A DNA stretch of 64,000 nucleotides from an uncultured Poribacteria bacterium (GCA_958296135.2 CATQHZ020000001.1:1856001-1920000), one strand, 5' to 3'. Numbered from the stretch's first letter, positions 1-64,000 are shown. Numbers and translations are program-made. The notes: generated by a model from the letters alone, not told the origin.

Positions 1-287
1 CCGCTAAACGCGTTATAGGTGATGAGGCCGTTAAATCGCTGCTCGCGCGTTACGCCAACGTGGATTGCATCGATGTAACCCAACCCTGCGGCATTGTAGT
101 TCGCGGCGTTGCTATCGTCGGCGAGTGCGACGAATGCCCCACCGAGCCCCAGCGGCCGCGCGCCCACGCCGATGTCGTTAAACGCCGCGAAACTGTTGCT
201 GCACAGCATCAGCGTGAAAAAAACGAGCGCGATTTTTTTGTATGTCGCAATGCGTTCGGACAGCTGTGACTGTGCCAAAATGTTCAT
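1..287 (-). CDS. PorV/PorQ (UPF0164)-like outer-membrane beta-barrel protein, 5' part (runs off the window)
   Basis: Manual translation from ATG 287: MNILAQSQ...signal-like IALVFFTLMLCSNSFA then GVGARPLGLGGAFVALADDSNAANYNAAGL, typical of the PorV/FadL-type barrel N-terminus. Not in the ORF track. Confidence 0.7.
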   Translation of the reverse strand, partial: MNILAQSQLSERIATYKKIALVFFTLMLCSNSFAAFNDIGVGARPLGLGGAFVALADDSNAANYNAAGLGYIDAIHVGVTREQRFNGLITYNAFS

Positions 288-465
288 TTTCCCAGGTCGC
301 CTTGACGTTGTCAAGCCTTGCGTGTCAGAGAGAGTGTGTTTCAGCGTCATATTATTATTTTAGGAGAGGCGAGTGATGCTCGCGACACCCTTGGTGCTCC
401 TTACTTTCGCAGAAGAAGTTCGGCCGGCGCTGTTTGCAACCGCGCTCCGATGTTGTTTCGCGCGC

Positions 466-1107
466 CTACGAAGCGCGCTTACCCCCAAACCCCGTCATTG
501 GCACGAAATTGACAGCGGTAACCCTCGTCGTATCTGTCTCTCCCGCTATTTTCTGAATCAAAAGCAGGTGTTGCGCCGTATCGCCGACAGGAATAACCAT
601 GCTTCCACCTTCGTCCAATTGATGAACGAGGCGTTGCGGGACTTTTTTCGGTGCCGCTGCAACAAGGACAGCATCGTAGGGCGCGTTTTCGTGCCAACCG
701 AAATGCCCATCCCCGCGTTTGAAATGGATATTCTGATAGTTGAGTGCCAGTAGCCGCTCTCTCGCGCTTTCGGCAAGTTCAGGCAGAATCTCAACGGAGT
801 AGACTTCGCCCGCCAATTCCGCCAAAACGGCGGTTTGGTAGCCGCACCCCGTTCCAATTTCAAGCACTTTTGACTCTGGCGTTAGCGCAAGCAACTCCGT
901 CATCAATGCCACGATGTAAGGCTGCGAGATTGTCTGCCGACACGCAATCGGCAGGGGACTGTCCTGATACGCCAAGTTGACGTATTCCGGCTTGACGAAG
1001 AGGTGACGTTTCACCTTGCGCATGACAGCAAGCACCTGCGGGTTGCGGATATCGCGCTTCTCAAGTTGGTTTTGAACCATTTCGCGCTGGAGGGTTGAAT
1101 AGTCCAT
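466..1107 (-). CDS. pcm: Protein-L-isoaspartate O-methyltransferase
   Basis: QTISQPYIVA, VLEIGTGCGYQTAVLA, APYD motifs. Confidence 0.95.
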   Translation of the reverse strand: MDYSTLQREMVQNQLEKRDIRNPQVLAVMRKVKRHLFVKPEYVNLAYQDSPLPIACRQTISQPYIVALMTELLALTPESKVLEIGTGCGYQTAVLAELAGEVYSVEILPELAESARERLLALNYQNIHFKRGDGHFGWHENAPYDAVLVAAAPKKVPQRLVHQLDEGGSMVIPVGDTAQHLLLIQKIAGETDTTRVTAVNFVPMTGFGGKRAS

Positions 1108-1119
1108 CGTGCTTACTCC

Positions 1120-3513
1120 CTAATCGCTCAGTGCTATCTGATAGGGCATCAACAAAAAAAGTCTGTGCCTCAGGATTTCGCGATACGCGCTCAGCACACC
1201 GCTGTCCACAAAAGGGCGCGGTGCTAAAAGCAGCCGATAGTTGCTAACAAGTTGCGACATCCATGTCTGTTTTGGAAACCGGACAATTTCCACACCCTTT
1301 TTCTCTAACCCCGCCTTTTCCTTGGCGATAGCGAGGGCGCGGCTTAACCCGCCGAGTTCATCAACAAGTCCTTTCTCCTGCGCCTGCTTTCCTGTCCAAA
1401 TGCGCCCGCGGCCGAGGTTGTCTACCTCTGCCTTTGTCAACCCGGGCCGCCCGATGGCGACTTTCGTGATAAAATCGTCGTAAATCTCTGCAATCTGTTT
1501 GTGGACGATTGCCTGTTCCGCGGGTGGATAGTCGCCGTAATCGGAATAAAAATCAGCATGCTTGCCGCGTTTCAGGATGTCCTTCCGGATGCCGAATTTC
1601 TCGTAAAGTCCCTTGAAACTATACTTGCCGCCGATAACGCCAATAGAACCGGTAATGGTGCCGGGTTCAGCGACGATGACATCCGCGGGCGCAGCAATGT
1701 AATAGCCGCCCGATGCCGCCACTCCTGCCATTGAAACGACTAGCGGTTTGTCTGCAGCAAGCAGCACGAGTTCACGCCATAAAATGTTTGCAGCGACGAC
1801 AAGTCCACCGCCGCTGTCAATCCGCAACACGACTGCCTTTATTGATTCGTCTCCACGAACATCGCGAATTGCGCGGGCGATTGTGTCGGAGCCCATCACC
1901 TGCGTGCCCATAAGCGGATCGGTGAAGCTACTCCCCGTCATCATCAATCCCTCTGCCTCAATAATCGCAATCTTCGGCAGTGGTACCTGCCAATTGTGCA
2001 CGTAAAGCCCACTCTTCGCGTATTCGCCAAGGGTTATCAAATCCACTCGGGCAGGCGCGCTTTGGAAGCGCGCGTCCATCACTTGGGTTACAACATCCGG
2101 CAGTTCGTCTTCATAGACGAGCCTGTCTACCAATTCGGCGTTGAGCGCGCCTTGCGCGGTGTAAGGCCCTCCATCAATCAGGTTTTTGACGGTTTCCGAT
2201 GTCCACCCGCGGTTTGTGCCACGGTTTGTAACTATCGCCGTTACCAGCTGTTCATAGAGCTCATCAAGGATGATATTCTGGACTTCGCGGTGCGCTTCCG
2301 ACATCTTGTGCCGCGTGAACGTTTCCGCCGCCGATTTATATTTTCCGATATGTTCAATGTCGGCTCGGATGCCGAGTTTATCCAACGCGCCTTTGTAAAA
2401 CGAACGCTCCGCGCGCAGTCCGATGAGCCGCACCTCCGCAGAAGGGTGCATCAGCATCGCATCACATGCGGAGGCGACGATGTAATCCCCAGTGGAACAG
2501 TTGGAGAGATAACTGATGACGACACGGCCGGATGCCTTGAAATCGGTGATAGCATCGCGCATCTCTTGGAGTTTCCCAAGGCCGTAGCCGCTGCCATTGA
2601 TACGGATGAGCACCCCTGCAACATCCTTATCCCACTTCGCGATGCGCAGCGTCTGCTCCAACGAACCCATGGACAAGTCTATAAACTTACGCCGACGGCG
2701 AAGCGGCTTCGTCTTCGGCGCGCTAGAAAATTGGAAATAACCAACACCGGTTTGCGCACTGTCCCCATCAAAACGGTTGTCAGTCCCCAAACCCCAATTC
2801 CCGATATTGATGCCGAAACGGATATCAAAACTGCTATCGCTGTTCAGCGTGCCGCGGAGCATCAGTTCACGAATAGGACGCAACTCAAGCGCGTATTGAA
2901 AATCAATACCACTGATGCCCTGTGTTTTCTGCATATCAACGGAGAGTGTCGCCCGCCATGTGCCGGGGCGCAGCGCGACACCTACGTCATAAGTGCGCCC
3001 CAACTTTTCTCCTAACAACTCCGGACGGTTCAGATCTCGGGCCATTGCACCGATTGAAAAATAGCGGCGACGATACATCAATCCCAACGAAACCGACCGG
3101 AATTTGTCGTAGCCGCTCTCATCGGAATTCATCCAACTGTAACTACTGCCCCAGTAAAGCGAGCTCCCTAAATGCCGCCCAGTGGAGAGGCTATACCTTG
3201 TGAAGTCAATCTCATCGGCAGCCGTTGCGAATTCCATGCTGAATCCCGCGCCCGGCGCGGCGACGAAAAAAGCGTCATCACCAATTTGAGACTCGCTCTG
3301 GTATGTCCGCAGGTAATAGAGATTCAGCGCGCGCCCGGCACCTAATCCTGCCGGATTGAAAAACGTCGCCAAGGCATCGTCACTCACGGCGACAGAACTA
3401 GCCGGCAAGTGGGTGCGTGCCTTTGGCGGCGCGGCCGCCGCGATTCCTGCAAACAGCACAGCCCAAACGCAGGCAACCCAAAGACAGCGTTTGCGAGCAG
3501 AACGTAAAACCAT
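1120..3513 (-). CDS. sppA: Long signal peptide peptidase SppA (tandem S49 domains) with an N-terminal beta-barrel-like extension
   Basis: GKYKSAAE, VLRIDSGGG, AASGGYYIA, TGSIGV, GRIWTG motifs; signal peptide; start codon approximate. Confidence 0.9.
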   Translation of the reverse strand: MVLRSARKRCLWVACVWAVLFAGIAAAAPPKARTHLPASSVAVSDDALATFFNPAGLGAGRALNLYYLRTYQSESQIGDDAFFVAAPGAGFSMEFATAADEIDFTRYSLSTGRHLGSSLYWGSSYSWMNSDESGYDKFRSVSLGLMYRRRYFSIGAMARDLNRPELLGEKLGRTYDVGVALRPGTWRATLSVDMQKTQGISGIDFQYALELRPIRELMLRGTLNSDSSFDIRFGINIGNWGLGTDNRFDGDSAQTGVGYFQFSSAPKTKPLRRRRKFIDLSMGSLEQTLRIAKWDKDVAGVLIRINGSGYGLGKLQEMRDAITDFKASGRVVISYLSNCSTGDYIVASACDAMLMHPSAEVRLIGLRAERSFYKGALDKLGIRADIEHIGKYKSAAETFTRHKMSEAHREVQNIILDELYEQLVTAIVTNRGTNRGWTSETVKNLIDGGPYTAQGALNAELVDRLVYEDELPDVVTQVMDARFQSAPARVDLITLGEYAKSGLYVHNWQVPLPKIAIIEAEGLMMTGSSFTDPLMGTQVMGSDTIARAIRDVRGDESIKAVVLRIDSGGGLVVAANILWRELVLLAADKPLVVSMAGVAASGGYYIAAPADVIVAEPGTITGSIGVIGGKYSFKGLYEKFGIRKDILKRGKHADFYSDYGDYPPAEQAIVHKQIAEIYDDFITKVAIGRPGLTKAEVDNLGRGRIWTGKQAQEKGLVDELGGLSRALAIAKEKAGLEKKGVEIVRFPKQTWMSQLVSNYRLLLAPRPFVDSGVLSAYREILRHRLFLLMPYQIALSD

Positions 3514-3620
3514 AAACAGCACCAAGACAAAGCGTCAAAAGAGATACATATCTATTATACCACAAAACGGCGGAAATTGCAACAAAAATGCGACATTTTA
3601 CCAGAGTGATTCAGTTCTTC

Positions 3621-3722
3621 CCCTCTGTGTTGAGAGTGTTGTCGGCGCGCCCTCCCGGTCTCGATGTGTTTCTCCTCTGTGTTGAAGCACCGTAGGAGAG
3701 CCCTCCCGGTCTTGATGTGTTC
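3621..3722. repeat. Degenerate ~52-bp tandem duplication containing a REP-like unit
   Basis: cctctgtgttga...ccctcccggtctYgatgtgtt occurs twice; the second copy begins gtaggagagccctcccgg. Confidence 0.6.
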
Positions 3723-3762
3723 CATAGGAAGACGAATCAACTTACAGGGCGCGGCGGAGAAC

Positions 3763-6186
3763 TCAAAATTCCACTGTCAGCCCGAGATACGGGATGATGG
3801 GAAATTGCCTTGTCTCTTCCACGCTGCCATCGGCAGGATTTGTAAATCGCATGACATTTCGCCGATTATAGGCGTTCAAAATTTCCAGGAACCCGCCTAT
3901 CTTCCAACCGTCAAAATCCCATTTTTTGCTTATCCGCACGTCCAACCGGTGGTAGGGTGGCAGCTCAATTAACGCGTCATCTTCAGTTTCAAAGGGTAGT
4001 TGGCGCATCCCGCGCGTAACCTGATCTTGAATTAAGAAAATCTCGCTCACGGGGACACCGGACGTGCCGCTGGAATACTGCCACTTCGCCCCCACCTCAA
4101 ATGTCGGCGAGAAATTGTAACTCGCGACGACACTGACAACGTTCGTGTTATCAAAGAGGTAGGGGGCATACTCAGCATCAGGATGGGTGCGGCGTTCCGC
4201 ATGCGTCCAAGCATACGAAATCCAACCGAAAAATTTATCGGTAATACGGTGCCGCAGGAACATCTCCGCGCCACCGACATACCCCACACCCTGATTGAGA
4301 TACCCTTCTGCTTCATCCGGCGTTACCAAATTTGCCTGCGTTTTGTAATAGCCCGCCAACTTAAGTTCAGTTTGAGACGTGAGCTCCTGCTCCAATTCCA
4401 CGATGTAGTGGCTGGTGACGCTTGAGGTTAACGCCGGATTTCCGTCTTCGGCAAGCATTTGATACGGTTTTGGGCTTTGTTCATACCGTCCGTAAGCGAG
4501 ACGCAGGTCAGCACCGCTCGGCATTTTGAGTGCAAGACTGGCCCGCGGCTGCACCGAGATTTCGTCTGTCATGTTGAGGTAATCTAGCCGAACGCCTAGT
4601 GCCGCCGATAGAAACGGAAACGGCTCATATCGCGTTTGGAGGTAACCTTCGGCACGGCGGAACTGTTTGTTGAATTCTTCGCGAGTTTCCTCGGTCCGCG
4701 TCTCCTGCAAAAAAGTCCCCTCGCTGCCATCGGAATCGTTTCTATAGACAATTGCCTCGTCTCCATCCGCCTGAGCCTCTTCAAGCACTTCAGTCAGATC
4801 TTCACCTTCTGTCACTTCCGTTGCCTCGGAGACTGGCAGATTGGTGTAAGAAAAGCTGGTCGCGGGGCTGATGGAAAAAAGAAACCCTGGTTCAAACTGA
4901 AGCGTCGGTGTGATTTTGTATGACACGTCTTCGCGCAGCATGTAAACGGGAACGTTCACTTGAATGTCATAGTGCGAATACTCAGTGGATGCCACTTCCC
5001 ACTCACCATCTGGGCCCTGTTCAAAACGTTCGCTTGTCAGCAAATCAAAGTCAACGTTGAGAAAATTGTGGGAACGCGTGAGAGAGAGGTGTGAGGTGAG
5101 TTTTTCCGTGAAATGTGAACGGAGATGTATCCCTTGTGCCTCAAACCCGTTTTTGAAATAGGCAGAAGAAGGTGAACTTTCAACGCCTTCAGGGCGCGTG
5201 TCTTCAATGTCTGGGCCATCGGCAATTTCAAATTCAAAATGATCGGTTGCACCAAAGGCGTTGAGCGTCAGATGATGCTTCTCCGCCAAATCGTGGGCAT
5301 ACTTGAATTGATAATCTGAAAAGTAGGGCAACACGTTATTTCCCTCTATGAACGGACCGATGACGAGGTCGAGGTAACTCCGCCGTCCTGCCACGTGCAC
5401 ATATCCGTTCTCGCCGATTTTCCCCTCCAGCAATCCCTCCGAATAGAGGATATTCAGGTTAAAGGTGCCGCTCAACGTCTCATCTTCCAGTCTATCTCGC
5501 GAACGGATGTCAATCACCGTTTGCGCATCCAACCCGAATTCCGCGCCGTAGCCGCCAGCGTAGATGTGGATGTCGTCAATAATTTCCGAGCTGATAGTTG
5601 AGACAATCCCGCCGTAGTGGAACGGATAGCCCATCGGTGTCCGGTCGAAATAGATGAGATTGTCTCCGGGCGCGCTCCCACGGATATAGAGCGTGCCGAA
5701 GAAATCGTTCGGAATACCGATGCTCGGCAGCGTCATGAGGCCTTTGAGCGCATCGCCGCCGGTGCCGGGGAGGCGGAGCAATTCACTGCCACGAATCTCC
5801 TGACGACTGACAGTAGGAGGCACGCGCTCGCCTTCGACGATAACCTTCTCAAGTTCAAAGATTTCGCCGAGGTAGATTTTCACCTGCGTCGTATCACCTG
5901 CACGCACCTCAAGTTTGCTTTCCAGTGCAGTGCTATAGGCGGGATGCGAGACAGATAGCGTGTAGGTGCCCGGTGCAACCCCGATAAACCAAAACGTCCC
6001 ATCTGCCGCGGTGGTTTGGTGTTCGTCGGTTTCAAGCAGATGCACATCGGCATCGGCTAACGGTGCCCCGGTAATCTGTTCGACAATGGTGCCCTGAATC
6101 GTCCCAGTTGCAGCCGGTTCCGATTGGGCGAAGGCGGCTACTGGCAAGGTGAACACCAGCAGCAGCGAGAGAAAACGTTTTTTCAT
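3763..6186 (-). CDS. TonB-dependent receptor with an N-terminal carboxypeptidase-regulatory-like domain
   Basis: Signal peptide, GTIQGTI..., plug LYIRGS...N..YFD, C-terminal YHRLDVR...NAYNRRN...GLTVEF ending in Phe. Confidence 0.9.
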   Translation of the reverse strand: MKKRFLSLLLVFTLPVAAFAQSEPAATGTIQGTIVEQITGAPLADADVHLLETDEHQTTAADGTFWFIGVAPGTYTLSVSHPAYSTALESKLEVRAGDTTQVKIYLGEIFELEKVIVEGERVPPTVSRQEIRGSELLRLPGTGGDALKGLMTLPSIGIPNDFFGTLYIRGSAPGDNLIYFDRTPMGYPFHYGGIVSTISSEIIDDIHIYAGGYGAEFGLDAQTVIDIRSRDRLEDETLSGTFNLNILYSEGLLEGKIGENGYVHVAGRRSYLDLVIGPFIEGNNVLPYFSDYQFKYAHDLAEKHHLTLNAFGATDHFEFEIADGPDIEDTRPEGVESSPSSAYFKNGFEAQGIHLRSHFTEKLTSHLSLTRSHNFLNVDFDLLTSERFEQGPDGEWEVASTEYSHYDIQVNVPVYMLREDVSYKITPTLQFEPGFLFSISPATSFSYTNLPVSEATEVTEGEDLTEVLEEAQADGDEAIVYRNDSDGSEGTFLQETRTEETREEFNKQFRRAEGYLQTRYEPFPFLSAALGVRLDYLNMTDEISVQPRASLALKMPSGADLRLAYGRYEQSPKPYQMLAEDGNPALTSSVTSHYIVELEQELTSQTELKLAGYYKTQANLVTPDEAEGYLNQGVGYVGGAEMFLRHRITDKFFGWISYAWTHAERRTHPDAEYAPYLFDNTNVVSVVASYNFSPTFEVGAKWQYSSGTSGVPVSEIFLIQDQVTRGMRQLPFETEDDALIELPPYHRLDVRISKKWDFDGWKIGGFLEILNAYNRRNVMRFTNPADGSVEETRQFPIIPYLGLTVEF

Positions 6187-6245
6187 AAGGAGCACTCCTT
6201 TGGTGCGTAGAAAGCCGCATCTGCTCCAGTTACGGCGGTTGCGCG

Positions 6246-6656
6246 CTATCCGGATATCTCATACACGACAATCTGAGATGTTTCATAAGTTCCATCGGAT
6301 ACCGTGACAGTGATTGTAGACTTCGCAGGAAACTGCGCGGGCGCAGTAAACACGACTCGCAGTCCGGTTGTGGTGTCGATGCTGCCATCACCACTCAGCA
6401 TCCATTCGTAAGTGAGCGGATCGTTGTCTGCATCAATGGCGGTTACCTCAAGCGTATAAGTCTCGCCGGGTGAAATCCGATCAGGTGCCGTGAAATTGGT
6501 GATTTCCGGCGGCTCGCCAACTAACGTACGACAACCTAAAATCACCGCCAAGACAGCAACCCACCCGAGACAGTATAATACCAAATTAACCTGAGTCGTT
6601 CGGGTCAACTTAATTTGGTATAACTTGTGCCCTGTCAGCATTTTCTTAAAATTCAT
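6246..6656 (-). CDS. Probable lipoprotein with an Ig-like/PKD domain
   Basis: RBS CAGGAGG before ATG 6656; hydrophobic stretch ending ILGC; A.DADNDPLTYEW and ITVTVSDG motifs. Confidence 0.7.
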   Translation of the reverse strand: MNFKKMLTGHKLYQIKLTRTTQVNLVLYCLGWVAVLAVILGCRTLVGEPPEITNFTAPDRISPGETYTLEVTAIDADNDPLTYEWMLSGDGSIDTTTGLRVVFTAPAQFPAKSTITVTVSDGTYETSQIVVYEISG

Positions 6657-6766
6657 ACGTTCCTCCTGAGAAAAACGGGTTAAAGGATGGTGTTCGCGAA
6701 CCTCCGCAGTACCTGCCATACCCGAACTGCGGGTAGGGGCGTGGAAAGGCATATGCCCACACGTAG

Positions 6767-7582
6767 TTAAGAACGCCGTGCATACTGCGGAAACAGCTCA
6801 TCATGAATATCGCTACATTGCCGGAGGTGAATCCACCGCGCCTTGTCGGCAGTGTCAACCATAGTTGGGAAGAACATGCCTGCGCCGGTTTCGATTTGAT
6901 ACCCGCCAGCCGAATGGACGCTCAAATACTGATGCAGTGTCTCTAAATCCGGCTCCGTAGTGCAATGCTGCGTGCAATTCATCGTGAACATCCGCCGGCG
7001 CGTGCCGCCGCCAAACGCGGCATGGTACGTATCATGATTGAATATCATGACATCACCAGGGGTGCTCTCCAACGCGATGCTAGTGGGGAAATCACGAGGC
7101 GGAATGCCAAAGAGTGCTGCCGACTGATTCGGATCGAGTTTCTGGGCGCGCACGAAGTGCGCGGGGTTCTGGCTGCCCGGAATGATGCGCAAACACCCCG
7201 TGGCGCGCGTCAGCGGCTCGAGGTAAAACGCGACTTTACACGCGAAGAGGCGGCCCCAGTTTCCATCAGGATGCCAACCTGTATCGCCGGTGTAGTAGTT
7301 TCCATCGCCGCCTGCGTAGTTAAAATCCGCGCCGAGCACCCCGCCGATGAGCCCTTTGAGGCGTTCATCATCCAGCAGCGTGCAGAGCCGGGGGCGATGC
7401 TCAATCGGACCGCCGAACATCGTGCGGTGTGTGCCATCATGCGCTTTACCACCCCCGAATTCCTGAATGGAGCACTCAAACTCTTCCGTGATCCATTCTA
7501 TCTCGCTCGGAGAAAACATCCCCGGTATCGCGAGATAGCCGAAAGTGTTAAAGAAATTGATTTGGTGTTCGGTCAGTTTCAT
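6767..7582 (-). CDS. PhyH-family Fe(II)/2-oxoglutarate dioxygenase
   Basis: FFNTFGYLAI, WHPDG, GCLRIIPGS, PGDVMIF..TYHA..RR. Confidence 0.9.
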   Translation of the reverse strand: MKLTEHQINFFNTFGYLAIPGMFSPSEIEWITEEFECSIQEFGGGKAHDGTHRTMFGGPIEHRPRLCTLLDDERLKGLIGGVLGADFNYAGGDGNYYTGDTGWHPDGNWGRLFACKVAFYLEPLTRATGCLRIIPGSQNPAHFVRAQKLDPNQSAALFGIPPRDFPTSIALESTPGDVMIFNHDTYHAAFGGGTRRRMFTMNCTQHCTTEPDLETLHQYLSVHSAGGYQIETGAGMFFPTMVDTADKARWIHLRQCSDIHDELFPQYARRS

Positions 7583-7694
7583 GGTGCAACCTCCTGTGTT
7601 CCTATGAATCGTCTCGCGTCTGTAGGGAAACCTGCTCGCTCAAGCTTGACTTGTTCGGGGCGGGCAAGCCTGCACTCCAGAGGAAAATTGCGTA

Positions 7695-8264
7695 TTATTC
7701 AAAAAGTCGCAAGACCTCACAAGAAAAGCCCTTGACGACATCTTCTCCGGTGAGCCTATCTACGTCTGTGAGAAGTGTGAAGTCTTTGCCGGGGCGATAC
7801 ACCTCCACGGTTTTCAGCACCGGGTTAACCACCCAAACCAGCCGGGTGCCGGCCTCAAGATAAGCGAGGACTTTCTCCGAAACCCGCGCCTGTTTATCTG
7901 AAGGTGAGACTACCTCAACGGCCAGATCTGGCGGCACAGGAGAACCCTTGCTCCTGTCCTCCGGCAAACGCTCCATTGAGACAAAGGCGACATCTGGCAC
8001 CAGCACTTGGGTTCCCACCCGGAAACCTGTATCCGATGTGTAGACGCGTCCCAATTGATTTTCACGAACGTGCATGCCTAACGGCACGACAAGATTCGTG
8101 CTAATATCTCCATGTTCCATTGAGGTAGGCGACATTTGCACGACTTCTCCTTTCAGGTATTCATACCCTTCCAAGCCGCTTTCAAGAAATTCCTCCAGCG
8201 TCATCGTGATGTGTGCGGGAGGCGGCATTTCTTGCGCGAACGGGTGAAGTTCGGGTGAATTCAT
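7695..8264 (-). CDS. Uma2-family (DUF820) putative endonuclease
   Basis: YEYLKGEV..MSP...HG, PDVAFVS, PPDLAVEVVSPSD, YLEAGTRLVWVVNP. Confidence 0.92.
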   Translation of the reverse strand: MNSPELHPFAQEMPPPAHITMTLEEFLESGLEGYEYLKGEVVQMSPTSMEHGDISTNLVVPLGMHVRENQLGRVYTSDTGFRVGTQVLVPDVAFVSMERLPEDRSKGSPVPPDLAVEVVSPSDKQARVSEKVLAYLEAGTRLVWVVNPVLKTVEVYRPGKDFTLLTDVDRLTGEDVVKGFSCEVLRLFE

Positions 8265-8353
8265 CCTTTCGTTCCTCCTGAAGATAGCGACAGCGTTGCT
8301 GAGTTGTTTTTTTGCGCGCCCTTCCCAAAGTCAGCGCGAACCGCTATAAATAT

Positions 8354-8383
8354 ATTATACACGCAATTTATCAGGTGTGTCAA
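8354..8383 (-). promoter_or_regulatory. sigma70-type promoter for the Uma2 gene
   Basis: TTGACA-N18-TATAAT on the minus strand. Confidence 0.75.
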
Positions 8384-8444
8384 CTCTTTTTTGAACGCGT
8401 AGATGAAAACACAAAACGGAAAAGTAAGTTGTTCTGAAAAAAGG

Positions 8445-8473
8445 TTGACATAAATTAGAATTTTCGGTAAAAT
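8445..8473 (+). promoter_or_regulatory. sigma70-type promoter for mod1
   Basis: TTGACA-N17-TAAAAT. Confidence 0.75.
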
Positions 8474-8574
8474 ATGAGTGTTGTAGTAACGAAATTTCAG
8501 CGAACGTTTCGCACAGCGCGTGAACCGCCGCAACCGAAAAGCGGCATCCGGAACGCGCACGTCAGGAAATCACT

Positions 8575-10544
8575 ATGCCAACAAGAACATTCAACGAGAA
8601 ACTCATTGAACGCCTCAAAACTGACGCGCGCTTCGTTGACAACGCTGGCGAACTCATCCCTGCCGCTGTCAAAGACCGCGCCTGGCACCTCGACCCGGGC
8701 CTCCTCACGCTGTTAATGACAGATAAGGAGATTGAGGCACAGTTCTTTGACGAAATTAACGGAAGATGGGTGTTCAATTACAACACCTTCATTACCTACC
8801 TCTCCGATAAAAACTTCCTCGCCAACGCATACACCCGATTCCGAAACAAAATTGGCTTGAACATTGACGACAAGTTTCTGCCTGAACGCAGCGAAGTCGC
8901 ACTCGTCTGGCCCTACAAAGACTGCGTCTTGGAAGGTGGACAGACGCGCCAAGAGGAAAAACGCACCGAGATATTTTTCAACGAACTCCTCGCGCCTGAT
9001 GAGATTAACCGGCTCCTCGCGCCAAAGGTGTTCACACAGTGGAAACGGCACACGCATGCAGGTGCACACCCGATATCTGCCATCAAACGTGGTGAAGATG
9101 GCACGATTCGCGAGAACTTGCTCATCAAGGGGAACAATCTGTTGGCACTGCACTCCCTGAAGTTGCAGTTCCGCGGCAAGGTGAAATGTGTCTACATCGA
9201 TCCGCCCTATAACACCGGCGGCGCAGCGGACAGTTTTACCTATAACAACACCTTTAATCACTCCACGTGGCTCACCTTCATGAGAAATAGATTAGAGGTG
9301 GCGAAGGACTTGCTCCGGCCCGATGGGTTCATCGCTATCGCGATCGACCACCACGAGCTCTTTTATCTCGGTGTGTTGGCCGACGAAGTCTTCGGACGCG
9401 CGAATAGGTTAGCGACAGTTTCGGTGGTTCACCAGGCTCGGGGCCGGAATATGGATAAAGGGTTTTCGACAAGCAACGAATTCATGCTGGTTTACGCCAA
9501 GACCCGCGGAAACAACATCAAAAACGTTGTTATCGACGAAGAAAAGAAAAAGCAGTTCAACCTGAGCGATGAGAAAGGTAACTATTATCTGAAAAATTAC
9601 ATCATGGTCCAAGGGGGGAGCCGGGGATGCACGAGGCAAGATAAGCCTGCATACTGGTATCCTATCTACGTTAGCGAAGACTTAACCGCTGTCTCGTTGG
9701 AAAAAGTGGATGGCTATGAAGAGGTTTTGCCCATAACGAATACGGGGCGGGAAATGACCTGGGTAACGAAACCTGAAACCTTTCTAAAACGGTTTAGCAA
9801 CAATGAAGTTGTCATCAAGAGGGAGAACGGTAAAATCGTCATTTGTAGGAAATTTCGGGAGCAGCAAATAATTCCAACGCATTGGATAGCCCGGAAATAT
9901 AACGCGACCTCTCACGGCACAATGTTGCTAGAAAAAATTATCGGCAAAAGAGGCGTTAGTTATCCCAAATCCCTCTATACCGTCATGGACATCCTGAAAC
10001 TCACGACAGATACCGGCGACATCATCGTGGACTTCTTCGCCGGCTCCGGCACGACAGGACACGCAGTCGTTGAACTTAACAAACGTGAATGGGGGGGGGC
10101 GAAAGGCAGTTTATCCTCGTCGAGCAGTTGGAAGAGCATGTCGCCATCTGCCAAGAGCGGCTTGAAAAGGTTCTTGCGCAAGAGGGGCTTGTCAGCACCG
10201 ACTTCCTCGCCTGTGAACTGATGCCCTACAATGCCGTTTTTGTGGCGCGCATCCAAGCGGCGCGCACGAGCAACGAATTGGTGCAAATCTGGCGTGAGAT
10301 GGCAACGGAGTCGTTCCTCAATTGGTATGTCAATCCTGAGGTTCCTGAAGATGCGGTGGCGGATTTCATCGCTATCGGGGACGTAGCAAAGCAGCAGTCG
10401 CTGCTGATGGAGCTACTGGACAAGAATCAACTCTACGTCAACCTTTCAGAGATGGAGGATGAGGATTTTCAAGTCAGCAATGCGGATAAGGGGCTGAACC
10501 GCGAATTTTATGGAGACGAAGTCATCCCCAGTTTATCCTTGTAG
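8575..10544 (+). CDS. mod: Type III R-M Mod (N6-adenine DNA methyltransferase), frameshifted at a G9 tract (10091-10099); no adjacent res gene
   Basis: NLLIKGNNL, YIDPPYNTG, YPKS, DFFAGSGTTGHAV; the expected continuation ERQFILVEQ is in the 10089-10544 frame; one extra G joins the two ORFs. Confidence 0.9.
10091..10099 (+). repeat. G9 homopolymer, candidate phase-variation switch (OFF as assembled)
   Basis: gaat-ggggggggg-cgaaagg lies exactly at the frame junction. Confidence 0.85.
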
Positions 10545-10688
10545 TTCGGGCTCGCCTGAAGATTCAAAAAAAGAAACAACTCATTTTTTTCGCGGGAGAT
10601 GGGCGGATAGTTAACGACATCCGCCCTGACACACCGCGCGTCCACGCTTGGGACATCATACAGAAAACTGCACGAAAAAGGAGCATTA

Positions 10689-11096
10689 ATGCCACAACAC
10701 TCTAACTACGACAACCTACAAACAGATATCCGTCAACTGAAAACGCCGCCGATTGAGACATGGGAGAACCAATATCCTCATCGCGATTACACAATTGAGA
10801 TGACTCACCTAGAGTTCACTGCTGTCTGCCCCAAAACGGGATTACCTGATTTTGCGACGCTACGCATTACCTACGTGCCAGACAGGCACTGCGTTGAGCT
10901 CAAATCGTTGAAGGAATATCTGCTTTTCTATCGGGATGTCGGCATCTTTCATGAGCATGTCGTCAATAAGGTGCTTGAGGATGTCGTCGCGGCATGTCAG
11001 CCGAGGCGGGTGGAAGTGGTCGGCGATTTTAATGTCCGTGGCGGGATCCAAACGATTGTCAGCGCGCGTTATGAAAAAAATCCGCAAGGGACGTAG
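10689..11096 (+). CDS. queF: preQ0 (7-cyano-7-deazaguanine) reductase QueF, short type
   Basis: EFTAVCPKTGLPDFA, VELKSLK, IFHE, FNVRGGI. Confidence 0.95.
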   Translation: MPQHSNYDNLQTDIRQLKTPPIETWENQYPHRDYTIEMTHLEFTAVCPKTGLPDFATLRITYVPDRHCVELKSLKEYLLFYRDVGIFHEHVVNKVLEDVVAACQPRRVEVVGDFNVRGGIQTIVSARYEKNPQGT

Positions 11097-11243
11097 CGCG
11101 AGGGGCCTGGTCTTCGCCAGGCTTGAATTGAGGGCTCGCGAGGGGAACCCTCGGCGATTAGCGATCGCCGGGTTTTCCCTCGCGCTACGGAACACGGGAG
11201 GTGCCGGTCGGGCGATCGCGAGGGACAGGCCCTCGCGCTACGG
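11093..11243. repeat. Cluster of REP-like palindromes (BIME-like) between convergent genes
   Basis: gtagcgcgagggg..., a 53-nt element at 11136-11188 (51/53 identical to 41407-41459), and cgcgagggacaggccctcgcgctac. Confidence 0.8.
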
Positions 11244-11277
11244 AACACGGGGCATCCTACGGGCCACGGGACGTTTC

Positions 11278-12306
11278 TTACGCAATCGGCACGGAGCGGC
11301 CTATCCTCGCCGATTCGTAGAGCGCGTCGAAGATTTTCGCTACGTTCAGCACCTCTTCCGCTGGCACTGGTGACGATAACCCCTCGCGAATTGCGGTGTG
11401 GAACGATTTAAATTCACCCGGCAATCCTTTGAGGAGTTCAGGTGTGTAATTCACCATATCGTCTTTCTCGTCAAGGTAGATTTGGAGCGGTTCGTAAGTC
11501 GCGCCCGCCAGCTCTCCCATGAAGAAAGTGCCGCCGATGTTCTCAATATGCGATGCCCACGCTGTCTCTAACGTCACGGTGAGCCCGCCTTCAAAGCGGA
11601 TAGTTCCCATCGCGAAATCTTCCACTTCAAATTGCGCAGGATCCCATTTGCCCCACGGGTTGATAACATCGGCGCGATGTCCGAACTTCTTGGCTGTCAT
11701 GCCAAACGCTTCAACGGGTTTCGGGCAGCCTATCATCCAGAGCAGCACATCAAGGATATGCACGCCGATGTCAATGAGCGGTCCGCCGCCAGCAATCGCT
11801 TTGCTCAGGAACGATGGCGATGCCGGGACACCGCGTCGCCGCATCGCCATCGCGCGGGCGTAGTAGATGTCGCCGAAGAAGCCTTCATCGTAGAGTTTGC
11901 GCAATGTGCGGGATTCAGCGCGGAAGCGGGATTGCAATCCGATCTGGAGCACTTTACCGCTTGCTTTCTGTGCGTCTACCATCGATTGGCCATCAATAGC
12001 GTTACCCGCAATAGGCTTTTCGCAAAGCACGTGTTTGCCAGCGTTGAGTGCGGCGATAGTCGGACCGGCGTGGAAATTGTTCGGCGTGCAGACGCTCACC
12101 GCATCAAGTTCGTCCATCTCAACCAGTTTCTCGTAATCGGTGAAGACATGCGGGATCTCATGCCTTTTGGCGAATGCCTTCGCGCGCGTCTCGTCAATGT
12201 CGCAGGCGGCGATGATCGAAACGCCTTTGACGCTTTGATGACCGGGGAGGTGTTTGCCGCCCGCGATGCCCCCGCAACCGATAATACCGACTTTAATTTC
12301 TTTCAT
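11278..12306 (-). CDS. Gfo/Idh/MocA oxidoreductase
   Basis: VGIIGCGGIA, VCTPNNFH, HVLCEKP, GGGPLIDIGVH. Confidence 0.93.
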   Translation of the reverse strand: MKEIKVGIIGCGGIAGGKHLPGHQSVKGVSIIAACDIDETRAKAFAKRHEIPHVFTDYEKLVEMDELDAVSVCTPNNFHAGPTIAALNAGKHVLCEKPIAGNAIDGQSMVDAQKASGKVLQIGLQSRFRAESRTLRKLYDEGFFGDIYYARAMAMRRRGVPASPSFLSKAIAGGGPLIDIGVHILDVLLWMIGCPKPVEAFGMTAKKFGHRADVINPWGKWDPAQFEVEDFAMGTIRFEGGLTVTLETAWASHIENIGGTFFMGELAGATYEPLQIYLDEKDDMVNYTPELLKGLPGEFKSFHTAIREGLSSPVPAEEVLNVAKIFDALYESARIGRSVPIA

Positions 12307-12413
12307 ATTTTCTCCTTTGTGAATGCATCGGATGCCGGTAGGCGTGCCCTCCAAGCGCGCAGGTGCTATGATGTGCGCGGTTGAAAACCGCTCCTACCGG
12401 GGTTGTTTTGCTC

Positions 12414-13262
12414 TCATTGGAAGACAACTTGCGGAGCCTGTTCCAACCTCAACTGATGCGCCGCCGCCCACTCTGTGCCAGCCCAATGCACACCGTTCGG
12501 GTCGCGGCGGCCCTGCGTATCTTCTGCAGCACCGAGAAACTGCCTACCCAGGTCATTGAGTCGAGAGACGATGGACGCGTCAGGCTGCGGCGTATTATTG
12601 TAATATCGCAGATAATAGTCGGGCTTTACCCAGCGATAATGGTAGCCGTAGATGACAACCTTGGACACGTTCGCGGTGAAATTCAATCCGGCGGCGTGAT
12701 AGATACGGCTTTCAAAGAGGAACGCATCTCCTGCGCGAAGGAGCGGTTCGTCATACTTCGGCGGATCGACTTCGCCTGCAGCGATGCGCAACGGTTCACC
12801 GAGGGTATGACTTTTCCGCACAAACCACGTTGCGCCGGAATTCGGCACGCTGAAATCGGTGAGGCAGTATCCTACCTTCAACCCGACGCGCGGACAGCCT
12901 TCGTGCCCGACATCTAAATGCACGCCAACATCCCGGTGCCAATTGCGGTTTTCAGGCTTCTCCGGGGGCTGTGGGTGTTTATAGATGAGCGCGGTGTTCG
13001 TGATATGGATATTTGTGCCGAGCAGTTGCAGAATGAGCGGCACCGCCTTTGACTGTGTAGTAAGAGCGACGAAGGCGGGTTCTTGCACCAATCCATCGCG
13101 CCGATGCGCGTAGTAGCCGTGGTATTCAAACGCCTCCATGAGCCGGTCACCGGTTTCGGTTAGGCAGCGAATCATCTCGTCATCAATCGCCTCGCGCACG
13201 ATGAGGTAGCCGTTCTCATCAAATTCTTGGCGTTGCGCTGCCGCTAGTTGAACAAATTCCAT
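12414..13262 (-). CDS. PhyH-family dioxygenase
   Basis: FDENGYLIV, WHRDV, GATWFV..SH, AGDAFLF..IYHA; RBS GAGAGGA before ATG 13262. Confidence 0.9.
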   Translation of the reverse strand: MEFVQLAAAQRQEFDENGYLIVREAIDDEMIRCLTETGDRLMEAFEYHGYYAHRRDGLVQEPAFVALTTQSKAVPLILQLLGTNIHITNTALIYKHPQPPEKPENRNWHRDVGVHLDVGHEGCPRVGLKVGYCLTDFSVPNSGATWFVRKSHTLGEPLRIAAGEVDPPKYDEPLLRAGDAFLFESRIYHAAGLNFTANVSKVVIYGYHYRWVKPDYYLRYYNNTPQPDASIVSRLNDLGRQFLGAAEDTQGRRDPNGVHWAGTEWAAAHQLRLEQAPQVVFQ

Positions 13263-13347
13263 GAGTCCTCTCCTCAATTTGATAAACGCGTGGAAATATG
13301 TTATCATAAATGCAAATTGATGTCCACCGTTAATTGCGGATAAAAAA

Positions 13348-14514
13348 ATGCGAACGACGTTTATTGGTTTCTTTTTCACCTATCTCTTATTCGTGTCGGA
13401 ACCGGGGAGTCCCTCCTACTGCGACGATGTGAGCGAGGCACAACGCGCTTATCAGGCAGGAATGCAGGCACGCTCCTCAGCGGAGGCTTTTGCCGAATTT
13501 CAGCGCGCGATAGCACTTGAACCATCGTCCGCGGCGGCACACTACCAACTCGGTCTGCTCTATGGACAACAATCGCAGTGGAGCCCGGCGGTTCAAGCGT
13601 TCCAAACTGCTATCCAGTTCGATGCGGATTTCGCCGATGCGCACTGCCGCCTCGGTGAAGCATACCTAATCGGACTGGCGCAGGCAAAAGCTGCAATACC
13701 ACCGCTGAAACGCGCCTTGCAGGTGCAGCCAGATCTGGAACGAGCGCGAAGACTGCTCGGCACCGCCTACCTCCGTCAAAACCGAATTGATGACGCTATC
13801 CAGCACTTGAAGCAGGCATCGGATACAGAAGCGCGGTATCTGCTCGGGCTCGCCTATTTCCAAAAAGGCGCATTTGCACAAGCAATTCCGCACTTTGAAG
13901 CGGTGATTCAACGCGAGAAACGGCACGCGAAAGGACACTTTAATCTTGGGAACTGTTATCTGCGCACCGGCGAAGTCACAAAAGGTCGGAACGCCTTGCG
14001 CACTTTTGAGAAACTGACACAAGAAGAGGAGCAACTCGCCAGCCTTCGTCGGGCAATTCTGGATAGTCCACAACGGTTGGATTTCCGCTATCAACTCGCC
14101 GAGCTCCTCATCAAAAGAGAGGCATGGGATGCCGCTATCGTGGAACTCAAGGCGTGCGTCGCTATCGCGCCGCGCGATGAGAAGGGATATGAACGGCTCG
14201 GCTATATCTATCTGCAAACCGAAACTTACGCTGAAGCGCGTGAAGTATACGGACATCTCGTTGAAACGCGCCCAGACAGCGCGGTGTATCGGAACAGCCT
14301 CGGCGTTGTCTATATGATGCTAGAGAAACCGCGGCAGGCGGTTGTGCAGTTTGAAACAGCTGCGCGCCTTGCTCAGAATAATCCACAAGTTTACCGAAAT
14401 CTGGCGAACGCTTATCGCCACATCGGCGAGCAGGAGAAAGCAGCGCAGGCTTATCAACGCTATCGCGCCGCGGTCTCCCGGTCGCGAAATGAGACACATC
14501 GTGAGCAAAAGTAG
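13348..14514 (+). CDS. Secreted TPR-repeat protein
   Basis: Signal-like N-terminus; repeated AHYQLG, HFNLGNCY, YRNSLG, YRNLANAY TPR units. Confidence 0.88.
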   Translation: MRTTFIGFFFTYLLFVSEPGSPSYCDDVSEAQRAYQAGMQARSSAEAFAEFQRAIALEPSSAAAHYQLGLLYGQQSQWSPAVQAFQTAIQFDADFADAHCRLGEAYLIGLAQAKAAIPPLKRALQVQPDLERARRLLGTAYLRQNRIDDAIQHLKQASDTEARYLLGLAYFQKGAFAQAIPHFEAVIQREKRHAKGHFNLGNCYLRTGEVTKGRNALRTFEKLTQEEEQLASLRRAILDSPQRLDFRYQLAELLIKREAWDAAIVELKACVAIAPRDEKGYERLGYIYLQTETYAEAREVYGHLVETRPDSAVYRNSLGVVYMMLEKPRQAVVQFETAARLAQNNPQVYRNLANAYRHIGEQEKAAQAYQRYRAAVSRSRNETHREQK

Positions 14515-16048
14515 ACGCGTCCTCCCGATTGCGAGAGACTCCGCCGACGTATGCGTTATCGGTTCAGGAGCGGGCGGCGCGGTTGTCGCCAAAGAGCTCG
14601 CCGAAGCTGGGCTCTCTGTCGTCATTTTAGAGGCAGGCGAACCTCATGAACCGAGCACCTTCACCGAATATGAACCCGACATGTTGCGTCGCCTTTTCTG
14701 GGATAGCGGCTTACGGCGGACGCGCGACGGTGCTATTATTATCTCGCAAGGTAGAAGTGTCGGCGGTTCGACGGTGCATAATCTTTGTTACGCAGTGAGG
14801 CCGCCGCAGCCGTTATTGGACAGATGGGGACTGCCAGATATCTCTTCTGCATTAGTACGCGTTGAGCAGACGCTTAACGTTAGGCAGGCCGAGGAATCTG
14901 AAGTGAACCCCCTCAACGCTGTCATCCGCCGCGGTTGCGAGGCGATGGGGTGGCGCGGTACTGTGCAACGGCATAATCGCGGCGTGTGCGCGGCGTGCGG
15001 CGCGAGGTGTCTCTTTGGATGCCCAAATTCCACAGCAGGCATCGGCAAACAGAGCATGGCTGTCACCTATATCCCGTTGGCACTTGCAGCTGGCGCGCGA
15101 CTTTATAGTAACTGCCTCGCGGAAGCGGTGCTGGTTGAAAAGGGCAAAACGGTCGGCGTTTCAGCGAACTTACCCTCGGGCCAACTGACTATCCGAAGCA
15201 AGGTGGTTGTTTTAGCCGCCGGAGCGATTAATTCTCCGCAGCTCTGGTTAAAAAGTCGTTTGCCGAATCCAAACGGACAGGTTGGACAAAACCTGCATCT
15301 GCATCCCGCTGTGTTTGTCGGCGGCATTTTTGATGAGATTATTGATGGACACTTCGGCATCCCGCAAAGTTATTATATTGATGAGTTTCTGGATTTGGGA
15401 GACACCCCGGCCGTTGGGAAAACGGGTGAATATAGAAATCCCCCCGGACACTCCGCGCAAGAGTTGGACAGCGGATACCTCCTTATGCCGGCATTTGGCT
15501 CACAGATGATAGTCGCGGCGAGTCTACCGGGGTTTGGCAAAAACCATCGCGAATTGATGGAACGCTACCGCCACATCGCCGCGCTCCTCGTCCTTTTGCA
15601 CGATAGGACAGCGGGGCGCGTGTCCCTCAATCGGGATGGCACGCCGCGCATTACGTATCGTTTGAGCCGCGAGGATAAAGCGGTATTGGTTGAAGGCGCA
15701 ATCAACGCCGCGCGCCTGCTGTTCGCCGCAGGTGCAAGGGACATCCTGATGCCCTACACACAACGCGTGCGTATCCAAACGGAGGCAGACTTGGAAATCA
15801 TTCGCCGGCGCGGTGTTGTGCCAAACGATGTGATGCTGGCATCGAGTCATCCGCAAGGCACCCTCCGCATGGGTGCGGACGCGGCGACTTCTGTCGTCAC
15901 TCTTTCCGGAGAAGCGCGGCCTGTCCGGAACCTCTTTGTCGCCGATGCGAGTCTGTTTCCGGCTTCGATTGGCGTGCCGCCCACGCTGACTATCGCCGCC
16001 CTAGCAGACTATGTCGCGCGACAGATTATCGCGAAGGTGTCGTCATGA
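14489..16048 (+). CDS. GMC-family FAD oxidoreductase
   Basis: DVCVIGSGAGG, GRSVGGSTVHN, C..C..GC, SSHPQGT.RMG, GVPPTLTI. Confidence 0.92.
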   Translation: MRHIVSKSRRVLPIARDSADVCVIGSGAGGAVVAKELAEAGLSVVILEAGEPHEPSTFTEYEPDMLRRLFWDSGLRRTRDGAIIISQGRSVGGSTVHNLCYAVRPPQPLLDRWGLPDISSALVRVEQTLNVRQAEESEVNPLNAVIRRGCEAMGWRGTVQRHNRGVCAACGARCLFGCPNSTAGIGKQSMAVTYIPLALAAGARLYSNCLAEAVLVEKGKTVGVSANLPSGQLTIRSKVVVLAAGAINSPQLWLKSRLPNPNGQVGQNLHLHPAVFVGGIFDEIIDGHFGIPQSYYIDEFLDLGDTPAVGKTGEYRNPPGHSAQELDSGYLLMPAFGSQMIVAASLPGFGKNHRELMERYRHIAALLVLLHDRTAGRVSLNRDGTPRITYRLSREDKAVLVEGAINAARLLFAAGARDILMPYTQRVRIQTEADLEIIRRRGVVPNDVMLASSHPQGTLRMGADAATSVVTLSGEARPVRNLFVADASLFPASIGVPPTLTIAALADYVARQIIAKVSS

Positions 16049-17148
16049 TTCACTCGCTTCCACACCTCTCTCTCGGAAACTTTCCAACCCCGGTGCATCG
16101 CCTATCGAACCTAGGGCGCGCCATCGGCATTGACTCACTCTGGATAAAACGCGATGACCTGGGCGGACTGCTAGGCGGCGGCAACAAGGTGCGAAAATTG
16201 GAATACCTGTTCGCGGACGCGCAGAAATCGCGCCCGGGAGATAGTTCCTACCCAACTCTCTTCACAATCGGTCCCACCGGTTCCAATCACGTTCGCGCGA
16301 CAGCAGTTTACGGAAAAGCGGCAGGTTTCCGCGTCGAGTGCCTGCTTTTCCGACAGCCGCCCACCGAATATTCTGAATTGAACTATGAGACAATCTGTGA
16401 ATACGCGGCGGAGATTCAGGAAGTCACGCGCGTAAGCACCCTTTTTGCCCGTTATGCATACCAAAAGACGAAGCACGCCTTTGGCATCGGACCGGAACGT
16501 TATTTCATCACCGCGGGCGGTTCGTCACCGCTCGGTTCTGTCGGATACGTGACAGCTGTCACGGAACTCAAAACGCAGATCGATGAGGGCCTTCTGCCAG
16601 AACCGCGGTTTATCTTCGTTCCTGTTGGCACTTGTGGCACGATGGCGGGCTTGATGGCAGGCGTGCGGCTCGCGGGGTTGCGAAGTCAAGTCGTCGGTAT
16701 CCGCGTATCCGACTGGATAATAGCAAACGCGTGGGCGGTATCCCGAATGGAGCGGCGTATCCTGCGTCTTCTAAGTGCGACAGATGGTGGATTGATGAAC
16801 CCGCGTCCGGTTGAGCTCTGGCATCACGATTTCGGCAAAGGCTACGCCATTCCTACGGAGGCAGGCACGCGCGCCGTAGAAATGATGATGGAACACGAAG
16901 GCATCCTCCTCGAAAATACCTATACCGGCAAGACGTTGGCGGGGCTGGTTCACTATGTGCAGACGCACGGTTGCGAAGATGAACCGGTGCTGTTTTGGCA
17001 TACATACGGCGGAGGTGCTACTTTCCTCCAGCATACCCCTCCCCAATCGCTTCATTCACCGCCACCTGCCAACTATTTTCAAACAGCATCCGAAACGACA
17101 TCGCCGCATCATTCGGACCGGCGGCGTTCATCATGCCATACGAACTAG
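16045..17148 (+). CDS. PLP-dependent D-cysteine desulfhydrase/ACC deaminase family enzyme; C-terminus overlaps res
   Basis: FPTPV, WIKRDD, GGNKVRKLEY, SNH, GTCGT.AGL, ENTYTGK, FWHT. Confidence 0.9.
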   Translation: MIHSLPHLSLGNFPTPVHRLSNLGRAIGIDSLWIKRDDLGGLLGGGNKVRKLEYLFADAQKSRPGDSSYPTLFTIGPTGSNHVRATAVYGKAAGFRVECLLFRQPPTEYSELNYETICEYAAEIQEVTRVSTLFARYAYQKTKHAFGIGPERYFITAGGSSPLGSVGYVTAVTELKTQIDEGLLPEPRFIFVPVGTCGTMAGLMAGVRLAGLRSQVVGIRVSDWIIANAWAVSRMERRILRLLSATDGGLMNPRPVELWHHDFGKGYAIPTEAGTRAVEMMMEHEGILLENTYTGKTLAGLVHYVQTHGCEDEPVLFWHTYGGGATFLQHTPPQSLHSPPPANYFQTASETTSPHHSDRRRSSCHTN

Positions 17149-19672
17149 CGTTCCCATACGCCGCCTCTAACGTCTCAATCAACTGCTGCTTGTAAGTCGT
17201 GTCGCTGTTGCCTTCAAGCTGCTGTCCTTTGGTTTCAAAAATTAGTAACCGCTGCGGCTGATTTTTTCGTCCCTGCAGACAGGCGATAAAATCGGGATAC
17301 ACCCGGTCGCGCCGCCAACCCTGCAGGAAATATCCTCGCTTCGCGGCGATACGATGCCACCACTGAATCGCCTCTCTTTCATCAAGATAAAGCGCGAAAT
17401 CTTTCTCTAAATTGTTGAATTCCGCTTCATATACCTGCTCAAATAGGTTCAGCTGCAACGCATCGCCATGCTGACGCACAAGCGTCCTTGACTCACCAGA
17501 TAGGCTAACCTCCAGCGTCCTCTCCAATTCGTAGTTCAGCGCGACATCCGTCTCAAGTCGAAACTGAATTTTGTTAGCCGCCAATTTCTCACGGAAGATG
17601 GATTCAGACAGCTTCTCAATACGTTCGCGCAGGCGGAGTTTCAACACCTCCGAGAGATAAAGCCGATTCTGAAACAGCACTTCTTCGGTTGTGCCTTGCT
17701 CGCGATAGCAGTTGAGTGTCGCTTTGACGATGCGCGCCGATTGCCACGGGTTCGGCACGACATCGGCTAAACGCCGGACGAAAAAGGCGAGCTCCAAGCC
17801 TTCGGCCGCGCCTGCTTGCCGCGCTTTTTCAATCACTGCCTCGTCTTGCAGATGGATAGTAGCGCGAATCTCCTGAAAGAGTTCCTGAGATTCCAAATCC
17901 ACCGGCTCCACGGCACCGAGTTGGTGCCATGCAATCGCGCTTAAAATGTCGCGTTCATAATCAAGGGCTCTCCAATTGCGTCCCTCCTTATGCAACACGC
18001 GCGGCAGGAAGATGTCCACCTCACGGTATTCTTGTCTGCGCTGAATCGTTTTTTGGACGCGCACCGTCGCCGGACTCTCAACGTAATCGGCAAGTCCGGT
18101 TAAGCCTTCTGCCTCTAAACCCTTCTTGACGTTGCTGACTGCATCGCCGACTTTCTGATTGAAGCAGTAGATATAGCAACTATCCAGTTTCGCGACGTTC
18201 GTGGCGCGGGCGTGCGGTTGCCGCATCACCCTCCCCATGAGCTGCGTCATCGCCGTTTTTGCTGTCGTGTTATCCAAAAGTGCCAACAGGTAAGCAAATG
18301 GACAATCCCATCCCTCCTTCAGCGCATCCTTCGTGATAATGTAGCGCACAGGACAAAACGGACTGAGCAGCTCGAGCCCGGCGAGTTCGTCTTGCGCCGA
18401 CGATTTCACCTTAATCTGCTCTGCCGGAACACCAAGCGCATTGATGAGTTCCTCACGTGCATCTTCCGCATGCACCCGAATACCGTCGCGCTGGGTTTTG
18501 CCCGTCCTATCTACCCGAATCACCGCGATGGGACGGATATAACGGGCATCGGTTGTCTGAAACTGCTTTGCCGCTTCCTCAAGTGCATCGCGCTCCGCCT
18601 TCGCCTGCGTGAGTGTATACTTCCAATCCGAATCTGGGAAATTCCGCAGGTGGATGGGGAGTTTAATCATCTCCTCTTCCTTAAGCGCAACCCCAGAAAC
18701 GTTGACGAGGATGTTGCTAATACCGAGCTGCGGCGTGGCAGAAAGTTCCAGCACAAAGCGCGGGTTGAGGCGATTCACGGCCTTCACAAATTCTTGGTTT
18801 TCCTCCGCCTTTTTTCTTCCATAAGCCTTATGCGCCTCGTCTAAGATTACCGTCGGACGCAGCAATTTTAACACATTGAAGAGGCTCTGCTTAATCTGCC
18901 GGTCAGCAGGATTGGCGGCGAGTATCCCACGAAGCTGAACCGAGCTCCCAGAAGAATCGGGACCGGAAGCCCCGTCTACTGTCTCCAGGTCTGGGTGTTC
19001 TTCTGATAATGCCAGATGCTCCCGAACATCGTCTTCGATCGGAAAGAACGACGCGTAGCCGTTGCTATCGCGGAACATTTTGAGGAATTCCTTATTCCGA
19101 TTTCGGTTTGTGGCAGGGAGCATGAGAAGCATGACACAGAGGAAGTCCTCAACATGCTGCTTCGTAAACTTGTCGTCTTTTTGGAGCAACTTGACGCGCC
19201 CACCCGATGCCCTATCTAGGCTCTGCCGATACGGATGCTCGCGGTTCCGGAAGGCATCCCATGTCTGTGCATAGATGGCTTTCGTCGGCACAAGCCATAG
19301 TAGAAATCCGCTGCCGAGTTTGAGGCGACGCACGGCTTCCACGCCGAGCAGCGTCTTTCCGCCACCTGTCGGCACTTTAAGGCAGACATGCGGAATCGGT
19401 GCACCGACGGCGGTTTCGCGCGGAACGTATTCGGGCACCTGGTCGGCGATACCCGGCAACATCCCTCTTTCCCGGAGGCTTTCCCACGCTTTGCGCGGAT
19501 AATCTTCGGCATCCGCCGCTAAGGCCGCTGCCTGCTCTTGCAAAACAGTCGGAAGCCCAGGGGCTGCTAAGGCTGCCGCGAGTTCCTCAGCCTTTTGACG
19601 CGCCTCCTTCAGTGCAGCTAAATAACGTTCCAGTGTGTCTAACGCTTGTTGTTGGTAGTCTTTGAGTTCCAT
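17018..19672 (-). CDS. res: Type III R-M Res subunit (SF2 helicase + PD-(D/E)xK nuclease)
   Basis: MELKDYQ, VPTGGGKT, ILDEAH, ELSATP, LKEGWD, QLMGRVMR, YPDFIA..IFETKG. Confidence 0.92.
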   Translation of the reverse strand: MELKDYQQQALDTLERYLAALKEARQKAEELAAALAAPGLPTVLQEQAAALAADAEDYPRKAWESLRERGMLPGIADQVPEYVPRETAVGAPIPHVCLKVPTGGGKTLLGVEAVRRLKLGSGFLLWLVPTKAIYAQTWDAFRNREHPYRQSLDRASGGRVKLLQKDDKFTKQHVEDFLCVMLLMLPATNRNRNKEFLKMFRDSNGYASFFPIEDDVREHLALSEEHPDLETVDGASGPDSSGSSVQLRGILAANPADRQIKQSLFNVLKLLRPTVILDEAHKAYGRKKAEENQEFVKAVNRLNPRFVLELSATPQLGISNILVNVSGVALKEEEMIKLPIHLRNFPDSDWKYTLTQAKAERDALEEAAKQFQTTDARYIRPIAVIRVDRTGKTQRDGIRVHAEDAREELINALGVPAEQIKVKSSAQDELAGLELLSPFCPVRYIITKDALKEGWDCPFAYLLALLDNTTAKTAMTQLMGRVMRQPHARATNVAKLDSCYIYCFNQKVGDAVSNVKKGLEAEGLTGLADYVESPATVRVQKTIQRRQEYREVDIFLPRVLHKEGRNWRALDYERDILSAIAWHQLGAVEPVDLESQELFQEIRATIHLQDEAVIEKARQAGAAEGLELAFFVRRLADVVPNPWQSARIVKATLNCYREQGTTEEVLFQNRLYLSEVLKLRLRERIEKLSESIFREKLAANKIQFRLETDVALNYELERTLEVSLSGESRTLVRQHGDALQLNLFEQVYEAEFNNLEKDFALYLDEREAIQWWHRIAAKRGYFLQGWRRDRVYPDFIACLQGRKNQPQRLLIFETKGQQLEGNSDTTYKQQLIETLEAAYGNASSYGMMNAAGPNDAAMSFRMLFENSWQVAVNEAIGEGYAGGK

Positions 19673-19736
19673 TCTCTCTTATTCCTGCGCAATTGCGGGC
19701 GGATACAGAAATCCGCCTACAAAGGTGGCTCGGGCA

Positions 19737-21493
19737 TTATCCATCTGTAACGGGATGCATGTTGTAGGGCAGTTGACAAAACGTAATGCCCATCGGAGTC
19801 AGGTCCTTCTGACTCATGAACTTATGCGCGCCCCAGACATACGCCTTCTTTCCCGCCGCTTTGCACTGCGCAGCGATTTGTGCCGCACGCGCACCATCTA
19901 ACGCAGCGGCGTTGCTCTCTAAAAAGGCGAGAGTCGGTTCATAGATGAGGTAGAAACGGAGGGTTTCGGTTTCCCCGAAAAAGAAGTCTTCTCGGCGCGC
20001 GACAGCGTCAAGCGAACTCCCTGTTGCGACATAGGCGATGTAGTTCGCCAAGGTCACGTAAGAAGGTAAGGTTTCGCCGGAGAGCATGCCTGCCTCATCG
20101 ATAGGTTCGCCGAGCTCGCAGTAGGTAAAAGAACCGCCGAATCCCTGCCGAAGCGTCGCGTCTCTAGCAGAAGCCACGCCGTTGATGACGCGTCGGACGC
20201 GTTCTGCAGTGATGTCATCGGCGTAGTCTTCACACTCAATGAGGATGAACTTACGATTGCCGCCGTCTTCTTTGTTGAGCGCGAGGACAGCATGCGCCGT
20301 GGTGCCACTGCCGGCGAAGGAATCAAGGATGATGTCGCCCGGGCCGGTTACCGCCTCAAAGAGCGGCTTTAACACCTCTTCATCTTTGGGGAACGGGAAA
20401 GGTTTGCCGAGTAGCGAACGTAATCGCTTTGTAGCGGCGCGGCCATCTTTATAGAAAACGCTGTAAGGTGTCTCGTATTCAGATTCTTTCAGGTAAACTT
20501 TAACGGTGAGAACAAACGTTTCATCTGCTCCAAACCGAATCCGATTATCCGCGATGAGGGCGTTCATTCGCTGTTCTGTATAAACCCAACCGCGCGAAGG
20601 AACAACGCAGTCCTCGCCTGTTATCGGATGGAGGACAGGATACCGTGCTCCGTTGCCGCCCGGTGCAGAGGCATCAGAGGCATGATAGAGTCCACGACTA
20701 TCCACATAACAGTAATGTCTGTGCCGCTTAGCTGAATGGCCATCGGGGAGCCCTTTAAACCATGCAGCCAATTCTCCTTCGATTTTCGGAAAGTCTTGCC
20801 CGTGTTTCCGCGCAAGTTCCGTGTGTTTTTTATAGATGTCTTCAAGGCCTTGCTTCCGAACGCGCCACGTAGTTCCCGATTGATTCAGGAATTCGTGGTT
20901 GTTGAGGTAGCACAAGATGTAATTGTGCGAATTGGAGAAAAGCCTTGCGTTGTTTTTCCGCCCGGCCGCCCAGACAAATTGCCCGACGAAGTTTCCATCG
21001 GGGAAAATCCGTCGCGCATCGAAAATCTCATCCATGATAGCACGGAGGAGATGCACCTCGTTATCGTCAATAGAGATGAAAATCACACCATCTTCGGAGA
21101 GCAACTCACGTAAGAGGTGCAAGCGCGGCCACATCATGCACAACCACTTATCGTGACGCTCTAAGTCTTCAACGTCAATCGGGCTGTTTGTCGTCAACCA
21201 CCGCTGCATTATCGGGCTAGTGACGTTATCGTTGTAAACCCAGCCTTCGTTGCCGGTGTTATAGGGCGGATCGATGTAGATGCACTTAATTTTCCCCGCA
21301 TATTTCGGGAGGAGTGCCTTGAGCGCGTGCAGATTATCGCCGTGAATGATGAGGTTCTCATCCAACGAGGGCTGGTTTACCCCCCCCCTTCAAATTTTAA
21401 GGATTTGGCTGCATCTACTTCCAGCGTGCGAAACGGCACGGTAAGGTGATGGGAATAGATAAATTGTTTGCCTCTGAAATCGAGTGTAGGCAT
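19737..21493 (-). CDS. mod: Type III R-M Mod, frameshifted at a G9 tract near the 5' end
   Basis: ATG 21493 gives MPTLDFRGKQFIYSHHLTVPFRTLEVDAAKSLKFEGGG* (TAA at 21377-21379); G10 would continue VNQPSLDENLIIHGDNL, then IDPPYNTG, FPKD, DSFAGSGTTAHA. Confidence 0.9.
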
Positions 21494-21540
21494 CCGGTTT
21501 TCCTAGTTTCGTCCTCGCTGTTATCCGCAACAGCGAGGAC
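21310..21540. repeat. Direct repeat copy A (mod 5' end + G9 + upstream hairpin)
   Basis: Matches 22169-22408 except for 2 substitutions and a 9-nt indel. Confidence 0.95.
21511..21540. promoter_or_regulatory. Perfect 12-bp inverted repeat upstream of mod (terminator or operator); second copy at 22379-22408
   Basis: gtcctcgctgtt-atccgc-aacagcgaggac. Confidence 0.6.
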
Positions 21541-21550
21541 AAGTTGGATC

Positions 21551-21763
21551 TCATACGGCGATGTCAACTACCTCAAACGCGTCTTCACCGCTGTGTTTTG
21601 CTTGCTGCGCGTCATACTCCAAAATGTCGAGAAGCGCGGATTGCAGGCTTTCCAGCAGTTCTTCCCGTGTCCGTTCTTGGCAATTCACGCCAGAAATTTC
21701 ACGGATCCATCCAATCCACCATTCGCCGGTGTATTGGATTTGCGCGGTATAGATTTGTGACAT
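21551..21763 (-). CDS. hicB: Short HicB-family antitoxin (copy 2)
   Basis: YTAQIQ...WWIGWIREISGVNCQERTREELLESL; 70 aa; no DNA-binding tail. Confidence 0.85.
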   Translation of the reverse strand: MSQIYTAQIQYTGEWWIGWIREISGVNCQERTREELLESLQSALLDILEYDAQQAKHSGEDAFEVVDIAV

Positions 21764-21793
21764 TTTCAGTCTCCCTCTCTGGTTTATGAATTC

Positions 21794-21822
21794 ATTATCG
21801 CGTACATGTGCGGTTTTGTCAA
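21794..21822 (-). promoter_or_regulatory. sigma70-type promoter for hicB2-mod-res
   Basis: TTGACA-N17-GATAAT; paralogous to 22901-22930. Confidence 0.65.
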
Positions 21823-21956
21823 ATTAAAATGATACGGACAGACTCGCATTGCAACGAGTGTGGATATATTTCATTCGTCTGCCCCTTAAGACTGATTAAT
21901 GCCAAACCAAACGTCTTGGCATACCTAGTTATCAGAAACGGCGAAGTCCGAACAGA

Positions 21957-22142
21957 TTATGGACGAGGAACCTCTAAATCTTTACAGATTTTTTTGGCAA
22001 GTCCATTATCAATCTCAGTATGCCTCGGGACCACGGTGCGAGTATTCAGGTCTGCATTAGCCCACACTGAGTGCCTACGTCCTTCCCGGACCTGATGGCA
22101 TCCCTGCTGTCTAAGGTGTTTGATCAATCGTTTCAATTTCAT
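21957..22142 (-). CDS. hicA: HicA-family toxin (copy 2)
   Basis: REGRRHSVW, TVVPRHTEI..GLAKKICKDL; RBS AAGGAGG. Confidence 0.9.
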   Translation of the reverse strand: MKLKRLIKHLRQQGCHQVREGRRHSVWANADLNTRTVVPRHTEIDNGLAKKICKDLEVPRP

Positions 22143-22168
22143 TGAAACTTAACCTCCTTGTCCTCGTT

Positions 22169-22408
22169 AGGAGTGCCTTGAGCGCATGCAGGTTATCGCC
22201 GTGAATGATGAGGTTCTCATCCAACGAGGGCTGGTTTACCCCCCCCCTTCAAAATTTACATTTTTTAAGGATTTGGCTGCATCTACTTCCAGCGTGCGAA
22301 ACGGCACGGTAAGGTGATGGGAATAGATAAATTGTTTGCCTCTGAAATCGAGTGTAGGCATCCGGTTTTCCTAGTTTCGTCCTCGCTGTTATCCGCAACA
22401 GCGAGGAC
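22169..22408 (-). pseudogene. Truncated duplicate of the mod 5' end (ATG 22361, G9 at 22239-22247), direct repeat copy B
   Basis: Near-identical to 21310-21540; homology stops after ...ALKALL. Confidence 0.9.
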
Positions 22409-22415
22409 GGTAGGG

Positions 22416-22601
22416 TTATGGACGTGGAATCTTCAAATCTTTACAGATTCTCTTGACAAGCCCCTCAGGAATCTCATTATGCCGAGGGACCGAGGTCTTG
22501 GTATTGAGACTTGAATTACCCCATCGCGAGTGCCGGCCGCCTTCCCGAATAAAATGGCAGCCGTGTTTTCTGAGGTGCTGAATCAATGCCCTTCGTCTCA
22601 T
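22416..22601 (-). CDS. hicA: HicA-family toxin (copy 1)
   Basis: REGGRHSRW, TSVPRHNEI..GLVKRICKDL; ATGA overlap with hicB1. Confidence 0.9.
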   Translation of the reverse strand: MRRRALIQHLRKHGCHFIREGGRHSRWGNSSLNTKTSVPRHNEIPEGLVKRICKDLKIPRP

Positions 22602-22810
22602 AGTTGGATAGTGATTTCCTGATACCCAGCTTCCGCGTCCCGGATAGCTTCTTCCCGATTGAATTCTATCGTTTCGCGAAGCGTGATTTCCAGGGTATTC
22701 AGCAATTCGTCACGGGTGCGTTCCTGGCAATTGACCCCGGGAATCTCTTGTATCCAACCGAGCCACCATCCGTCACTCTGTTGGATAACGGCTGTGTAAG
22801 TTTGGGACAT
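22598..22810 (-). CDS. hicB: Short HicB-family antitoxin (copy 1)
   Basis: MSQTYTAVIQQSDGWWLGWIQEIPGVNCQERTRDELL. Confidence 0.88.
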   Translation of the reverse strand: MSQTYTAVIQQSDGWWLGWIQEIPGVNCQERTRDELLNTLEITLRETIEFNREEAIRDAEAGYQEITIQL

Positions 22811-22900
22811 CTCTTGCTCCTTTTCGACATGCATGCGAGTTTGCAGATTCGCCCAATATCCTATTTACCGGTGTATTGGGTTTAAGGCGCGAGTAATGAT

Positions 22901-22930
22901 ATTATCGCATTAATTGCGCAATTTTGTCAA
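22901..22930 (-). promoter_or_regulatory. sigma70-type promoter for hicB1-hicA1
   Basis: TTGACA-N18-GATAAT immediately after the bioF stop. Confidence 0.6.
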
Positions 22931-22931
22931 A

Positions 22932-24101
22932 TTAAAACGCGCTAAGCGCAAACCCTTCAATCGCCTGTTGGATATCCTCATCTTCATGCGATGCCATCAC
23001 CGTAACGCGCAAGCGGCTCGTCCCCGATGGAACAGCCGGCGGCCGAATCGCCGGGGCAAATACACCCGCCGAAAGCAATATCTCTGCAACCTGCACCGCG
23101 CGCTGTGGAGCGCCAAGCACCACAGGCAAGATTTGCGTTTCACTCGGTAGGAGCTCAAACCCTAATTCCACTAATGCGGTTTTGAGGCGTTTCGCGTGGA
23201 AAAGCAGACGGTACCGCAACTCTGGCGAGGAACGCATCACATCTAACGCAGCCGTTGCCGCGGCTAACGTCGCCGGTGGGAGCCCTGTCGAGAAGATGAA
23301 GCCGCGCGCACGGTTGATGAGCAACTCAATTAAGGCGCGGCTACCCGCGATATACCCACCGAGCCCGCCGATTGCCTTACTGAGCGTGCCCATCTGGATA
23401 AGGTTTCCTTCGCCTTGCAACCCGAAATGTTCGACGGTGCCGCCGCCCTGTTCGCCTAAAACGCCAAATCCGTGAGCGTCATCTACCAATACCATTGCAT
23501 CATGTTGCGCGGCGACTTCGCAAATATCGGGTAGCGGCGCGATATCGCCGTCCATGCTGAAAACCCCATCTGTGATAATGAGCCGTCGCTGAAAGCCCGC
23601 GGATTCCGCCAACAACGTCTTGAGATGCGCGACATCGCGATGCCGATAGACTCGCTTCGTGGCACGGCTGAGCCGGCATCCATCTATGATACTGGCGTGG
23701 TTGAGTGCGTCGCTTAAGATGAGAGCGCGTTCGTCGGCAAGCACTGGGATGGCACCGGTATTGGCGGCGTAACCTGAACTAAAGACAAGTGCCGCCTCCG
23801 TGCCTTTCGCCGCTGCGAGGGCGGCTTCCAGCGTCGCGTAAAGTTCGCTGTTCCCAGAAATGAGGCGAGAGCCGCTCGCGCCCGTGCCGAACGCGCGTAT
23901 CGCCTCCACCGCAGCCTCAATCACTTTCGGGTGCGTGCTCAAACCGAGGTAGTTGTTGGAAGCGAGGTTGATGACTTCGCGCCCATCAAGGATAATTCTG
24001 CCAGTCGGCGCGCTCATCACGGTGCGAAGATGGCGCAGCAAACCTGCTTGTTTGAGTTCGGCGTATTCTGTTTCTAACCATTCGTCAGATAGATATGACA
24101 C
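22932..24101 (-). CDS. bioF: 8-amino-7-oxononanoate synthase
   Basis: SNNYLGL, GASGSRL, SDALNHASIIDG, DGVFSMDGD, VDDAHG, GTLSKA, IRPPAVP..SRLR. Confidence 0.92.
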   Translation of the reverse strand: MSYLSDEWLETEYAELKQAGLLRHLRTVMSAPTGRIILDGREVINLASNNYLGLSTHPKVIEAAVEAIRAFGTGASGSRLISGNSELYATLEAALAAAKGTEAALVFSSGYAANTGAIPVLADERALILSDALNHASIIDGCRLSRATKRVYRHRDVAHLKTLLAESAGFQRRLIITDGVFSMDGDIAPLPDICEVAAQHDAMVLVDDAHGFGVLGEQGGGTVEHFGLQGEGNLIQMGTLSKAIGGLGGYIAGSRALIELLINRARGFIFSTGLPPATLAAATAALDVMRSSPELRYRLLFHAKRLKTALVELGFELLPSETQILPVVLGAPQRAVQVAEILLSAGVFAPAIRPPAVPSGTSRLRVTVMASHEDEDIQQAIEGFALSAF

Positions 24102-24137
24102 GGTAGCTTTTCTCCAAGATTCATTAATTCTCCACCG

Positions 24138-24164
24138 GTAGGCGCGGTTTCAAACCGCGCCTAC
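24138..24164. repeat. REP-like perfect palindrome
   Basis: gtaggcgcggtttcaaaccgcgcctac; relatives at ~12374-12397 and ~46920-46945. Confidence 0.75.
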
Positions 24165-24269
24165 CGGGGTTGTGCTGCGTCCATCCTATTTATTTTTCTT
24201 TCAAAACTGATAAAAATATGATATAATTTTTTTCTAGCAATAAACAAGGAAAATTGGGAGAACGAAACG

Positions 24270-25109
24270 ATGACACCTGAACAACGCTATCTGTTTGACG
24301 TTACAGGCTACTTGCACATCGAAAACGCTGTTACTGGCACAGCGTTGAAGGAGACGCAGACGGCTGTTGACAGATATATCCATACACCGATTGACAAGAG
24401 ACCGGAGGGGTTCACCACGCGTCCGCGCGATTTGGAACCTGGCAAAGGCGGTAGATACGAACACGGCTTCGCCTTCGACCGGGCGTTGGAGGCAATGACG
24501 GTGCATCCCGCCATCTGGCCGCTCGTCAAAGAGTTCACTTTTGACAAACCGAGATTTGTCACCGGCACGCTCACGCTGGAACAGCACAACCCTGATAGAC
24601 AGCCGATGGGGACGAATCCGGCAGGGCTGCACTGCGCACGCGAAGGACGACACTGGACGACTCGGTATGAGATTAAAGATGGGCGCGTTTACTGCAACGA
24701 TTTCGTCGCCTTCTTTTACCTTACCGATGTCCACCCGGGCGATGGCGGCCTCATCGTAATTCCCGGTTCGCATAAAAGCCAGTTTGAACGGCCGGAGGAA
24801 CTTCTCACGCCTGGGCCCGATGGCATCGATCCGGAAGCCGATGATGTTTTCACCAACATCACGCCGAAGGCGGGGGATTTTGTCGTCATCTCCGAGCTCT
24901 TGACACACGGTGTCTTGCAGTGGAGACCGGAAGACAGGGACAGACGCTTCCTCATCTTGCGGTATCGGCCGCAATATGATGGCAAACCGAGTCTGCCCGA
25001 GGCGATCATTGAGCGGTTATCACCGGAGGTTCAGGAATTGGTGCAGACCGCGTCCTATCAACACACGAAGGAGATTGTGAAACAAGATGTCGTGAAGTTG
25101 ACAGGCTAA
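24270..25109 (+). CDS. PhyH-family dioxygenase with an H-x-A motif
   Basis: YLFDVTGYL, GLHCAR, YLTDV..GDGGLIVIPGSHK, KAGDFV..LTHG..W...RR. Confidence 0.88.
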   Translation: MTPEQRYLFDVTGYLHIENAVTGTALKETQTAVDRYIHTPIDKRPEGFTTRPRDLEPGKGGRYEHGFAFDRALEAMTVHPAIWPLVKEFTFDKPRFVTGTLTLEQHNPDRQPMGTNPAGLHCAREGRHWTTRYEIKDGRVYCNDFVAFFYLTDVHPGDGGLIVIPGSHKSQFERPEELLTPGPDGIDPEADDVFTNITPKAGDFVVISELLTHGVLQWRPEDRDRRFLILRYRPQYDGKPSLPEAIIERLSPEVQELVQTASYQHTKEIVKQDVVKLTG

Positions 25110-25192
25110 TACCGTTCTGACAGTTTCCGTAGCGCGAGGGAAAACCTGTCCCTCGCGAACGCTACGCATTTGAGCGAAATGGAGGCAATCCG

Positions 25193-26236
25193 ATGGCTAC
25201 CAGTGAATACCGCGTCTGTATCGTCGGCTGCGGCCGGATGGGCGGCACGATTGACGAAGAAGTCCGCGCCACGCCGCACGGTGCTCTGCCTTACTCGCAC
25301 GCCGCAGGCTACACCGCGTGCGAACGGACAACTATCGTCGCCGCTGCAGATGTCGTCCCAGAAAAAGCGAAATATGTCTGTGACAAGTGGGACATACCGA
25401 AGTTATACCTTGACTATCGCGAGATGATAACGCGAGAGAAACCGGATATCGTCAGCATCGCCACGCGCCCGGGGAACCACGCCGAGATTACGCACTTCGC
25501 CGCCAAACACGGCGTGAAAGGCATCTATTGCGACAAACCGCTCTGTGCTTCGATGGAGGAAGCAGATGTGATGGTAGAGATGTGCGAGAGATACAACATC
25601 AAGTTTAACCTCGGTACACAACGTCGTTTCACACCGGGCTACCTCAAAATGCGCGAGCTCCTTGAGAGTGGGCAGCTCGGTGAACGGCGCGCGATTATTG
25701 CCTACACCGGCGGTGCCGCGCTCTGGGGTTATACGCACGCCGCCGATATGCTCCTCTTCCTAGCAAGCGATTCGCCAATTGACTATGTGCAGGGCAACGT
25801 CGCTGTTGACGATGCAGATTTTGACGACAACCGCACCGAGGCAGACCCGGGCATTGTGATGGGATTTATCCAATTTCAGAACGGTATCCGCGGCATCAGC
25901 ATTCCCGGAACTGCTTATGAATTTGAGGTGAATTGCAGCGAAGGCACAGTGCGTTCACTCAACAACGGACTCGGATTCCAACTCCGTAAACGGCAGGGAC
26001 GATTCAGTGAAATTTTGGAGGCGCAATTCCCGCCTTTTGAACGGAAAAGCGGCACCGTCGGGTGCATCGAGGACATCGTTGAAGCAATCGAAACGGATAC
26101 CGAGACACAGGGCAACATCCATCTCGCGCGGCGCAGCACCGAGATGGTGTTCGCCATCGTTGACTCGCAGCGCCAAAACGGCGCGCGGGTGCAAATGCCC
26201 GTGGAAAATAGGGAACTCTACTTGGGAAGGTGGTGA
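25193..26236 (+). CDS. Gfo/Idh/MocA oxidoreductase
   Basis: IVGCGRMG, PDIVSIATRP..H, IYCDKPL. Confidence 0.9.
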   Translation: MATSEYRVCIVGCGRMGGTIDEEVRATPHGALPYSHAAGYTACERTTIVAAADVVPEKAKYVCDKWDIPKLYLDYREMITREKPDIVSIATRPGNHAEITHFAAKHGVKGIYCDKPLCASMEEADVMVEMCERYNIKFNLGTQRRFTPGYLKMRELLESGQLGERRAIIAYTGGAALWGYTHAADMLLFLASDSPIDYVQGNVAVDDADFDDNRTEADPGIVMGFIQFQNGIRGISIPGTAYEFEVNCSEGTVRSLNNGLGFQLRKRQGRFSEILEAQFPPFERKSGTVGCIEDIVEAIETDTETQGNIHLARRSTEMVFAIVDSQRQNGARVQMPVENRELYLGRW

Positions 26237-26241
26237 AACTG

Positions 26242-26979
26242 ATGCTCAGGAAACATCTTTTCACAGGCATCGCTAGCGTAGTTATCCTATGGAGTTACGC
26301 CGCAAGCGCGCCTTCTGAACGTCCCGCGAGCACACAGTATGAACATCGTGCCCCAAGCCGAGATGGCATTGGGAAATTCTATATGGGACGCGAAATCTCG
26401 CAGGTGATGGGGCACCTCGGCGCAGAATGGCTGGAACGCTCGGAGCGTGAACGCGAAGAGATGCCGAGCCGCCTCATTGAATTGCTCGCGCTCAAACCGG
26501 GCGATGTCGTCGCCGATATCGGTGTCGGCACCGGTTACATCGCCCGGCGCATCGCACCGAAAATTGGAGATGAAGGCATCGTCTATGGCGTTGACATTCA
26601 GCAGGAGATGTTGGACTTGCTCGCCGAACAGATGGCGGCAGCCGGCATTACGAACGTCAAAGGCGTGCTAGGCACTATCACGGATGCGAAGTTGCCGGAG
26701 AATTCAGTAGATCTGGCGATTATGGTAGATGTCTATCATGAGTTTTCGCATCCGTATGAGATGATGCAGAACATCTGTCGTGCCCTTAAAACGGGCGGCC
26801 GCGTCGTTTTCGTGGAATACCGCGCCGAGGACGAAACCGTGCCAATCAAACGTCTGCACAAGATGAGCGAGTTGCAGGTAATCAAGGAGGCAACGCCGCA
26901 TCCACTGGTGTGGGTGGAGACACACGATGAGTTGCCGTGGCAGCACGTCATCGTTTTTGAGAAAATTGAGGGGCAGTAG
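26242..26979 (+). CDS. Secreted class I SAM-dependent methyltransferase
   Basis: YMGREISQVMGH, VADIGVGTGY, VDVYHEF. Confidence 0.88.
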   Translation: MLRKHLFTGIASVVILWSYAASAPSERPASTQYEHRAPSRDGIGKFYMGREISQVMGHLGAEWLERSEREREEMPSRLIELLALKPGDVVADIGVGTGYIARRIAPKIGDEGIVYGVDIQQEMLDLLAEQMAAAGITNVKGVLGTITDAKLPENSVDLAIMVDVYHEFSHPYEMMQNICRALKTGGRVVFVEYRAEDETVPIKRLHKMSELQVIKEATPHPLVWVETHDELPWQHVIVFEKIEGQ

Positions 26980-26980
26980 T

Positions 26981-27448
26981 ATGCAAACGAACATCTACGC
27001 TTTACGTCCCGCAACCGAGGACGACTGCAATTTTCTCTATCAATTACATCGTGTCGCCATCAGAGAAACCGTCGAAGCAACATGGGGATGGGATGAGGCA
27101 TTTCAGCGGGAACATTTTCAGAACCGTTGGACTCCTGCCAATCGCCAAATTGTGGTTGTTGACAACACGGATGTTGGCGTGCTCGTCCTGAAAGAATCCG
27201 ACTCGGAGGTTTTCCTATCGCTTATCGAAATTCTCCCGGATTACCAAGGGTGGGGAATCGGGACAACTCTGCTTACCAATGTTATCGCATCGGCGCGACA
27301 ACGCGAACTACCGGTTACGCTGCACGTCCTCAAAGCCAATTTAAAGGCACAGCGTCTGTATGAACGCCTCGGGTTTGAAATTGCCCAAGAACGGGACGAA
27401 CGTTATGTCATGACAAAAACGTTTGACAAAAAATCGACATTTGCGTAA
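26981..27448 (+). CDS. GNAT N-acetyltransferase
   Basis: PDYQGWGIGT, N.KAQRLYERLGF. Confidence 0.9.
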   Translation: MQTNIYALRPATEDDCNFLYQLHRVAIRETVEATWGWDEAFQREHFQNRWTPANRQIVVVDNTDVGVLVLKESDSEVFLSLIEILPDYQGWGIGTTLLTNVIASARQRELPVTLHVLKANLKAQRLYERLGFEIAQERDERYVMTKTFDKKSTFA

Positions 27449-27516
27449 AATGCAGCATTACGCGTAAACGTTTTTGCCTCCCGATAGGCACAAAGAAAAA
27501 ATAGGAGATAGTTACC

Positions 27517-30500
27517 GTGAACATTGCTAAAAACACCGTTCCACTATTGCTCGCGCTCGTATACTGCCTCACTATCTTGCCGATAGTCTCCGCGGAGCCA
27601 GGTAGACAGCCCGTGCAAACAGAACTGAATTACAACCTTGACATTCGTCCGATCCTCGCTGATAACTGCTACGCTTGTCACGGGCCAGACGAAAAGGCCC
27701 GACAAGCCGAACTGCGGCTGGATACGAAAGCGGGCGCGTTCTCGGAACCGAGTGGGTACCCGATAATCGTTCCCGGGGAACCGGATGAGAGCGAGCTCTA
27801 CCGTCGTATCCTCTCCGAGGATGACAATTATCGCATGCCGCCAGCAGATTTCAACAAAATGCTCACGCCCGAGCAGGTAGCGGCACTCACACAATGGATA
27901 CGTGAAGGCGCGACGTGGGAGGAACACTGGGCATTCACTACACCGACGCGTCCAACCCCACCGACTGTCAAAAACGCAGACTGGGTGCGTAATCCGATTG
28001 ATGCGTTTATCCTCTCGCGGCTGGAAGCAAAGGGGTTAACGCCTGCGCAAGAAGCAGATAAACGGACGCTCATCCGGCGGCTCAGCTTCGATCTCACCGG
28101 CTTACCACCGACGCGCGAAGAGGTGCATCAATTTCTCGCAGACGATTCCCCCGATGCTTATGAAAAACTCATCGCGGCCTTCATGGCGAAGCCTGAATAC
28201 GGCGAACATATCGCCCGTTTCTGGCTAGATGCCGCTCGCTACGGCGATACGCACGGACTGCATTTGGACAACTATCGGGAAATGTGGCCCTACCGAGACT
28301 GGGTAATCAATGCCTTCAACGCTAATATGCCGTTCGACCAGTTTACCACTGAACAGCTGGCAGGGGATCTGCTGCCTGAACCGACGCTTGAACAGCGCAT
28401 CGCGACCGGCTTTAACCGATGTCACGTCACGACTAGCGAAGGTGGCTCCATTGACGATGAATACTACGTCCGATACGCCGTTGACCGGGCGAATACTACC
28501 GCCACCGTGTGGATGGGATTAACCGTCGGATGCGCGCAATGCCATGACCACAAATACGACCCGATTACACAAAAGGAGTTTTATCAGTTCTACGCCTATT
28601 TCAACAACATCACCGAGAAAGCGATGGATGGCAACCGCAAGGATTCGCCGCCTGTCGTGAAATTGCCAACACCGGAGCAAGCAGAACAACTCGCTGCGTT
28701 TGATGCGCAAATCGATGAACTGGATGCACAGACGAAGGCACCTATCTCGGAAGTCGATGCAACGCAAATCGCCTGGGAAAACAGAATGCCGCACTGGACG
28801 CTCCTGAAACCCATCGAAATGCACTCAAAAGGCGGCGCGACTTTGGAGATGCTGGAGGATAATTCCATCCTCGCCAGCGGCACCAATCCGGAGCAGGAAG
28901 TCTACGAAATCGTCGCGGAGCTGCCACCCGGCAAATGGAGTGCCGTTCGGTTGGAAGGCATCACGCACGAATCCTTGCCGAAAGGCGGCGTTGGCAGAAG
29001 CGACAATAGCAATGTCGTTCTCACCGATTTCTCCCTGGAACTCACCACGGCTGACGAAGAATCGTGGGCACCCATTCCAATAGTGCAGGCCTGGGCAGAC
29101 CTCGAGCAAGCCGGCGGGGACTTCGTCGTCGCTAACGCGATTGACGACAAGCCAGAGACCGGATGGGCACTTGACAGACGACGCGAAAATCGGCAGGCAA
29201 TCTTCCTCGTCGCGGCACCCTTTGAAAGGAAGGGCGGCAAGTTAAAGATTCGCCTCAAACATGAATATGACCTGAGGCATAAGCAGCTCGGTAGGTTCCG
29301 GCTTGCTATCACCGACGCGCCGACGATTTACCCGGTCGGCTCCAAAATCACGTTGGGGAATTGGCACTCCGTCGGGCCCTTCACCGCTGAGCACGGCAAC
29401 CTCGCCTTCTACCAAGTTTACGAACCGGAGACGAAACCTGTCAAAACAGGCGATAAATTCACCTTCGGCGACAAAACCTTGAAGTGGGAACAGCAGATGC
29501 ACTGGGTTGACGCGCAGGTGCATAACGACATCGGCGGTGAAAATAGTGCCACCTACCTCCACCGAAACATCGCCTCTGTTACGCAGCAGAAAGCGATCCT
29601 GCACATTGGTAGCAACGACGCACTGAAGATTTGGATGAACGACACGGAGATCTTCGCCAAAAACGTTATGCGTGATGCAGCGGCAGACCAGGAGCAGCTT
29701 CAAGTGCAACTCAAACCGGGTAACAACGCCTTGCTCCTCAAGGTTGTCAACTATTCCGGTCCCTCTGGTTTCTACTTCCGCATTGAAACCGATGCACCGA
29801 TGGTCCCAGCGAACTTTGTGGACATCGCGGGAATTGCCCGCGGCGAACGTGAGGCGGAACAGCAGGCACAGATTCGGGACTATTACCGGAAGAACGTCAC
29901 GCAGAATTCGGGGTTGAAGGCTCTGTTTGCTGAATTAGCGGATGTGCAAAAGGAGCGGAATACGCTGGATGCTTCGCTGACGACGACGCTTGTGATGCAG
30001 GAACGGACTGAACCGCGCGGTGCTTACGTTTTGGAGCGCGGTGAGTATGAACGCCGAGGCGAACAGGTATATCCGCAAACGCCAGCAGCGCTTCCCGCGA
30101 TAGCGGCTGACGCAGCCCCAAATCGTCTCGCGCTTGCACAGTGGCTGCTTTCACCCGAACACCCGCTCACGGCGCGGGTGACTATCAACAGGTTCTGGCA
30201 GAACGTCTTCGGCACAGGCATCGTGAAAACTGCTGAGGACTTTGGCACGCAAGGCATTCCCCCCGTGCATCCGGAGCTCCTAGACTGGCTCGCCACCGAA
30301 TTTGTCGCATCCGGATGGGATCTCCAAACGATGCTCAAGTTGATGCTCACCTCGTCCACTTATCGGCAGAGCGCGCAAGTAACGGCGAAGAAGCTGGAAT
30401 TGGACGCGGACAACCGCCTCCTTTCGCGGGGACCGAGGTATCGGTTTGATGCAGAAACCTTGCGCGATAACGCTCTTGCTGTCAGTGGTTTGTTGTACGC

Positions 30501-31074
30501 CTATATCGGAGGCCCGAGTGTCAAACCGCCGCAACCGGATGGACTCTGGGCGGCTGTCGGGTTTACCGGCTCTAATACTGACAAGTTTGTCCAAGATACG
30601 GGCCGTGATAAAGTGCATCGCCGGAGTCTCTATACGTTCTGGAAGCGCACTGCACCACCGCCACAGATGAACATCTTGGACGCGCCTTCACGCGAATCCT
30701 GCACAGTCAGACGCGAACGCACTAATACACCGATGCAGGCGTTGATGCTCATGAATGACCCGCAGTATTTTGAGGCGGCGCGTACCTTTGCAGAACGCAT
30801 CCTCAAGGAAGGCGGAACGACAACCCAGGAACGCCTCGCCTACGCCTTTGAGATGGCCACGGCGCGGCTGCCAAAGTCAGATGAAGAGGCACTGCTTCTC
30901 ACGACGTTAGAAGCGCAAATGGAAGAACTTGAGGCAGACCCGGCGGCCGCCGAGGCACTCATACATGTCGGCGCATCGGAACCTGATGAAACCTTAGACG
31001 CAATTGAAGTCGCTGCATGGACGATGATTGCGAACCTGATTCTCAACCTTGACGAAGTGGTGAACAAGGGGTAA
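27517..31074 (+). CDS. Planctomycete cytochrome c / DUF1549-DUF1553 (PSD1) protein
   Basis: IRPILADNCYACHG, RMPP, HWAF, RRLSFDLTGLPPT, GCAQCHDHKYDP, HPELLDWLA, TPMQAL. Confidence 0.93.
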   Translation: MNIAKNTVPLLLALVYCLTILPIVSAEPGRQPVQTELNYNLDIRPILADNCYACHGPDEKARQAELRLDTKAGAFSEPSGYPIIVPGEPDESELYRRILSEDDNYRMPPADFNKMLTPEQVAALTQWIREGATWEEHWAFTTPTRPTPPTVKNADWVRNPIDAFILSRLEAKGLTPAQEADKRTLIRRLSFDLTGLPPTREEVHQFLADDSPDAYEKLIAAFMAKPEYGEHIARFWLDAARYGDTHGLHLDNYREMWPYRDWVINAFNANMPFDQFTTEQLAGDLLPEPTLEQRIATGFNRCHVTTSEGGSIDDEYYVRYAVDRANTTATVWMGLTVGCAQCHDHKYDPITQKEFYQFYAYFNNITEKAMDGNRKDSPPVVKLPTPEQAEQLAAFDAQIDELDAQTKAPISEVDATQIAWENRMPHWTLLKPIEMHSKGGATLEMLEDNSILASGTNPEQEVYEIVAELPPGKWSAVRLEGITHESLPKGGVGRSDNSNVVLTDFSLELTTADEESWAPIPIVQAWADLEQAGGDFVVANAIDDKPETGWALDRRRENRQAIFLVAAPFERKGGKLKIRLKHEYDLRHKQLGRFRLAITDAPTIYPVGSKITLGNWHSVGPFTAEHGNLAFYQVYEPETKPVKTGDKFTFGDKTLKWEQQMHWVDAQVHNDIGGENSATYLHRNIASVTQQKAILHIGSNDALKIWMNDTEIFAKNVMRDAAADQEQLQVQLKPGNNALLLKVVNYSGPSGFYFRIETDAPMVPANFVDIAGIARGEREAEQQAQIRDYYRKNVTQNSGLKALFAELADVQKERNTLDASLTTTLVMQERTEPRGAYVLERGEYERRGEQVYPQTPAALPAIAADAAPNRLALAQWLLSPEHPLTARVTINRFWQNVFGTGIVKTAEDFGTQGIPPVHPELLDWLATEFVASGWDLQTMLKLMLTSSTYRQSAQVTAKKLELDADNRLLSRGPRYRFDAETLRDNALAVSGLLYAYIGGPSVKPPQPDGLWAAVGFTGSNTDKFVQDTGRDKVHRRSLYTFWKRTAPPPQMNILDAPSRESCTVRRERTNTPMQALMLMNDPQYFEAARTFAERILKEGGTTTQERLAYAFEMATARLPKSDEEALLLTTLEAQMEELEADPAAAEALIHVGASEPDETLDAIEVAAWTMIANLILNLDEVVNKG

Positions 31075-31143
31075 TGCCCATAAACGCCTCGTAGTTCGTA
31101 GCGCGAGGGCCTGTCCCTCGCATGCTACCAATTGGAGAAACCC

Positions 31144-32625
31144 ATGGATCCAATTAAAGAATATCTAACACTTGAGACGCGCCGCCAATTTTTTGGCAAA
31201 TGCGCTACAGGGCTCGGGGGCGCGGCACTCGCCTCCCTGCTGCCGAATGCTGTCGTTAACGCCCTTGAAAGCCAAACGGCCGCGCCGCGATTTGGTGGAT
31301 TGCCCGAGCTGCCGCACTTTGCACCGAAGGCGAAGCGAGCGATTTACCTCTTCATGTCCGGCGCGCCGTCACAACTCGATCTGTTTGACTATAAACCCCA
31401 GATGGGCGAGTGGTTTGACACCGATCTCCCGGAGTCTGTCCGCATGGGGCAACGCCTCACGACGATGACATCGGGACAGGATAAGTTCCCCATCGCGCCT
31501 TCCATCTTTGAATTCAAGAAGTATGATAACGGCGGCGATGGGGTCTGGCTCAGCGAGTTGCTGCCGCATACAGCCTCCATGGTCAAAGATTTGGCCATTA
31601 TCAAGACGGTGCATACCGAGGCGATTAATCACGACCCGGCTATCACCTACATTTGTACCGGTGATGAGAGCCCCGGCAAGCCGAGCCTCGGTGCATGGCT
31701 TAGCTACGGGTTGGGCAGTGAAAACCGGAACCTGCCCGCTTTCATTGTGATGAACGCGACGTGGTCAGGGCCAAAGGGCGCGCAGGCACTCTACAACCGC
31801 CTCTGGGGCGCAGGATTCCTACCCTCTGAACATCAAGGGGTGCTACTCCGCAGCCAGGGAGACCCGGTCCTCTTCCTCTCAAACCCCAACGGAGTGAGTG
31901 CCAAAGCGCGTAAGCAGATGCTTGACACACTCGTCGCTTTGAATCAGAAACTGTATGAAGAGGTTGGCGATCCGGAAACCCATGCCCGTATCTCGCAATA
32001 TGAGATGGCGTTCCGGATGCAGTCCTCCGTGCCCGAGCTCATTGACCTGAAGCAGGAGCCTTCCAACATCTTAGAGATGTACGGCCCCGAGGTCAACACA
32101 CCCGGTACGTTTGCGCACTGTTGTATCCTCGCGCGCCGGATGATGGAGCGCGATGTACGCTTAGTCCAAATCTTCCATCGCGGTTGGGACCAGCACGGGG
32201 ACCTGCCCAAGAATATCCGGAATCAAGCCCGCGACATCGACCAGCCCGCCGCCGCGCTTGTCCAAGACTTGAAGCAACGCGGCATGCTTGATGAAACCTT
32301 AGTCGCCTGGGGTGGAGAATTCGGACGCACGGTTTACTGCCAAGGCAAGCTGAGTCGGGATAACTATGGGCGCGACCACCACCCCAAATGCTTCACGCAC
32401 TGGATGGCAGGCGGCGGCATCAAAGGGGGTGTCGTCCACGGCGAGACTGACGATTTTAGTTACAACATCGTCAAGGACCCCGTTCATATTCGGGATTTGA
32501 ACGCGACCCTTCTCCATCAACTCGGGATCGACCACGAGCGGTTAACGTTCAAGTTCCAAGGGCTCGATCATCGGTTGACAGGCGTAGAGGATAAGGCGCG
32601 GATTGTCACCGAAGTGTTATCATAA
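31144..32625 (+). CDS. DUF1501 (sulfatase-like, Tat) protein
   Basis: [50 protein letters not shown]. Confidence 0.93.
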
Positions 32626-32838
32626 CCCGCGGCAGGGCTCGCAACGGCGCGGGCCCTCTTCCGTTCAGGCGGCGCGCTTTCCGGTAGGAGAGACCGCCGT
32701 TACGCCTCTTGAAGACTGCCTGTGGTGCTTCGCATAAGCAGGCCACCTTTTCTTGACGCGCTCGGTATCGGGACAGAGATGTCCCTCCTACCAAAATAAG
32801 CGGGATAAGGAGGTCCCAGCCCTTGTAGGGAGACTCAG

Positions 32839-33990
32839 ATGCTGATTTACCAGAATCTCGAAGATAAGATTGATGCAGCCACATTACTGGAGGCACTAGC
32901 GGGTGACTATGAGAGCGTCTTTCTGACGAGCTGCACCGTTGAGGGCGTTGTTGACATCGCTTCCCTCTCGCTTGAAAAGGACGAGACCGGCGCGTTCATT
33001 CTGGATAAAGACATCGTGTGTATTCATTGCACCTTTGAAAACCTCGTCAAACTCCACAAGACCGCTTTCAAAAAAGAACTTGTCTTTAGCGAGACGGTCT
33101 TCCGAGAACCTGTCGATTTCCGGGGCTCTATGTTCCAAGGGCATTGCGATTTCGGACAGGCGAACTTCCACGGCCGCGTCAGTTTTCGGGGGGCCGCTTT
33201 CCACGACGAAGTGAACTTTTGGCAGGCAGAATTCCACGACCTGGCCGATTTCAACGAGGTTGAATTCCAGAACAACGCCGTTTTTGGGAAAACCCGCTTC
33301 CACGGCGTGGGGCATTTTATAGAGACTGCCTTCCAACAGCAGCTTGACTTCACCTATGCGCGCTTCAACGATACTGTCACCTTCGAGCGCGCAACATTCG
33401 GAATCGAAGCCGACTTTACTTCCGCACGCTTTGCCTTTGTCGCCTCCTACCGCGACATCAATTTCATGCCCAACACGGTGCGACAATGGTTTCAAAATAA
33501 GCGAACCCGCGACGCAAGCCCTCCAACCGAGTTCTATTTGGATAGCCAAAATGTAGACGAGGTCTCCAACCCGTTCTTCAAGCGGTATGTGGCAGACCAG
33601 CAGTTCATCCGCGTCTTCAAACAAGAAAGTCCATTTTGGGCGCAAGTCTGGCGATGGAGCTCGGATTTTGGGCGCAGCTTAGGGCTTTGGGCGTTCTGGT
33701 CCCTCTTCCTCGCCGTTTTGTTCTCATTCGCCTATGCAAGCGCCTGGGCACCACCGTGGCTGGCAGGAATCCGACCTGATGTGCTACACAACATCGAAGG
33801 AACAAACGCGATAACCTTCTGGAACGCCTTTTACTTTAGCGTTGTCACCTTTACCACACTCGGATTTGGGGATGTGGTTGCGCAAAACGGCTCGGCGCGC
33901 TTCCTCGTGACGCTGGAGGTTATCTTAGGCTATATCATGCTCGGCGGGCTCATCAGCATCTTCGCCAATAAGTTAGCCAGCCGGAGTTGA
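32839..33990 (+). CDS. Pentapeptide-repeat protein with a C-terminal two-TM ion-channel domain
   Basis: Repeated xxFxxAxF units; YFSVVTFTTLGFGD pore motif. Confidence 0.88.
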   Translation: MLIYQNLEDKIDAATLLEALAGDYESVFLTSCTVEGVVDIASLSLEKDETGAFILDKDIVCIHCTFENLVKLHKTAFKKELVFSETVFREPVDFRGSMFQGHCDFGQANFHGRVSFRGAAFHDEVNFWQAEFHDLADFNEVEFQNNAVFGKTRFHGVGHFIETAFQQQLDFTYARFNDTVTFERATFGIEADFTSARFAFVASYRDINFMPNTVRQWFQNKRTRDASPPTEFYLDSQNVDEVSNPFFKRYVADQQFIRVFKQESPFWAQVWRWSSDFGRSLGLWAFWSLFLAVLFSFAYASAWAPPWLAGIRPDVLHNIEGTNAITFWNAFYFSVVTFTTLGFGDVVAQNGSARFLVTLEVILGYIMLGGLISIFANKLASRS

Positions 33991-34087
33991 CGCTTGTCTT
34001 AAACAGTAAGGGCGGATGTCTATATCCGCCTGGGTGCTGCAGCGGATAGTCAACGACATCCGCACTTACAAAAGGATTTTCAACGGA

Positions 34088-35236
34088 ATGCGCTCAAACC
34101 AATTAACGGCAGTCATTGTCGGCGCAGGCTGGTCTGCCGAAGGACACACCAAGGCTTTTCAACACTACGGCGTTGAAGTCCTCGCCTTATGTGCTCGCAA
34201 ATTTGATATCGTGCAAAAGCACGCAGACCGGTTAGGTATCCCCGAAGCCTCAATTGATTGGCGCGAAAGCCTGCTCAAACACCGACCGGATATCGTCGCC
34301 ATCACGACTCCTGCAATTTTGCGTACAGAACCGATTGAATTGGCAGCACAACTCGGCTGCCATATTATCTGCGAAAAGCCGTTGGCTCTCACGGCAACCG
34401 AGGCAGGAAGACTCTACGCACTCGTCAAAAATGCCGGCGTGAAGCACGCCTTCGCCGCAACGCATCTGTATGACCCGAGTGTGGCGTATGTCCGGCACCT
34501 GATTACGCAGCAACAGAGCATTGGCGAACTCAAAGAGGTTGACATCGGCTACACCCGCCGACTCCCTGGCACCCCTTCTAACAGGGTGAAGCCGTGGAAT
34601 TGGATGAGCTCCCTCGCGCACGGCGGCGGCGCGCTCAATAATGGGCTCACGCATCAACTCGGCATGCTTGAAAAGATGACTGGGCTGACAGTCGTCTCTG
34701 CCATCGGCGAGGCGCGCTTCGCACCCAGAAAAGCACCCATCGTGCCAGAAATCCGCGACTTTCGGGTGTGGCGAAGCAGAGAGATTACGGCAGAAGAGGC
34801 CGCCAAACTAGAATGGCGCGAATGCGACGCAGAGATAGGATATTCGGCACTCTTTAAATTAGGAAAAACAGAGAATCCTGTCCTTGTGACGATGCGGGCG
34901 AAGCCCGGTGTGCCGACACAATCCCCTACCGGCGGCTGGTATTTCTACGGGACAGAAGGAACACTTGTCGGACGTGGCAGACATATCTTATCCCCGATTA
35001 CAAAACACAGCGGCGATGAAGTGGAGGAATTGCCTATTCCGCAATCATTTTCAGACACCCTCCCGCGCATCGGCGACGACATCCAAAATAAGTGGACCGC
35101 GCTCGTCCGCGACTTCCTCGCTGACATTGAGGCTCGCCCACACGAACCGTATTTAACGCTTCACGATGGGTGGCGTTATCAAGTCGCAATTGAGGCAATC
35201 CGGGGAAGTGTGGGGTGGACAGAGGTCCCTGTCTAA
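34088..35236 (+). CDS. Gfo/Idh/MocA oxidoreductase
   Basis: VIVGAGW, PDIVAITTP, HIICEKPLA, GGGALN. Confidence 0.9.
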   Translation: MRSNQLTAVIVGAGWSAEGHTKAFQHYGVEVLALCARKFDIVQKHADRLGIPEASIDWRESLLKHRPDIVAITTPAILRTEPIELAAQLGCHIICEKPLALTATEAGRLYALVKNAGVKHAFAATHLYDPSVAYVRHLITQQQSIGELKEVDIGYTRRLPGTPSNRVKPWNWMSSLAHGGGALNNGLTHQLGMLEKMTGLTVVSAIGEARFAPRKAPIVPEIRDFRVWRSREITAEEAAKLEWRECDAEIGYSALFKLGKTENPVLVTMRAKPGVPTQSPTGGWYFYGTEGTLVGRGRHILSPITKHSGDEVEELPIPQSFSDTLPRIGDDIQNKWTALVRDFLADIEARPHEPYLTLHDGWRYQVAIEAIRGSVGWTEVPV

Positions 35237-35290
35237 AGCAGGATGGGCAAGATTCACAGGATTTTCAGGTAATGAAAATCTCCCCATTCA

Positions 35291-35600
35291 CGTAGGGCGG
35301 GGGCCTGTCCCCCGCGAATCTTAACCGCCACTCTCACCGTAGCGCGGGGGGCCTGTCCCCCGCGAATCTTAACCGCCACTCTCACCGTAGCGCGGGGGCC
35401 TGTCCCCCGCGAATCTTAACCGCCACTCTCACCGTAGCGCGGGGGCCTGTCCCCCGCGAATCTTAACCGCCACTCTCACCGTAGCGCGGGGGCCTGTCCC
35501 CCGCGAATCTTAACCGCCACTCTCACCGTAGCGCGGGGGCCTGTCCCCCGCGAATCTTAACCGCCACTCTCACCGTAGCGCGGGGGCCTGTCCCCCGCGA
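35291..35600 (+). repeat. Tandem array: 6 full + 1 partial 47-bp units, each with a GTAG-REP hairpin
   Basis: Unit cgtagcgcgggggcctgtcccccgcgaatcttaaccgccactctcac starts at 35291, 35338 (48 bp), 35386, 35433, 35480, 35527, 35574. Confidence 0.95.
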
Positions 35601-35764
35601 TGTTTCTGCTGCCTGAATCAGGATTTCCAGGATTAGGGGGCCCCTTGAAGAGGCAAACTGATTTTTATCGTATCGCGTGGGCCTGTCCCCCGCGATAACT
35701 CGGTCAAACCGAAAAACGTCCGCAGCCCAAAGACCGCGAACGTTTTTTGAAACGATCCAACATG

Positions 35765-35836
35765 GCGAGGGACAGGCCCACGCCCTACGGGGAAAGGGAG
35801 AATCGATGCACGGCGAGGGACAGGCCCACGCCCTAC
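35765..35836 (-). repeat. Two REP copies in opposite orientation to the array; the right-hand one supplies the MFS stop codon
   Basis: ggcgagggacaggcccacgccctac occurs twice. Confidence 0.85.
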
Positions 35837-37221
35837 GATTCTTGTGTTTCACTTTCGCCTTCTTCTTCATGCATAATTTCCTGCAAGCCCGTTGCTATGC
35901 GGAAAGCGATGATGCAGATGCCGATCGAGATGGCAAACAACCACCGATACCCGATGTAGGGTGCAAGGATACCGCCGATAAGCGGCGCGAAACTGGCTGG
36001 CAGCAGCAACGTGTTCATAAACCCGATGTAACTCGGACGGTGGCGCGGCGGCGCGATGTTGAGCATATACGACATGAACCCTACCATCATGCCGTTGCCT
36101 AAAATGCCGCCTACCGTGAAAATCAGGAAAAAGGCGGGCAGTTGCAAGGCGGGAGGCACGATTCCTGACGAAAAGGCTAACGCCGGCGGAATTACCATCA
36201 GTCCTGCCGTGATAATGAGGAGCCACCGTACACCATATTTCTCGCCGATATGCCCCCACAGTGTATTTGAAACGACACCGCTCAGTGCCGAGCAGACGAT
36301 GAAAAATCCGATAGTTGCCTCCGAGACGTTCAGTTCATTCAGCGCGTAAGGGATATAGAACGGCGATGCCATCCCCGAAAAATGCGCACCGATGCGGAAA
36401 AAGATGAACTGCCGGTAATTTGCATCGGTGCGTAGGAAGTGTGGCCCCTGCTTCAAGTGCCTAGACAAAGGTTGCCGTGTGGATTGAACGGGATGAATCG
36501 GTTCGCGCACTCCGAGGAAACTGACAAACGAGAGGAAGGCGGCACTTACCGAACAAATAAACAGAAAGGCGTAGTTGTAAGGAAACCCGAGGTCGGTGTC
36601 CACGTGGCATATCGTGCAGATGAAATACATGGTGAGCGTTTTGAAGCCGCGCGTGACTGCCCCGAGGATGCCGGTAAATTCCGCCTCGTTTCCGAGCACG
36701 GCGCGCACCAGAAACCCTACCCAGATGGCGAAAAAACCACCGTAGAGTTGGCGCAGGCTAAAAAACCGGGCGCGCCGCTGCGGTTCGATAGCTTTAGAGA
36801 CGATGTCCATGTAAGGCAGCGTCGAAACGCCCATTGCGGAGGAGGAGAGGAAATAGAATCCTAAGAAGCATCCGGCGAGGAGCATCGGATTCTGCTCACC
36901 GATGGTGATGGTGCAGAAAAACACCGCGAGCCATGCCAGAACGCGCACGCTCATTCCAAGCGCGTAGAACGGCATCTTGCGCGGACGATGTTCCAACAAG
37001 TTGGAGATGAGCAGTTGCGGCCACATCCAACCGGCTGTCATCATCGAGCCTGTCAACCCGACGAGCAGCGGGGAACCACTTAATTTATCGATGAACGCAG
37101 GCAGCACCGTTGATGCGTCCGCGAAGGCGAGGTTGATTCGCATGAAGGTGCCTTGCAGCAACGCAAATCGGAAATTCCGCCGGAGGTTCTTCTGTTGTGG
37201 TGGAAAGCGATGGCGATTCAT
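35833..37221 (-). CDS. MFS transporter
   Basis: About 12 hydrophobic segments; WGHIGEKYG loop motif. Confidence 0.88.
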   Translation of the reverse strand: MNRHRFPPQQKNLRRNFRFALLQGTFMRINLAFADASTVLPAFIDKLSGSPLLVGLTGSMMTAGWMWPQLLISNLLEHRPRKMPFYALGMSVRVLAWLAVFFCTITIGEQNPMLLAGCFLGFYFLSSSAMGVSTLPYMDIVSKAIEPQRRARFFSLRQLYGGFFAIWVGFLVRAVLGNEAEFTGILGAVTRGFKTLTMYFICTICHVDTDLGFPYNYAFLFICSVSAAFLSFVSFLGVREPIHPVQSTRQPLSRHLKQGPHFLRTDANYRQFIFFRIGAHFSGMASPFYIPYALNELNVSEATIGFFIVCSALSGVVSNTLWGHIGEKYGVRWLLIITAGLMVIPPALAFSSGIVPPALQLPAFFLIFTVGGILGNGMMVGFMSYMLNIAPPRHRPSYIGFMNTLLLPASFAPLIGGILAPYIGYRWLFAISIGICIIAFRIATGLQEIMHEEEGESETQES

Positions 37222-37664
37222 CCAAAAACCTCGCTCAGAAAAGAAACCGAATTTGCTGCAACCATACGAAAAACTTGTTTGGACATGCTTTTTTCTTTTT
37301 TCCTAGAAGTGTTATTTTTCATTTGACACGATTTCGGCAATTAGGTTTAATTGATTTTTTCTGGACAAACGACAGGAATTGTGCTACATTAAGAATGAAG
37401 CCATTTAATTTTGAGTTCTCGCCTCCCAAATTGAGAATGGGAGGGCTCCTCCCGCCATCGTAGTTCGGGCTCTCCCGAACTAGAAGGGTTTGAGCTCAGA
37501 TGAAGATTAAAGAAATAAACGGCTAATTTTCCCGACAGAAACAGGCGGATATAGAAACCCGCCCTTACAGTCACAAGGCATGCACGCTTCCCGAAAATTA
37601 TCCGATTTCATACTGAAACTTCAGGCGAGCTCAAACTACAAATTTGGAATAAAAGGAAAAGACT

Positions 37665-38618
37665 ATGGAACCTCTTCGGATTGGATTTCTTGGTGCCGGC
37701 GGTTTCGCTCGGCACACCATTTATCCGGCGTTGCATCTCGCACCTGTCGCATTGCAAGCTGTCTGTGATGCGGACGAAGAACGCGCGAAAGATGCCGCTG
37801 GCAAATTCGGCACAGGACGATACTACACCGACCGGCACGAAATGTTTGAAAAGGAAGCCCTGGAAGCAGTTATCATCTGCATGGGGCCAGACCCGAGGCA
37901 GCCCCTCGTGCTTGATACGCTCGCCGCGGGGTATCACGTTTTCGTGCCGAAGCCGCCCGCGCCATCGCTTGCGGGAACGCTTGAATTAGCGGAAGCATCG
38001 GAAAAGCACGGCAAAACGTTGATGGTAAACTTCCAAAGACGGTTTAGCCGCGGCGTGCGCGGCGCGAAGGAGATTATGCAGACAGAATCCTTCGGACAAC
38101 TCACGCAACTTTTCTGCTCGTTCTGCAGTGGTGCATACCCGACGGTGAAAAGTTATCTGCTGGATTTCGCCATCCATCACTTCGATCTGGCGCGTCACAT
38201 CGCCGGTGCGGATGCAAAAGAAATCGCTGTCTTCCACAACGAAGTTGATGGACAAGGCGCGTTCGCCGTTGCACTGGAATATACCAACGGCGCAGTGGGC
38301 AACTTGCAATTAACGAGTCAACGCCTCTGGCAGCGCAACTATGATCACATTGAAATCACCGGCCAGCACGAGTATATCGTGTTAGACGGCTTGTGGGGCG
38401 TTCAGCATTTCACGCAATCCGGCAACACGTTCACCTCGAATTTCTCCGATGAACGGAACGGTGAGTTGACCGGGGACGGCATGAGTCTTACCGAGTTTGT
38501 CAACGCGATTCGGGAAGACCGGGAGCCGGTCTCCAGCATTCACGACTGCGTCGGTTCCATGCGGTTGTATGATGCTGTGCTGCAACGGAAGAAAGGCGTT
38601 ATTTCGCTCGTTGATTGA
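37665..38618 (+). CDS. Gfo/Idh/MocA oxidoreductase
   Basis: IGFLGAGGFA, HVFVPKP, NFQRRF, DFAIHHFD. Confidence 0.9.
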   Translation: MEPLRIGFLGAGGFARHTIYPALHLAPVALQAVCDADEERAKDAAGKFGTGRYYTDRHEMFEKEALEAVIICMGPDPRQPLVLDTLAAGYHVFVPKPPAPSLAGTLELAEASEKHGKTLMVNFQRRFSRGVRGAKEIMQTESFGQLTQLFCSFCSGAYPTVKSYLLDFAIHHFDLARHIAGADAKEIAVFHNEVDGQGAFAVALEYTNGAVGNLQLTSQRLWQRNYDHIEITGQHEYIVLDGLWGVQHFTQSGNTFTSNFSDERNGELTGDGMSLTEFVNAIREDREPVSSIHDCVGSMRLYDAVLQRKKGVISLVD

Positions 38619-40149
38619 TTGCTTCTAGCACCTCAAGACACGTCTGCCCGTTCACCAATTGGTGATAGAACTGCGCGGCGCGTCTGCCAAAATCTCGGTT
38701 CTGACTGAGACGAACCTCCGCTGATGCACCCGGCGGTGTCCACAGCGTCGCGTCCGAGAAAATGGCAGCGAGCCGCCTCTCTACGTCTGCGAGTCCCGCG
38801 CCGAACGCGCCGTTCAAAACGTTTTGTATCGTCAGATCCGGGTCCCGGATTTCATAAGTCTCTCCCGTATCCGTTATGCCAAAATATGCGCGTTCACCGG
38901 GTTGTGATACATGCGGTGTCAAAAAACGGAGAACCGTCGCAAACGAATAGGCAAAATCGGTTTTGAACTCCTCTGTCGCCGAGGCGTAATTTGGGGACAT
39001 CACGATATCTGCAGCGCGTTCGCGAAGTTTCACCGTCTCAATGATGTTAATCCGCGCGTTGTCGTCTTTGACGCGGCGGATGCGTTCAATGAACTCGCGC
39101 GTATACGCGCCCGCACTCTGTCCCGCAATCGGGATGTCAGCCTCCACAATCTCGGCGTAACCAGCCATCAGCCGTTCTAAATGCGGCGCGAATGTCGGAT
39201 GCACTGCCGCCTCGTTGACGTATTCAATGCCGGAAAGCATCCCTTTGTGCGTAATCCCCGGTACATGCACCGAATTCACCAACAGCAGTTTCCAATCGTG
39301 ATGCGGCTCAATGCTTTCTTGCGTGACGATAACGCCAAAATCCTTAAGTGCGCTGAAGGGAACTTGTAGGCGCGCTCTTCCGGCCGCGCTGCCTTTGTCT
39401 TCAATAATCAGCGGCTTTGCCGGCATTTTCTCCGCATACGTGATGAGTTCGTCTGGGATGCCGATGCGCGCGCGCGCTTCCGCCTGAATCTCCTCCGGCA
39501 CCGCGTAAACCTGCGGCACCAGCCGGTCCCCCATTTCGTTGAGGAAGCCGACGTTCGTTTTCAGCCAATCCGCGTACGCGTCACTTCGCCTCGGATACTC
39601 GTTGCACAGAATGTCACGGATGACATCGCCATTGTTCCGGAGGTTATCTGTGTTGATGACACAAAGTGTTGCATCCGCACCGTGGTGTGAAAAATAGCGG
39701 TAGAGCGTCTCGTCCAGGACATCCATCGCCAATTCACCTTGAGCAATCCCGGCTTCGGTTACGCCGATGAGGACGAGGTCCAACAGATTTTGGGTTTGCG
39801 CGTAAAACTGTTCGCGACCGGACTCTGTGGCAAGTGTCGTCGCGCCGCCGACGCTTGAAACCTGTCGGATGTCATGAATCCCCTCTACATCAAACGTGAC
39901 GACGTGATACACGCCATTCTGTCGGTTAAACGCGTCTGCTTTTTCGGTCCCGCGCGGCTGTCCGACCAAAATGCCGCCGTTGTAGAGATGCCGTTCGTTG
40001 AGGATGTGAACGAATTCGTGAGTTAGGGCGCGTTGCAGTCCGCCCGCGCCGATAGCGAGAATTCTGTTTTTTGTTGTTCGCGAGGCGTTCGATAAGCATT
40101 TCTGGTCCAATTGTGTTTCTCTCCGTATATCCATCATTGACGTTGTCAA
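38599..40149 (-). CDS. Mannitol dehydrogenase/tagaturonate reductase (UxaB-like) family protein
   Basis: IGAGGLQRA, GVTEAGI, DNLRNNGD, NEMGDRLVP, KLLLVNSVH; start uncertain. Confidence 0.75.
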   Translation of the reverse strand: MTTSMMDIRRETQLDQKCLSNASRTTKNRILAIGAGGLQRALTHEFVHILNERHLYNGGILVGQPRGTEKADAFNRQNGVYHVVTFDVEGIHDIRQVSSVGGATTLATESGREQFYAQTQNLLDLVLIGVTEAGIAQGELAMDVLDETLYRYFSHHGADATLCVINTDNLRNNGDVIRDILCNEYPRRSDAYADWLKTNVGFLNEMGDRLVPQVYAVPEEIQAEARARIGIPDELITYAEKMPAKPLIIEDKGSAAGRARLQVPFSALKDFGVIVTQESIEPHHDWKLLLVNSVHVPGITHKGMLSGIEYVNEAAVHPTFAPHLERLMAGYAEIVEADIPIAGQSAGAYTREFIERIRRVKDDNARINIIETVKLRERAADIVMSPNYASATEEFKTDFAYSFATVLRFLTPHVSQPGERAYFGITDTGETYEIRDPDLTIQNVLNGAFGAGLADVERRLAAIFSDATLWTPPGASAEVRLSQNRDFGRRAAQFYHQLVNGQTCLEVLEAINQRAK

Positions 40150-40152
40150 TGA

Positions 40153-41379
40153 CTACGTTTCTGATGCTGAAATTGGAGATGCATCGGCTAAAATTTCAGC
40201 ATAAAGTTCCAAATAGGCATCTGCGATGTGTTTCCAATCGTAGGGCTTTACGCGCTCGATGCTGGCTTTACCCATCGCAATGCGCTGTTCACCAGCATTG
40301 ATAAGTCTGACGAGGCATCGCGCGAGCCCATCTACATCGCCCGGGTCAAACACCTCGCCGTTAACGCCTGCGGCGACGAGTTCATCAATGCCTTGCACAC
40401 GGCTGGCGACAATCGGCAACCCTGTCCCCATCGCCTCCAGCACGACGAGCGGCATCCCTTCCGCCAGTGATGGCAAGATGAAGATATCCGCACGCCGATA
40501 CTTTTGTGGCAATTCGGCATACAGAACCGAACCTGAAAAGTGAATATGAGATGCAACACCGAGGCTTTCTGCCAATTTCACCAATTCGCCACGGTAGGGC
40601 CCATCGCCAACGATTTCGATTTCAAAAGTGGCCTCTGCCTTTTCCAGAAGGTGCGGCATCGCGCGGATAAGAAACTGGAATCCTTTGCGCGGGATAAGTC
40701 TGCCAATCGTGAGAATCCGAACGGTTTCTGGGTATGCTTCTCGCTGCACCGGTTCAAAACGCGCGAGATCCAACCCATCAGGGATGACTTTGATGTTCAC
40801 ATCCGCATCGGTTTCCTGAGCGAGTTCGCGCAAGCCTTCGCTACACGCTACCAACATCGAGGCACCGCCCCAAATCGCCCGGATAACGGGCTTGAGGAAC
40901 ATATAGAGCCACCGATAATAGGGCGGGTCTGGGTTCGGACGCGGCACATCGCGCCCGCCTAAAAACACAACATACGGCACCTTGCGAATCTGCTTTAAAA
41001 GATAGGCACCACCGCCCGCGGGAATGCCGAAAAAGACTTGGACGACATCGGGTTGAAACCTCCTCGCAAACTTCAACCCGTAAACGCTTGAACTGACAGC
41101 ATACGTCAACATTTCATGCACGGCGCAGACATCAGGGTTTTTCCGAAGCGCAGGCACCCGATGCACGTGGAAGTTACCTACCTTTTCCTCTTCCGCAGGC
41201 TGTAAGGGCGGATTCCTATATCCGCCCGCGTCTTCCGTTACAGGTAAATCTGCGAATTGCGACGTAATGAGATGCACCTCGTGCCCTGCCGCGGCGAAGT
41301 GTTTCCCTAAAAAGTAGCTTACCCAACCGCCGCCGCCGCCAATCGGTGGGAATTCATGATTGAACATCAGAATTTTCAT
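40153..41379 (-). CDS. GT4 glycosyltransferase
   Basis: MKILMFNHEFPPIGGG, GRLIPRKG, EGMPLVVLEAM. Confidence 0.92.
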   Translation of the reverse strand: MKILMFNHEFPPIGGGGGWVSYFLGKHFAAAGHEVHLITSQFADLPVTEDAGGYRNPPLQPAEEEKVGNFHVHRVPALRKNPDVCAVHEMLTYAVSSSVYGLKFARRFQPDVVQVFFGIPAGGGAYLLKQIRKVPYVVFLGGRDVPRPNPDPPYYRWLYMFLKPVIRAIWGGASMLVACSEGLRELAQETDADVNIKVIPDGLDLARFEPVQREAYPETVRILTIGRLIPRKGFQFLIRAMPHLLEKAEATFEIEIVGDGPYRGELVKLAESLGVASHIHFSGSVLYAELPQKYRRADIFILPSLAEGMPLVVLEAMGTGLPIVASRVQGIDELVAAGVNGEVFDPGDVDGLARCLVRLINAGEQRIAMGKASIERVKPYDWKHIADAYLELYAEILADASPISASET

Positions 41380-41455
41380 GATGATTGCCGCCGCAATGTT
41401 GAGGAATCGCGAGGGGAACCCTCGGCGATTCGCGCTCGCCGGGTTTTCCCTCGCG

Positions 41456-42400
41456 CTACAGGACATCAACGGCAAATCCGATAATTGCCGCCGCAATGTT
41501 GATACCGGTGACAGATTCAAGTTCCTCAAACCCCGGCGATGGGTTCACCTCTAGGATAACCGGTCCACCCGCCGTTTGGAGCAGGTCTACACCGGCGATG
41601 TCCAATTCCAACGCGGCGGTTGCGCGGACAGCGAGTGATCTTTCATTTTCGGAGAGGGTTACCGCTTCGCCTGATGCGCCTCGGTGGATATTTGCGCGGA
41701 ATTCGCCGGGCGGCGCGCTCCGCTTCATTGCAGCGATAACTTCGCCTCCCACCACGAGGATGCGGATATCAACGCTTCCCGTATTCAACTGTAAGGGCGG
41801 ATGTCTATATCCGCCCGCGTCCGAAATAAAAGGTTGAATTATATAATCTTGATGCAGTTCACACAGGGCATCCACCGCCGAAGTGAGGGAAGTCTGCGTA
41901 TCTAGCAACATAACGCCGCTGCCGTGCGTGCCGTAGAACGGCTTTAAAATAAACGGGTAGTCGCCGAGCTCGGCGACAGCCTCATCCAAAAACTCGGCGG
42001 CACCGACGGTGAGACTCGGCGGCACCGGCAATCCGTGTTGCGCGAGGATGCGCAAGGAACGGAACTTATGGCGCGCGGTAGCTATCGCTTGTGCGCGATT
42101 CATCACCGGGGTGCCGAGCCATTCAAAATGCGCGATGACTTCTTGTCCGTATGCCGCCGTTGAGCTGCTGATGCGCGGAATGACGACATCAATATCTTCT
42201 ACCGACGCGCCTTCATAAGTCAGGCTATTGCCGCTGCCGCATTTTGCAGTAGGCGCGCTTTGCGAGCGCGCCCCACCGATGCGGAGATAGAATCCAAACG
42301 GATCAAGAATGTGGGCAGTATGTCCGGCATTTTCGGCGGCTTCATAGAGACTTCGCGTGGAATAATTTTGGGAGCCCCGTGAGAGAATAGCGATTTTCAT
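41456..42400 (-). CDS. rimK: RimK-family ATP-grasp ligase
   Basis: MKIAILSR..YST, IPRI, GTHGSGV, DIRILVVGG, EFRANIHRG, GVDLL, LEVNPSPG. Confidence 0.85.
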   Translation of the reverse strand: MKIAILSRGSQNYSTRSLYEAAENAGHTAHILDPFGFYLRIGGARSQSAPTAKCGSGNSLTYEGASVEDIDVVIPRISSSTAAYGQEVIAHFEWLGTPVMNRAQAIATARHKFRSLRILAQHGLPVPPSLTVGAAEFLDEAVAELGDYPFILKPFYGTHGSGVMLLDTQTSLTSAVDALCELHQDYIIQPFISDAGGYRHPPLQLNTGSVDIRILVVGGEVIAAMKRSAPPGEFRANIHRGASGEAVTLSENERSLAVRATAALELDIAGVDLLQTAGGPVILEVNPSPGFEELESVTGINIAAAIIGFAVDVL

Positions 42401-42512
42401 TTTTTGTCTGACTTTCGGCAAGGATTTCTCTTACATCACGTTCTTCTGCGTTTCGGTTGCAACTTTGGGGTTCAAGGGTTGATTGATTTTTCGCAGTTCG
42501 GCAGCAGCAACA

Positions 42513-43934
42513 CTACCCGAACGCAGTTTTAAGCTGTCCCAGCTGTCCCACTGCTTCTATCGCATCCTCAATCTCTTTTCTAGGGACGTTCGCGATAGTT
42601 GCATGGCTGAGCGGATTCAGAATACGACTCCGATACAATTCAATCTCGCTAATGAGCGATTGGGTTAAAAAGGCAGACTTCTGATTTTCAACTTTTATCG
42701 CATCCCAGAAATCCTGACTGTCCAATTTATTCGGTTCGCTGCGGTACCTGACCGGGATACGCTTTTTATCGCAGCATCTCTTGATTGCCTCCTCAAAAGC
42801 GGTACGCAGGTAAATTGCACACGCTTTGTAGTCGTTCAAGGTGAGAAATTCCCTCGCTTTGTCAAGATACGCTTTATCTGCCACGTAGATAGGGATTTCG
42901 TATTCATCGGTTTTCGAGAAATAGAATTCGGCGTATTTCCAATCTTTTTCTGATGTCCGTTGCTTGACAACCTCATACCATACCTTATCGTAGGTGGTTA
43001 GAAAGATTTGGTGATTCGGGAAATACGCCGCCAGAATGTCAAGCACCGGCAGCCGATTTGACATATCCAAGCCGATAAGCACATCGTCCAACGCGAGCAC
43101 CTTCAAGTCGCTCTCTGGCTGAAGGAGAATTGCCGCAAAATAGATAGCGAGAGAAATCGCCGACAACTTCGCCTCATTGAGGAAAAGGTGATGTGCCGGT
43201 ATTTCCCTGTCCAAGAATTCTACCGTTAAGAGGAGCTGCTGGTTATCTAGCGTCTTGGCTTCCCGGTTGTAGGTGATGCCTTCAAACGTGAGGTTGAGGG
43301 TAACGTCGTATCCGAACTTGCGGAGGATTTCGGATGCGAGCGTTTGTAGTTCTTCTACTTTATTCGTGAGTCCCCTATTGAAACGCTCTATTTGTTCATC
43401 TAATTCCGCAATCCGTGCTGCCGCGTTTCGGCGTGGACGAGGCGCGCTTTGGAGGGCCATCCATTCACCTCCAAGGGCTTGCGCGGTTACCTGATTAATA
43501 GTGTTAGCAAGAAGACTCTCCACTAGCAATTTGAAGAGATTCACATTGTCTGATTTGCTATGGAGAAAGTGGGTTTCCAGCAGCACCTTATAGTCAAGGC
43601 AGCCTTTGGATTTTGAAGCCGCAAGAATTAGCGGATTATCTGTCTCGTTCCTAACAGTCTGCGACCACTCATAGATGGCCTCATTTGCTTTCGGATCCTC
43701 GCGCAGATGAAGTTTGATGTAGCCATCATCGGCGTTGAAGATGTTCCGGTGCCTTTCAAATGGCGACCTTTCCTCACTAGACTCCAAGAACAATTTCAAC
43801 GCGAGATACAGCGACGATTTGCCGCTTCCGTTCTCACCGTAGACGAGGAGATTCTTACCAGCCTTATGCAAGTCAATCTGGTAGGTGCCGTAGAAAGCTC
43901 TGAAGTTTTTGAGCTCGATTCCGGTAATTCTCAT
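42513..43934 (-). CDS. ABC/SMC-type ATPase with a C-terminal HEPN-like domain (RloC/PrrC-like architecture)
   Basis: NFRAF, Walker A GENGSGKS, FLNEAK signature-like, Walker B LALDDV..LD; C-terminal LRTAFEE and R-ILNPLS-H. Confidence 0.8.
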   Translation of the reverse strand: MRITGIELKNFRAFYGTYQIDLHKAGKNLLVYGENGSGKSSLYLALKLFLESSEERSPFERHRNIFNADDGYIKLHLREDPKANEAIYEWSQTVRNETDNPLILAASKSKGCLDYKVLLETHFLHSKSDNVNLFKLLVESLLANTINQVTAQALGGEWMALQSAPRPRRNAAARIAELDEQIERFNRGLTNKVEELQTLASEILRKFGYDVTLNLTFEGITYNREAKTLDNQQLLLTVEFLDREIPAHHLFLNEAKLSAISLAIYFAAILLQPESDLKVLALDDVLIGLDMSNRLPVLDILAAYFPNHQIFLTTYDKVWYEVVKQRTSEKDWKYAEFYFSKTDEYEIPIYVADKAYLDKAREFLTLNDYKACAIYLRTAFEEAIKRCCDKKRIPVRYRSEPNKLDSQDFWDAIKVENQKSAFLTQSLISEIELYRSRILNPLSHATIANVPRKEIEDAIEAVGQLGQLKTAFG

Positions 43935-45868
43935 CGTTGCTTACTCTCAATGATGCGGATCGGTTTCAAAGTATCTAAAAAGAAATGGTTTTTCCGAACC
44001 GGATGATGTTTGTCAAACAGATGCTCAAAGATTTCGCGGATAGCAGGCACTTTATCATCGCCCGGAATCTCCTCAAGTTGCGGAAGACACTCATCAAACA
44101 GCGGCTGGAAGAAGTATTTATCCCCCTGATGGAGTTCATCGGGCAGATAGAGCTCATAAACCAGCCCATCAAGGATATGCCCAAAATACGCTACCATCAC
44201 GTAGTCGCGAGCGTTGGTTAACTCAGACCCGTCTGTCGTCGGCAACTTCTTAAGATAGAGGATGTATTCAACCAACTTGTGGAGGAGCGATCTCTGCGCC
44301 GAATCCATATCCGGAATCGGAATTTGCGCGACGGACCGGGGCGAAAACGTTAAAAATGAATCCTTCCGCTTCTGTGGTGTCGTTCGCGCGTGAAACCATG
44401 AAACCGCTCGCGTATTAAGCACACCGAGGATCCACAAATCTTGTGTAGGTAGAACAAACGAAGGGCTTCCGACATAGTAGCCTTCGTCATCAAAAGCAAA
44501 CGCCGTTTCGCTCGCCATGTACGGATAAACACATTTCGGCCGCTCAAAGCGAACGGGATCCCTAGCGGACTCTAGGAGTTCGTACCATTCCCGCCGACCG
44601 ATTCTCTCTTGCAGCACATCCTTGTATTCTTCCAAGTGCTTCTTAATCGCCGGGTAAGCATTGAGCTCTATTCCCCGATGGGTGAAAATGAGCCACCTAT
44701 TGCTTGGCTTCACGCGCCAACGTTTAATATCACGCATACCTAGAAACGGCTTCAAAATATCGGCAGATGATGGATGCGCTGCAATCAACGCATCCCGTGT
44801 GGCCGGGTCTATGATAAATGCTTTGTTCAACCCGGTTATAATACCGCTAGACCGTCCCTGAACGTATTCACCCAATGGTTTGCCAGCACAACGAAACTTC
44901 TCCAACAGTTGCAAGACCGCGTGGGTGTTCCGCAATTCGCCATCAGGAGTTAAAATCTTCTGCGTCGTAGTAAGACTGTTTACCGGATATTGCCTCAACA
45001 TTGCAACAATGTCTTCCGGCACCTTGAGCCCGTTCCGATTCTCAAACATTGAAACGCTTCTATAGGTGTTATGAAAAGCCGCGGTAATATCCATGCCCAA
45101 GTTCTTGGCGGCTGTCAAGTCTGCTCTAGCTTTATCCCATTCCCGCAGACTTAACCAGCCTTCACCGCGATTGTAAAAGGCATGGGCAAACTCCGGTTTT
45201 AGTTTTATCGCCATCGTCCAGTCTTCAATAGCGCGCGGCGAAATTGCTGTTTTCGCGTGGGCCATACCACGATTGTAATAAGCCTCGGCATACCACGGCT
45301 TGAGGTGAATTGCATCAGAGTAGGCTTCAACCGCCTTGTCCAATTGTCCGAATGTCATCAAAACGTTGCCGCGTTGGAACGCTAATTCGGCGTGTAATTC
45401 TTTTTCAGACATCTCGGACGGCGGATTCGCCTGAGATTGCATTGCGGTAACCGTGCTTTGGATGCGTTCCACTACATTTTTCCACCCACGACTTTCAGGT
45501 TTCCACGCGCGAATCGGTTTGCCTTTGTCAGGGAGAACCGGGAAGTCACTGAGTGGATGACGGAGCCAGTCACATTCCTCAATGATAATGGGAATGACGC
45601 GCATATTTGCGTTTAATGCCGCTGCCAACTCCTCGTTGCAATTTTCCGAAGCCAAGCTAGCAGCGGAGGTCAAGTAGAGCAGCAGGTTCAGCTTCGCGAG
45701 GCTGCTGAAAATAGCGTCGCGCCATTTGTCGCCGGCAGCGATTTCGGTATCGTGCCAGAGGCTTATCAAACCCTCGCGCTCTAGGGCAGCAAGGTGCGCT
45801 ATCAATTTATCCTTTGCCGCGGTATCTTTATGCGAGTAGGTGATGAAGATCTTTACCGGCTTGCTCAC
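43931..45868 (-). CDS. TIR domain + TPR repeats + Type IIG/TaqI-C-like target-recognition domain fusion
   Basis: IFITYSHKD..WHDTEI.AG..W..ASENCNEEL (TIR); AYYNRG, AFYNRG (TPR); GKPLGEY..GIITGLNKAFIID..KPFL..RDIKRW..WYEL..LGVLNT..IPIP..IDGLVYELY-like segment (TaqI_C-like). Confidence 0.8.
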   Translation of the reverse strand: MSKPVKIFITYSHKDTAAKDKLIAHLAALEREGLISLWHDTEIAAGDKWRDAIFSSLAKLNLLLYLTSAASLASENCNEELAAALNANMRVIPIIIEECDWLRHPLSDFPVLPDKGKPIRAWKPESRGWKNVVERIQSTVTAMQSQANPPSEMSEKELHAELAFQRGNVLMTFGQLDKAVEAYSDAIHLKPWYAEAYYNRGMAHAKTAISPRAIEDWTMAIKLKPEFAHAFYNRGEGWLSLREWDKARADLTAAKNLGMDITAAFHNTYRSVSMFENRNGLKVPEDIVAMLRQYPVNSLTTTQKILTPDGELRNTHAVLQLLEKFRCAGKPLGEYVQGRSSGIITGLNKAFIIDPATRDALIAAHPSSADILKPFLGMRDIKRWRVKPSNRWLIFTHRGIELNAYPAIKKHLEEYKDVLQERIGRREWYELLESARDPVRFERPKCVYPYMASETAFAFDDEGYYVGSPSFVLPTQDLWILGVLNTRAVSWFHARTTPQKRKDSFLTFSPRSVAQIPIPDMDSAQRSLLHKLVEYILYLKKLPTTDGSELTNARDYVMVAYFGHILDGLVYELYLPDELHQGDKYFFQPLFDECLPQLEEIPGDDKVPAIREIFEHLFDKHHPVRKNHFFLDTLKPIRIIESKQR

Positions 45869-45907
45869 GACTTTTCCTCCGCTGGGGTGCTAATTTGCGT
45901 TGGAGGC

Positions 45908-45936
45908 ATGATAACCTATTCGCGCAGAAATGTCAA
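45908..45936 (-). promoter_or_regulatory. sigma70-type promoter of the TIR-ATPase operon
   Basis: TTGACA-N17-TATCAT; RBS GGAGG before GTG 45868. Confidence 0.65.
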
Positions 45937-46040
45937 CAAGAATTCACGGCGGCGATAAACATAACGCTACGGTTCAAGATAGGCAAGCACTTGCAGGATA
46001 AAACTCGCTGCTTATTCTCCGTTTCATGATAGCATCCATA

Positions 46041-46838
46041 TTAAGCTGAAGCGGCCTGATACATCTCCCGCATTACTATCAGGATATCCCGCGGCGCACC
46101 GAAAGTATCAGTGAGATAGCGTTTTTCTGCCTGCGTTCTGATGTCTTCGGGGATGCCATGCAGTGCCTCGGCGATAGGACCGGCGATGGCGGCGAGGGTA
46201 TCCGAATCGCCACCGAGAGAGATGGCGTTACGCACCGCATCCTCAAAACTCACGGATGCCAGCGCGCACGTGATTGCCGGTGGTACCGAGCCCTGGCAAG
46301 TCACGTCAAACTTGTACCAGGGTCGGATTTCGTCCACTGTCTGGGACAAGTCGTAGTCATATTTGGAGGTGATAGCCTCGCGGATGCTATCTACATTTTC
46401 GCCCTGATACGCGAGCCAAATCGCATGAGTTGTCGCTCGTGCGCCCTTTATGCCTTCCGGATGATTGTGCGTAATCGCAGTCACCTTGTCGGAGGCGGCA
46501 AGGGCTGCATCCAGATTATCGCGGTTGAGGAACGCCGCAGGCGAGACGCGCATGGCAGCACCGTTTCCGAAACTGTCATAAGGCTCAGGCACATCGCGAT
46601 AAATCCACTTCCCAAACATGCCGCCGTAGCCGCCCCGCGGATGACAGCGGCACCACTTCTGCATCGTCGCCGCGGGCGGGAGTTCGTGTAGCAGTATATC
46701 CGCTACCGCTGCTGTGCAAATCGAATCGTCCGTGAACCGGCAGTCTGTGCCAAAGAAAGGAAAATCCTTGGTTTTGATCTGATGCCTGCGTCTCTCATAT
46801 ATTGAGCCGACAATGTCGCCGATAATCGCGCCTATCAC
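46041..46838 (-). CDS. ADP-ribosylglycohydrolase (DraG/ARH family)
   Basis: GAIIGDIVGS, FTDDS, SFGNGAAMRVSP, THNHPEG, GGDSDT; RBS GGAGG before GTG 46838. Confidence 0.92.
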   Translation of the reverse strand: MIGAIIGDIVGSIYERRRHQIKTKDFPFFGTDCRFTDDSICTAAVADILLHELPPAATMQKWCRCHPRGGYGGMFGKWIYRDVPEPYDSFGNGAAMRVSPAAFLNRDNLDAALAASDKVTAITHNHPEGIKGARATTHAIWLAYQGENVDSIREAITSKYDYDLSQTVDEIRPWYKFDVTCQGSVPPAITCALASVSFEDAVRNAISLGGDSDTLAAIAGPIAEALHGIPEDIRTQAEKRYLTDTFGAPRDILIVMREMYQAASA

Positions 46839-46970
46839 GTTTCCTCCGCCGCCGTGGATGCCTCCGTTACGAGGCTCTAGCGGATTTTGTCCCAAAGACA
46901 AGAACGTTTGGGAATTTCGTAGGCGCGGTGTGCACCCGCGCCTACGGGGTTCCTCCTGCACAAGTCAGGA

Positions 46971-48629
46971 TTAGACCTCGGAATAAACCCAGATTTGGAG
47001 TGCCTTCTCGGCGAGTTCCTCTGCCCTTTCTCGGATAGTCTCTTCGTCCCACTTCTCCGCTCGGGCAAGGCTACGATTCAAGCGCAACGGGCTATCGCGA
47101 AATCCGTCTTTCATATACTGCTTCTCGCGGAAGGAGCGATTGCCCAACTTTGAATTGGAACCCGTAAAGGTGAGGTTCCCGATCGTGTGGAGGTACTTCT
47201 CCTGCGTTTCTCGGAAGTTTCCGCCAAGTTCAGCTTCCCATGCCTCAGACAGTGTTTGCGGCATCACGTGCTCGGTTGAGTACTCCGAAACGTTAACGGG
47301 TTCTCTACGTTCATAGTTTTCCAATTTGCGCAGCAGATACTCGCGCCTGTCAAAATTATAGACATCTTTAACCATCAATTCCCGCCGGAACTCGGAGTTG
47401 GCTGGATAACGTCTGTAGGCGGACATTCTCAAGAAAGCGGCCTTCACACTTTGAAGGTAATTGCTTTTGTCAATTTCCTTCGTCAGTCCCGCGAAGGTCT
47501 TATTCAAACTGTTCGTTGGAATACCACAGATAGCGCGCCGGAAGACGTAACTCTCCACCAACCGAAGAATCTCAATCAGTTCGGATTTTTCGATACGGCA
47601 TTGCGTCCAATCCTCATAGACTCCAAGTAAGAACGGAAACGCTACTTCAACGCCAAGGTCCAGAATATCCGCAAAACAATCTCGGATTTCCTGATCTTCT
47701 TCTTGAAGCAAAGCAATACGAACATAGTGCCTTGAATAGCGCGCAATTGCCGCAACCGCTTCTAACGCGTCCTGAGATTCTATGCTAGGAACATGCACTT
47801 TGAAACTCTCGTAAACGCTGCGAATGTTTGGGATCTTCCCTGTCATTAACGTGAGATAGTCTCTTATGAACCGGTCAAACCGCTTGGAGTATGCGTCCCC
47901 AAAACGTTGCTCCATAGGAAACCAATACTCTTCGTAAAGCATCTTCTGGAGATCGGTATCCTGGCCCATAAGCACGTAGTTGCGTATGAGATCCGCTTGC
48001 GATAGGCTGAGTCCAGTGGAATTGAGGCTCTCAAAGATCAGTTGCGGATTATCATGTCCACGCTCTAGCGCGATGTCCACAATCATTAACTTTTTAATGC
48101 CCTCGTATACTACGCCAAGTTCAGCTCTTTCAAGCTTGACTTTAAAAAAGGCGTAGTTCTCCACCAAGCGATGTGAAGCATCTGCGGGTTCTCTACGCTC
48201 CAACAACTGGATCAGCGTATCCTTGTCATGGCGCGTTAACAGTTGTTTGTAGCGCAGTTCGTCCTCTTCATCGGCGTTAAAAAGATAATAATTTGAGAGT
48301 TGTCTGGGACTTATGCCAATGTCACTACGCTTTTCTTCAATTGCTTTACCGAGTCCCAAAAGCAAAAGAGATAGGGTAGTTAACCGTTGTTGCCCATCAA
48401 TAACCAGAAATTCTGGCACCGTTGAAATGTTCCCAACCCCCGGTTGCATGTAGACGATTGAACCGAGAAAATGAGACGTAATCCCCGGATTTGCTCCGAT
48501 GCGCATGATGTCATCCCACAGCCGTTGGCAGTGCTTCTTTTCCCAACTATATCTGCGTTGAAAGATGGGAACAAGAAACTGCTTCGGTCCTTGAAGGAAT
48601 CGCAAAAAACTTGTTTCGTTTGCTTTCAT
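46971..48629 (-). CDS. gmrSD: GmrSD-type (DUF262-DUF1524) modification-dependent restriction endonuclease
   Basis: VPIFQRRYSW, IDGQQRLTT, IFESLNSTG, EHVMPQ..HTIGNLT..N. Confidence 0.9.
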   Translation of the reverse strand: MKANETSFLRFLQGPKQFLVPIFQRRYSWEKKHCQRLWDDIMRIGANPGITSHFLGSIVYMQPGVGNISTVPEFLVIDGQQRLTTLSLLLLGLGKAIEEKRSDIGISPRQLSNYYLFNADEEDELRYKQLLTRHDKDTLIQLLERREPADASHRLVENYAFFKVKLERAELGVVYEGIKKLMIVDIALERGHDNPQLIFESLNSTGLSLSQADLIRNYVLMGQDTDLQKMLYEEYWFPMEQRFGDAYSKRFDRFIRDYLTLMTGKIPNIRSVYESFKVHVPSIESQDALEAVAAIARYSRHYVRIALLQEEDQEIRDCFADILDLGVEVAFPFLLGVYEDWTQCRIEKSELIEILRLVESYVFRRAICGIPTNSLNKTFAGLTKEIDKSNYLQSVKAAFLRMSAYRRYPANSEFRRELMVKDVYNFDRREYLLRKLENYERREPVNVSEYSTEHVMPQTLSEAWEAELGGNFRETQEKYLHTIGNLTFTGSNSKLGNRSFREKQYMKDGFRDSPLRLNRSLARAEKWDEETIRERAEELAEKALQIWVYSEV

Positions 48630-48683
48630 AATCCTCCCTCTATCGTTAGGATTTAGAGTTGAAATGCCTTCAACCCATAATAT

Positions 48684-48712
48684 ATTATACGATATGTCCA
48701 ATCGAAAGTCAA
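48684..48712 (-). promoter_or_regulatory. sigma70-type promoter for gmrSD
   Basis: TTGACT-N17-TATAAT. Confidence 0.65.
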
Positions 48713-48898
48713 ATTTATTTTCCCGCGGAGCAGGTTTGGGCTCGGTTGGAGCATAGCGAGGAAACCCTCGGCGATTAGTGCTCGCCGGGCCCTCGTCCTA
48801 CGGTAGGAGACGTAGTCGATTGGGAAATAAAAAAGCGTTGCATTTTTATGCAAATTCGGTTAACCTATATAAAATAGCACAGAACGATGGAGGACACC

Positions 48899-49675
48899 AT
48901 GGAATACTTAGCATACGGAAAAACGGGTTTGGAAATATCGCGGCTCTGCCTCGGCGCGGGGCATCTCAACCATACCTGCGACAGTTACGCATCCGGTGGT
49001 GCACTGATGCTGAAAGCACTTGACGAAGGCATCACCTTTTGGGATACCGCCGAAGGATATGGCACGCAGCCGCATCTCGGTGAGGCAGTGCAGCAGATTC
49101 GCCGGGAAGAAGTTGTCATCCAAACGAAGACAGGCGCGAAAGATTACGACGGTGCCGCGCAAAGCATCGCGCGTTCCCTTCGCGAACTGAAAACCGAGTA
49201 TCTGGATGTCCTGCTGTTGCATGGTATCGCCACGCCGGAAGACTTAGCATCGCGAGAAGGCGCGCTTGAGGCGTTCCGCGATGCCAAAACGGCTGGCAAA
49301 ATCCGGATTATCGGGTGTTCCACGCACATTTACACCGGCCCTGTCATGGATGCAGTTATCGCGCATCCGGAACTTGATGTCATCCTCACTACTGCGAATA
49401 AGGAGGGGCGGATGTTAGAAGGTGGGCCGTTTGCACAGCATCTAGACTACATCCAGCGTGCCTACGACGCGGGGAAAGGCATAAGCATCATGAAGGTTAT
49501 CGTCGCGGGCGATATTCCGGAGGCGGATATGCCGGAATGGATCGAGTGGGGTTTCAACCTTGAGACAGCACACGCGATCAACCTCGGCATTACCGATTAC
49601 CGGCATATCACGCTGGATGTCGGGCTCGCCCGCGCCAGCGCAAGGCGGCGTTTGACGCAGCGCAAGGCGGCATAG
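48899..49675 (+). CDS. Aldo/keto reductase
   Basis: GKTGLEISRLCLG, FWDTAEGYG, SLRELKTEYLDVLLLH. Confidence 0.92.
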   Translation: MEYLAYGKTGLEISRLCLGAGHLNHTCDSYASGGALMLKALDEGITFWDTAEGYGTQPHLGEAVQQIRREEVVIQTKTGAKDYDGAAQSIARSLRELKTEYLDVLLLHGIATPEDLASREGALEAFRDAKTAGKIRIIGCSTHIYTGPVMDAVIAHPELDVILTTANKEGRMLEGGPFAQHLDYIQRAYDAGKGISIMKVIVAGDIPEADMPEWIEWGFNLETAHAINLGITDYRHITLDVGLARASARRRLTQRKAA

Positions 49676-49692
49676 AGGAGGTTCCGAAAACC

Positions 49693-50754
49693 ATGCGCGC
49701 AATTATGTGTCGCGAACCTTGGGATTACCGCCTTGAGGAAGTCCCTATGCCGCACGCAGGGCCCGGCGAAGTCGTCGTCAAAGTGAACGCCTGCGGCGTT
49801 TGCGCCAGCGACATTAAGTGTTGGACCGGCGCGCCGCTTTTCTGGGGCGATGAACACCGGGCACCTTATGTGGAGGCTCCTGTCATCGCCGGGCACGAAT
49901 TTATCGGTGAAGTCGTTGAACTCGGCGAAGGCGCGGGCGAAAAATATGGCATCCAGATTGGTGATACCACCATAGCGGAGCAGATTGTCCCGTGTTGGGC
50001 GTGCCGCTACTGCCAGACTGGGAAGTATTGGCTGTGCCAAGTCCACAACATCTACGGTTTTCAACCGGTTGTCAACGGCGGCATGGCGGACTATATGAAG
50101 TTCCCCGCGCGTTCGCTTGTCCACAAAGTGCCATCAAATATGCCGGCAGCGCACGCGGCGATGATTGAACCGCTCGCCTGTTCTATTCACGCCGTGCAGC
50201 GCGGGGAGATTGAGTTTGGCGATGTCGTCGTCATCGCCGGCGCAGGCACACTCGGCCTCGGGATGATAGGCGCAGCTAAGTTGAAAAACCCCGGCATGCT
50301 CATCGCTATCGATTTGATACCGAAGCGGTTAGAAATTGCGAGAAAGTTAGGCGCAGACCTGGCTATCAACCCCGCAAAAACGGACGCTGTCCAGCAAGTC
50401 TTGGATTTGACGGAAGGCTACGGATGCGATGTCTACATTGAGGCAACAGGGCATCCGCACGCGGTAGAGCAGGGGCTCCGCATGATTCGGAAGGCTGGCA
50501 CCTTCGTGGAATTCAGCGTCATGCGCGAGCCGGTGACGGTAGACTGGACTATCATCGGCGATACGAAGGAACTGAACATCCACGGGGCACATCTGGGGCC
50601 TTATGCCTATCCGCTTGCGATTGACTATATCCACCGTGGAGCAATCGATGTAAGTCTTATCGTGACGCATCAATTGCCGCTAGAGGAATACCTCACAGCA
50701 TTTGAGATGGTTCGGAAAGGCGCGGATTCGATTAAGGTGCAGTTGGTGCCGTAA
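49693..50754 (+). CDS. Zn-dependent (MDR) sugar-alcohol dehydrogenase, erythritol/threitol dehydrogenase-like
   Basis: CGVCASD, GHEFIGEV, C..C..C......C, GAGTLG. Confidence 0.88.
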   Translation: MRAIMCREPWDYRLEEVPMPHAGPGEVVVKVNACGVCASDIKCWTGAPLFWGDEHRAPYVEAPVIAGHEFIGEVVELGEGAGEKYGIQIGDTTIAEQIVPCWACRYCQTGKYWLCQVHNIYGFQPVVNGGMADYMKFPARSLVHKVPSNMPAAHAAMIEPLACSIHAVQRGEIEFGDVVVIAGAGTLGLGMIGAAKLKNPGMLIAIDLIPKRLEIARKLGADLAINPAKTDAVQQVLDLTEGYGCDVYIEATGHPHAVEQGLRMIRKAGTFVEFSVMREPVTVDWTIIGDTKELNIHGAHLGPYAYPLAIDYIHRGAIDVSLIVTHQLPLEEYLTAFEMVRKGADSIKVQLVP

Positions 50755-50764
50755 AAACGGGTAG

Positions 50765-52813
50765 TTACGTACCCAGCATTTCCACGAACGCGTCCACTTC
50801 TGTTGTCGGAACTTGACAAGCATAATTCTCACAGACATAAGCCATCGTGCCGTTATCTACCTGCGTTTTGCCAGCAAGGAGCGGTAATTCCGACGAAGAG
50901 TCAGTCGCGGCGACAATTTTGTTCGGTAAATACTGTCCATGCAACGCCGTTAACATCGCGTCTGGTGCCTGTCCTACAATCGCAATCTCTTTCGGGGTTG
51001 ACAGTAGGAACGCTAGTTCACAAAGCAGCTGTCCGGAACCTGAGGGCATCGCCTCCATCTGATGGAAGTAGAGTTTCAGCGTTTCCACCGCTTTTTCGTG
51101 GAATTCGGGTTTATCTAAGTGTTTGGCAAGCCGCAATAGGCTGTGAATCGCCATGGAGGCACCAGATGGCGTGGCACCGTCGTAAGCCGATTTGGATTGC
51201 ACGATAAGCGTCTCGTGTGCTTTCCCAGTGAAGTAGAAGCCACCGCCGCTCTCATCGCCGAACTGCTCAATCATGAGATGTGCAAGGCGTTCGGCTTCGG
51301 CAAGCCAGCGCGGTTCAAAACTTGCCTCGTAAAGCGCAACGAGGCCGGCGATAAAATAGGAATAATCCTCAAGGTAAGCGTTGAGGTGGCTTTTGCCAGC
51401 ACGATACGTGCGCAACAAGAGGCCGTTCTCTTGTGAGAGCGTCGTCAAGACGAACTCGGCGGATTTTTCGCACGCCGTAAGGTATTCAGATTTACCCGTG
51501 AGTTGGTAACCCATCGCCATGCCGCGGAGCATGAGCCCATTCCAACTGGTCAGGATTTTGTCGTCCAGCCCGGGTTTAATCCGTCTCTCTCTGGCAGCAA
51601 AGAGTTTCTGCTTGCCATCGGCGAGAATCGTCTCCAACTCACTCAATTCCATCCGCAGTTTTCCGGCGAAAATGTCCTCTGGCGTTTGGACGTGGAGGAT
51701 ATTTTCCCCTTCAAAGTTACCCTGCGGCGTAATGTCGTAAAACTCACAGAAGATAGCCGAGTTCTCTTCGCCGATGATGTCTTCCACTTCGGAGGGCTCC
51801 CAGACAAAGAACTTGCCTTCCACGCCTTCGCTATCAGCGTCTTGCGTGGAATAAAAGCCGCCGTTTTCCGCGTCATACATCTCCCGCAGCACGTAATCAA
51901 GCGTATCCGTTGCGATGTCGCGATAGAACGGTTTCTGCGTCGCTTGATACGCCTCAAAATAGGCGACGACAAGTTGCGAGTTATCGTAAAGCATCTTCTC
52001 AAAGTGCGGGACGAGCCAGCGTGCATCGGTGGCATAGCGGTGGAAGCCGCCGCCAACCTGGTCATACATACCGCCGCGTGCCATCTTCTCCAACGTCAAT
52101 TCAACCATTTCCAAAGCCTGCAGGGCACCGCTGTGGTGCCAATAGCGGAGGAGGAACGGCAATCCCATGCTCGGTGGGAACTTGGGCGCAGTGCCGAAAC
52201 CGCCATCCTGCGAATCAAACTGCGAACGGTAGTGTTGAAAGGCGTTCTCCATCAAATGCTCAGTGAGCTCATGCTCGTGCGGGTCGACCGCCCTACTTAC
52301 CTGCGCGAGGTAGTCTGTAATCTGGTCTGCCTGCTGTAGCACCTGTGCATTTTGCTCGCGAAACGCTTCCGCGACAGCGTGCATCACCTTCGGGAATCCG
52401 GGCCTGCCGTACCGGTCTGTGGGTGGGTAATAGGTGCCGCCGTAGAAGGGTTTGAGTTCTGGCGTGAGGAAAACGGTCATCGGCCAGCCACCGGTGCGCG
52501 TCATGAACTGAACAGCGTTCATGTAAATTTCGTCTAAATCGGGACGTTCCTCCCGGTCCACCTTGATATTGACGAAAAGTTCGTTCATGACTGCGGCGAT
52601 GTCCTCATTTTCAAAGGATTCGCGTTCCATGACGTGGCACCAGTGGCAGGCAGAGTAGCCGATGCTCAACAGGATGGGTTTATTCTCGCGCTTGGCGTGT
52701 TCCAACGCCTCTTCGCCCCACGGATACCAGTCGACAGGATTGTGTGCGTGCTGGAGGAGGTAGGGGCTAGTCTCATGGATGAGGCGGTTGGTGTGTTTGT
52801 GAGTATCGTTCAT
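50765..52813 (-). CDS. YyaL/SPATA20 thioredoxin-domain protein (DUF255)
   Basis: [42 protein letters not shown]. Confidence 0.93.
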
Positions 52814-53149
52814 TCCGGTTTTTCTCCAACATGTAGGTGCTTTTTGTCGTCATGAGAATCTCTCCGCAAACGCCCAGGCCCCTTTCGTTTTCCATTTTCG
52901 AGCGTTGAAGGGTAAGGGGTTTTTGCTAGGGCGTTTCTTCAACTGTCTTTCTCCGCCCGACACGCAGCGCAAACGGACAGTTCTAGCAATCTGTCCTTAC
53001 CCTTCCTGCGAGAACTGAATTTTCCTGGCAAATGCTGTCTTCTTTGCCAAAATCAAAAACGTAGATATCAACAACGTCGATATCGGGTTACGCAGAGAAA
53101 CATACCTGCACAACACCCCTAATCGAACGCTTTGCGCCAGTACGAAAAA

Positions 53150-53221
53150 TAGCGCTACGGGGATTCGAACCCCGGTTTGATGGCTGAGAACCATCCGTCC
53201 TGACCCCTAGACGATAGCGCC
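53150..53221 (-). tRNA. tRNA-Glu (anticodon CTC)
   Basis: GGCGCTATCGTCTAGGGGTCAGGAC-GGATGGTTCTCAGCCATC-AAACCGGGGTTCGAATCCCCGTAGCGCTA; no encoded CCA. Confidence 0.95.
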
Positions 53222-53228
53222 ACAAAAA

Positions 53229-53299
53229 CTGCCCGGGAAGGACTCGAACCTTCACTACGTGGTCCAGAGCCACGCGTCCTACCATTAGACGACCGGGCA
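53229..53299 (-). tRNA. tRNA-Gln (anticodon CTG)
   Basis: TGCCCGGTCGTCTAATGGTAGGACG-CGTGGCTCTGGACCACG-TAGTGAAGGTTCGAGTCCTTCCCGGGCAG. Confidence 0.95.
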
Positions 53300-53406
53300 A
53301 TTGTCGTTAATTTGGTTAAATAAAACTAAACCGAAAACCTCCGACGCGATTGACGACACCGCGTTATCTCGCCGGAAATCGGCCACTGCTGCATCATACA
53401 GTTATA

Positions 53407-53435
53407 ATTATACCCTAATAATTCCCGTTTGTCAA
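53407..53435 (-). promoter_or_regulatory. Consensus sigma70 promoter for the tRNA pair
   Basis: TTGACA-N17-TATAAT. Confidence 0.85.
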
Positions 53436-53500
53436 ATTTTTTTGCCGTTTCTATAAACATTGCATGCTCACAGCGTTTTAAAGGAATGGTGCCTTTTAGA

Positions 53501-54982
53501 TTACGGTTGCAATGCAATGTTGGAAAACGTATAGAAAATGTTCAGAAATCCGATGAGCACCGTCGGCACAACGAAGACGCTCAGCAACGCGAACGTGCCG
53601 GTAGAGAAGGAGACGCGCTCCGTTTCCGTATCTTCCGTGCTCTCCAGATACATCGCCTTGACAATGCGGGCGTAGTAGTAAAGCGACACCACGCTGTTGA
53701 GTAATCCGACAAACGCTAGCCAATACAGCCCTTTGTCAATGACAGCGGTAAACAACACCCATTTGCCAAAGAAACCGGCGAACGGCGGAATGCCGGTCAG
53801 CGAGAAGAGGAAAATCGCCATCGCACCAGCAACGAGTGGTGCGCGCGACGAAAGCCCGCGATATCCCTCGATCATCTCACTCCCCACCTCGTTAGCAATC
53901 AGCACGACGACGTAGAACGCTCCCAGGTTCATAAAGAGATAGACGACGAGGTAGAAGAGAATTGCCCCGATGCCTTCAGCAGTAAGGAGCACACCGCCCA
54001 TGAGCAGATACCCGCCGTGCGCGATGCTAGAATACGCCAGTAAGCGTTTGACATTCCGCTGCGGGAGCGCGGCGAGGTTCCCCACGGTCATCGTTAGCGC
54101 AGACACAACAGCGAGCATCAGTGTCCAGTCGACAGATTGCATCAGCTCTGAACTCCCGAACCCGGAATAGAAAAACCTGATGAACAGCGCGAACCCGGCC
54201 GATTTTGAGGCAACGGATAAGAACGCCGTTATCGGGATAGGCGCGCCCTCATAAACGTCGGGGGACCACATGTGGAACGGCACCGAGGCGATTTTATAGC
54301 CGACACCCGCTAAAATAAAGGTTATTGAAACAAGCACAGCGAGCGGATATACGTCGCCGGCGTTGAACATCTCGGTAAGTTTCGCGCTAATTTGCCCGAG
54401 GTCGCCCGTGCCAGTCATGCCGAACAGCAGGGAGAGCCCGAATAGCATCGTTCCCGATGCCACTGCGCCATACGTGATGTATTTGAACGCCGCTTCGCTT
54501 GAACGCGGGCTGTGCGTCAAGAACCCAGCGAGAATGTAGGAGGTGAGGCTCACCGTCTCCAACGAGATGAATATCATCAACAGGTTCGTGGAGGAGGCCA
54601 TCAGGAACATGCCGAGGGTGACAGCGAGCAACAGCGCGTAGTATTCGCCCTTGAGCTGCGCATCAAGTTCTTCGGAACGCAGCGAGAAGAGAATCGTCGC
54701 CGCCGTTGCTAACAAGAGGATGATTTTGAAGAAAATGGCGAATCTATCCAGCCGAATCATCCCGAGAAATAGGGATATGGACTCGTTGGAACCGAGCGAA
54801 GCGTGCGTGAAAAGGACTGCCCCGAAGACGCACCCTAAGCCTAGCAGTGAGAGATACGCAACGGCGACACTCTCCCTATTTTTCACCACCAGATCGAGGA
54901 TGATGACAGCGACGGCGAACACCACCAACAGTATCTCCGGGCTAAAATAGAGAAGGCTTTCGATATTTTTTAAGGCTTCCAC
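53501..54982 (-). CDS. nuoN: NADH-quinone oxidoreductase subunit N
   Basis: EAAFKY, KIASVPFHMWSPDVYEGAP, KRLLAYSSIAHGGY, GIPPFAGFFGK. Confidence 0.95.
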   Translation of the reverse strand: MEALKNIESLLYFSPEILLVVFAVAVIILDLVVKNRESVAVAYLSLLGLGCVFGAVLFTHASLGSNESISLFLGMIRLDRFAIFFKIILLLATAATILFSLRSEELDAQLKGEYYALLLAVTLGMFLMASSTNLLMIFISLETVSLTSYILAGFLTHSPRSSEAAFKYITYGAVASGTMLFGLSLLFGMTGTGDLGQISAKLTEMFNAGDVYPLAVLVSITFILAGVGYKIASVPFHMWSPDVYEGAPIPITAFLSVASKSAGFALFIRFFYSGFGSSELMQSVDWTLMLAVVSALTMTVGNLAALPQRNVKRLLAYSSIAHGGYLLMGGVLLTAEGIGAILFYLVVYLFMNLGAFYVVVLIANEVGSEMIEGYRGLSSRAPLVAGAMAIFLFSLTGIPPFAGFFGKWVLFTAVIDKGLYWLAFVGLLNSVVSLYYYARIVKAMYLESTEDTETERVSFSTGTFALLSVFVVPTVLIGFLNIFYTFSNIALQP

Positions 54983-54991
54983 ACCGTCCTC

Positions 54992-56512
54992 CTATAGATT
55001 CGCCAGCGCGTTCACTGTGTCTACGAGTTTCGTCACGGATTCGCTGAACATCTCAATCGCGAAACCGGGCCAGATGCCGAGGACAATAGTCAAGATGCCG
55101 AGGGGCACCAGCGTCAAGATTTCGCGCCCGTTAATTTCCGGCATCGACTCATATTTGGGGTTGAGTTTGCCCAAGAAGACGCGCTGAAGCGTCCAGAGGA
55201 AATACGCCGCCCCGACAACGATGCCTATCGTTGACAAAATCGTCAGCATCTTAAATTTGTCGTAAGCCCCGAGCAGGGAAAGTGCCTCTCCGACAAACCC
55301 GCTGAGGCCTGGCAATCCCAAAGATGCCATGAACGCCAATGTCGTGATGCCGGTATAGATAGGCATTCTGCTGCCCAAACCGCCAAAACCGTTAATCTCG
55401 CGGTGGTGTGCCCTATCGTAGAGAACACCAACGAGCAGGAAGAGCATCGCGCTGATAACACCGTGGTTAAACATCTGGAGAATCGCGCCGGTTACCCCTG
55501 CTTCGTTCCGGGCAGAAAGCCCTAGAATGACGAAACCCATGTGCCCGATACTGGAATACGCTACCAGTTTCTTAAAATCGGTTTGTGCGAGCGCGCAGAA
55601 TGAGCCGTAGACAATATTAATGAAGCCGAGCAGTGCGAGGCTGTTGCCCCATGTGCCAAGTCCATTGCAGAAAAAGTCCATGCCTTGCGGGAGCATCGCC
55701 ATGTTCACCCGCACCAACCCGTAAGTTCCCATCTTCAACAAGATGCCTGCGAGGATAACGCTGATTGCAGTCGGTGCCTCAACGTGCGCATCGGGGAGCC
55801 AGGTATGGAACGGAAAGATTGGCACTTTCACAGCGAATCCGATAAAGAAGCCGAGGAATACCCAAATCTGGAAATTCTGATCGGCGAGGGCGTGCCCTGC
55901 TGTGGAGGCGAGCGTAATGAGCGTCGGGATATCAAACGTTCGCGCGCCCGCGGGTCCGCTCTTGAGGTAAACCGCTATCATGGCAACCAGCATCAACACA
56001 CTGCCGAAGAGTGTATAGAGGAAAAACTTAATCGCGGCGTATTCGCGGCGCGGTCCGCCCCACACGCCGATGAGGAAATACATCGGTAACAGCGTCAGTT
56101 CAAAGAAGACATAGAAGAGGAACAAATCCAAGGCGGCGAAAAAGCCGAGCATCCCTGTTTCCAGCAGCAGGAACAACGCCATGTACGCCTTGAGCCCCTT
56201 CTCTATGTTCCGCCACGAGGCGAGCACACAGATGGGCCCTAAGAGCGCGGTGAGGAGCAGGAGCGTGACGCTGAGGCCATCAATGCCGATATGATAACGG
56301 ATGTTGAACGCCGAGATCCAAGCGACATCCAATTCATACTGCGTTCCAGAACTGCCTCTGTCATACGATACGAACAAGTAGACAGCGAGCAGGAGCGGCA
56401 CGAACGTAAAAAAGAGCGTGACGCGTTTTATTAACTCCTCGGACTCGCGCGGTAAAAGTAAAACAACAATCATCCCGAGCAACGGGACAAAAATCATGAG
56501 GGACAATAACAT
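54992..56512 (-). CDS. nuoM: NADH-quinone oxidoreductase subunit M
   Basis: GIDGLS, FFELTLLPMY, FHTWLPDAHVEAP, LLKMGTYG. Confidence 0.95.
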   Translation of the reverse strand: MLLSLMIFVPLLGMIVVLLLPRESEELIKRVTLFFTFVPLLLAVYLFVSYDRGSSGTQYELDVAWISAFNIRYHIGIDGLSVTLLLLTALLGPICVLASWRNIEKGLKAYMALFLLLETGMLGFFAALDLFLFYVFFELTLLPMYFLIGVWGGPRREYAAIKFFLYTLFGSVLMLVAMIAVYLKSGPAGARTFDIPTLITLASTAGHALADQNFQIWVFLGFFIGFAVKVPIFPFHTWLPDAHVEAPTAISVILAGILLKMGTYGLVRVNMAMLPQGMDFFCNGLGTWGNSLALLGFINIVYGSFCALAQTDFKKLVAYSSIGHMGFVILGLSARNEAGVTGAILQMFNHGVISAMLFLLVGVLYDRAHHREINGFGGLGSRMPIYTGITTLAFMASLGLPGLSGFVGEALSLLGAYDKFKMLTILSTIGIVVGAAYFLWTLQRVFLGKLNPKYESMPEINGREILTLVPLGILTIVLGIWPGFAIEMFSESVTKLVDTVNALANL

Positions 56513-56536
56513 CGAGAGTGAATCCTCCTTATCCCA

Positions 56537-56710
56537 TCATCGGGAAATCAGATAGAGAATGAAGAGCCCGGCTCCGGCAAGGAATGGATAAAGCGTTAAC
56601 CCGATTGTGGCACTCTTGGCCGGATCCGTGGCTGAACGGGGCAAGAGCCACCCGCTCAGGAAGCCAGCGAACGGTGCTAAAAACTTCAGTATTAACGACA
56701 TTAGAACCAT
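56537..56710 (-). CDS. 57-aa two-TM protein resembling the NuoM N-terminus
   Basis: Manual translation MVLMSLILKFLAPFAGFLSGWLLPRSATDPAKSATIGLTLYPFLAGAGLFILYLISR*; fills the nuoL-nuoM gap. Confidence 0.7.
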   Translation of the reverse strand: MVLMSLILKFLAPFAGFLSGWLLPRSATDPAKSATIGLTLYPFLAGAGLFILYLISR

Positions 56711-56722
56711 CCTTATCCAAGC

Positions 56723-58939
56723 CTACAAAGCCCGGAAAACCAAGATTAACACGACAATACCGGCGAGAACGATGAGCAGATAGGTCTGGATTGCACCGGT
56801 TTGGATTCGGCGAATTCTGCCGCCCATTGCCCACGTAACCTGTGCGACGCGATTGACAAGGCCGTCAACGACACGGTTATCAAAAAAGCCTGTAAAAGCG
56901 GCGAGAATATCGCGCGTCACACGGCCGATGCCATTAACGATGCCATCAACGACAGTACCATCAAATTGCGCGAAGAGCCGCGCCTTCCATACCGTGAGTG
57001 CCACCAGCACGCCGTTATAGAACTCGTCAAAGTAGTATTTACGCCAGAACAGGTGATAGAGTGGCCGGAACGTCGTTGCAACCGATTCGGCAGAGAGTGT
57101 GCGTCTGTGGTAAAACAGCCACGAAAGCAGTATCCCTAATCCCGCAACAATGATTGAAAGAACCATCGCGATAGTGTGCGCGGGACTGTGGCCGTGATGT
57201 CCTTCGTCGGCGTGTGTGTCGTGCGCGCCTTCCTCCTCAGCCGCCACCGCCTCGGATACACCGAAGAGAGAAAACGTTCCCTTGGTGTCGTTAAAGACAC
57301 CGGCATGCGCGGGTGCGTGAATATGCGGTTGTTTCGGCGGCGTAACGTAAGCATCGTTAAACCATAGGACATTCACAACGGGAAAACTGAGCACTGCCAA
57401 GACGATGAGCGGCACCGTCATCACTTTTGGGGATTCGTGCGCCATGTCGTGCATCTCTTGATTGCGCGGTTCCCCGAAAAACGTCATGAAGATGAGGCGG
57501 AACATGTAAAACGCCGTAATGCCGGCGGCGAAGAGTGCCATCCCGAAAAGGACGTAGTGATGCACGGAGCTCCACTCCATCGCGCGTTCCAGCACGCCGC
57601 CTAAAATCGCATCCTTGCTCCAGAACCCGGAGAAGAGAAACGGTACGCCGGAAATGGACAACGTGGCGATGAGCATCGTAGCGAACGTTATCGGCATTTT
57701 GTGGCGAAGTCCACCCATATTCCGCATATCCTGGTCTGGGGGAATATCGGAGCCGTGAGCGTGGACAAGTTCGCTGTCTCCGTCCTCGTGTGTGTGTTCG
57801 TTCGCATCAGAATCTGCATGCGCGTGTCCGTGCGCGTCATGTTCGTCGTGGCTGTGCGCGTGCATCGCGTGGAAAGCGTGAATGACGCTCCCGGAACCGA
57901 GGAACAGCAAGGCCTTAAAAAAAGCGTGCGTGGTGAGATGAAACAGCCCCGCCACATAACTGCCGACACCAATCCCAAGCATCATATAGCCAAGTTGACT
58001 GACGGTAGAATACGCGAGGACTCGCTTGATGTCAACCCGGACAATCGCAATCGTCGCTGCTACCAACGCGGTGATGCCGCCGATGTAAGCGATAATCAAC
58101 GATGAGGTTTCAGTCAAAATCGGGAACATTCGCGCGGTGAGGTAAACGCCAGCGGCTACCATCGTGGCGGCGTGAATGAGCGCGCTCACGGGAGTCGGGC
58201 CTTCCATCGCATCGGGGAGCCAGGTGTGCAGCGGCACCTGTGCAGATTTTCCGACAGCCCCACAAAAAATCAGGACACCCGCGATGGAGAGCCATACCAT
58301 ATCTCCCGTGCTCAAGTTGGCTGCGAGTGCGAAGATGCCATCTTCTCCGTAAAGTGCCAGCGTGCTGAATTTAGTGAAGAGCATCATCATGCCGATGAAC
58401 ATGCCGATATCGCCGACGCGCGTCGTCAGGAACGCCTTTTTACACGCATTCGCCGCCGAGTCCTTTTCAAACCAGAAACCGATGAGGAGATAGGAACAGA
58501 GCCCCACTAACTCCCAACCGATATAGATGCCGAGCAGGTTATCCGAGACGACTAGGAACAGCATGGAAAACGAGAATAACGAGAGGAAGGCGAAAAATCG
58601 CGGGTACCTCGGGTCGCCGTGCATGTAGCCCATCGAGAAAATATGGACGAGGCTGCTCACGAGGGTGACAACAATCAACATGATTGCTGTCACGCTGTCA
58701 AGGTAAAATCCCATAGAGAAGCTGATTTTTCCGATGGAAATCCACTCAACAGTGTGCGGCTCCGGGTGAGGGACTACCTGTTGCAAAAGCAGGAGCGAAC
58801 AGACAAGCGCGAAGAGCATCGCCGCGGTGGACAGATAGTCCTGCCGGGGGACGCTTCGTCTCGCTAGTGACATGAGCCCGAAGAACGCGAATGCGGCAAG
58901 CGGGCAAAGTAAAATGAGACTGATTAAAGGGACGATCAT
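56723..58939 (-). CDS. nuoL: NADH-quinone oxidoreductase subunit L (His-rich inserts)
   Basis: WELVGLCSYLLIGFW, GKSAQVPLHTWLPDAMEGPTPVSALIHAATMV, THAFFKALLFL. Confidence 0.96.
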   Translation of the reverse strand: MIVPLISLILLCPLAAFAFFGLMSLARRSVPRQDYLSTAAMLFALVCSLLLLQQVVPHPEPHTVEWISIGKISFSMGFYLDSVTAIMLIVVTLVSSLVHIFSMGYMHGDPRYPRFFAFLSLFSFSMLFLVVSDNLLGIYIGWELVGLCSYLLIGFWFEKDSAANACKKAFLTTRVGDIGMFIGMMMLFTKFSTLALYGEDGIFALAANLSTGDMVWLSIAGVLIFCGAVGKSAQVPLHTWLPDAMEGPTPVSALIHAATMVAAGVYLTARMFPILTETSSLIIAYIGGITALVAATIAIVRVDIKRVLAYSTVSQLGYMMLGIGVGSYVAGLFHLTTHAFFKALLFLGSGSVIHAFHAMHAHSHDEHDAHGHAHADSDANEHTHEDGDSELVHAHGSDIPPDQDMRNMGGLRHKMPITFATMLIATLSISGVPFLFSGFWSKDAILGGVLERAMEWSSVHHYVLFGMALFAAGITAFYMFRLIFMTFFGEPRNQEMHDMAHESPKVMTVPLIVLAVLSFPVVNVLWFNDAYVTPPKQPHIHAPAHAGVFNDTKGTFSLFGVSEAVAAEEEGAHDTHADEGHHGHSPAHTIAMVLSIIVAGLGILLSWLFYHRRTLSAESVATTFRPLYHLFWRKYYFDEFYNGVLVALTVWKARLFAQFDGTVVDGIVNGIGRVTRDILAAFTGFFDNRVVDGLVNRVAQVTWAMGGRIRRIQTGAIQTYLLIVLAGIVVLILVFRAL

Positions 58940-58954
58940 AAACCCTTTCCTTTT

Positions 58955-59263
58955 TTAACCTTTTAAGGTATCCACCTCGTTGGGGCGAATGCTACCGAAT
59001 TCGCGGTAGATAGCGAGGATAATCGCCAGAAAGACGGCCGCCTCCGCGGCGGCGAGCACGATGCCAAAAATTGCGATTATCTGGCCATCAATGTTTTCAG
59101 GCGGCGTGACGAAGCGCGAAAACGCCGCAAAATTCAGATTACACGAATTAAGGATGAGCTCGATGCCCATCAAAATGCTGATGGCGTTCCGGCGGGTGAG
59201 CACGGCGAAGATGCCGAGCGTGAACAGCATCGCACTGATGACTAAGTAGTGTTGTAAGGACAT
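58955..59263 (-). CDS. nuoK: NADH-quinone oxidoreductase subunit K
   Basis: RRNAI.ILMGIELILN, AAAEAAV. Confidence 0.95.
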   Translation of the reverse strand: MSLQHYLVISAMLFTLGIFAVLTRRNAISILMGIELILNSCNLNFAAFSRFVTPPENIDGQIIAIFGIVLAAAEAAVFLAIILAIYREFGSIRPNEVDTLKG

Positions 59264-59303
59264 ATTTTCTATAGACTCCGTGAATCGTGCTCAGAAGATT
59301 CTC

Positions 59304-59822
59304 TTATTCTCGGACTTCCTTCCGGGAAATCAGGGCCGCCCCAATGAGCGCGACTAACAACAATACAGAGACTACCTCAAATGGCAGCAGAAACTGCCCA
59401 TTCAAAATCAGCGTCCCGATGCTCTCCGTTGTGGGTTGAAGTTGCGTGCCATCGTCGGCAACGTTCTTCCACTGTGGCGTATTGGCGATAACAGCTAAGA
59501 GCAGCATCAGCAGGGCTATCGCGACGACTGCGCCAAGTAGGAGCTGCCCGCGTTCAATATGGATGCGCATTTCCAACCGGCCGCTCGTCATCATCACGCC
59601 GAAGAGGATGAGCACGAGAATCCCGCCGACGTAGACAATTACCTGCGTGGCGGCGAGGAAATCTGCCTGCAGAAAAACGTAAAGCCCGGCGACACCGAAC
59701 AGCGTCACCATCAGCGAAAACGCCGCGTGGACGATGTTCCGCACCGTGACGACGACGATGCCAGATGCGACTGTCAACAGCGCGAACCCGTAAAAAATTA
59801 AGGTTTTAAGCGTGAATTCCAT
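59304..59822 (-). CDS. nuoJ: NADH-quinone oxidoreductase subunit J
   Basis: NIVHAA, QVIVYVGGILVL, LPFEVVSVLLL. Confidence 0.95.
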   Translation of the reverse strand: MEFTLKTLIFYGFALLTVASGIVVVTVRNIVHAAFSLMVTLFGVAGLYVFLQADFLAATQVIVYVGGILVLILFGVMMTSGRLEMRIHIERGQLLLGAVVAIALLMLLLAVIANTPQWKNVADDGTQLQPTTESIGTLILNGQFLLPFEVVSVLLLVALIGAALISRKEVRE

Positions 59823-59825
59823 TTG

Positions 59826-60542
59826 TTACCCTGCCGCTGCAGCGTCCTCCGCTTCATCTTTACCGTACATCTCCTGCTTGTCAAAGCGGAAGATGAGCTC
59901 CGTACGGTCGAACGTGGAATACTCCACGCCTTCCAGCGAATCCTTCATCGTGAGGCACTCTGTCGGGCACACCTCGGTACAAAGCCCGCAATACATGCAG
60001 AGGGACATGTCGATGTCAAACTGACCGAGGTAGAAAACGACTTTGTTTCGGGTGACGATACGCGAAACTTCATCGCTTGAAAAGGTTTGGGTGCGGCTCG
60101 TGGCCCCCGATGCTTCAAACCGGTCGGCGACGACTTGCGGCCCTTGGCGCGAGGTGATGTTCGTGACTGTGAACGATTCGCCCGGTTTCACCTTCTCGCT
60201 GCCCTCAATGATGCCGATGACTTCGCGCCCATCTTTGAAATGCACGACGTTCATGCTATCCCAGAGTTGTTCGCCCTTCGGCAGTTTCGTGCCGGTTATC
60301 ATGATGCAATCGACTGGACAAATCATCTCGCATTTTTTGCACCCGATGCAATCCTCGATGCGGTTATAGAGCTGCCCGCGATATCCTTTTGGAATCTCCC
60401 GGACGTTCCGCTTCTTCTCATAATCGTGCTCATACGGGTATTGATGTGTCACTTCCGGTTCAAAGAATTGCCGAATCGTCACCCGCATCCCGACGAGCAC
60501 CGTCCAAACGCCCCTGTAAATGTTTCGTATGTATTTCTGCAT
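59826..60542 (-). CDS. nuoI: NADH-quinone oxidoreductase subunit I with an internal insertion
   Basis: T.QYP, CIGCKKCEMICP and CMYCGLCTEVCP ferredoxin motifs. Confidence 0.93.
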   Translation of the reverse strand: MQKYIRNIYRGVWTVLVGMRVTIRQFFEPEVTHQYPYEHDYEKKRNVREIPKGYRGQLYNRIEDCIGCKKCEMICPVDCIMITGTKLPKGEQLWDSMNVVHFKDGREVIGIIEGSEKVKPGESFTVTNITSRQGPQVVADRFEASGATSRTQTFSSDEVSRIVTRNKVVFYLGQFDIDMSLCMYCGLCTEVCPTECLTMKDSLEGVEYSTFDRTELIFRFDKQEMYGKDEAEDAAAAG

Positions 60543-60566
60543 GATGAAATTCTCCCGGTAAAAATT

Positions 60567-61823
60567 CTAAGCCGAACTCGGCTGTGCCTGCGATTTCTGC
60601 CCGAGGCTTCGGCCAACGAACACATACGCTTGGACAAGCCCTATTGAGATAATCGCGATGCTGATGCCGGTGCTGAGCGGTGTATCCTCTGGAAAAATGA
60701 GTCCCCATATCCCCGTGCCTAAAATGTTAAAGAAGGCGATGGGGATGAAGTATTTCCAACACAGATTCATCAGCTGATCGACGCGGAGGCGCGGGAGCGT
60801 CCAGCGCAGCCACATCATGAGGAAGACTAAGCCCATCGTTTTCATGACAAAACCGGGGAGTCCACCGAGGATGTCAAACCCGCCGCCAAAAACGGCTAAC
60901 TCTGGCAAAATCCCTTCCCAGCCGCCGAGGAAGAGCGTCACGGCAATCGCGCTCACGGCGAACATATTGGCGTACTCGGCAATAAAGAAGAGCGCGAACC
61001 GCATGCCACTATATTCCGTGTGGAACCCCGCAACGATTTCCGACTCCGCCTCCGGCAAATCAAACGGCGTGCGATTTACCTCGGCGATAGACGAAATAAA
61101 GAAGATAAAAAACGCGAAAAACGTAAACGGTGTGCGGAAGATGAGCCAATCCGAGATGCCGCCAGACTGGTTTGCCACAATCGCTTCCATGCTTAGGCTC
61201 TCAACGAGCATCACGACGGTGAGGATAGAAAGCCCGAGCGGAATTTCATAACTCACAATCTGTGCCGCCGAACGCAGCGAACCTAACAAGGACCACTTGC
61301 TATTCGAGGACCAGCCCGCCATAATAACACCCATGACTATCACAGACGATATCGCCATGATATAGAAGATGCCGATGTTAAAATTGCTGACGAGGATGTT
61401 CTGTCCGAACGGAATCGCGGCGAACACTGCAAACGAGCACGCGAAAATGACGTAGGGCGCAAGCAGAAAGAGGAGTTTATCGCCTTGTGGGGGGATGTAA
61501 TCCTCTTTAAAGAGGAGCTTCACGCCATCTGCAAGCGTTTGCAACAGTCCCCACGGGCCGACACGCATCGGACCTGTGCGGTTCTGAAACCGGGCGGCGA
61601 CTTTCCGCTCGGCGAGCACCAGCACCAACGGTAGCAACGGCACCACCGCAGCGAAAAGGCCTGCACATCCAAGCATGACGAGCACCATACCGAATTCCAC
61701 AGGGAAATGCGCTGCTGCCTCTTCTGGTAAGCGCGGAATGATGACGTTCCGAACAAACTCTTCCGCCCAATTTCCACCGGCGGAGTCCTGAGCAAAGAAA
61801 CCTTGAGATAAAATGTCTGGCAT
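60567..61823 (-). CDS. nuoH: NADH-quinone oxidoreductase subunit H
   Basis: ERKVAARFQNRTGP.RVGP, ADGVKLLFKED, NRTPFDLPEAESE. Confidence 0.96.
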   Translation of the reverse strand: MPDILSQGFFAQDSAGGNWAEEFVRNVIIPRLPEEAAAHFPVEFGMVLVMLGCAGLFAAVVPLLPLVLVLAERKVAARFQNRTGPMRVGPWGLLQTLADGVKLLFKEDYIPPQGDKLLFLLAPYVIFACSFAVFAAIPFGQNILVSNFNIGIFYIMAISSVIVMGVIMAGWSSNSKWSLLGSLRSAAQIVSYEIPLGLSILTVVMLVESLSMEAIVANQSGGISDWLIFRTPFTFFAFFIFFISSIAEVNRTPFDLPEAESEIVAGFHTEYSGMRFALFFIAEYANMFAVSAIAVTLFLGGWEGILPELAVFGGGFDILGGLPGFVMKTMGLVFLMMWLRWTLPRLRVDQLMNLCWKYFIPIAFFNILGTGIWGLIFPEDTPLSTGISIAIISIGLVQAYVFVGRSLGQKSQAQPSSA

Positions 61824-61863
61824 CTGACCTCCTATAAACAAACAGTTTCGGAAGCATTCGCTT

Positions 61864-63093
61864 CTACCGATCGACCTCGCCCATCACAATGTCGATACTA
61901 CCGATGATAGCGATGATATCCGCAACCATGAGCCCGCGGCTCAACTCCTGCAGCGCGCTCAAGGCACTGAAGCAAGGCGAGCGTCCCTTGACACGAACCG
62001 GTTTCGGTGTGCCATCGCTGATGATATAGAAGCCAAGCTCGCCGCGCGGTGCCTCGCTGCGAAAGTAGATCTCGCCCTTTGGCGGCCGGACAGCTTTTAA
62101 ATCCGCCATCACGGGGCCAGCGGGGAGCCCTTCCGCCAGAATCTGCCGCACAATCCGCACCGATTCTTTCATCTCGTCCATCCGAATTTTGTAGCGGCTC
62201 CAGCAATCCCCGACGACTGCCCCCAACTCCGGGACATCTCTCGCGACAGGCACGTCGAAATCAAATCTATCGTAGATGGAATAAGGCTCGTCTCTCCGAA
62301 GATCCCAGTCTACCCCGGAGCCGCGAAGATTCGGGCCTGTGGCACCATAACTGAGTGCCATCTCAGCGGACATGATGGCTACCCCGGTCGTGCGTTCACT
62401 GAAGATGCTGTTTTTCGTGAGGAGTTCGTTGTATTCGTCGATGAGCGGCTCGAAATAGTCCAGAAAACTTTCGATTTCGTCCAAAAAATGCTGTTCCGCC
62501 ACCGAGCCGGGCTCTATCGGGATGATTTCCGATACGCCGCCGATGCGGATGTAGTTATAGGTGAGTCGCGCGCCGCACACCTTCTCAAACAGCAGGAGCA
62601 GCCGTTCCCTGTCGCGAAAGGCGTAGAGAAACGGTGTGAACGCGCCGAGGTCCATCCCGTAGGTGCCAAACGAGAGCAAGTGGCTTGCAATGCGATTCAG
62701 TTCGCAGATGAGCACCCGCAAGTATTCGGCACGAGCCGGCACGGCAAACTTCCGTTTTTCGTCCGCTTCCAACAACTTTTCAACGGCGAGGCAGAACCCC
62801 CAATTCTGGTTCATCGCCGCAACATAATCCATTCTGTCGGTGAACGGGATAATCTGCGGATAGGAGAGGTTCTCCGAGTGTTTCTCAAAACAGCGGTGGA
62901 GGTACCCGATGTGCGGAATAGCCTCGCGCACCACTTCGCCTTCAAGTTTGAGCTCCAGCCGTAAAACGCCGTGTGTGCTTGGGTGTTGGGGGCCCATGTT
63001 CACCACCATCTCGTCGGCGAACGGTTTGAGCTCAATGATTTTGCTTTCTGTGTCGGGACTAGCAGTCCCATCTACTGGTTGTGCGGTTTCCAT
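61864..63093 (-). CDS. nuoD: NADH-quinone oxidoreductase subunit D
   Basis: NMGPQHPSTHGVLRL, GYLHR, DRMDY, EAPRGELG, DIVMGEVDR. Confidence 0.96.
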   Translation of the reverse strand: METAQPVDGTASPDTESKIIELKPFADEMVVNMGPQHPSTHGVLRLELKLEGEVVREAIPHIGYLHRCFEKHSENLSYPQIIPFTDRMDYVAAMNQNWGFCLAVEKLLEADEKRKFAVPARAEYLRVLICELNRIASHLLSFGTYGMDLGAFTPFLYAFRDRERLLLLFEKVCGARLTYNYIRIGGVSEIIPIEPGSVAEQHFLDEIESFLDYFEPLIDEYNELLTKNSIFSERTTGVAIMSAEMALSYGATGPNLRGSGVDWDLRRDEPYSIYDRFDFDVPVARDVPELGAVVGDCWSRYKIRMDEMKESVRIVRQILAEGLPAGPVMADLKAVRPPKGEIYFRSEAPRGELGFYIISDGTPKPVRVKGRSPCFSALSALQELSRGLMVADIIAIIGSIDIVMGEVDR

Positions 63094-63223
63094 AGTGTCG
63101 CGCTCGCGCCGCGAGATGCCTATAGACATTGCAGTCCTAACGGACTGCTTCTGGCGGTGATGCTCATCGCTCCTCTGTGCCTTAAGTCTGTGATCGGTGC
63201 CTATCAATTTTTACTACGGTAAA

Positions 63224-63252
63224 ATTATACCATTTTTACGGTTAAATGTCAA
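63224..63252 (-). promoter_or_regulatory. Consensus sigma70 promoter directly upstream of nuoD
   Basis: TTGACA-N17-TATAAT. Confidence 0.8.
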
Positions 63253-63456
63253 ATTTTAATAACCGATTTTTCCGATTTGCCATATTCAACAAAAAGTGCA
63301 TCCGCGATTTCTGTAAGCGTTTCATCCGATGTTCGGGCTCGCCCAAGCCCGAACTACAGACAGGGAGAACTGAATTGTTATAAGAAAAACCATCGCGAGA
63401 TGCAGTGCGTGGGCGGAACGTTTGTATCCGCCCATAGAACCATCGCGCCCGACGCG

Positions 63457-63699
63457 CTACATTAACGCTTCTTCAACAACCTCGGGGAGCACGACTGTAC
63501 TCGGATCAACATCGATGGGGTATTCAGTGCCGTAAGCCGCCACGAGTTCATCAAAGGTGACGTTGTCAACGCGCACCAACTCATCGCCGGGGTGGACAAG
63601 CCACACGCCATAACACCCATCGCAACTGACAAGAGCTACGTCCACTTGTTCGATCGGGAACTGCGTCAGCGGGTTGTTGCAATCAGGACAAGGTAGCAT
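63457..63699 (-). CDS. Small zinc-ribbon (zf-TFIIB-like) protein
   Basis: CPDC...CDGCYGVW; RBS AGGAGGAG. Confidence 0.7.
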   Translation of the reverse strand: MLPCPDCNNPLTQFPIEQVDVALVSCDGCYGVWLVHPGDELVRVDNVTFDELVAAYGTEYPIDVDPSTVVLPEVVEEALM

Positions 63700-63732
63700 G
63701 TCACTCCTCCTTTGCGGGGAAATACCCCGCGG

Positions 63733-64000
63733 TTAGCCAGCGGCTGGCGCGAAGGTTTCAGGGTTCTCCGCCGCCGCATCGTAATCGTCAATAAGTTGCG
63801 TAATGCTCGGATTTTCGCCACAAATCGGGCAGTCTGCGTCGCGGTAAATTTTCACCTCACGATACGTCATACCGAGTGCTTCATAGAGAATCAACCGGCC
63901 GATGAGTGGTTCACCGATACCGATAATGTATTTAATCGCCTCGGTCGCCATCATGACACCAATTATGCCCGGGAGCACGCCCAGGACACCCGCCTCGCTT
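63733..64000 (-). CDS. moeB: MoeB/ThiF adenylyltransferase, C-terminal part
   Basis: EAGVLGVLPGIIGVMMATEAIK..GEPLIGRL..CPICG. Confidence 0.85.
   Translation of the reverse strand, partial: SEAGVLGVLPGIIGVMMATEAIKYIIGIGEPLIGRLILYEALGMTYREVKIYRDADCPICGENPSITQLIDDYDAAAENPETFAPAAG

Follow-up and report, generated by a model that had tools for sequence, protein, structure and literature searches.

The window, a stretch of 64,000 nt from an uncultured Poribacteria bacterium (GCA_958296135.2 CATQHZ020000001.1:1856001-1920000), carries at 42513..45936 a pair of genes that we take, from their sequence features and with a probability of about 0.55, to be a self-contained two-gene conflict module of the abortive-infection type, derived from a Type IIG restriction-modification (R-M) system and with a putative role in defence. 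Gene 1 encodes a protein in which a TIR domain and TPR repeats are joined to the target recognition domain (TRD) and the C-terminal module (Ctail) of a restriction enzyme, while gene 2 encodes an ABC ATPase followed by a domain with a HEPN-like fold (Table 1). The pair is a derived variant of the theme in which ABC-HEPN proteins accompany R-M genes, and not an unrelated new system.

The ORF coordinates confirmed the two-gene unit with an ATGA overlap at 43931-43934 that had been described in an earlier reading of this DNA (the sequence-only reading), and junctions as tight as this one were also seen in related loci. The same reading credited the unit with its own promoter, a claim that stands in part: a TTGACA-17-TATCAT site with 11/12 matches is indeed located upstream of the GTG start, but the scanned region gave 2 promoter-type sites against 4.4 expected from shuffles, not above chance, so the support for this candidate comes from its position. 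The pair lies in a low-GC stretch of the window. A Pfam scan of six genes from 40153 to 48701 gave GmrSD, an ADP-ribosylglycohydrolase and RimK as its nearest genes; GmrSD and the ADP-ribosylglycohydrolase show no linkage with the pair, and none of MzaB, MzaC (Z1) and MzaE (AIPR) was found in the operon or among these immediate neighbours.

Table 1. Features of the gene pair, in positions of the window.
Feature	Coordinates	Strand	Basis
Gene 1: TIR-TPR-TRD-Ctail protein, 645 aa, GTG start	43931..45868	-	ORF call, Pfam, PADLOC
TIR domain, residues 7-147, catalytic-type Glu E80	45428..45850	-	Pfam TIR_2 3.3e-14; PADLOC ThsB 4.8e-27
About 3 TPR repeats, residues 160-261	45086..45391	-	Pfam TPR models
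TaqI_C-type TRD, residues ~300-545, without methylase or nuclease	44234..44971	-	TaqI_C 4e-10; REase_MTase_IIG 2e-23
Ctail, residues 546-645, unannotated helical module, proposed ATPase adaptor	43934..44233	-	Common to Type IIG and Z1 proteins preceding gene 2 homologues
Gene 2: ABC ATPase and HEPN-fold protein, 473 aa, ATG start	42513..43934	-	ORF call, domain searches
Rad50/SMC/RecF-type ABC ATPase head, residues 1-340	42915..43934	-	SMC_N, AAA_15, AAA_23; profile and fold matches
HEPN-fold C-terminal domain (tentative), residues 350-473	42516..42887	-	VIA-align fold matches; sub-threshold DUF4145/HEPN profiles
ATGA stop/start overlap of genes 1 and 2	43931..43934	-	ORF coordinates
Candidate sigma-70-like promoter, TTGACA-17-TATCAT	45908..45936	-	11/12 matches; ~40 nt upstream of gene 1 GTG
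GGAGGA ribosome-binding site preceding gene 1 GTG	45875..45880	-	Direct sequence reading

The N-terminus of gene 1 matches Pfam TIR_2 over residues 7-103 (53.9 bits, cut-off 28), and the best-scoring PADLOC model for the domain, ThsB, aligns to residues 6-147. The glutamate of the SENCNEEL segment, to which attention had already been drawn, corresponds to E80 and proved to be invariant, together with S74, C77, N78 and L81, in 35 out of 35 aligned homologues; moreover, 117 of the 120 best gene 1 homologues contain the CxxE[LIM] pattern. By its sequence, the domain would act as a NAD+ hydrolase or as a signal-maker. The roughly three TPRs reported for gene 1 were recovered as well, with Pfam TPR models spanning residues 160-255, and the array is variable in length: among the 120 best homologues the spacer between TIR and TRD goes from 151 to 633 residues in steps of ~34 residues, the window protein being one of the shortest class (151-157 residues, 7/120).

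The reading of the C-terminal region of gene 1 as the TRD of a Type IIG-like enzyme was borne out by three comparisons. Pfam TaqI_C matched residues 375-518 with 40.4 bits (cut-off 26.5), the PADLOC Type IIG models (REase_MTase_IIG) aligned to residues 300-545 through their TRD part only (2e-23), and the profile of the gene 1 TRD (A3) matched the TRD of M.BseCI (7qw5_A 333-573, E 4.7e-16). As that reading had also held, the protein seems to be devoid of a methyltransferase or a nuclease: no Pfam match to an Eco57I/N6_Mtase methylase domain at E<=0.01 or to a nuclease family was obtained in gene 1, whose N-terminus is made of TIR and TPR and not of an endonuclease. These homologies indicate that the TRD and Ctail of gene 1 descend from a Type IIG restriction enzyme. 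Identity between the gene 1 TRD and those of the Type IIG loci in the same genome amounts to only 32-37%. The predicted structure of TRD and tail had a pLDDT of 48.6, too poor for use.

The fusion is not peculiar to this assembly, a possibility that the sequence-only reading had left standing. Scoring of 8000 candidates yielded 1104 homologues of gene 1 at E<=0.001, and 119 of the best 120, from many genomes, keep TIR, TRD and Ctail together. When loci in other genomes of the phylum were inspected (most of them with flanks of 1.5 kb), the gene encoding TPR-TRD-Ctail ended directly before a gene 2 homologue in 28 out of 29, the sole exception being cut by a contig end. Of the 176 genomes of the phylum, 88 contain gene 2, a single genome yielding as many as 5 matched pieces when complete copies and fragments are counted together, and the pair occurs in differing genomic contexts; this patchy distribution is as expected for accessory genes. 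Nor is the TRD under relaxed selection, as had likewise been envisaged: compared with a same-genus homologue, dN/dS was 0.13-0.38 for all six parts of the pair and 0.16 for the TRD, and all the parts are under purifying selection.

The Ctail had gone unnoticed as a separate module in the sequence-only reading. Sequence comparison marks it as one: it gave no consistent Pfam family among 21 members, and it is shared with Type IIG enzymes and Z1 (MzaC) proteins, at whose C-terminus it lies upstream of gene 2 homologues, that is, of the same ATPase partner. Phylum-wide, gene 2 is located within 100 nt after 107 of 124 Ctail matches, while 15 of the 124 have no adjoining gene 2 match. Compared with the window pair, a Latescibacteria-labelled locus (L046) displays 64% identity in the Ctail and 61% in the ATPase, and 31% in the TRD. 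Across non-TIR loci, which are not phylogenetically independent, the identity of the ATPase showed a Spearman rho of 0.61 with that of the Ctail (n=40) and of -0.14 with that of the TRD (n=30); the co-variation between Ctail and ATPase could stem from their transfer together on one DNA cassette and not from contact between the proteins. In this genome the three complete Type IIG enzymes are without a gene 2 neighbour, and no other Ctail match was found at E<=1e-5.

A mobile addiction cassette could account for part of this pattern, if the 3' end of gene 1 encoding the Ctail and the ATPase-HEPN gene moved together and were grafted onto the ends of different genes, with the Ctail as an antitoxin-like inhibitor of a HEPN toxin, persistence through post-segregational killing and defence as a side effect. 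The presence of the Ctail on unrelated N-terminal bodies (Type IIG, Z1, TIR-TPR), just before the ATPase gene in those loci, agrees with such grafting, as do the fragment copies of gene 2 that are common in genomes of the phylum and the values of dS within gene 1 (0.25 for the TPRs versus 0.96 for the TRD), which suggest a mosaic history; however, a conserved TIR glutamate and a TRD under purifying selection would be superfluous for an addiction module. We regard this explanation, which is compatible with our preferred one and not exclusive of it, as unlikely.

Relatives of gene 2 formed 2722 representative clusters at E<=0.001. Its N-terminal head matched SMC_N narrowly (40.5 bits, Pfam cut-off 40), its profile matched Rad50 (3qku, E 5.2e-16), and its fold resembles the heads of cohesin, Rad50 and RecF with Z values of 9.6-9.8 (Foldseek, VIA-align). 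The Walker A (G33, N35, G36, G38, K39) and Walker B (D283, D284) residues, recognized earlier, turned out to be invariant in 40 diverse relatives. Since the Walker B motif ends in DD and not DE, and an H-loop histidine is not apparent in the gene 2 alignment, ATP hydrolysis may be slow or absent.

Assignment of the gene 2 C-terminus to the HEPN fold is tentative and draws on fold likeness and on profile matches below threshold. Residues 350-473 (model mean pLDDT 67) aligned to 1ufb with Z 9.5 and an rmsd of 2.9 over 107 residues by VIA-align, followed by 2hsb (Z 9.2), 5yep_B (Z 8.9), 1wol, 3o10 and HEPN domains of Csm6, a range in which Z values of 9-10 are reachable by chance for helical bundles and those under ~13 are common among them. 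On Pfam DUF4145 the window protein scored 13.8 bits, below the cut-off of 23.1; when 29 diverse members were searched at E<=0.1, DUF4145 was matched by 11 and HEPN by 7, the best value being ~3e-4, and a variant with a duplicated domain (P0162) reached 30.9 bits. The R-x6-H motif of the sequence-only reading has to be abandoned because its arginine, R437, varies among relatives. The canonical R-x4-6-H motif of HEPN proteins is absent from gene 2, and the family-wide invariants of this region are R377-x3-E381 and N440-x3-H444; R435, 8 residues before H444, is invariant in close relatives only.

The link to R-M that had been suggested by a parallel with PrrC was found again in other phyla, where 35 of 40 loci have an Eco57I or TaqI_C gene no more than 2 genes upstream of the gene 2 homologue (27 with an Eco57I methylase protein encoded immediately before it, 3 with a TaqI_C-only ORF, and 5 with a Type IIG gene one gene further). 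A Helicase_C/SNF2 gene, with HKD+Snf2 as the best PADLOC model, is also present in 21 of the 40, and an HKD-SNF2 helicase often precedes the Type IIG enzyme in loci of the parental type. Other distant homologues of gene 2 follow Mza Z1 proteins, with Mza genes around locus L075; free-living bacteria of many phyla carry relatives of gene 2 in their R-M and Mza loci. TIR genes appear in this setting too: one comes after the ATPase gene in L046, a TIR-TPR gene comes after a Type IIG gene at two loci of this genome, and among 29 sampled loci with a second TIR subtype, 9 have a Type IIG C-terminus immediately upstream.

Such standalone TIR-TPR genes placed after Type IIG genes, and the at least three complete Type IIG enzymes encoded in this genome, raise the question of whether the pair is autonomous, as the gene 1 protein might join, as a substitute or additional subunit, a Type IIG enzyme whose gene lies elsewhere, to which it would bring TIR and ATPase-HEPN in trans. 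The whole unit even stands directly after a Type IIG-like C-terminus in two other genomes (G034 and G042, loci L134 and L139). Nevertheless, we give this alternative a low probability: the nearest genes of the window pair include no Type IIG enzyme, the identity of its TRD to those encoded in this genome is modest, and the pair is found in varying contexts.

Candidatus Poribacteria, the label of the MAGs in which the named relatives occur, is a group with sponge symbionts that have many TPR and ankyrin proteins, and an ankyrin/CotH protein is encoded near one TIR-TPR locus. A eukaryote-like host-interaction protein could be envisaged from these data, whose TIR and TPR would manipulate TIR signalling of an animal host, the restriction-enzyme end being incidental. 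We find this highly improbable, as the TIR of gene 1 matches the bacterial ThsB model, gene 1 also encodes a TRD, and the ATPase gene translationally coupled to it has relatives among free-living bacteria, where they reside in R-M and Mza loci.

No PADLOC model spans gene 1 or gene 2 at full length, and the pair therefore finds no backing in a tested defence system. The gene 1 TIR is best matched by the ThsB model of Thoeris and keeps the catalytic-type glutamate, but in the same polypeptide it is followed by TPRs and a TRD, gene 1 is paired with the gene of an ABC-HEPN protein, and no ThsA (SIR2, TM, Macro or SLOG) is encoded among the genes adjoining the pair. STAND/Avs-type NTPases bearing TPRs are conflict proteins that combine a TPR sensor with TIR or other effectors; gene 1 resembles them in its N-terminal effector and length-variable TPR array, although it lacks a STAND NTPase, the NTPase being the separate ABC protein, and its C-terminus is a TRD. 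Type IIG enzymes (Eco57I, MmeI, Cj0031-like, HKD-SNF2 neighbour) have a C-terminal third homologous to the TRD and Ctail of gene 1 and the same ATPase gene downstream, whereas gene 1, without their methylase or nuclease domains, would be unable to modify or cut DNA likewise. Matches of gene 2 to Septu PtuA, Lamassu LmuB, PARIS AriA, Gabija GajA and MADS mad3 were mostly restricted to the P-loop end; the longest, to mad3 (residues 2-317, E 4.3e-11), leaves the C-terminal domain uncovered, and no PtuB, LmuA, AriB or TOPRIM gene is adjacent to the pair. The Mza genes lacking beside the window pair are present near distant gene 2 homologues.

PrrC uses an Arg-Glu-His triad. Gene 2 shares with PrrC and RloC an N-terminal Rad50/SbcC-like ABC NTPase and, if the tentative assignment is right, a C-terminal HEPN-fold domain, and most of its relatives, as PrrC does with EcoprrI, adjoin restriction enzymes. 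Nonetheless, it has the four invariants R377, E381, N440 and H444 in place of R-x4-6-H, it scored 19.9 bits on Pfam AAA_13 (cut-off 36) over residues 16-60 only, and the partners of its family are Type IIG, Z1 or TIR-TPR proteins while that of PrrC is a Type Ic enzyme. According to Anantharaman et al. 2013 (PMC3710099), ABC-HEPN proteins in R-M operons are a described theme, and PrrC, kept inactive by EcoprrI, is a second-line RNase held by a restriction enzyme; the sequence-only reading had not mentioned this theme as established. The same paper describes two ABC-HEPN groups (ERFG_01251 and APECO1_4465) in which an ABC ATPase is combined with a classical HEPN domain, and a DUF4145 HEPN that is found in R-M operons and in fusions with REases, helicases and 'TIR and ATPase'. 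By description gene 2 may be akin to these groups and to DUF4145. Eco57I has 0 occurrences in PMC3710099.

The reading that we prefer, an abortive-infection module of Type IIG origin, can be outlined as follows. The parental system would have consisted of an Eco57I-like enzyme (nuclease/methylase, TRD and Ctail), often preceded by an HKD-SNF2 helicase and followed by the ABC-ATPase-HEPN gene; the lineage of the window pair would have exchanged the N-terminal, catalytic two thirds of that enzyme for a TIR and a TPR array of variable length, with retention of TRD and Ctail. The Ctail would bind the ATPase-HEPN partner, and the TRD together with the Rad50-like ATPase would hold the complex on DNA, until a phage cue switched the ATPase; this cue might be a protein that the TPR array captures, an anti-restriction protein attached to the TRD or Ctail, or abnormal DNA sensed by the ATPase itself. 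The putative HEPN-fold RNase would then be freed and the TIR domains would hydrolyse NAD+ or make a signal, leading presumably to growth arrest before the phage cycle is completed.

A more specific proposal, rather doubtful on present evidence, is that the TIR-TPR protein once guarded a neighbouring Type IIG enzyme and then captured its TRD-Ctail as a catalytically dead bait, so that phage anti-restriction proteins binding this bait would set off both the destruction of NAD+ by TIR and a PrrC-like ABC-HEPN RNase docked on the Ctail. If true, the pair would be an integrated-decoy immune receptor, a prokaryotic counterpart of the integrated decoys of plant TIR-NLRs, and the Ctail would be a portable adaptor by which the same RNase guard could be connected to Type IIG, Mza and TIR systems alike.

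The pair consists of two genes read from the minus strand (Table): gene 1 encodes a protein with TIR, TPR and TaqI_C-type target recognition (TRD) domains followed by a C-terminal tail (residues 546-645, termed Ctail), and gene 2 an ABC ATPase with a HEPN-fold domain. The ATGA stop/start overlap reported from the sequence alone is real, bases 43931-43934 being common to both genes. The same reading gave the unit its own promoter, and a well-placed 11/12 site is indeed present; however, a scan of the region returned 2 sites against 4.4 expected from shuffles, thus position is the sole argument for this candidate. No terminator-like site was found 3' of gene 2 on the same strand. G+C content is 48-50% over 42001-46000, compared to 55-58% on both flanks, a composition which fits an acquired islet, and that of 47001-49000 is 46-49%.

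Coordinates of the pair, its neighbours and two further loci of G000, the genome to which the window belongs; positions without prefix refer to the window.
Feature	Coordinates	Strand	Details
Gene 2	42513..43934	minus	473 aa, ATG start
Gene 1	43931..45868	minus	645 aa, GTG start
GGAGGA			upstream of gene 1 GTG start
Candidate promoter TTGACA-17-TATCAT	45936-45908	minus	11/12 matches
ADP-ribosylglycohydrolase (ARH)	46041-46961	minus	Pfam 4e-37; upstream of gene 1
GmrSD-family Type IV restriction enzyme	46971-48701	minus	GmrSD_N and GmrSD_C; PADLOC Orf5 5.7e-176
Locus L121	G000:C1:984000-997000		complete 1202-aa Type IIG enzyme, then 398-aa standalone TIR_2-TPR protein
Locus L122	G000:C1:2984000-2997000		complete 1220-aa Type IIG enzyme, then 256 aa, then 454-aa TPR protein

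In the case of gene 1, Pfam detected TIR_2 at residues 7-103 (3.3e-14), TPR models at 160-255 (about three repeats) and TaqI_C at 375-518 (4e-10), with no methylase or nuclease family, while PADLOC placed a ThsB model on residues 6-147 (4.8e-27) and the TRD part of Type IIG models on residues 300-545 (2e-23); both agree with the architecture proposed beforehand, namely a TIR, some three TPRs and a TRD lacking methylase or nuclease. Profile A3, built from the C-terminal 345 residues in 28 genomes, matched the TRD of M.BseCI (7qw5_A 333-573, E 4.7e-16). The glutamate expected in the SENCNEEL motif of the TIR is E80, and it is conserved in 35/35 aligned homologues together with the equally invariant S74, C77, N78 and L81. 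A phmmer comparison of the TIR domain with PDB sequences gave nothing significant (best E 0.38), and neither product attains a curated NCBIfam cut-off. The AlphaFold2 model of TRD plus tail (A3, 28 sequences) had a pLDDT of 48.6 and was left out of the fold search.

By sequence matches and modelled fold, the N-terminal 340 residues of gene 2 belong to the SMC/Rad50/RecF kind of ABC ATPase: Pfam matched SMC_N, AAA_15 and AAA_23, a 40-sequence profile matched Rad50 (3qku, E 5.2e-16), and both Foldseek and VIA-align found the head to resemble those of cohesin, Rad50 and RecF. In 40 relatives at 25-60% identity, none of the Walker A (G33, N35, G36, G38, K39) and Walker B (D283, D284) residues varies; Walker B reads DD rather than DE, which we count against the mechanism proposed below. 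For residues 350-473 VIA-align gave structural matches with 1ufb (Z 9.5; 107 residues at rmsd 2.9), 2hsb (Z 9.2) and the HEPN toxin SO_3166 (5yep_B, Z 8.9), values of a size frequent among helical bundles and obtained with a model of pLDDT 67; further matches were 1wol, the sacsin HEPN domain and the HEPN domains of Csm6. A sequence profile placed gene 2 on DUF4145 with 13.8 bits only, and among 29 diverse C-terminal domains of the family DUF4145 was matched in 11 and HEPN in 7 (E<=0.1), with 2.9e-7 for P0162, a duplicated-domain variant. The R-x6-H motif proposed for this domain had to be abandoned because its arginine, R437, is variable; throughout the family, R377, E381, N440 and H444 are the invariant residues. 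The C-terminus of gene 2 thus appears to be of HEPN fold, with a conserved site that is non-canonical; as the HEPN assignment is soft, it also counts against the mechanism proposed below.

Both families are large, with 1104 homologues of gene 1 among 8000 candidates scored and 2722 representative clusters of gene 2, at E<=0.001 each. TIR, TRD and Ctail occur together in 119 of the 120 best gene 1 homologues, the remaining one having no Ctail match. Spacer length between TIR and TRD varies in these by increments of about 34 residues, the extremes being 151 and 633 (3 and about 17 TPRs), and gene 1 of the window belongs to the shortest class. The few homologues with a source name, as well as the titles of related loci, point to MAGs labelled Candidatus Poribacteria or Latescibacterota. 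Within the phylum, gene 2 was matched in 88/176 genomes (71/133 of those of good quality) from 3 of 11 families; a single genome has as many as 5 matched pieces, complete copies and fragments included. In other genomes, the TPR-TRD-Ctail frame ends directly 5' of a gene 2 homologue in 28/29 loci; the remaining one is interrupted by a contig end.

When the pair was compared with its same-genus homologue, dN/dS values (NG86 method) were 0.38 for the TIR, 0.21 for the TPRs, 0.16 for the TRD and 0.14 for the Ctail of gene 1; those of gene 2 were 0.13 (ATPase) and 0.37 (HEPN-fold domain). The sequence-only reading would have given up its proposal for a one-off fusion or for relaxed selection on the TRD; given this recurrence and these values, neither is found. 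The dS between gene 1 and its counterpart at locus L124 of genome G066 was 0.25 for the TPRs, 0.36 for the TIR, 0.68 for the Ctail and 0.96 for the TRD, a roughly fourfold spread that suggests a mosaic history by recombination. Elsewhere in G000, locus L125 (G000:C1:1134000-1144000, ORF 4041-5780, minus strand) encodes a standalone protein of 579 aa in which a TIR_2 domain, sharing 53% identity with the gene 1 TIR, is combined with about ten TPRs; neither a Type IIG gene nor a gene 2 homologue adjoins it.

The gene 2 family is much broader than the TIR form of gene 1: 525 of its clusters are found at 1e-30, and members occur in cyanobacteria, Acidobacteriota, Bacteroidota, Desulfobacterota, Planctomycetota, Agrobacterium, Shinella and others. 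We sampled the upstream ORFs of 40 loci, leaving out those labelled Poribacteria or carrying the TIR form. Directly upstream of the gene 2 homologue lies an Eco57I methylase protein of 1150-1385 aa, with TaqI_C in most cases, in 27/40, and a short ORF with TaqI_C alone in 3; the others are Z1-domain (3), DEAD/ResIII (2), Schlafen/AlbA_2 (2), Bro-N (1) and GmrSD_N plus HNH (1) proteins, and one ORF has no match. Since five more loci (L064, L067, L074, L091 and L092) have a complete Eco57I-TaqI_C protein one gene beyond the direct neighbour, an Eco57I or TaqI_C gene is present within two genes upstream in 35/40. In 21 loci a Helicase_C/SNF2 gene lies 5' of the Type IIG gene, its top PADLOC model being 'HKD+Snf2', ahead of DrmD and HmaA.

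We considered whether this parental operon belongs to a named system. DISARM would be suggested by the matches to DrmD and DrmMI, which are weaker than those to HKD+Snf2 and REase_MTase_IIG, thus it was rejected. Hma and MANTIS were set aside on the kind of ATPase, which in both is described as AAA+/DUF499 (PMC12839542; 10.64898/2026.09.23.753747), gene 2 being an ABC ATPase. In the case of Mza, PADLOC identified the Z1 proteins next to gene 2 homologues as MzaC, with MzaB and MzaE on the flanks; these loci hold just some distant relatives of gene 2, and no PADLOC Mza model matches the gene 2 homologue inside them. In four Bacteroidota loci (L075, L082, L094 and L110) that homologue sits between a Ctail-ending MzaC (Z1) and MzaE (AIPR).

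No Pfam family matched the Ctail of gene 1. An Atlas lead to MmeI_C (0.93) was rejected, as 0/21 Ctails match MmeI_C or any consistent family. Of the four pieces into which gene 1 was divided (TIR, TPR, TRD and Ctail), the Ctail proved the most widespread among all the upstream ORFs, being present in 50 of the 69 loci with a full-length gene 2 homologue, compared to 40/69 for the TRD; the Z1 proteins of L082, L094 and L110 also end in it. Two motifs, YFE-IIDALVYELY-P-EL and F-RLYD--HPVR--LF-LDS---VRIIEG, are common to Type IIG, Z1 and TIR proteins (21 aligned). In non-TIR loci, identity of the ATPase to gene 2 rises with Ctail identity (Spearman 0.61, n=40) but shows no such correlation for the TRD (-0.14, n=30), figures which are descriptive only because the loci are related to each other. 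Throughout the phylum, 124 Ctail matches are spread over 89/176 genomes, and a gene 2 match follows within 100 nt in 107 of them, within 1500 nt in 2 more and not at all in 15. The latter (among them G085:C26:104446-104730, G100:C1:3149860-3150144 and 13 other places) include several ORFs of about 580 aa and one match that lies 1.7 kb downstream of a complete pair in G100; they may be orphan or decaying copies. None of the three complete Type IIG enzymes of G000 (1202, 1220 and 1681 aa) has a gene 2 neighbour, and the only Ctail match in that genome is the one in gene 1. From these comparisons we regard the Ctail as the module paired with the ATPase, which in the simplest view would dock there; the same counts would arise from the joint transfer of a DNA cassette.

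TIR proteins also accompany Type IIG enzymes as separate genes. At two further G000 loci, L121 and L122, a TIR_2-TPR gene lies downstream of a Type IIG gene (Table); in L122 an AAA_21 ABC ATPase and a DUF4276 protein lie 5' of the enzyme. The L121-type TIR, only 32% identical to that of gene 1, is present in 52/176 genomes, with a Type IIG-like C-terminus directly upstream in 9/29 loci sampled from other genomes. In three genomes (G034, G042 and G048) it heads a TPR-TRD-Ctail protein followed by gene 2; therefore, the N-terminal TIR has been exchanged between forms. The third enzyme of G000, at L123 (G000:C1:2153000-2169000), is the 1681-aa Eco57I-TaqI_C protein. Four same-strand ORFs (452-501 aa) come after it, all without Pfam match at 1e-5 and with 32-37% identity to the gene 1 TRD region; these may represent a series of alternative modules for specificity, and no recombinase was seen next to them. 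Locus L046 (13-9213), from a Latescibacteria-labelled MAG, has five genes in a row on one strand: a Helicase_C protein, a 1306-aa Type IIG enzyme with Ctail, a gene 2 homologue, directly after it a 403-aa TIR_2 protein, and a PDDEXK_3 nuclease. Identity to the pair is 61% for the ATPase and 64% for the Ctail of this locus, compared to 31% for the TRD, and the row looks like an unfused counterpart of the unit.

The flanking genes were also evaluated as parts of the unit. ARH and GmrSD, together with RimK and a glycosyltransferase (GT4) downstream of the pair, are absent beside it in the 80 loci L041-L120, where two weak GmrSD matches were both at unrelated positions, and their synteny with the pair is limited to the same-genus genome. 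The position of ARH, adjoining the TIR gene on the same strand, is suggestive, yet shares that limit. A 189-aa ORF downstream of the pair in three relatives was discarded as a housekeeping-like conserved neighbour, which lies elsewhere in G000.

The sequence-only reading did not recognise the architecture from described systems, and no PADLOC 2.0.0 model spans either protein at full length, thus annotation pipelines will miss the family; Atlas clusters label relatives of gene 2 as 'AAA family ATPase' only. In the literature searched we found no account of a TIR-TPR-TaqI_C protein, no paper with TaqI_C and TIR together and, among the matches listed, no account of the gene 2 ATPase with Type IIG enzymes, although a classification of ABC ATPases (Krishnan et al. 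2020) and the supplements of PMC3710099 may list the clade. The presence of ABC-ATPase-HEPN proteins in R-M operons is well established (PMC3710099): the Type Ic enzyme EcoprrI keeps PrrC inactive, and inhibition of EcoprrI by phage T4 frees it. Beyond PrrC, the wiring of second-line RNases to restriction has been proposed from gene neighbourhoods only (PMC3710099). In components and logic the pair is of known kinds; as new variants we count the fusion, the proposed Ctail adaptor and the proposed change from restriction enzyme to TIR device.

Taken together, the pair is probably a PrrC-like abortive-infection unit derived from a restriction enzyme. The gene 2 family would play a PrrC-like role for Type IIG and Mza systems, attached via the Ctail, and in the lineage of the window a TIR effector and TPR array would have taken the place of the nuclease/methylase body, giving an autonomous pair whose outputs would be NAD+ breakdown or signalling, plus RNA cleavage. 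The trigger could be a phage protein caught by the variable TPR array, an anti-restriction protein acting on the retained TRD/Ctail as on a decoy, or DNA for which the TRD or the Rad50-like ATPase would be the sensor.

The one-repeat steps in length offer a natural series to study how the TPR array is tuned. If our reading is true, the swap of the catalytic body for TIR-TPR, with the DNA-recognition end kept, turned a restriction enzyme into an abortive-infection device, and the Ctail of about 100 aa is a portable adaptor which links one ABC-HEPN family to at least three kinds of DNA-targeting protein (Type IIG enzymes, Mza Z1 proteins and TIR-TPR-TRD proteins); it would thus provide a tangible entry point to the connection between second-line RNases and first-line restriction.
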